Positions 1-64,000 of a stretch of DNA of 64,000 nt are shown in pieces. The DNA is from Eledone cirrhosa (Eukaryota). Within the stretch, counting starts at the first letter, position 1. The number at the start of each line of letters is the position of its first letter. The stretch spans positions 6,696,001-6,760,000 of the forward strand of contig OZ024760.1 of NCBI GenBank assembly GCA_964016885.1. The letters run 5' to 3'. Under the pieces are notes generated by a model, which worked only from the letters and a program-made list of their open reading frames with translations, had not been told where the DNA came from and ran no database searches. Position numbers and translations under genes: made by a program.

Positions 1-607
1 TGGTGATGGTGGTGGAGGTGGAGGTGGTTGTGGTGGTAGTGGGCGTGGGCGTGATGGTGGTTGTGGCGGTAGTGGAAGGGATGGTGGTGACATGGGGGCG
101 AAGGTGGGTGGTGTTGCTCTTCAGAAAGTTCCAGAACAATAAATGGTTTATTTTTGGCTGCAGTGAATTTTTGGAAATGAAGGATTTGGTATTTATTTGG
201 TTGTTGGACAGGAGGTGGCTGGTGAGGGGTGGGCAGGGGGCAGAGTTTTGATGTAGTGGGGTCAGTGTGCAGGGCATTGAGATGGGAGAGGGGACGGGGT
301 CAGTAGAGTTGAGGTAGAGGGAGGGGTGGTGATTTGACATGAGGAAGAGAAGAGGGTTCCTGTTGGCAAGAAATGAGAGTTGAGGGGTGGGGGAGAGAAC
401 TGGGGGTTGGGGGGACGAAGAGAAAGAGAGAGAGGTGGGGCATAGCGGCTGGAATGGAAAGAGGGGAGTAGGGAGAGCAAGGGTGAACAGTTGATAGGTT
501 CTGGAAAAGAAAGAGAGGAGTGCAGAAGAGAGATTAGCAGGTGAGGGGGGGGGTATGTTGGTAGATAGATAGATTGATAGGTATATTGGTAGATAGCTAG
601 ATAGGTA

Positions 608-1340
608 GATAGATATGTTTCTTTATTAGCCATAGGAGCACAAAAGAAGGGGACAAATACAAAGGGGGAAGTTTACAAACAATAAAAACGTGTAAAATAT
701 TATCACAAATGCAATTTAGATAGATATATTTCTTTATTAGCCACAGGGGCACAAAAGAAGGGGACAAATACAAAGGGGGAAGTTTACATACAATAAAAAC
801 GTGTAAAATGTTATCACAGATGGAATTTAAAAGTTAGTCGATTTTCCCCAATAGAGGGAGACAGTTTATATGGGTAACACATACCCCCGAAAAAAATGTG
901 CAACCCTCATCTCCAGGAGTACGAAGAGCTTGTACTCCTTTCCTCTCCTCCTCCTTTTCCTCAATCTACAGGCTGATATAGAGAGAAGGCCCATTCACTC
1001 GGGCCATTCTCGCCACTTTCACCCACCTTTCATAAAACTTGCTGGGGTACAGCACCTCTCTCCATCCTGATTCTTCTTCCAAAGTGGTATTTGAAAAAAA
1101 GAATCGATAGATTTCTTTATTAGCCACAAGGGCGCAACAAGAAAAGGGGACAATACAAAGACATGCCGGGGATTTTACATACAGTCGTGTAAAAAATATA
1201 AAAACAAACAATTACAACAATCGAAATCCCCAATAGGGGGGAGGCGCCACAAATGGGTTGTTTAATACTCCGTAGATAGAACAACCCTCAACTCCAGGAG
1301 CGTGTTGTGCAAGTGCTCCTTTCTTCCTTTTGCTCTCGAT
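608..1340 (-). repeat. Three related fragments adjoining (GATA)n, probably 3' ends of a non-LTR element
   Basis: ttctttattagcca...aaggggacaa repeated near 619, 730 and 1113, each preceded by gata-type repeats. Confidence 0.4.
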
Positions 1341-1394
1341 AGATAGATAGATAGACATTGATGGTTGTGGTTGTGGTCTTTACAATACCTTCAT

Positions 1395-1395
1395 T

Positions 1396-1438
<43 letters not shown>

Positions 1439-2455
1439 ATGCATACAAATATATATCCATATATATATACTTATTAGCATACATATATACATCCCTACAT
1501 GCATATATACATACAATGACACATCCATATATATATATATATATATATATACATGCATACATCTATACATATACACATACCTACATACATATATACATAC
1601 ATAGACACATCTATCTATATATATACATATACACATACCTATATACATACATAGACACATCTATCTATCTATACATATACACATACCTACATATATACAT
1701 ACATAGACACATCTATCTATATATATATACATATACACATACCTACATATATATATACATACATAGACACATCTATCTATATATATACATATACACATAC
1801 CTATATACATACATAGACACATCTATCTATCTATATACATATACACATACCTATATACATACATAGACACATCTATCTATATATATACATATACACATAC
1901 CTACATATATACATACATAGACACATCTATCTATATATATATACATACATAGACACATTTATCTATATATATACATATACACATACCTACATACATACAT
2001 ACATAGACACATCTATCTATATATATATACATACATAGACACATCTATCTATATATATATACATATACACAGACACATCTATCTATATATATATACATAC
2101 ATAGACACATTTATCTATATATATACATATACACATACCTACATACATATATACATACATAGACACATCTATCTATATATATATACATATACACAGACAC
2201 ATCTATCTATATATATATATACATACATAGACACATTTATCTATATATATACATATACACATACCTATATACATACATAGACACATCTATCTATCTATAC
2301 ATATACACATACCTACATATATACATACACAGACACATCTATCTATATATATATACATACATAGACACATTTATCTATATATATACATATACACATACCT
2401 ACATACATATATACATACATAGACACATCTATCTATATATATATATACATATACA
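1395..2455. repeat. Compound TG/TA/CA micro- and minisatellite
   Basis: Recurrent acatagacacatctatctatatat units. Confidence 0.9.
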
Positions 2456-2638
2456 CCCAGCAATCTTGGAGATTGTCATAGTGAAGATGTCGTTGTGAAA
2501 AGTCAGGCAATTGTATTGATCGTCTTCGGTGATTCTTCAGAAGGAATCGGTCAAAGTGTCATTACCTATGAAACTTTATCTATGTCAAAATCAACAATCA
2601 ATTTCTCGGTTTATCACCAAGGTTATTTTTGTGGAAGA

Positions 2639-2677
<39 letters not shown>

Positions 2678-2682
2678 GTGTG

Positions 2683-2715
<33 letters not shown>

Positions 2716-2720
<5 letters not shown>

Positions 2721-2940
2721 AATTTTATATAGACATGGCTTCTACAGGATTAGCACTGTTTCATTCAAAGGAAATCATCAGGCTTTTCCTGATGATTTTC
2801 TTCGAATGAAGCAGTTCTAATCCTGTAAAAGTCATTTCTATATTAAATTATGTTGTAAACACTCAACTAATGTATTGAGTACCTTACTTACTGTGGTTAC
2901 TCCCGATTAAACCTTGGACTCACAAGAGATGTCAACATGA
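2716..2940 (+). mobile_element. Fold-back Penelope-like pLTR remnant with degenerate hammerhead
   Basis: Imperfect hairpin 2716-2854; CTGATGA at 2789, stem III cag/ctg, GUA triplet; followed by ACTC...GAGT hairpin 2861-2880. Confidence 0.55.
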
Positions 2941-3026
2941 ATGGACCTCCTATTTTTTATCTAAAGACATTTTTCCCAATTCCAACCCGCCCGTCCCCCT
3001 CTCAATCTATCTTATTTCTCATTCTT

Positions 3027-3062
3027 TCTTCTGATGAAAGATAAGCGTTCGAAACGTTAAGA
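3027..3062 (+). ncRNA. Degenerate minimal type I hammerhead ribozyme
   Basis: tctt-CTGATGA-(weak stem II)-GAAA-cg-TT-aaga; palindromic ACGT stem III. Confidence 0.5.
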
Positions 3063-3148
3063 CCCTCTTCCTGCTATATCAAGCGTTAACCTAATATATA
3101 TACCTTCCATATACTGTACCGATTGTGTTGCTATTTCTGTTTACCTTT

Positions 3149-3199
<51 letters not shown>

Positions 3200-3201
<2 letters not shown>

Positions 3202-3508
3202 CATCATTTCATTTTTACGTCCGCTTTTCCCTGCTTGCAAGGGTGGGACGGGAACTGATGCTGGCTTGATTTCTACAGCTGGATGCCCTTCCTAACACCA
3301 ACCTCATTTACAGTGAGTGCTGGGTGCTTTTTTGCCATGGCACCTCCACGACCACTTTGCAGTGGAATGATATGGACCCCAGTCCCTATCATCTCATTTC
3401 TACAGCTGAGTAAACTAGAGCAATGTGAAATAAAGTGTCTTGCTCAAGGACACAACACATCATCTGGTCACAACCTTTCGATTGCAAGGCCAATGCTCTA
3501 ACTACTAA

Positions 3509-3513
<5 letters not shown>
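3200..3513 (-). mobile_element. tRNA-derived CORE-like SINE with RTE-A tail
   Basis: A-box tggcttagt, core tccttgagcaagacact, tail gggaaaagcggacgtaaaa + (tga)n; internal deletion in head. Confidence 0.85.
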
Positions 3514-3546
<33 letters not shown>

Positions 3547-3619
3547 CGGCGCATTTTAAAATCTGGCAGAGCTCATCGCACCTCCAGGCAGAACAAAGTC
3601 CATTATTTTCTTGGGAAGG

Positions 3620-4015
3620 AGAAAGAGATAGAGAATGAGAGAGAAGAAGTAAGAAAGAGATAGAGAACGAGAGAGAAGAAGTAAGAAAGAGATAGAGAAT
3701 GAGAGAGAAGAAGTAAGAAAGAGATAAAGAATGAGAGAGAAGAAGTAAGAAAGAGATAGAGAATGAGAGAGAAGAAGTAAGAAAGAGATAGAGAATGAGA
3801 GAGAAGAAGTAAGAAAGAGATAGAGAATGAGAGAGAAGAAGTAAGAAAGAGATAGAAAATGAGAGAGAAGAAGTAAGAAAGAGATAGAGAATGAGAGAGA
3901 AGAAGTAAGAAAGAGATAGAGAATGAGAGAGAAGAAGTAAGAAAGAGATAGAGTGAGAGAGAGGAAGAAAGAAATAGTGAGTGAGAGAGAGAGGAAGTAA
4001 GAAAGAAATATAGAA
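3620..4015. repeat. About 30-bp purine-rich minisatellite
   Basis: gagagaagaagtaagaaagagatagagaat tandem. Confidence 0.9.
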
Positions 4016-4352
4016 AGCAAGAATTTGCTCCTCAGTACTTGACTGGTACTTTTTTTTATCAACATTGAAAGTTTTGAAGAGCAAAGTTCATCTTGGCAAG
4101 ATTTGAACTCATTCTCTGAGGGTTGGTTGAAAGGTTCATTGGCTGACCAAGATACTCTCATGGAATGACCAAATGAGGTTTATTTTTCAATGCAGTTATT
4201 AATAAGAAGAGTTGAAATTAATGCATGCAAGATTTCACAGCTTTAGCATCACTCATTCATAGTCAGCCTATGACTAAGATACTCTCATGGAATGACCAAA
4301 TGAGGTTTATTTTTCAACATAGTTCTTGGAAGGAAACAATGCAGTTATATAA

Positions 4353-4750
4353 AATTGTTTCTACTTTTGGCACAAGGCCAGCAATTACCCCAGTGCATTA
4401 CTGGTACTTTATTTTAACAACTCCGTAAAGATGAAAGGCAAAGTTAACCTCGGCACTCGGCAGGATTTGAACTGCCAATCGTAAAGGGCTAGAACTCTAT
4501 GCTGCAAAGCATGGCGTCCGACCCTCTACCGATACTGCCAATCTGCAGATATTAATAATTGTTTCTACTTTTGGCACAAGGCCAGCAATTATACCAGTGT
4601 ATTACTGGTACTTTATTTTATGGACCCCGTAAGGATGAAAGGCAAAGTTAACCTTGGCGGGATTTGAACTCAGATCATACAGGGCCGTAACTCTATGCTG
4701 CAAAGCATGGCGTCCGACTCTCTACCGATACTGCCAAACCACCGCCCTTA
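4353..4750 (-). mobile_element. Two tandem copies of second tRNA-SINE family (Meta-domain-like)
   Basis: Reverse complement ggcggt..ttggcagtatcggtagag, B-box gttcaaatcc, tttgcctttcatccttacggggtc, tail ggccttgtgccaaaagtagaaacaatt. Confidence 0.8.
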
Positions 4751-4856
4751 ATAATAATAGTCAGAGTTGAAATTAGTGCAGGCAAGATTTCACAGCTCTA
4801 GCATCACTCCTTCATAAATAGCTTATGAACTTTTCAACCTACCTTCGTACTTGATT

Positions 4857-5205
4857 TTGTGTGTAGTAATATGGCGTGTGTGTGTGTGTAGTAATATGGT
4901 GTTGGTGTGTGTGTGTGTGTGTAGTAATATGGTGTGTTGTGTGTGTAGTAATACGGTGTTGGTGTGTGTGTGTGTAGTAATATGGTGTTGGTGTGTGTGT
5001 GTGTGTGTGTAGTAATATGGTGTGTTGTGTGTGTAGTAATACGGTGTTGGTGTGTGTGTGTGTAGTAATACGGTGTTGGTGTGTGTGTGTGTAGTAATAC
5101 GGTGTTGGTGTGTGTGTGTGTAGTAATACGGTGTTGGTGTGTGTGTGTGTAGTAATACGGTGTTGGTGTGTGTGTGTGTAGTAATACGGTGTTGGTGTGT
5201 GTCTT
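4857..5205. repeat. (TG)-based minisatellite
   Basis: gtagtaatacggtgttggtgtgtgtgtg units. Confidence 0.9.
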
Positions 5206-5319
5206 GGCACTATTTCAAGAGGTTTTATCTAAATCCCTGTCACTAAATCTATATTGATTGATATATTGATAAATAACGATTTACTTCCTGTTCCCGATCT
5301 CACATCTTTAATAACGATC

Positions 5320-5339
5320 TTGTTGTTGTTGTTGTTGTC

Positions 5340-5395
<56 letters not shown>

Positions 5396-6384
5396 CGTTG
5401 TTGGATTGGGTTGCGGTGGTTGTTGCTGTTGTTGTTGTTGTAGTTGTAGTTGCATTTGTTTTTTGTATTTGCTGTTGTTGTTGTTGGATTGGGTTGTGGT
5501 GGTTGTTATTGTTGTTGTTGTTGTTGTTATTACTATTGTTGTTGCTGTTGTTGTTGTTGTTGGATTGGGTTGTGGTGGTTGTTATTGTTGTTGTTGTTGT
5601 TATTACTATTGTTGTTGCTGTTGTTGTTGTTGTTGGATTGGGTTGTGGTGGTTGTTGCTGTTGTTGTTGTTACTATTGTTGTTGTTGCTGTTATTGCTGT
5701 TGTTGTTATTGTTGTTGTTGTTGTTGTTGTTGTTGTTACTGTTGTTGTTGTTGTTGCTGCTGCTGCTGCTGCTGCTGTTGGATTGGGTTGTGGTGGTTGT
5801 TGCTGTTGTTGTTATTGTTGTTGTTACATTTGTTTTTTGTATTTGCTGCTGCTGTTGGATTGGGTTGTGGTGGTTGTTGCTGTTGTTGTTATTGTTGTTG
5901 TTACATTTGTTTTTTGTATTTGCTGCTGTTGTTGTTGGATTGGGTTGTGGTGGTTGTTGCTGTTATTGTTGTTGTTGTTGTTGTTGTTGTTGTTATTACT
6001 ATTGTTGTTGTTGCTGTTGTTGTTGGATTGGGTTGTGGCTGTTGTTGTGGCTGTTATTGTTGCTGTTGTTGCTGCTATTGTAGTTGCTGTTGTTGTTATT
6101 GTTATTGTCATTGTAGTTGTTGTCGCTGTTGTTGCCGTTGCTTGTTTAACCCCCAGGTCATCTCTCAGTGAACAAACCTACTCTCGAAACCCCTTTCAGT
6201 AGCCCCAAGTATCCTGTCTTGTTTGTTTATATATTTTTATATATTGTTCCTAATCCTAACATATTGTTAGCTCCTCCCCGACCACTTCTTACTCCCTCAA
6301 CAACTTTCCTCTCATCACCTCAACATTATTGGTAAATACAGATACTATCTTCTTTCTCTGTCTTCAATAAAGAGGGATTAATGA

Positions 6385-6420
<36 letters not shown>

Positions 6421-7200
6421 AGTGGTTGTTGATGTTGCGGTTGTTGTGGTGGTGGTTGTTGTTGTTGTTGTTGTTGATGTTGTGGTTGTTGTTGTGATGG
6501 TTGTTGTTGTGGTTGTTGTGGTGGTTGTTATTGTTGTGGTGGTTGTGGTTGTTGTTGTTGTTGTTGTTGTTGTTGATGTTGTGGTTGTTGTTGTGGTTGT
6601 TATTGTTGTGGTGGTTGTGGTTGTGGTGGTGGTTGTTGTTGTTGTTGTTGATGCTGTGGTTGTTGTTGTTGTGGTTGTTGTGGTGGTTGTTATTGTTGTG
6701 GTGGTTGTTGTTGTTGTTGTGGTTGTTGTTGTTGTGGTGGTTGTTGTGATGGTTGTTGCCATTGTTGTTGTTGTGGTGGTTGTTATTGTTGTGGTGGTTG
6801 TTGTTGTTGTTGTGGTGGTTGTTGTGGTGGTTGTTATTGTTGTGGTGGTTGTTGTTGTGGTTGTTGTTGTTGTGGTGGTTGTTGTGATGGTTGTTGCCAT
6901 TGTTGTTGTTGTGGTGGTTGTTGATTTTGTAGTTATGGTTGTTGGTGGTGTTGTTTAACACCAGGACTGTGCTGATTGAACAGACCTTTCATCAAAATCA
7001 TAAACATTGCAACCATGATCATCCCGTCTTTTGAGAGAGGTGGCGGTGGTGGTGCTGGTGATGGTGATGGTGGTGGTGTAGTGGTGGTGGTGGTGTAGTA
7101 GTGGTAGTGGTGGTGGTGGTGTAGTAGTGGTAGTGGTGATGGTGGTGGTGGTAGTGGTGGTGTAGTGGTGGTGATGGTGGTGGTAGTGGTGGTGGTGGTG
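5320..7200. repeat. (GTT)n and (GGT)n trinucleotide fields
   Basis: Degenerate gtt/ggt arrays 5320-6140, 6380-6955, 7040-7200. Confidence 0.95.
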
Positions 7201-7414
7201 AGTCACCTGTTAGTATATCTGTACAAAACGAATCGAGGGTAAAACCAAGGTATTCACCAGACATAATTCCAAAACTACCAACAAGAGACTACAACAAGAC
7301 TCCATATACACAGGTCCCCCATCACAGTTCACTTCAGTCCTTATATATAGACTTTTCGCCTAGTCCACTTTTAGTTAAGCGGGGGTGTTCAGGGTTTGTT
7401 CTCCACAAAACTAT

Positions 7415-7724
7415 TCAAATTTTTATCAAATTTTTATCAAATTTTTATCATATTTTTATCAAATTTTTATCATATTTTTATCATATTTTTATCATATTTT
7501 TATCATATTTTTATCATATTTTTATCAAATTTTTATCAAATTTTTATCATATTTTTATCATATTTTTATCAAATTTTTATCATATTTTTATCAAATTTTT
7601 ATCATATTTTTATCATATTTTTATCAAATTTTTATCATATTTTTATCAGATTTTTATCATATTTTTATCATATTTTTATCAAATTTTTATCATATTTTTA
7701 TCAAATTTTTATCATATTTTTCAG
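7415..7724. repeat. 11-bp tandem repeat atttttatca(t/a) abutting the splice acceptor
   Basis: Array runs directly into ttttcag of the first exon. Confidence 0.9.
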
Positions 7725-7849
7725 GTTGATAACTTTGGATTCGGCATTGCAGTTAGCGGTGGTCGTGACAATCCACATTTTGACAATGGTGATCCCTCTA
7801 TAGCTATTTGTGATGTTCTAAAAGCAGGCCCTGCTGAAGGAAAGCTGCA
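7725..7849 (+). CDS. TJP1: ZO-1/TJP1-like exon (PDZ1, first part); upstream exons not found in window
   Basis: tcag|GTT...CTGCA|gtaag; translates [41 protein letters not shown](Q), matching ZO-1 PDZ1 [15 protein letters not shown]; phase 0 to 2. Confidence 0.95.
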
Positions 7850-7959
7850 GTAAGTCAACCCTGCTCCCCTTATTTTACTTCAATAATTTATATTTTACTA
7901 TCAGATTTTTGTAAGGCATTGTCATTGATTACTGGCTTTATTAATTTTTGTTTTATATT

Positions 7960-9018
7960 TATATATATATTGTGTGTGTGTGTATATATATATATATAGT
8001 GTGTGTATATATATATTGTGTGTGTGTGTATATATATATAGTGTGTGTGTATATATTGTGTGTGTGTGTGTGTATATATATATAGTGTGTATATATATAT
8101 TGTGTGTGTGTGTATATATATATTGTGTGTGTGTATATATATATAGTGTGTGTATATATATATTGTGTGTGTGTATATATATATAGTGTGTGTGTATATA
8201 TTGTGTGTGTGTGTGTGTATATATATATAGTGTGTATATATATATTGTGTGTGTGTGTATATATATATTGTGTGTGTGTATATATTGTGTGTGTGTGTGT
8301 GTATATATATATAGTGTGTATATATATATTGTGTGTGTGTGTATATATATATTGTGTGTGTGTATATATATATAGTGTGTATATATATATTGTGTGTGTG
8401 TATATATATATATAGTGTGTATATATATTGTGTGTGTGTATATATATATAGTGTGTATATATATATTGTGTGTGTGTATATATATATAGTGTGTATATAT
8501 ATATTGTGTGTGTGTATATATATATAGTGTGTATATATATATAGTGTATATATATATTGTGTGTGTGTGTATATATATATATAGTGTGTGTATATATATT
8601 GTGTGTGTGTGTGTGTGTATATATATTGTGTGTGTGTGTATATATATTGTGTGTGTGTGTATATATATATAGTGTGTATATATATATTGTGTGTGTGTGT
8701 GTATATATATATAGTGTGTATATATATATTGTGTGTGTGTGTGTATATATATATATAGTGTGTGTATATATATTGGGTGTGTGTGTATATATATATAGTG
8801 TGTATAAATATATTGTGTGTGTGTGTGTATATATATATAGTGTGTATATACATATTGTGTGTGTGTGTATATATATAGTGTGTGTATATATATATATTGT
8901 GTGTGTATATATATATATAGTGTGTGTGTGTATATATATATTGTGTGTGTACATATATATATATATATAGTGTGTGTGTGTGTATATATATATAGTGTGT
9001 GTGTGTGTGTATATATAT

Positions 9019-9049
<31 letters not shown>

Positions 9050-9170
9050 TGTGTGTGTGTGTATATATAGTGTGTGTGTATAATTATATATATAGTGTGT
9101 GTGTATAATTATATATATAGTGTCTGTGTGTGTGTGTATATATATATATTGTGTGTGTATATATATATAT
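7960..9170. repeat. (TA)/(TG) compound microsatellite
   Basis: Alternating tata and tgtg blocks. Confidence 0.95.
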
Positions 9171-10309
9171 AGTGAGGAATTTAGTGAGGAATTCCAGATA
9201 CAAGTAGGAGTACATCAGGGTTCGGTCCTCAGCCCGCTCTTGTTCATTATAGTCCTCCAAGCCATAACAGAGGAGTTTAAGACTGGCTGTCCATGGGAAC
9301 TTCTCTATGCTGACGATCTGACTCTTATAGCAGAATCAGTAGAGGAGCTAGAGAATAAATTCCGGCTATGGAAACAGCAGTTGGAAGCAAGAGGACTGAG
9401 AGTAAATCTAGCTAAGACAAAAGTGTTGATGAGTAGAAAAGAGGACAAAACCCTGATTCCGTCAGGGAAATGGCCATGTTCGATATGCAGAAAAGGAACT
9501 GGCATAAATTCTATAAAATGCACACAATGCAGGTCCTGGGTACACAAGAGATGTAGCGGGATAGCAGGCAAACTAACAGGTAGGGAGAAATATGTATGCA
9601 GTAGATGTACAGGGAAATTAGACAGTAGAAGTCGCACTGATAGACACATTTTTCAAATGCGAGAGGGCGCTATAGAAGTGGTGGATAGCTTCCGGTACCT
9701 AGGAGATCTGATTAGCATGGGAGGAGGGTGTTCCGAGGCCATAGTATCTAGAATAAGGACGGGTTGGAAGAAGTTTAGGGAGCTGCTTCCTCTGTTGACG
9801 AAGAAGGGTTTCTCCCTGCGTACGAAAGGCCGGTTGTATGATGCCTGTGTGAGGAGCGCGATGCTGCATGGTAGTGAGACATGGGCAGCAACCGCAGAGG
9901 ATATGCGACGGCTGGAGAGAAATGAGGCAAGCATGCTCCGTTGGATGTGCAGTGTAAATGTGCGTGAACGACCCAGCATAAATGTGTTGAGAGAGAAACT
10001 GTGTCTGAGAGGGATAGAATGTAGTGTACAGGAGAGGAGACTGGGGTGGTATGGACATGTGATGCGCATGGAGGATGACCGATGGGTGAAGAAGTGCCAG
10101 GAAATGCCAGTTGAAGGAAGACGTGGTAGAGGTAGACCACGAAAACCATGGGCGGAGGTGGTGAGAACAGACCTCAGATCATTGAAGCTCACGGTGGAGA
10201 TGACGAGGGACCGTGACGAGTGGAGAGATGCTGTGCTGAATAAGACCCGTCCCACCCTTGCAAGCAGGGAAAAGCGGACGTAAAATGATGATGATGATGA
10301 TGATGATGA
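9171..10309 (+). mobile_element. 5'-truncated RTE-clade LINE (family A), RT C-terminal half with open frame
   Basis: GVHQGSVLSPLLF, LLYADD, C4HC3 finger, RRLGWYGHVMRM, GRGRPRKPW; stop codon abuts (gat)n tail; inserted in (TA)n. Confidence 0.95.
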
Positions 10310-11795
10310 TATATATATATATTGTGTGTGTATATATATAGTGTGTCTGTATATATATATGTGTGTGTGTATGTTTGTATATATATTTATGAGTTTGTGT
10401 GTGTGTGTATGACTGCATATACATGTGTGTGTGTGTCTAGGCTTATATATGTGTGTATGTTTGTATATATATTTATGAGTTTGTGTGTGTGTGTATGACT
10501 GCATATACATGTGTGTGTGTGTCTAGGCTTATATATGTGTGTATGTTTGTATATATATTTATGAGTTTGTGTGTGTGTGTATGACTGCATATACATGTGT
10601 GTGTGTGTCTAGGCTTATATATGTGTGTGTGTATGTTTGTATATATATTTATGAGTTTGTGTGTGTGTGTATGACTGCATATACATGTGTGTGTGTGTGT
10701 CTAGGCTTATATATGTGTGTGTGTATGTTTGTATATATATTTATGAGTTTGTGTGTGTGTGTATGACTGCATATACATGTGTGTGTGTGTCTAGGCTTAT
10801 ATATGTGTGTGTGTATGTTTGTATATATATTTATGAGTTTGTGTGTGTGTGTATGACTGTATATACATGTGTGTGTGTGTCTAGGCTTATATATATATAT
10901 ATATATATACATATGTTAATAGTGTGTGTGTGTGTGTGTATGCCAGTATATATACATATGTGTGTGTACGTGTGTGTATATATATATATACACATACATA
11001 TATTAATAATGTGTGTTTGTGTATGCCTGTATATATATATATATATGTGTATATGTGTAGGTATATACATGTATGTATATATATATATGTGTATATGTGT
11101 AGGTATATACATGTATGTATATATATATATGTGTATATGTGTAGGTATATACATGTATGTATATATATATGTGTATATGTGTAGGTATATACATTTATGT
11201 ATATATATATATGTGTATATGTGTAGGTATATACATGTATGTATATATATATGTGTATATGTGTAGGTATATACATGTATGTATATATATATGTGTAGGT
11301 ATATACATGTATGTATATATATATGTGTATATGTGTAGTTATATACATGTATGTATATATATATATATGTGTATATGTGTAGGTATATACATGTATTATT
11401 ATGTATATGTGTAGGTATATACATGTATGTATATATATATGTGTATATGTGTAGGTATATACATGTATGTATATATATATGTATATATGTGTAGGTATAT
11501 ACATGTATGTATATATATATGTGTATATGTGTAGGTATATACATGTATGTATATATATGTGTATATGTGTAGGTATATACATGTATGTATATATATATAT
11601 GTGTATATGTGTAGGTATATACATGTATTATTATGTATATATATGTGTATATGTGTAGGTATATACATGTATGTATATATATATATGTGTATATGTGTAG
11701 GTATATACATGTATGTATATATATATGTGTATATGTGTAGGTATATACATGTATGTATATATATGTGTATATGTGTAGGTATATACATGTATTAT
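10310..11795. repeat. TG/TA-derived minisatellites (about 90-bp and about 40-bp units)
   Basis: gactgcatatacatgtg...ctaggctt and gtaggtatatacatgtatg units. Confidence 0.9.
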
Positions 11796-12076
11796 TGTCG
11801 AACATGGGAAAATGACACAATACCAAAGCAGAGTTTAAATATTCATTTAATATGTCAACGTGGTGACCATGTTACTGTGGAGGTGCACCTGCGTACTCAC
11901 AGAATAATCAGAAACAAGAGAGGTAAAAAATTTGATTCTTTGTAGCAGCTGCTGGTCGCTTTATACCGGTATCTTACTTGATTTTCTCAGCTATTATTTA
12001 TAGCAATCAACTGTAGTTACAGTGATTTTCAGCATTTGGGATTTCTACATGTTCTAAGAATATATATATATATATA

Positions 12077-12427
12077 TCATCATTCATCATCATCATCATT
12101 TCATTTTACGTCCGCTTTTCCCTGCTTGCAAGGGTGGGACGGGAACTGATTCTGGCTTGATTTCTACAGCTGGATGCCCTTCCTAACACCAACCTCATTT
12201 ACAGTGAGTGCTGGGTGCTTTTTTGCCGTGGCACCTCCACGACCACTTTGCAGTGGAATGATAGGGACCCCTGTCCCTATCATCTCATTTCTACAGCTGA
12301 GTAAACTGGAGCAATGTGAAATAAAGTGTCTTGCTCAAGGAAACAACACATCACCCGGTCTGAGAATTGAACTCACAACCTTTCGATTGCAAGGTCAATG
12401 CTCTAACCACTAAGCCATGTGCCTCCA
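12077..12427 (-). mobile_element. Full-length tRNA/CORE-like SINE with RTE-A tail
   Basis: Head ggaggcacatggcttagtggttagagc, B-box gttcaattc, core, RTE tail. Confidence 0.9.
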
Positions 12428-12460
12428 TATATATATGCATATATATATATGTATATATAT

Positions 12461-12627
12461 AACAAAGAAGGTGTGGTAAGATACCAGGTGGACCATAACA
12501 CATCAGAGTACTCAATACTTAGGGTAGTAGAGTGGGTAATAGACAAAGAGTCGGGACCCCGATGGCTGAGCTCCAGCCATTTCGACAGCTTGATCGGATC
12601 TAGCTGTCGAAACGGTTGGCTCTTTCC
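12461..12627 (-). mobile_element. pLTR-like remnant with 3' half of a hammerhead, folded back at stem II
   Basis: Minus strand gctgtc-GAAA-tggctg gagct cagcca-TC; hairpin tttcgacagct..agctgtcgaaa; downstream cactc...gagtact. Confidence 0.5.
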
Positions 12628-12683
12628 TATATATATATTATTAGAACCAAAATGAACTTGTGTTGCTCTTTGTGGGACCTTTG

Positions 12684-12728
<45 letters not shown>

Positions 12729-12905
12729 AATAAATTAAAGTTTAAGCAAAGAATCGCTGCTTTTACAGGTGAAAGCAGCGATTCTTTGCTTAAGCTTTAA
12801 TCTGTACTAATAAAGAATATTTGCTCTACGTGTTTATATACATATATATAATCGTTATCAAGCCCTCTTTGGATTTTAGTCTTCACATTTATTATTACTA
12901 TATAT

Positions 12906-25559: not shown

Positions 25560-26415
25560 AGGTGTGGCGGCGGTGGTGGTGGTGGTGGTGGTGGTGGTGG
25601 TGGTGGTGGTGGCGGTGGTGATGGCAGTGGTGGTGGTGGTGGCAGTGGTGGTGGTGGTGGTGGTGCCAGTGGTGGTGGTGGTGGCAGTGGTGGTGGTGGT
25701 ACCAGTGGCAGTGGTGGTGGTGGTGGTGGTGGCTGTGGTGGTGGCAGTGGTGGTGGTGGTGGTGCCAGTGGCAGTGGTGGTGGTGCCAGTGGTGGTGGTG
25801 GTGCCAGTGGTGGTGGTGGTGGCAGTGGTGGTGGTGGTGGTGGTGGTGCCAGTGCCAGTGGTGGTGGTGGTGCCAGTGGCAGTGGTGGTGGTGGTGGTGC
25901 CAGTGGCAGTGGTGGTGGTGGCAGTGGTGGTGGTGGTGGTGGTGCCAGTGGCAGTGGTGGCTGTGGTGGTGGTGGTGGCAGTGGTGGTGGTGGTGGCAGT
26001 GGTGGTGGTGGTGCTGGTGCTGGTGGTGCCAGTGGCAGTGGTGGTGGTGGTGGTGCCAGTGGTGGTGGCAGTGGTGGTGGTGGTGGTGGTGGTGGTGCCA
26101 GTGGTGGTGGTGGTGGTGGCAGTGGTGGTAGTGGTGCCAGTGGCAGTGGAGGCAGTGGTGGTGGTGGCAGTGGTGGTGGTGGCAGTGGTGGTGGTGGTGC
26201 CAGTGGCAGTGGTGGTGGTGGTGGTGGCAGTGGAGGCAGTGGTGGTGGAGGCAGTGGTGGTGGTGGCAGTGGTGGTGGTGGTGGTGGCAGTGGCAGTGGC
26301 AGTGGTGGTGGTGGTGGAGGCAGTGGTGGTGGTGGCAGTGGTGGTGGTGGCAGTGGCAGTGGTGGTGGTGCCAGTGGCAGTGGTGGTGGTGGCAGTGGCA
26401 GTGGTGGTGGTGCTG
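25560..26415. repeat. (GGT)n/(GCA) trinucleotide field
   Basis: ggtggtggcagtggtg degenerate array. Confidence 0.95.
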
Positions 26416-26657
26416 TAACAGGCGCCAAGACAATAAATATCACAGTGTGTTAATTTTTGCAAAGTGAATGAAAATTACATTTAAGAGAACACATATACAC
26501 ACACATATATATATATATTGTATGTATGTATGTATATATCTTGTATATATATATATATTGTATGTATGTATATATATATATTGTATATATATATATATAC
26601 AATATATATACAATATATATATATATTGTATATATATATATATACAATATATATAAA

Positions 26658-29160
26658 TCATCATCATCATCATCATCATCAACGTTTAACGTCCGTGTTC
26701 CACGCTTGCATGGGTTTGGACAGGGGTAGTCCCACTTGAGGCAAGAGTGATTGTCTTGCTCGCATAGGACTGTCTGGCAGGTTTTCTACAGTTGGATGCC
26801 CTTCCTAACACCAACCACATTTACAGTGTGGGTCTGGGAGGTTTTTACCGTGTTGCCTTCACGGCCACATTACAGCGTGGACTGTGTGTTTTTTTGTCGT
26901 GACACCTACACGATCTCATTTGTTTCGCCCTGGATGGCGCGGCACCAACATAACTTTACATAGAACGGGGTGGTGTGGATGGGGTGGGGGTGGTGGCGGG
27001 ACGGGGTGTATTTTGTTAGAGATGCCTACTGGCAAGGCGGGTCTTCTCTGTTACTGAGTACCGCCAAAGGTCACGGTCCAGTGACATTGTCTTGGAGAGG
27101 TGTAAGTGTGTGAGGTCGGAGTTTATCAGCTCATCCCATGTTTTTCTAGGTCTGCCTATTCCGTGGCTACCGTCTATCTTTATTGCCCTGCACTTTGTAA
27201 TACAGCTATCGACTTTCATGCGCATCACGTGTCCATACCAACGCAGCCTTCTCTCGAGTAAACAACATCTAATCCCTCTTATCTCTAATTTTTTCCTTAG
27301 TTCGTTTATGCTTTGCCGTTCACGTATATTACTGTTACACATCCAGCGGAGCATGCAAGCTTCGTTCCTCTCTAGTCTGCGTATATCCTCTGCACACAAT
27401 GTCCAGGTCTCACTACCATGCAACATTGCTGTTCGTATGCAGGCATCGTACAACCTGCCTTTCATTTTTAGGGAGAACCCTTTAGCAGCTAATAGTGGTA
27501 TAAGCTCTCTGAACTTTTTCCAACCAGTTCTGACTCTAGCTACAGTACTTTCAGAGCACCCTCCCCCACTGCTGATTTTATCGCCCAGGTAACGGAAGCT
27601 GTCCACTATTTCTATAGAACCCTCTGCGCAATTGAAAGAGCTAGTATTTTGTGGGCACTTGCTGCTACTTATTGCACCAGAACACCGGCCACATGTAAAG
27701 TCTATGTTCTTAGTTAGCTTACCTGTGATCCCACTACATCTTTTATGCACCCATACTTTGCATTTAGGACATAAGATGGAGTTTCTACCTACGCCTTTCC
27801 TACATACCGAGCACGACCATTTCCCAGAAGGGACCGCCGCCTTGTTTTCTTTCCTACAAACTAGAACTTTGGTCTTAGCCAGGTTAATTTTAAGTCCTTT
27901 TGACTCTAGGCCGTGCTTCCATGTTTGGAATTTCTTCTCTAGCTCGGCCATTGATTCCGCTATGAGTGTCAGGTCGTCTGCGTATAGGAGTTCCCATGGG
28001 CAGCCTGTCTTGAACTCCTCTGTTATAGCCTGAAGGGCAATAATAAATAGTAGGGGGCTGAGAACAGAGCCCTGATGGACGCCAACTTTTACGCTAAACT
28101 CTTCACTATATTCGTTGTTAATTCTAACCTTGCTGACTGTTTCTTTATACATGGCTTGTATAGCCCTCACGAGCCATTCGTCAACGCCTAGTTTTCTAAG
28201 AGCCCACCAGATAATGGAGCGGGGGACTCTGTCGAAGGCTTTCTCCAGGTCGACAAAAGCTAAGTAGAGGGGTTTACCTTTAGCTAGGTACTTCTCCTGT
28301 AGTTGTCGTACTATGAAAAGAGCGTCTGTGGTGCTTTTGCCTGACACAAACCCGAACTGCATTTCATCTAGATCAATTCTCTCTCTGATTAGTTGCGCTA
28401 TTACTTTTTCTGTGACCTTCATGACCTGGTCGATTAATTTAATGCCTCTATAGTTACTCCTATCTAGGGCGTCTCCTTTACCCTTATAACAGTTAACGAT
28501 GATGCTGCTATGCCAGTCCTTCGGAACAACCCCATTCTGTACGACTTGGTTAACTATGCGGGTGACCATGGTGTGTCCCACCGTGCCAGATGCCTTCAGC
28601 ATCTCAGCAACTATTTCCGAAGGCCCAGCCGCCTTACCAGTCTTCATATCCTTGATTGCCTTACTTATTATACTCCCCTCGACTAACACTGCTGGTCCCT
28701 CTATCGGGTCGATATGGGGGAGACTGTCTTTCTCCCATTTATTCTCCTCATTTAGTAGCCTTTCATAGTGACACTTCCAAGCTACCTTCTTATCAGTGTC
28801 GGTGATGGCAAGTATGCCATCATCGTTAAGTACACACTTCTCCCCGACAATATCACGGTTTTTCCTTGACGCATTGCCTGGCAATCCTGAACACCTCACG
28901 TTTTTGGTCATCGCGTTGTAGAACATGCTTGAACTTTCTTTCCTCAGCTTTCCTTCTTGCTAAGTACACTTGTCTCCTAGCTTCCCTCCTGGCCACTTGA
29001 TAGTCTACTCTACTTCCCCCATCCCGCCATACTTTCCAAGCCTGCTTTTTGGCCTTAATTGACCCCTCCACCCTACTGTTCCACCACCATGTTACTCTCC
29101 TCCTGCCTACAGGCCTGCTCCAGCCACAGACTTCGTCTGTCGCCAACAGCAGGTTTGCTT
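26658..29160 (-). mobile_element. 5'-truncated RTE-clade LINE (family C); RT ORF 27016-28926 with a frameshift near 28860
   Basis: NYRGIKL, QFGF, AFVDLEKAFDRVP, GVHQGSVLSP, YADD, C4HC3 finger; about 340-bp 3' UTR and (tga)n tail. Confidence 0.95.
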
Positions 29161-29267
29161 TATATATATATATATTGTATATATATATTGTATGTATATA
29201 TAAATATATATATATATACAATATATATATATAATATATATATATACAATATATATATATATATAAT

Positions 29268-29299
<32 letters not shown>

Positions 29300-29463
29300 C
29301 AATATATATATATACAATATATATATATACACACAATATATATATATATATTTGTATACCTGTTTCTTTGTTTATATATTTTAAAATACTTTCTACTTCA
29401 GGCTTAGCTTCCATACTTATTAAGTTCTGATTCGCTTTACACACGCACACGCACACACACACG

Positions 29464-29514
<51 letters not shown>

Positions 29515-29526
29515 ACACACACACGC

Positions 29527-29562
<36 letters not shown>

Positions 29563-29615
29563 GCACACACGCGCACGCACGCGCGCACGCACACACGCAC
29601 GCGCACACACACACA

Positions 29616-29653
<38 letters not shown>

Positions 29654-31182
29654 CGTACACACACACACAGACACGCACGCACACACACGCACACACACAC
29701 ACACACGCACGCACGCACACAGACACGCACGCACACACACACACACACACACACACGCGCACGCGCGCGCGCACACACACGCACGCACGCACACACACAC
29801 ACACACACACACACGTGTGTATATATATGTATATAATATCATCATGATCACCATGTCCATTTTTCCATGCTAGCATAGATTAGATATCTGTAACCCCAGA
29901 CCCCCCTTCCCCGCAAGATATAACTGGTACATCTGTTAACCCTTTCCCGCAAAATATAACTGGTATGCTTTAGTTTAGTTTACTGAAATCACAAGTGTGC
30001 CTTTTGGCCCTTTGTTTGTCTGACGAGAGGTGTTCCAGCTGTTTCATCCCAGTCCACCCCAGACCGCTCAGGAAATTTTCATACAAGTGGCTGAGCATTC
30101 CACATGCCCATATATATATATATATATATCTTCTTGCCTTCTTCTTCTCCTTCTTTTTCTTCTTTGCCTTCTTCTTCTTCTTTTTCTTCTTTGCCTTCTT
30201 CTTCTTTGCTTTCTTCTTCTTCTTTGCCTTCTTCTTCTCCTTCTTTTTCTTCTTTGCCTTCTTCTTCTTCTGTGTGGGTTGGAGGATGGTGGGATGGTAT
30301 GGAGAAGACAAACAACAAAATGGTTTGGAATTTTATTATTTTTTTATAAAAGAATTATTTTGGCAAAATTTCAAAAACTTTTATTTGACCATTGTTTTGT
30401 TTTTTGTGTATGCGTGTGTTTGTTTTTTTTCTTTTTGGTGGGTAGGGGTGTTATGGGGTGGGGGAGGCAGGTTGTAAATTTTCCAATATTTTCCAAAAGT
30501 CTTCAATTCTTGGCTGTTTTGTGGCTAGATTTTATTTATTTCACAATTACTTTTAGATTTGGCACAATACCAGTAATTTAAGGGGGGAAGAGAATGTCAA
30601 TTATATTGACCCTTGTACTTGACTGGTACTTTAATTTATCAACTCAACCCTATTTTTATCAAAAAGGTGGAGTGTATTGGGTGTATTTTATCATAGCACC
30701 AACACCATTATAATTATATTAATCTATAGAAATAATTTTTAAACTCGACTGCAAGGAATAGCTGTTAACCTCTTCAGTGCCGTGGATGAGATAACTCGTG
30801 CTAATATGTATGCATTCCAGTACCACAGACAAGATAACTTGACCTAACGTGCTTGAACACATTTCCAACAGTTTATAACTTCAAAATTATGAACTCGTTT
30901 CCAACAGTTCATAACTTCAAAGTTATGAACTCGTTTCCAACGGTTCATAGCTTCAAAGCTAGATGGGGTTATTAGTTTATTGATGTGGTGTTTGTCAATC
31001 ATTCAGATATGTGTTGTTAATAACTGTTTGTTTTAAAAAATAGTCATTTTACTGAAAAAAACAAACCGACACAGCAACTGTAGCTGTGTAAAATGTACGT
31101 GGCGGTCAACAGGTTAAAACAGCCAAATGTCATCAATGACAGGTAAAAATACCCTAAGGACATTAGTGAGGTGGGTGATAGG

Positions 31183-34100
31183 TTAACCCTTAAGCATTTA
31201 AACTGGCCATATCCAGCCAGAATTCTATCACCACTTTCTGTTCAAACCGGTTGTAACCTGCTACTTATACTGATGTTAAGGTATTATTCTCAAAATAAAT
31301 AATATCAAAATCTCATAGATTCAATATTATGTGAGGTAAAGCTTTTACCTCACACTGAAAATACAATAGTATATATAGAGTAATGTAAATGTTATGTGAG
31401 GTAAAGCCTTTACCTCACACTGAAAATACAATAGTATATATAGAGTAATGTAAATGTTATGTGAGGTAAAGCCTTTACAATGAAAATACAATAGTATATA
31501 TAGAGTAATGTAAATGTTATGTGAGGTAAAGCCTTTACTGTGAAAATACAATAGTATATATAGAGTAATGTAAATGTTATGTGAGGTAAAGCCTTCACAC
31601 TGAAAATACAATAGTATATATAGAGTAATGTAAATGTTATGTGAGGTAAAGCCTTTACCATGAAAATACAATAGTATATATAGAGTAATGTAAATGTTAT
31701 GTGAGGTAAAGCCTTCACCATGAAAATACAATAGTATATATAGAGTAATGTAAATGTTATGTGAGGTAAAGCCTTTACCATGAAAATACAATAGTATATA
31801 TAGAGTAATGTAAATGTTATGTGAGGTAAAGCCTTTACCATGAAAATACAATAGTATATATAGAGTAATGTAAATGTTATGTGAGGTAAAGCCTTTACCA
31901 TGAAAATACAATAGTATATATAGAGTAATGTAAATGTTATGTGAGGTAAAGCCTTTACAATGAAAATACAATAGTATATATAGAGTAATGTAAATGTTAT
32001 GTGAGGTAAAGCCTTTACTGTGAAAATACAATAGTATATATAGAGTAATGTAAATGTTATGTGAGGTAAAGCCTTTACCTCACACTGAAAATACAATAGT
32101 ATATATAGAGTAATGTAAATGTTATGTGAGGTAAAGCCTTTACCATGAAAATACAATAGTATATATAGAGTAATGTAAATGTTATGTGAGGTAAAGCCTT
32201 TACTGTGAAAATACAATAGTATATATAGAGTAATGTAAATGTTATGTGAGGTAAAGCCTTTACCTCACACTGAAAATACAATAGTATATATAGAGTAATG
32301 TAAATGTTATGTGAGGTAAAGCCTTCACCATGAAAATATAATAGTAAATATAGAGTAATGTAAATGTTATGTGAGGTAAAGCCTTCACCATGAAAATACA
32401 ATAGTATATATAGACTAATGTAAATGTTATGTGAGGTAAAGCCTTCACCATGAAAATACAATAGTATATATAGAGTAATGTAAATGTTATGTGAGGTAAA
32501 GCCTTTACCATGAAAATACAATAGTATATATAGAGTAATGTAAATGTTATGTGAGGTAAAGCCTTTACCTCACACTGAAAATACAATAGTATATATAGAG
32601 TAATGTAAATGTTATGTGAGGTAAAGCCTTTACAATGAAAATACAATAGTATATATAGAGTAATGTAAATGTTATGTGAGGTAAAGCCTTTACCATGAAA
32701 ATACAATAGTATATATAGAGTAATGTAAATGTTATGTGAGGTAAAGCCTTCACCATGAAAATATAATAGTAAATATAGAGTAATGTAGATGTTATGTAAT
32801 GTAAAGCCTTCACACTGAAAATACAATAGTATATATAGAGTAATGTAAATGTTATGTGAGGTAAAGCCTTCACCATGAAAATACAATAGTATATATAGAG
32901 TAATGTAAATGTTATGTGAGGTAAAGCCTTCACACTGAAAATACAATAGTATATATAGAGTAATGTAAATGTTATGTGAGGTAAAGCCTTTACCATGAAA
33001 ATACAATAGTATATATAGAGTAATGTAAATGTTATGTGAGGTAAAGCCTTTACCATGAAAATACAATAGTATATATAGAGTAATGTAAATGTTATGTGAG
33101 GTAAAGCCTTCACCATGAAAATACAATAGTATATATAGAGTAATGTAAATGTTATGTGAGGTAAAGCCTTTACCATGAAAATACAATAGTATATATAGAG
33201 TAATGTAAATGTTATGTGAGGTAAAGCCTTTACCATGAAAATACAATAGTATATATAGAGTAATGTAAATGTTATGTGAGGTAAAGCCTTTACCATGAAA
33301 ATACAATAGTATATATAGAGTAATGTAAATGTTATGTGAGGTAAAGCCTTTACCATGAAAATACAATAGTATATATAGAGTAATGTAAATGTTATGTGAG
33401 GTAAAGCCTTTACCATGAAAATACAATAGTATATATATAGAGTAATTTAAATGTTATGTGAGGTAAAGCCTTCACACTGAAAATACAATAGTATATATAG
33501 AGTAATGTAAATGTTATGTGAGGTAAAGCCTTTACCATGAAAATACAATAGTATATATAGAGTAATGTAAATGTTATGTGAGGTAAAGCCTTTACCATGA
33601 AAATACAATAGTATATATAGAGTAATGTAAATGTTATGTGAGGTAAAGCCTTTACCATGAAAATACAATAGTATATATAGAGTAATGTAAATGTTATGTG
33701 AGGTAAAGCCTTTACTGTGAAAATACAATAGTATATATAGAGTAATGTAAATGTTATGTGAGGTAAAGCCTTTACCATGAAAATACAATAGTATATATAG
33801 AGTAATGTAAATGTTATGTGAGGTAAAGCCTTTACCATGAAAATACAATAGTATATATAGAGTAATGTAAATGTTATGTGAGGTAAAGCCTTCACCATGA
33901 AAATACAATAATATATATAGAGTAATGTAAATGTTATGTGAGGTAAAGCCTTTACTGTGAAAATACAATAGTATATATAGAGTAATGTAAATGTTATGTG
34001 AGGTAAAGCCTTTACTGTGAAAATACAATAGTATATATAGAGTAATGTAAATGTTATGTGAGGTAAAGCCTTTACCATGAAAATACAATAGTATATATAG

Positions 34101-36671
34101 AGTAATGTAAATGTTATGTGAGGTAAAGCCTTTACCATGAAAATACAATAGTATATATAGAGTAATGTAAATGTTATGTGAGGTAAAGCCTTTACCATGA
34201 AAATACAATAGTATATATAGAGTAATGTAAATGTTATGTGAGGTAAAGCCTTTACCATGAAAATACAATAGTATATATAGAGTAATGTAAATGTTATGTG
34301 AGGTAAAGCCTTTACCATGAAAATACAATAGTATATATATAGAGTAATTTAAATGTTATGTGAGGTAAAGCCTTCACACTGAAAATACAATAGTATATAT
34401 AGAGTAATGTAAATGTTATGTGAGGTAAAGCCTTTACCATGAAAATACAATAGTATATATAGAGTAATGTAAATGTTATGTGAGGTAAAGCCTTTACCAT
34501 GAAAATACAATAGTATATATAGAGTAATGTAAATGTTATGTGAGGTAAAGCCTTTACCATGAAAATACAATAGTATATATAGAGTAATGTAAATGTTATG
34601 TGAGGTAAAGCCTTTACTGTGAAAATACAATAGTATATATAGAGTAATGTAAATGTTATGTGAGGTAAAGCCTTTACCATGAAAATACAATAGTATATAT
34701 AGAGTAATGTAAATGTTATGTGAGGTAAAGCCTTTACCATGAAAATACAATAGTATATATAGAGTAATGTAAATGTTATGTGAGGTAAAGCCTTCACCAT
34801 GAAAATACAATAATATATATAGAGTAATGTAAATGTTATGTGAGGTAAAGCCTTTACTGTGAAAATACAATAGTATATATAGAGTAATGTAAATGTTATG
34901 TGAGGTAAAGCCTTTACTGTGAAAATACAATAGTATATATAGAGTAATGTAAATGTTATGTGAGGTAAAGCCTTTACCATGAAAATACAATAGTATATAT
35001 AGAGTAATGTAAATGTTATGTGAGGTAAAGCCTTTACTGTGAAAATACAATAGTATATATAGAGTAATGTAAATGTTATGTGAGGTAAAGCCTTTACTGT
35101 GAAAATACAATAGTATATATAGAGTAATGTAAATGTTATGTGAGGTAAAGCCTTTACTGTGAAAATACAATAGTATATATAGAGTAATGTAAATGTTATG
35201 TGAGGTAAAGCCTTTACCATGAAAATACAATAGTGTATATAGAGTAATGTAAATGTTATGTGAGGTAAAGCCTTTACTGTGAAAATACAATAGTATATAT
35301 AGAGTAATGTAAATGTTATGTGAGGTAAAGCCTTTACTGTGAAAATACAATAGTATATATAGAGTAATGTAAATGTTATGTGAGGTAAAGCCTTTACCAT
35401 GAAAATACAATAGTATATATAGAGTAATGTAAATGTTATGTGAGGTAAAGCCTTTACTGTGAAAATACAATAGTATATATAGAGTAATGTAAATGTTATG
35501 TGAGGTAAAGCCTTTACCATGAAAATACAATAGTATATATAGAGTAATGTAAATGTTATGTGAGGTAAAGCCTTTACTGTGAAAATACAATAGTATATAT
35601 AGAGTAATGTAAATGTTATGTGAGGTAAAGCCTTTACTGTGAAAATACAATAGTATATATAGAGTAATGTAAATGTTATGTGAGGTAAAGCCTTTACCAT
35701 GAAAATACAATAGTATATATAGAGTAATGTAAATGTTATGTGAGGTAAAGCCTTTACTGTGAAAATACAATAGTATATATAGAGTAATGTAAATGTTATG
35801 TGAGGTAAAGCCTTTACCATGAAAATACAATAGTATATATAGAGTAATGTAAATGTTATGTGAGGTAAAGCCTTTACTGTGAAAATACAATAGTATATAT
35901 AGAGTAATGTAAATGTTATGTGAGGTAAAGCCTTTACTGTGAAAATACAATAGTATATATAGAGTAATGTAAATGTTATGTGAGGTAAAGCCTTTACCAT
36001 GAAAATACAATAGTATATATAGAGTAATGTAAATGTTATGTGAGGTAAAGCCTTTACCATGAAAATACAATAGTATATATAGAGTAATGTAAATGTTATG
36101 TGAGATATTATGTGAGGTAAAGCCTTTACTGTGAAAATACAATAGTATATATAGAGTAATGTAAATGTTATGTGAGGTAAAGCCTTTACCATGAAAATAC
36201 AATAGTATATATAGAGTAATGTAAATGTTATGTGAGGTAAAGCCTTTACCAGGAAAATACAATAGTATATATAGAGTAATGTAAATGTTATGTGAGGTAA
36301 AGCCTTTACCATGAAAATACAATAGTATATATAGAGTAATGTAAATGTTATGTGAGGTAAAGCCTTTACCATGAAAATACAATAGTATATATAGAGTAAT
36401 GTAAATGTTATGTGAGATATTATGTGAGGTAAAGCCTTTACTGTGAAAATACAATAGTATATATAGAGTAATGTAAATGTTATGTGAGGTAAAGCCTTTA
36501 CCATGAAAATACAATAGTATATATAGAGTAATGTAAATGTTATGTGAGGTAAAGCCTTTACCATGAAAATACAATAGTATATATAGAGTAATGTAAATAT
36601 TATGTGAGGTAAAGCCTTTACTGTGAAAATACAATAGTATATATAGAGTAATGTAAATGCTGAAGGGTTAA
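31183..36671 (+). mobile_element. piggyBac-like MITE inflated by an internal satellite
   Basis: ttaacccttaagcattta ... taaatgctgaagggttaa termini. Confidence 0.8.
31326..36658. repeat. 60-bp satellite, about 5.3 kb
   Basis: gttatgtgaggtaaagcctttaccatgaaaatacaatagtatatatagagtaatgtaaat. Confidence 0.98.
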
Positions 36672-36789
36672 TGAAATGTTTCATCTTCTTGTCATCCATC
36701 TCACAACTTTACCAATTACTGGCCACTGATTTCCTGTCCTTGGGGTAATTTTACCCGACTTACATGCTGCTACTTACCTCATAACTTTA

Positions 36790-37020
36790 TTGACCCTTTA
36801 GCATTTACATTACTCTATATATATACTATCATATTTTCATGGTATAGGTTTTATCTTACATAATATCTTACATAATATCAAATCTATGAGATTTTGATAT
36901 TATTTTATTTTGAGAACAATACCTTAACACCAGTATGAGCAACCAGTTACAGCTGGTTTTAACACAAAGAGGTGAGAGAATTCTGGTCAGATATGGCCAG
37001 TTTAAATGCTAACGGGTTAA
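36790..37020 (-). mobile_element. piggyBac-like MITE, unexpanded inverted copy
   Basis: ttgacccttta gcattt ... aaatgctaacgggttaa. Confidence 0.75.
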
Positions 37021-37243
37021 TCACTGGCCACTGATTTCTGTCCTTAGAGAATTTTTACCCAACTTACATCCTGTTGTCATTGACAATATTCGACTGTTTT
37101 AACAGTTATTCCTTGTGTTTGAGTTTTTCATATCATTCCTACAAATTTCAAATACACTCTCACTTCATCTAGATGATTTTTGAGACAACAATGTTTAAAA
37201 TAATTAATGATGAATAAATTTTTTTTTTCTTTCTCTTCTCTAG

Positions 37244-37347
37244 AATTTGGCATAATTTTAGGATGTCGTGTTTTTGTCAAAGAAATTATCAAACATAGCG
37301 TTGCAGCAGAGCAGGGTGGTTTAAAAGTTGGTGACACAATTCTGAAG
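37244..37347 (+). CDS. TJP1: ZO-1/TJP1-like exon (PDZ2)
   Basis: tctag|AA...AAG|gtaag; (E)[34 protein letters not shown]; phase 1 to 0. Confidence 0.95.
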
Positions 37348-37812
37348 GTAAGAAACCGTCTCTTCTATTCTTCCATTCGGAAATTTCATTCTAAGTTTTT
37401 TTTGTGGTTTTTTTTTCTACTTTTAAATATCATACACACATACACATGTGAAGGTGTGTGGCCTAGTGGTAAGGGTGTTGGACTTACAGTCAGTCCTAAT
37501 GTCGTGGGTTTGATTCTTGGACTGGGTTGTAATATTGAATTTTATAAATTAGTATATTGATAAATTGATTGTAATAATTTAGCCATGTTGATAAATATTG
37601 ATAGATTGCAATAATCTAACCATATTGATAAATATTGATTATAGATTGCAATAATTTAACCATATAGATAAATATTGATCTATAGATTGCAATAATTTAA
37701 CTTATTGATAAGTATTGAATGTTGTAAATTAGTGTATTGATAAATATTGATATATAGAATGTAATAACTTAACCACATTGATAAATAAATATATATGTAT
37801 ATGTATATATAT

Positions 37813-38100
37813 GTGGAAGTATGTGGCCTAGTGGTAAGGGTGTTGGACTTACAATCCTAATGTCATGGGTTCGATTCCTGGATTGGGGGGTTGTATGTTG
37901 TATTCTTGAGCAAAACACTTCATTTCATGTTGCTCCAGTATACTCGGCTGGAAATGAGTACCAACAGTAAGTGGGGATATAACTCTGTGATGGACTGTTG
38001 TCTTATCCAGGGGGAAGTCTTGTACACTCAGTCGCTTAACGGCACAGAAACTAGGATAAGCACTTGCCTGATGAGCCTCCAGGCTCGAGACAGACTTTAG
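37813..38100 (+). mobile_element. tRNA/CORE-like SINE with a different tail
   Basis: tggcctagtggtaagg, gggttcgattcc, ttcttgagcaaaacact, tail gataagc..ctgatgagcc..cagacttta. Confidence 0.75.
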
Positions 38101-38187
<87 letters not shown>

Positions 38188-38189
<2 letters not shown>

Positions 38190-38525
38190 GGCACATGGCT
38201 TAGTGGTTAGAGCATTGGCCTTGCAATCGAAAGGTTGTGAGTTCAATTCTCAGACCGGGTGATGTGTTGTGTCCTTGAGCAAGACACTTTATTTCACATT
38301 GCTCCAGTTTACTCAGCTGTAGAAATGAGATGATAGGGACTGGGGTCTCTATCATTCCACTGCAAAGTGGTCGTGGAGGCGCCACGGCAAAAAAGCACCC
38401 AGCACTCACTATAAATGAGGTTGGTGTTAGGAAGGGCATCCAGCTGTAGAAATCAAGCCAGAATCAGTTCCCGTCCCACCCTTGCAAGCAGGGAGAAGTG
38501 GACATAAAATGAAATGATGATGAAT
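38188..38525 (+). mobile_element. Full-length tRNA/CORE-like SINE with RTE-A tail
   Basis: Matches 12906-13240. Confidence 0.9.
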
Positions 38526-38869
38526 GAATGATATGCCAAAATCTAATATTTGTTTCCTAAAGAGATTAGTGATATGTGATTGCAATGTTTGTTGATTTAA
38601 TTAATTAAATAAGCTGCAAATTATTATTGATATTTGCAATTACATTTCATTATATTGAAATGGACGTAGAAATTGATTCAATTATTATGCTCTGTATCGT
38701 TTCATAAGGGATTAAATATACTGTGGAGTAAACAGACCCACCTGTGCACTTCATTGAGTGCTCTACCTTGCATACTGAAGTGTCAGTAATTAACCAATAC
38801 ATACTCGAATTAATATTATATACATATATGTGTGTGTGTGTGTGCATATATATGTAGGAGACACTTATG

Positions 38870-39725
38870 TAGGAGACATGGTGAAAAGCCTCCCAGTCCA
38901 CACTGTAGATGTGGTTGGTGTTGGGAAGGGCATATCCAGCTGTAAAAACCTGCCAGAGACGCTTCCGTGCGAGCGAGATATGGTCTCTTGACCATTCCTG
39001 CATCAAACGGAACGAAGTCGTCTAACCCATGCTAGCATGGAAGATGGACGTTAAACGATGATGATGATGATGATATATATATAAATGTGTGTGTGTGTGT
39101 ATATATATGTATATACCACTTATATATAAGTGGTATGTGTGTGTGTGTGTGTGTGTGTTTATATATGCAGAAGTATATACCACTTATGTGTATATATATA
39201 TATATATATACCGTCTAACCCATGCTAGCGTGGAAGATGGACGTTAAACGAAGATGATGATGATATATATATATAAATGTGTGTGTGTGTATATATATGT
39301 ATATACCACTTATATATAAGTGGTATGTGTATGTGTGTGTGTGTGTGTTTATATATGCAGAAGTATATACCACTTATGTGTATATATATATATATATACC
39401 GTCTAACCCATGCTAGCGTGGAAGATGGACGTTAAACGAAGATGATGATGATATATATATATATAAATGTGTGTGTGTGTATATATATGTATATACCACT
39501 TATATATAAGTGGTGTGTGTGTGTGTGTGTGTGTGTTTATATATGCAGAAGTATATACCACTTATGTGTATATATATATATATATATATATACCGTCTAA
39601 CCCATGCTAGCATGGAAGATGGACGTTAAACGAAGATGATGATGATATATATATATATATATAAAACCCATGCTAGCGTGGAAAGTGGACGTTAAACGAG
39701 GATGATGATGATGATGATGATGATA
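38870..39725 (+). repeat. RTE 3' UTR followed by about 190-bp tandem units of LINE terminus + microsatellite
   Basis: gtctaacccatgctagc.tggaagatggacgttaaacg near 39019, 39213, 39401, 39595; partial near 39666. Confidence 0.85.
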
Positions 39726-39729
39726 TATT

Positions 39730-39982
39730 AGAAAGTGAGGTTTTTTTTTACAAAATGAAAAATAACCGAGGTGTCCTACACGAGTGAAAGTATAAAGAAA
39801 AAGAGATGGAGGGTCTGTGGTTTTTCTCACATTTGTGAGAAAAACCACAGACCCTCCATCTCAACTCTACTTTTGAAAAGCAGAAGAACTGCGAAACAGG
39901 TAAAGGAACCAAATAAATATATATATTTTTTTTTTTAAATAAGACTCCAGTTGCATTTTCGATTTCATCTTTTTTCTTTATA
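39730..39982. mobile_element. Fold-back pLTR-like remnant with degenerate hammerhead
   Basis: Perfect 29-bp hairpin 39803-39862; tTGAAAA-gcag aagaa ctgc-GAAA-cagg-TA-aagg; related to 19412-19562. Confidence 0.5.
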
Positions 39983-40403
39983 TATATGTATATATATATA
40001 TAAATGTGTGTGTGTGTGTGTGTATGTATATACCACTTATGTATATATGTATATACCATTTATGTGTATATATATGTGTGTATGTGTGTGTGTGTGTATA
40101 TACATCATCATTATCATTTAACGTCTATTTTTCCATGGCTGGGTTAAACCAGTTGTACATGCTCATGCCATGTAAAACAGGATTAAAGTTGCAATGGAAT
40201 TGAATGCATGGATGGAATGTTGATTTTAGTTGTAGTGGAATACCTCCCTGTATTGATTAGGATCCATAACTTGGTGGATGTGGTGGAATCAGGATTGATT
40301 ATTGGTGATTGATACTGGATGATTGATCACACACAGAAATAACTACTTCGAATGACGGCAGATTTACCTCTCTATTGCTATTTTTGTACATTAAAACACA
40401 CAC

Positions 40404-42531
40404 ATCATCATCATCATCACCGTTTTACGTCCGTTCTTCCACGCTAGCATGGGTTAGACGGGTTGTCCTGTTGTGGGCAGTGTCTGGTCGGCTGACCATG
40501 CCTTGCTCATACAGGAACTGATCTGGCTTGATTTCTACAGCTGGATGCCCTTCCTAACACCAACCTCATTTACAGTGAGTGCTGGGTGCTTTTTCGTGGC
40601 GCCTACACGTCCACTTTACAGTGTGGGCTGGGTGCTTTTTTGCCGTGGCACCTCCACGACCACCTTGCGGTGGGGGGGGGGGGGGGCATATTGTTTATCT
40701 GCTTCAGCATGTACCCATGGGAGGTCGGGTACCCTGTATTACTGCGTGACGCCAGAAGTCACGGTCGTGTGTCATTGACTTTGAGAGGTGTAGTTGGGTA
40801 AGGTCGGCTTTTATCACCTCATCCCAAGTCATCTTGGGTCTCCCCACTCCACGGTTTCCATCAACTTCTAGTGCTCTGCACCTTTTTATGCAGCTGTCAT
40901 CCTTCATACGCATCACATGTCCATACCAGCGTAACCGCCTCTCCTGCACGCAGCATTTGATTCCTCTTATGCTCAGTCTCTCTCTCAATTCATTTATGCT
41001 TTGTCGTTCACGTATATTACTGTTACACATCCATCGGAGCATGCAGGCTTCGTTTCTCTCTAATCTACGTAAGTCTTCCACCTTCAGCGCCCAGGTCTCA
41101 CTACCATGCAACATCGCTGTTCGGATACACGCATCATACAGTCTGCCTTTCATTCTGAGGGAGAAGCCTTTTGCAGCTAGCAGTGGTAGTAGTTCCCTAA
41201 ACTTCTTCCATCCCGTTCTTACCCTAGTTATTGTACTTTCTGAGCACCCACCTCCGTTGCTAATTCGGTCACCTAGGTAGCAGAAGCTGTCTACTGTTTC
41301 TACAGGGCCCTCCCAGAGATTGGTGGTACTTGTTTCCTGTGGCTGTTTGCTTGCTGTTTCAGCACAGCTGCTGCATGTGAATCCTACATTCTTAATTAAG
41401 CTTCCTGAGATCCCGCTACATCTCTTGTGTACCCATTGTTTGCATTTGGGGCAAAGAATGGAGTTCCTACCTACACCTTTCCTACATACTGAGCAAGGCC
41501 ATTTCCCTGAGGGGATCTGGGTTCTGTTTTCTCGTCTACTTATAAGGACCTTAGTCTTTGTCATGTTGACTTTGAGGCCCTTTCTCTCTAGTCCCTGCTT
41601 CCAGGTTTGGAATTTATTCTCTAGTTCTACCATAGATTCAGCTATGAGTGCGAGGTCATCAGCATACAGGAGTTCCCATGGGCATCCGGTCTTAAACTCC
41701 TCCGTTATTGCCTGCAGGACTATGATGAACAGGAGAGGGCTAAGAACAGAGCCCTGGTGGACCCCAACCTGTACGCTAAATTCCTCGCTATACTCATTGC
41801 CAATCCTAACTTTGCTGACTGCTCCCCTATACATGGCTTGTACCGCTTTCACAAGCCATTCATCTACTCCTAGTTTTCTAAGAGCCCACCAGATTACTGC
41901 ACGTGGAACTCTGTCAAAGGCTTTCTCAAGGTCGACAAATGCCAGGTAGAGTGGCTTACTTTTAGCTAGGTACTTTTCCTGTAATTGCCTCACAAGGAAG
42001 AGCGCATCAGTGGTGCCTTTCCCTGGAACAAACCCAAATTGCATCTCGTCTATATTCACCCGGTCCCTAATCAGCTGTGCTATAACTCTTTCTGTTACTT
42101 TCATGACCTGGTCCATCAACTTTATACCTCTATAGTTTCCTCTATCTAGTGCATCGCCTTTACCTTTGTAGCAGTTGACAATGATGCTACTGCACCAATC
42201 TTTTGGTATGGCCCCCTCTAGTATTACCTGGTTAACGATACGTGTGGTTATAGTGTGACCTACAGACCCAGATGCCTTCAGCATCTCGGCAGCTATACCC
42301 GATGGACCGGTTGCCTTCCCTATCTTCATATCTCTGATTGCCTTACTTACTACGCTGCCGCTGACTTGTACTGCTGGTCCCTCTATAGGGTCTACGTGGG
42401 GTAGGGTCTCTTCTTCCCATGCATTCTCCTCATTTAGTAATCTATCATAATGACTCTTCCATGCATCTTTCTTCTCAGCACTTGTGAGGGCAAGCTCACC
42501 TTTATCATTCCGGATACACTTCTCTCCAATG
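40404..42531 (-). mobile_element. 5'-truncated RTE-clade LINE (family B) with uninterrupted RT ORF
   Basis: ORF 40704-42542 with full RT motifs and C4HC3 finger; about 290-bp 3' UTR; (tga)n tail. Confidence 0.95.
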
Positions 42532-42541
42532 CACACACACA

Positions 42542-42624
<83 letters not shown>

Positions 42625-43509
42625 ATGTTTATATATATATGTATATATTTTTGTGTGTGTATAGATACATATATATATGCTACCATGGAAAAATGGATGT
42701 TAAATGATGATGATGATGATGATATATGTATAATATATATAAAATGTATATATATATATATATACACATATATATATATGTGTGTATATATATATATATA
42801 CACACATACACACATACACACACATGATGAATGATGATACATATATATATATATATGTGTGTGTATATATATACACACATACACACACAAAAATATATAC
42901 ATATACACACATATATAAACATACACACACATATATATATAGTATTAACATATAAGGGAACAAAGAATCAGTGTTGCATCTAGGAGAAGGAAAACTCTGA
43001 TATAACACCTGCAACCCTGATGGTATCCAATGATGTTGACTTGTTCTTCCTTTTGGTAAATATCATCTTGGTTAAGAGAGTGGGACTGGCTTTGTGCAGT
43101 GCCTTTGCTCACTATAAAAGCTTCACGGCACAGGCATTGCTTTATATCTGGAGATCTCTCTGCACTTGTCGTCACATGGTACCATGGGCCCAGCACTATG
43201 TGTCAATAATTGTCACAAGTGTAGTGTTTGTACCAGAGTTTTCAAGTCGCTGGCTGGACTAAAAAGTCACACTCGTTCAGCGCATCGGTAGGGGTTCTCC
43301 TACATGGATATAAAGTAGTGGCCGTACTCGAAAACGAGTTGGCAGCCAACCATGTATATATGTATATTACCACAGCAGGATTACGACCTTTTGATTCCAG
43401 AGTTGGGCCAGATCTATACAGATCGAAGTTTGAACTGATCAATAGTGAAACGCATGTCACCAATCAATAAACGTAATGAAGACATAACAAATCGTCCTTG
43501 TATTATTAT

Positions 43510-43553
<44 letters not shown>

Positions 43554-43867
43554 TAGTGTGTAATTCTGTGTTTATGTACCGTAACTTAGCAGTTCATTAT
43601 AAAGAGATCGATAAAATAAATACCGAACTTGAACAAATAAATGGTTGGGTTGATATGACGCTGCTCCAGCATGGCCGCAGCATGGCTACTGACTGAAACA
43701 AGTAAAAGAAACATAAACTAATAAAATATTTACAGGTAGACACTAGCTCCGACACTCCACCGATTCTGCCAATTCACCACCTATTGGAATATCGTCAGAA
43801 GTGAAATTGATTTTTTTGCAATAATATCAATTTGTCTGGAAATTACAGTAAAACCTTTTATTCATTT

Positions 43868-43984
43868 CATCATCATCACCATCACCATCATCACCATCAC
43901 CATCATCATCATCACCATCGCTGCCATCATCACCATCATCATCATCATCACCATCACTATCATCATCACTATGATCATCATCAC

Positions 43985-44016
<32 letters not shown>

Positions 44017-44290
44017 CCATCATCACTATCATCATTATCATCATCACCATCATCACCATCATCATCATCACCATCATCACCATCACCATCATCATCATCA
44101 CCATCGCTGCCATCATCACCATCACCACCATCATCATCATCATCATCATCACCATCACTATCATCATCACTATGATCATCATCACCATCATCACTATCAT
44201 CATTATCATCATCACCATCATCATCATCGCCACCACCATCATCACCATCATCATCACCATCATCATCACTATCATCACCACCATCATCAC

Positions 44291-44328
<38 letters not shown>

Positions 44329-44660
44329 CCATCATCACTATCATCATTATCATCATCACCATCATCATCGCCACCACCATCATCACCATCATCATCACCA
44401 TCATCATCACCATCATCACCACCATCATCACCATCATCATCATCATCACCATCATCACTATCATCATCATCATCATCATCACCATCATCACTATCACCAC
44501 TATCATCATCATCACCATCATCACCAGCATCACCATCATCACCATCATCATCATCATCATCATCACCATCATCACCATCATCATCACCATCATCACCATC
44601 ATCATCATCATCATCATCACCATCACCATCACCACCATCACCACCATCACCATCACCATT
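43868..44660. repeat. (CAT/CAC)n trinucleotide field
   Basis: Direct inspection. Confidence 0.97.
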
Positions 44661-44738
44661 CTCATCGTCGTTTAATGTCTGTTTACTCTGCTAGTAAAGG
44701 TCTAGACATCATCACCGCCACCATGATCGAGATCTTGT

Positions 44739-44769
<31 letters not shown>

Positions 44770-44947
44770 GGTGGTGGTGGTGGTGGTGATCATTATCATT
44801 TTAAGTTGGTTTTCTCTGTTAGCAAAGATTGGACATCATCATCATCATCATCATCGTTTAACATCCGCTTTTCTCTGCTCGTATAGGTTGAATAGTTTTG
44901 TGTATATATACACACACATATATATATACACACACACACATATATAT

Positions 44948-45032
<85 letters not shown>

Positions 45033-45086
45033 ATTATAATAAAATAATAGGAGGCTGGACTGGTGTAAATCCTTGAAAGGTTTATT

Positions 45087-45144
45087 AAACTCTGATCATT
45101 TCAATGACCGGGTTCCGTATGAATCCGGTGACATCATCAGGTAT
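45087..45144 (-). ncRNA. Degenerate minimal hammerhead (paralogue of 54131-54188)
   Basis: atac-CTGATGA-stem II-GAAA-tgatca-GA-gttt; U16.1 mutated. Confidence 0.55.
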
Positions 45145-45308
45145 TCAAAACATAACAAAGGAATATAACAGATAAAATCCACGGGGCTGAAAATCATAGA
45201 CAAGAGGACAACTGACCATCTAGCATCCTCTACCTCAGTCGGTCGCCCTCCTCTATATATATATATATATATATATATAGTTATGTAATAAACAACATAA
45301 GGCAATTA

Positions 45309-45369
45309 TTTCATTTACCAGTGGTTTCTTAAAGGCAAAAAAATGTTGCTTTCAATCATCAGAATGAAA
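45309..45369 (-). ncRNA. Type I hammerhead ribozyme, left arm of fold-back
   Basis: tttcatt-CTGATGA-ttgaaagcaa..ttgcctttaa-GAAA-ccactgg-TA-aatgaaa. Confidence 0.75.
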
Positions 45370-45394
45370 AAATCCTAGTCTTTTTTCAGGATTT

Positions 45395-45455
45395 TTTCAT
45401 TCTGATGATTGAAAGCAACATTATTTTGCTTTTAAGAAACCACTGGTAAATGGAA
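45395..45455 (+). ncRNA. Type I hammerhead ribozyme, right arm of fold-back
   Basis: ttcatt-CTGATGA-ttgaaagcaa cattatt ttgcttttaa-GAAA-ccactgg-TA-aatgga; GUA triplet. Confidence 0.78.
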
Positions 45456-45551
45456 TAATTGCCTTATGTTGTTTATTACATAACTATTAAGCTCTGTTAC
45501 CTACATAGAGCACTCTTTTTTCCTGGACTTTTCCGACGGAATTACTTCATT

Positions 45552-45856
<305 letters not shown>

Positions 45857-45922
45857 ATTAATAATGAAAAATTACCTCCTGGTTCAATCTGTATCGATCA
45901 TGCTCGACTCTGGAATTAAAAG

Positions 45923-46750
45923 CTCATCAGACTTCTGTTGTGGTAATTACCACATTTGCTCGTCAGACTTCTGTTGTGGTAATTACCACATTTGCTCGTC
46001 AGACTTCTGTTGTGGTAATTACCACATTTGCTCGTCAGACTTCTGTTGTGGTAATTACCACATTTGCTCGTCAGACTTCTGTTGTGGTAATTACCACATT
46101 TGCTCGTCAGACTTCTGTTGTGGTAATTACCACATTTGCTCGTCAGACTTCTGTTGTGGTAATTACCACATTTGCTCGTCAGACTTCTGTTGTGGTAATT
46201 ACCACATTTGCTCGTCAGACTTCTGTTGTGGTAATTACCACATTTGCTCGTCAGACTTCTGTTGTGGTAATTACCACATTTGCTCGTCAGACTTCTGTTG
46301 TGGTAATTACCACATTTGCTCGTCAGACTTCTGTTGTGGTAATTACCACATTTGCTCGTCAGACTTCTGTTGTGGTAATTACCACATTTGCTCGTCAGAC
46401 TTCTGTTGTGGTAATTACCACATTTGCTCGTCAGACTTCTGTTGTGGTAATTACCACATTTGCTCGTCAGACTTCTGTTGTGGTAATTACCACATTTGCT
46501 CGTCAGACTTCTGTTGTGGTAATTACCACATTTGCTCGTCAGACTTCTGTTGTGGTAATTACCACATTTGCTCGTCAGACTTCTGTTGTGGTAATTACCA
46601 CATTTGCTCGTCAGACTTCTGTTGTGGTAATTACCACATTTGCTCGTCAGACTTCTGTTGTGGTAATTACCACATTTGCTCGTCAGACTTCTGTTGTGGT
46701 AATTACCACATTTGCTCGTCAGACTTCTGTTGTGGTAATTACCACATTTG
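45923..46750. repeat. 36-bp homogeneous tandem array (23 copies), hammerhead-derived
   Basis: ctcgtcagacttctgttgtggtaattaccacatttg x23; 828 bp. Confidence 0.95.
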
Positions 46751-46804
46751 CGAAACACACGTCACACCTCAATAAATCTAATGAAGATCTAACACTTTGT
46801 CCTT

Positions 46805-46975
46805 CAGTAGAGGGTCGGAAGCCATGCTTTCCAGCAGAGTTACGTCCTTTTATGGTCTGAGTTCAAATCCTGCTGAGGTTAACTTTGCCTTTCATCCTTA
46901 CGGGGTCGATAAAATAAAGTACCAGTAATGCACTGGGTTATTGCTGGCCTTGTGCCAAAAGTAGAAACAATTGTT
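46805..46975 (+). mobile_element. Meta-like tRNA-SINE, 5'-truncated
   Basis: gttcaaatcc...gtagaaacaatt. Confidence 0.8.
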
Positions 46976-47112
46976 ATTAGTATTACACTCTGCTTAGTAC
47001 AACACCAATATACCGACTGGAAACTACGCATCAAGTACTCACTCTTGTGAACCTACAGTAGCTGGACATTACGATCACTAAATATATATCTATTGTTATA
47101 TTTGGAGAGGGT

Positions 47113-47461
47113 CATCATCATCATCATCATCATCATCATTTTACGTCCGCTTTTCCCTGCTTGCAAGGGTGGGACGGGAACTGATGCTGGCTTGATTTCT
47201 ACAGCTGGATGCCCTTCCTAACACCAACCTCTTTTACAGTGAGTGCTGGGTGCTTTTTTGCCGTGGCGCCTACACGTCCACTTTACAGTGGAATGATAGG
47301 GACCCCAGCCCCTATCATCTCATTTCTACAGCGGAGTAAACTGGAGCAATGTGAAATAAAGTGTCTTGCTCAAGGAAACAACACATCACCCGGTCTGAGA
47401 ATTGAAATCACAACCTTTCGATTGCAAGGCCAATGCTCTAACCACTAAGCCATGTGCCTCC
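47113..47461 (-). mobile_element. Full-length tRNA/CORE-like SINE with RTE-A tail
   Basis: Matches 12077-12427. Confidence 0.9.
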
Positions 47462-47904
47462 ATGTTGTCCTAATAATGCCAGAAAAAATAGTAAAACTGT
47501 TTGGTTTGGTTTTCACTAAACAGTATCTGTTTCAATACATGATTTCATATCAAAAATCTTGCAGAACAAATACATCACCACTATATATATATATAGAGGT
47601 CACAACAAAAAGCACCCAGTCTACACTGTAAAGTGGTTGTGTAGGTGATACAACAAAAAGCACCCAGTACTCACTATAAATGAGGTTGGTATTAGGAAGG
47701 GCATCAAGCTGTAGAAACCAAGCTGGAATCAGTTCTGTATGAGCAAAATATGTTCACCTTACCTAGCATTGCCCACAACAGGACAACTCATCTAACCCAT
47801 GCTAGTGTGGAAAAATGGACATAAAACAGTGGTGATGATGATGATTAAATTGATTTTTTTTTTCTTTCTTTTAATTTGTTTTATTTTTACTTCTCTTGTT
47901 CCAG

Positions 47905-48055
47905 ATCAATGCTACCCCTGTCGATAATCTTTCAATAACTGATGCTAAACGATTAATAGAAAAAACAAAAGACAAACTCCATTTATTGATTACCAAGAAG
48001 AAGACAGATGGCGGCAGACACAAGAGACAGAATAGTCAACCAAAGGATGAAATTG
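47905..48055 (+). CDS. TJP1: ZO-1/TJP1-like exon (PDZ2 C-terminal half)
   Basis: tccag|ATC...ATTG|gtaaa; INATPVDNLSITDAKRLIEKTKDKLHLLITKKK...; phase 0 to 1. Confidence 0.95.
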
Positions 48056-48339
48056 GTAAAGTTTTCTTCACTTTATTTTATATTTTATTCTGTGTGTTTT
48101 GTTATCGTGAAGGGATGTAGCTTAGTGGGTTGACCATTTAGTTCAGGATTGTAAGGTCAAGAGTTTGATTACCAGTGGCACATTGTGTCCTTGAGCAAGA
48201 CACTTTATTTCACATTACTCCCATCCACTCACCTGGAAACACTGAGTTATACCTGTAATTTAAAGACACTTTATTTCACATTAGTCCAATCCACTCTTCT
48301 TCTCCTCCTCCTCCTCCTCTTCTTCTTCTTCTTCTTCTC

Positions 48340-49347
48340 CTCCACGTCTTCTTCTTCTTAAGAGGGTCGTGGGGGAAGAGTCCTGTCAGAAGCAGCCATC
48401 TACAGCTGATCCAGCTGGGTCCCCAAGCAAGATCAGCCAAGCTCATGGATGTTATTCAACCATCTTACTCGAGTTCTACTCCTGGGTCTCCTGCCAGTTG
48501 GTTTTGCCCATAAAATCAGTCTAACAATTCTTTCCTGAGACATTCTAACCACATGCCCATAGTATCTGAGCTGTGATCTCTCAATTCAGAGAAGTAGCGG
48601 CTCAATTTGGAGTGACACTCTGATCTCCGAGTTACAAATCTGTCCAGCAATTCTTTCTTGAGACATTCTAACCACATATCCATAGTATCTGAGCTGTGAT
48701 CTCTCAATTCAGAGAAGTAGCAGCTCAATTTGGAGTGACTCTCTGATCTCCGAGTTACAAATCTGTCCATCGATTCTTTCCTGGGACATTCTAACCACAT
48801 GTCCATAGTATCTGAGCTGTGATCTCTCAATTCAGAGATGTAGCGGCTCAATTTGGAGTGACACTCTGATCTCCGAGTTACAAATCTGTCCAGCAATTCT
48901 TTCTTGAGACATTCTAACCACATGTCCATAGTATCTGAGCTGTGATCTCTCAATTCAGAGAAGTAGCGGCTCAATTTGGAGTGACTCTCTGATCTCTGAG
49001 TTACAAATCTGTCCATCGATTCTTTCTTGAGACATTCTAACCACATGTCCATAGTATCTGAGCTGTGATCTCTCAATTCAGAGAAGTAGCGGCTCAATTT
49101 GGAGTGACACTCTGATCTCCGAGTTACAAATCTGTCCAGCGATTCTTTCTTGAGACATTCTAACCACATGTCCATAGTATCTGAGTTCTGATCTCCGAGT
49201 TACAAATCTGTCCAGCGATTCTTTCTTGAGACATTCTAACCACATGCCCATAGTATCTGAGTTCTGATCTCCGAGTTACAAATCTGTCCAGCGATTCTTT
49301 CTTGAGACATTCTAACCACATGTCCATAGTATCTGAGCTGTGATCTC
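48340..49347 (-). repeat. Degenerate RTE-like 3' fragment with 123-bp tandem expansion of its coding sequence
   Basis: LRYYGHVVRMSQER in repeat unit; GRRPRSRTRVRWLNNI downstream; (gaa)n tail. Confidence 0.75.
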
Positions 49348-49367
49348 TTTTTCTCTTTTTCAATTAG

Positions 49368-49655
49368 ATTACTCATCTCGATACGGGATCTTAAAGAGAT
49401 CAATAGACAAAGAAGATATCAATATATACCGACCTCATCAGAGTAGGGTATTAAGTGAAGATGAGACAAATTCACTTGGACCCGGTCTACATCGTATGCA
49501 CCATTCTCATGGTGACATTCTACCCCCTGGACCTGGCCCAATTACTGCGAGCCGCGATCACCCTAATGCATCGTCCCGGTATGAAAGTCGGTACATGTAC
49601 AATCAAGAACCACCCCCACCACCACGGCCACCTTTACCCCTAGAACTGGATTCAG
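49368..49655 (+). CDS. TJP1: ZO-1/TJP1-like exon (PDZ2-PDZ3 linker, Pro-rich)
   Basis: attag|AT...TCAG|gtaaa; open 288 nt, (D)YSSRYG...EPPPPPRPPLPLELDS; phase 1 to 1. Confidence 0.85.
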
Positions 49656-50135
49656 GTAAAAACATTTTTTTTTATATCTTCTGACATTAAACAAAAGATT
49701 TTTTTAAATATTAAATCAGGGATTTTTGACAATAAAAACAGGAATTTTGGGGAGTAAAACCAAAGATTTTTTTAATATTAAATCAAAATTTTTTTTACAC
49801 TAAACCAAGGATTTTTGACACTAAAATGAGAGATTTTAAAAATTAAATGAGGTGGGTTTTTTTACACTAAACTAAGAAGTTTTGCTCGAAAGCAGCGATT
49901 TTTTTTTTACTCTAAACTAAATATTTTTTACACTAAACCCTGGATTTTTTATATTAAACCAAAATTTTCTTTACACTAATCTGGGCACTTTTTACTCTAA
50001 ACGAAGGGGTTTTCTGAAACTAAATTGGGGTTTTTCTAACACAACACAAAACCAGGGGTTTTTTTTACACAAAATCAAGGGTTTTCTGACACTAAATCAG
50101 GGGGTAACAAAAAAGTTAATTCTCTTCTATTTTAG

Positions 50136-50424
50136 ATATGGTCCCAACAAGTAAAGACTTCTTACATCCAGATGACTTCTATGCCTCACAAGTGAAACAC
50201 AACAACTACTACAGTGACATTGAGAATCGGGGTCACTTGCACGAGAACCCCTATGAATCAAGAGAGGAGCGGTATGGCACGGTGCCTCGGCAACGACACT
50301 CGGACCAGCTCCTCGAGTCACACTATGAGAGAAGTCCACAAGCCCATAAACAGCCTTATAGCAGCAAGGAACAGGAGAACGATATACAAGCCCCTGTTAG
50401 TTTCACCAGGTCACAACCATCGGA
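50136..50424 (+). CDS. TJP1: ZO-1/TJP1-like exon (PDZ2-PDZ3 linker)
   Basis: tttag|AT...TCGGA|gtaagt; (D)MVPTSKDFLHPDDFYAS...TRSQPS(E); phase 1 to 2. Confidence 0.85.
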
Positions 50425-50556
50425 GTAAGTGTTCAGCTCCTTACCCTTCTTTTTTCCTTTATCTCTCCCTCTCTCTTTTTCTATTTATCTGTCTGTCTCT
50501 ATTATCATCTCTCCCACTTCTCTCTCTCTCTCCCACCTCTCTTTCTCTCTCTCTCT

Positions 50557-50601
<45 letters not shown>

Positions 50602-50708
50602 CACACTGTCTCTCACACCCCTCTCTCTCACTCTCTCTCTCTGTCACTCTCTCTCTGTCTCTCTGTCTCTCTCTCTCTCTCTCTCACACACCTCTCTCTC
50701 TCACTCAC

Positions 50709-50739
<31 letters not shown>

Positions 50740-50849
50740 TCTCCTCTCTCTCTCTCTCATACACTCTCTCTCACTCACTCTCTCTCTCTCACTCACCTCT
50801 CTCTCTCTCTCTCTCTCTCTCATACACACTGTCTCTCTCACACACACAC

Positions 50850-50992
<143 letters not shown>

Positions 50993-51118
50993 TCTCTCTC
51001 TCTCTCTCTCACAACTCCTCTTGTGTCTAATGTTTATTTTATAAATGTAAGGAGAAGGTGGAGGTGGACTGTAATGCAGACTGCCGTTGCTTCATTCATC
51101 TTCTATTCTGTGTTGCAG

Positions 51119-51148
51119 GTCCTACACAGGAAAGAAGCGAAGTAGCAG
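51119..51148 (+). CDS. TJP1: 30-nt candidate microexon of ZO-1/TJP1-like gene
   Basis: Pyrimidine tract + ttgcag|G TCC TAC ACA GGA AAG AAG CGA AGT AGC AG|gtgagt; (E)SYTGKKRSS(R); phase 2 to 2 fits both neighbours. Confidence 0.7.
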
Positions 51149-51674
51149 GTGAGTTGAAGTGTAACGCCAGGCTGTTGATTACTGACTGGTTACTATGGCA
51201 ACTGATTAAAGGGAAAATGTCTTTGTCATCTTCATCACCATCATCATCATCATCATCAGCGACATCACCACCATAATCATCATCACCATCATCAGTAACA
51301 TCATCATGTCTGTAGTATTTTAGTGCGTGTGTGTGTGTGTGTATCTATAGTATATGTGTGTGTGTGTGTGTGTGTGTGTATCTATAGTATATCTGTGTGT
51401 GTGTGTGTATCTATAGTATACCTGTGTGTGTGTGTATCTATAGTATATCTCTGTGTGTGTGTGTATCTATAGTATATCTGTGTGTGTGTGTATCTATAGT
51501 ATATGTGTGTGTGTGTGTGTATCTATAGTATATCTGTGTGTGTGTATGTGTATCTATAGTATATGTGTGTGTGTGTATCTATAGTATACCTGTGTGTGTG
51601 TGTATCTATAGTATATGTGTGTGTGTACCGATCCGTCTAACCCATGCTAGCGTGAAAGAACGGACGTAAAACGG

Positions 51675-51706
<32 letters not shown>

Positions 51707-52162
51707 TGTGTATCTATAGTATATCTCTGTGTGTGTGTATCTATAGTATATGTGTGTGTGTGTGTGTATCTATAGTATATGTGTGTGTGTGTGTATCTAT
51801 AGTATATGTGTGTGTGTGTGTATCTATAGTATATCTGTGTGTGTGTGTGTATCTATAGTATATCTGTGTGTGTGTGTGTGTATCTATAGTATATCTGTGT
51901 GTGTGTATCTATAGTATATCTGTGTGTGTGTGTGTGTGTGTGTGTATCTATAGTATATCTGTGTGTGTGTATCTATAGTATATATGTGTATGTGTGTATC
52001 TATCTATATATATATGTATGTGTCTATAGTATCTATATATATATATATATGTCTATACAATGTATTAGTGTATCTATAGTATATATCTATATATATATAT
52101 ATATGCGTAAAAATATATATATATATATATATGTCTATACAATGTATCAGTGTGTATCTATA

Positions 52163-52233
<71 letters not shown>

Positions 52234-52237
52234 TATA

Positions 52238-52535
52238 TCATCATCATCATCATCATCATCATCACCGTTTTACGTCCGTTCTCCCACGCTAGCATGGGTT
52301 AGACAGGTTGTCCTGTTGTGGGCAGTGTCTGGTCGGCTGACCTTGCCTTGCTCATACAGGAACTGATTTGGCTTGATTTCTACAGCTGGATGCCCTTCCT
52401 AACACCAACCTCATTTACAGTGAGTGCTGGGTGCTTTTTCGTGGCGCCTACACGTCCACTTTACAGTGTGGGCTGGGTGCTTTTTTGCCGTGGCACCTCC
52501 ACGACCACCTTGCGGTGGGGGGTGTGGGGGCATAT
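52238..52535 (-). mobile_element. Solo RTE-B 3' UTR
   Basis: Near-identical to 40405-40695. Confidence 0.9.
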
Positions 52536-52595
52536 GTCTATATATATATATATACGATATTAAACAAATGGAAACTATATTTATAAAACCATATT

Positions 52596-52662
52596 TATTT
52601 CATTATACATATTTCAGGGATACCATATTAAAAAATATGGCATGACTTCGTCAGATAAAATA
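52596..52662 (-). ncRNA. Minimal type I hammerhead ribozyme
   Basis: tattttat-CTGACGA-stem II-GAAA-tatgta-TA-atgaaata. Confidence 0.72.
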
Positions 52663-53191
52663 CAATATATAAACAGTTTTATAAATAATTTTGACGTACC
52701 ATAATATAAGCGACCATTATATTAGGAAGCTGTCTGGATAGTGAATTTGTTTATAATTATTTAGTTATAGCACAGTTAGAAAAAAGACGGAGAGAAAGAA
52801 GAAACGGAGGCAAAGAAGAAACAGACTGTGCTTAACACTATAAACTAAATAATTATTATCCTTCTCTCTATATATAGTACTCCCTCTCTCTTGTGTTTAT
52901 TTATCTATTGCTCTCTTATTCCTATCTATTTATATATTTTTTTCTCTCTCTCCTTTCCCTTCTCTCCGCTATATCTTTCTGTTTCTTCTTTGCCTCCCTT
53001 TCTTCTTTCTCTCCGTCTTTTTTCTAACTGTGCTTAACACTATGACTAAATAATTATAAACAAATTCACTATCCAGACAGCTTCCTAATATAATTTTTTC
53101 TACTTTTGGCACAAGGCCAGCAATTATTCCAGTGTATTACTGGTATATATTATGGTACGTCAAAATTATTTATAAGACTGTTTATATATTG

Positions 53192-53258
53192 TATTTTATC
53201 TGACGAAGGCATGCCATATTTTTTAATATGGTATCCCTGAAATATGTATAATGAAATA
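53192..53258 (+). ncRNA. Minimal type I hammerhead ribozyme
   Basis: tattttat-CTGACGA-aggcatgccatatt..aatatggtatccct-GAAA-tatgta-TA-atgaaata. Confidence 0.78.
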
Positions 53259-53383
53259 AATATGGTTTTATAAATATAGTTTCCATTTGTTTAATATTGT
53301 ATATCTACTCCAAAAACTTGTCGAGTGCTTTATATCAGTTATAAATTATTTACTTGTAACACAACAATTTTAAATAAAACCTT

Positions 53384-64000: not shown

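Follow-up and report, generated by a model that had tools for sequence, protein, structure and literature searches.

A near-perfect 36-bp minisatellite at an inversion joint within a putative Penelope-like end piece of Eledone cirrhosa

Introduction

An array of 36-bp repeats in the genome of Eledone cirrhosa raises the question of how 23 units, all but one of them identical, came to stand between two halves of a hammerhead-like motif that lie on opposite strands. The initial annotation of this DNA explained the array as a single burst of reverse transcription, in which iterative template jumping at the palindromic stem II of a split hammerhead ribozyme produced the copies in a telomerase-like manner. 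The analysis described here covers the locus, the window (the whole stretch of 64,000 nucleotides in which it lies) and the 3.0-Gb assembly to which the window belongs and in which all genome-wide searches were made. Growth of the array in place, at the level of DNA, is found to be the most probable answer.

The array and its unit

The minisatellite (45922–46749, plus strand) was delimited by repeat finding and by mapping onto the repeat family described below, and consists of 23 units of 36 bp. Units 2–23 are mutually identical, and unit 1 carries one mismatch, at its fifth base, which is a CpG-decay change without counterpart in the other units. The count of 23 copies with a single base off in the first, as given by the initial annotation, is borne out by this unit-by-unit comparison and by TRF (period 36, 23.1 copies, 99%). 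Such an array is far outside what chance would give. Adjacent copies have an identity of 0.999, against 0.886–0.969 in 7 other complex minisatellites of the window, and a very recent or very fast expansion of the array is thereby supported. Genome pattern searches match the array at this one locus only (controls 0). The sequence of the unit matches 31 of 104 family loci and so derives from a dispersed element. In run X1, which carries the same species label and is possibly the source sample, the unit has a depth of ~60, while the 8 dispersed contigs listed have 2–11; the value is consistent with a multi-copy array, contigs giving no copy number. No contig of three further runs (X4, X5 and X6) covers the unit, and contigs cannot show absence.

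Each unit is formed from the reverse complement of q29–q4 of the family consensus (numbered q1–q144), a 5-nt fold-back (TACCA) and q81–85. The GC that opens it is the reverse of q28–29 and also corresponds to q86–87, the pair closing stem II in the family, and the same 2-bp microhomology brackets the whole array at 45922–45923 and 46750–46751. Every unit contains a 16-bp perfect palindrome (45939–45954 in unit 1), which consists of the 5' end of the element joined head to head with itself. This palindrome is found nowhere else in the genome, and as DNA the unit is predicted to form a hairpin of −4.9 kcal/mol.

The minus strand of each unit carries CTGACGA, so that CYGANGA occurs 23 times on the minus strand of the array and 0 times on the plus strand. 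The plus strand leaves the array as GAAA-C-ACAC-GTC-ACACCTC-AATAAA (46752–46776). Both features had been recognized in the initial annotation and both are present; its description of a split hammerhead holds in that the halves of one Penelope-like motif lie on opposite strands, and fails in that the palindrome is the fold-back joint of an inversion and not a hammerhead stem II. The 11-nt 5' arm assigned to that stem exists on the minus strand only, and the plus-strand reading of this DNA supplies the supposed 3' arm, which makes the pairing trivial: a tandem unit read on both strands will always appear to rebuild a stem. The core parts do not share a strand, CYGANGA being on the minus strand and the GAAA that follows on the plus strand, and CYGANGA followed by GAAA is absent from either strand of 45861–46810. 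Neither strand of the locus can by itself fold into a hammerhead, and a function is unlikely. An unrearranged progenitor, the absence of which had been set beforehand as a refutation of the burst, was sought with the 21-nt core; this occurs 23 times in the assembly, always in the array (control 0).

Arms, flanking repeats and the host intron

The array is held between two arms that map to adjoining parts of the family end piece. The left arm (45872–45947, minus strand) is the inverted 5' half, q4–q79, with 11 of 76 bases off the consensus, and holds CTGATGA together with the 5' arm and the loop of the long stem II. The right arm (46745–46804, plus strand) is the forward 3' half, q81–q140, with GC-GAAAC-ACAC-GTC and AATAAA, and is off the consensus at 7 of 60 bases. 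The arms are two complementary halves of one hammerhead-like motif. Exact searches of the genome with arm haplotypes of 25 and 30 nt give one occurrence each, and thus neither a young sister nor a source copy. ATTACC (45871–45876, plus strand), at the left limit of the inverted segment, is identical to q4–9 of the family and is possibly a trace of template switching between imperfect inverted repeats, if a weak one, since ATTACC is shown at q75–80 by one of 87 family copies.

Outside the arms, sequence comparison identifies an inverted SINE-like repeat (45665–45860, minus strand) of a kind that often comes next after the family end piece, and which may be of tRNA type, with A and B boxes. A forward, 5'-shortened copy of the same repeat (46807–46970, plus strand) differs from the left copy at 19 of 164 aligned bases. 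It is followed by a 3' extension ending in (TA)n (46976–47085, plus strand), which also occurs after the motif at loci L048, L062, L073, L080 and L150.

The host intron of the array interrupts the coding sequence of a ZO-1/ZO-2-like PDZ domain. The upstream exon (37240–37347, plus strand, ends approximate) encodes the first part of the domain (E 4.7e-05, ZO-1 PDZ residues 11–52), and the downstream exon (47905–48055, plus strand), with splice signals, encodes the second (E 3.1e-05, ZO-2 PDZ residues 46–80). Exon-like frames of the ZO-1-like gene are seen on the plus strand at 16535–16705, at the two PDZ exons, and at 49337–49681 and 50120–50425; the two PDZ pieces were compared with the PDB, and the remaining frames are known from translation alone. 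The array could serve as a marker in this intron.

The window holds further repeats of related appearance. CTGATGA...GAAA is present on both strands in a further head-to-head pair at 45277–45560, which lies 360 bp to the left of the array and belongs to a different family. A regex scan for CTGANGA...GAAA gives additional matches at 45040–45250 (minus), 54184 (minus), 52654 (minus) with 53200 (plus), 53541 (minus) with 53782 (plus), and 3031 (plus). Judged by the motif, these matches, some of which form opposite-strand pairs, are probably other Penelope-like end pieces. ORF-like fragments on either strand at 9096–10280, 17380–18138, 27020–28683 and 40750–42146 are presumably LINE reverse transcriptases. 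Six more large minisatellites lie at 13529–15529, 18710–19305, 22079–23239, 31323–36659, 48513–49195 and 61643–64000, and minisatellite units of 85 bp and 48 bp match dispersed repeats elsewhere in the window and at other loci.

The donor family

Genome searches with the right exit and with the minus-strand left flank both lead to one dispersed family, in which the two pieces are adjacent in intact copies (40 of 518 and 40 of 1096 candidates, respectively, were scored). A 25-nt degenerate motif has 179 exact matches in the genome (control 0), and 40 loci fetched from among the 100 listed of these provide a set picked by the 3' motif only. The family end piece, for which 87 copies were aligned, is ~140 bp long and comprises a 5' leader, CYGAYGA, GC, a long insert, GC-GAAAC-GCGC-GTC, ACACCTC and AATAAA, after which a T-run gives way to (ATT)n or (TA)n. 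Head-to-head pairs are formed at 21 of 82 family loci; the set picked by the 3' motif has them at 7 of its 40 loci. The aligned copies diverge from the consensus by 10.7% on average, with a minimum of 5.3%.

By these features and by the coding remnants upstream of it, the family and its hammerhead-like motif are identified as the putative 3' end of an old Penelope-like element. The longer copies have ~670 bp of C/A-rich upstream sequence in common. In L091, L098 and L104 the decayed end of a GIY-YIG-type ORF lies upstream, collinear and in the same sense as the 3' UTR and the motif; L093 and L094 have the 3' UTR part, and L103 carries the ORF end inverted. The remnant with VY..YIG..FK..NH and CxxC is recognized in L103, L091 and L098, the linker of the family resembles C-x-C..C types, and the ORF remnants are full of stops. 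RT-like motifs occur only in L084, where 2.2 kb with several inserts lies between them and the 3' UTR of the family; they are possibly part of another family. The thumb/linker part of L103 matches this RT-like region (E 7e-16). A homologous peptide of L084, again possibly of another family, has neighbours in the ESM Atlas with GIY-YIG on 12–18% of members, and Pfam returns nothing significant for two L084 peptides from the ORF remnants.

ORF pieces near family copies in L097, L101, L099 and L084 were rejected as proof of linkage, as their Penelope-like families are different or uncertain. At L084:2825–3833 (minus), L097:2948–3346 (minus) and L101:1838–2089 (plus) there are remains of further Penelope-like ORFs, which have a CxC..C..C linker and a GIY-YIG end. 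Another inverted-pair repeat, beginning GACCCCGACGGCTGAGCTC..., is often nested in (TA)n beside the family (L091, L101, L090, L085 and L073). The same microsatellites seem to have accumulated several Penelope-like families.

The hammerhead-like motif of the family

In the family, the counterparts of the type I hammerhead core elements CUGANGA, GAAA and NUH are present in order, around a branched stem II region of ~59 nt; a permuted hammerhead was considered and rejected, as the parts stand in the canonical order. A consensus of 42 copies selected through the 3' motif has C at position 4. Among 70 ungapped copies the dinucleotide at this position is CG in 31, TG in 25 and CA in 10, and because both decay products, TG and CA, are seen the position was probably C, which would make the ancestral core CCGACGA (U4C). 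A U4C change lowers hammerhead activity, according to the available part of one report (PMC3088659).

The helices are paired in 89.3% of cells of the family alignment, and in 21–39% when the alignment is slid. Covariation of the hammerhead fold shows no excess over shuffles (398 of 500), and RNAalifold keeps only a 4-bp inner hairpin of the family alignment. The Rfam gathering threshold yields no hammerhead in the window. When hits up to E 10 were allowed at 10 family loci, one Hammerhead_1 match was obtained, and at 17.4 bits (E 8.7) it is below threshold and was not counted. Long family copies (alignment A1, L044–L148) tend to have a better-paired variant of stem II. The assignment of the motif as a hammerhead is plausible but unproven. 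With its long branched stem II and its probable U4C core, this putative ribozyme of the donor family is of modest side interest.

Age of the array and of its arms

The arms and the array differ strongly in their state of decay. The arms depart from the consensus at 18 of 136 bases and the array at 1 of 828 (Fisher p 3e-15); CpG decay has affected 6 of 10 sites in the arms and 1 of 23 in the array (p 0.001). When the comparison is limited to rare changes away from the joints, the values are 3/122 and 1/828 (p 0.0075). All three p values are from Fisher tests, as a Poisson test with the arm rate taken as known overstates significance. The nearest of the 87 aligned copies differ from the arms by 8–12%, and part of the divergence of the arms may go back to a source copy outside the sample.

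Because the arms are decayed and the array is intact, the homogeneity of the array appears from these comparisons to have arisen after insertion of the element. The units themselves carry older changes. All 23 have CpG-type changes at q22 and q85, and all have a change at q83 that is found in 0 of 85 copies and, as q81–85 stand at the joint, may date from its formation. A single burst of reverse transcription at insertion would have given arms and array of one age, and is contradicted by the decay of the arms beside a near-perfect array; what survives of the burst in the initial annotation is an expansion that was very recent and fast, and which came long after insertion, given the aged arms and the changes shared by all 23 units.

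Arrays at other family loci

The initial annotation proposed a search for similar arrays at other pLTR junctions, and the head-to-head family loci offer no such case: a reiterated joint is seen at 0 of 21. TRF finds an array over the motif at one of 104 family loci, L105, where four tandem copies of the family 3' half and the flanking (TA)n are arranged with a period of 120–144 bp (L105:1771–2305, C10). As the flanking (TA)n is included, these copies were made in DNA.

Genome pattern searches for short-period arrays find the 5' piece of the family only at the array locus and the middle piece in none. The 3' piece gives one real array (C21:5380212, L150) and an unrelated-looking match, L149. 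The L150 array (L150:1474–1957, C21:5380186–5380669) consists of 11 units of 44 bp with 1 mismatch, formed from the family 3' half (GAAA-stem III-GTC-AATAAA), and lies 1.36 Mb from the 23 × 36 bp array on the same chromosome. It is inside a forward copy that likewise has the inverted and the forward SINE-like repeat on its flanks, and it contains neither a palindrome nor a CUGANGA half. Four CpG-decay changes are present in every unit, in a combination found in 0 of 87 copies. L150 indicates that near-perfect arrays arise in aged family copies without a stem II jump.

Origin of the array

The array is best explained as a single-locus, transposon-derived minisatellite at an inversion joint, expanded recently by slippage or unequal exchange at the DNA level, and this reading is held with good confidence. 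A template switch, at insertion or later, would have flipped the 5' half of the end piece and left the 16-bp palindrome joined to q81 through a CA microhomology. In this context it is of relevance that a purified Penelope-like element extends both DNA strands, as described in the accessible portion of one study (PMC11167929). By the flip, the closing GC of stem II, which is self-complementary, would become a direct repeat of 2 bp with a spacing of 36 bp, and these GC repeats around a hairpin could seed a duplication. Slippage or unequal exchange would then multiply one unit to 23, with homogenization still ongoing, and unit 1, at the edge, would keep its CpG-decay change. Some observations count against this explanation. 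Besides the possible inheritance of arm differences and the position of the q83 change at the joint, the seeding microhomology is only 2 bp, and the homogeneity is far above that of the 7 neighbouring minisatellites, so that the expansion, by whatever enzyme, must have been very recent or very fast.

An unlikely variant is that the template switching behind the inversion also produced the first duplication, to 2–3 units, at insertion, and that DNA turnover later expanded and homogenized it. The unit spans the inversion joint exactly, the CpG decay limited to unit 1 makes the first duplication older than that change, and initiation of repeats has been linked to retrotransposition activity in the available text of one survey (PMC3389668); set against this, the joint is duplicated at none of the 21 head-to-head loci, TRF finds a motif array at only one of the 104 family loci, and L150 arose without any joint. 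It is very improbable that an active Penelope-type reverse transcriptase later reiterated the unit in place, taking host intron RNA of the aged copy as template at a break and adding ~22 units in one event. Near-perfect homogeneity and an intronic, and so likely transcribed, position would suit such an event. However, the 87 aligned copies include no young one, the remnants of the ORF do not read through, no dispersed daughter of the unit exists in the genome, and L150 is equally homogeneous with different ends. In a literature search no reiteration or template jumping by Penelope reverse transcriptases was apparent by title or from the start of the abstract, which is not proof of absence. If late reiteration were nevertheless true, a sister enzyme of TERT would for the first time be seen to have left a genomic trace of telomerase-like repeat addition, and L150 would be another such event on the same chromosome; any bearing of the locus on the origins of telomerase comes only from such RNA-templated readings of low probability.

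An assembly artefact that multiplied a single unit would account for perfect copies of a hairpin-forming sequence. The depth of the unit in X1, well above that of the listed dispersed contigs though giving no copy number, speaks against it and leaves it with very little probability. The telomerase-like burst at insertion, with jumping at the palindromic stem II of a compact hammerhead, has hardly any: it would suit the homogeneity of the array, the motif halves on opposite strands and the Penelope-like origin, and is opposed by a palindrome that is not stem II, by the age difference between arms and array, and by the absence of a progenitor from the assembly. The features that would mark reiteration at insertion, namely array and flanks of equal age, a progenitor template and recurrence at other insertions, are lacking here. 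The DNA-level minisatellite is therefore the reading carried into the comparisons below.

Comparison with known systems

A literature search combining octopus, Penelope and minisatellite returned only one general review, which is not proof of absence from print. Telomerase synthesizes repeats by reiterating a template, and so produces many identical short units. The array resembles this product, as it does repeat synthesis by template reiteration in DRT2 in the available account (PMC12039810). It differs from both systems in that no dedicated template RNA, young RT partner or second addition site is found and the unit comes from aged DNA. Metazoan non-LTR retrozymes (10.64898/2026.07.22.740005, available text) likewise form tandem arrays related to the hammerhead of PLE pLTRs. 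They are characterized by a complete hammerhead in at least 2 consecutive units and by dispersed monomer copies, whereas the unit here is 36 bp long, contains no complete hammerhead and is not dispersed, and the array falls outside their definition.

The insertion itself is reminiscent of the head-to-head pLTR insertions of EN+ PLEs (PMC4209133; PMC8557442), for which the accessible parts of these reports describe inverted, 5'-truncated partner copies as typical of Penelope-like elements (PMC8557442) and opposite-strand hammerhead pairs 100–700 bp apart (PMC4209133). As in these systems, the motif follows a C-terminal GIY-YIG remnant and is close to the 3' end, with a small palindromic helix III (AC-GCGC-GU), a short helix I, an inverted 5'-truncated partner and (TA)n neighbourhoods. 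Unlike the hammerheads so described, the family has a branched stem II of ~59 nt and an ancestral core that was probably CCGACGA (U4C), and unlike their pairs the arms at this locus are complementary halves and not two overlapping copies. The joint is similar to short template-switch inversions, in the portions of two studies that were available (PMC5453318; PMC8604942), in that the inversion is local, its palindrome perfected and its joints marked by microhomology; in comparison with these, the timing here would be either at insertion or at a replication fork.

The closest parallel is with the single-locus, transposon-derived minisatellites of human, where, in the available text of the survey, 7,276 of 31,472 minisatellites derive from transposons, most of them at a single locus, and retrotransposition is suggested as a possible starter of some of these repeats (PMC3389668). 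Minisatellites of this class are taken here as head-to-tail units of >20 bp with an identity of at least 95%, and the present array, with 1/828 differences, falls among them. It similarly has a unit from part of a transposon, occupies one locus, would have expanded in place, and has units that resemble one another more than they do any other copy; it differs in its Penelope-like donor and in a unit that lies across an inversion joint with a 16-bp palindrome. The array is thus an ordinary minisatellite, and a clean example of how an inversion in a decayed Penelope-like end piece may provide both the hairpin and the microhomology from which a tandem repeat is seeded.
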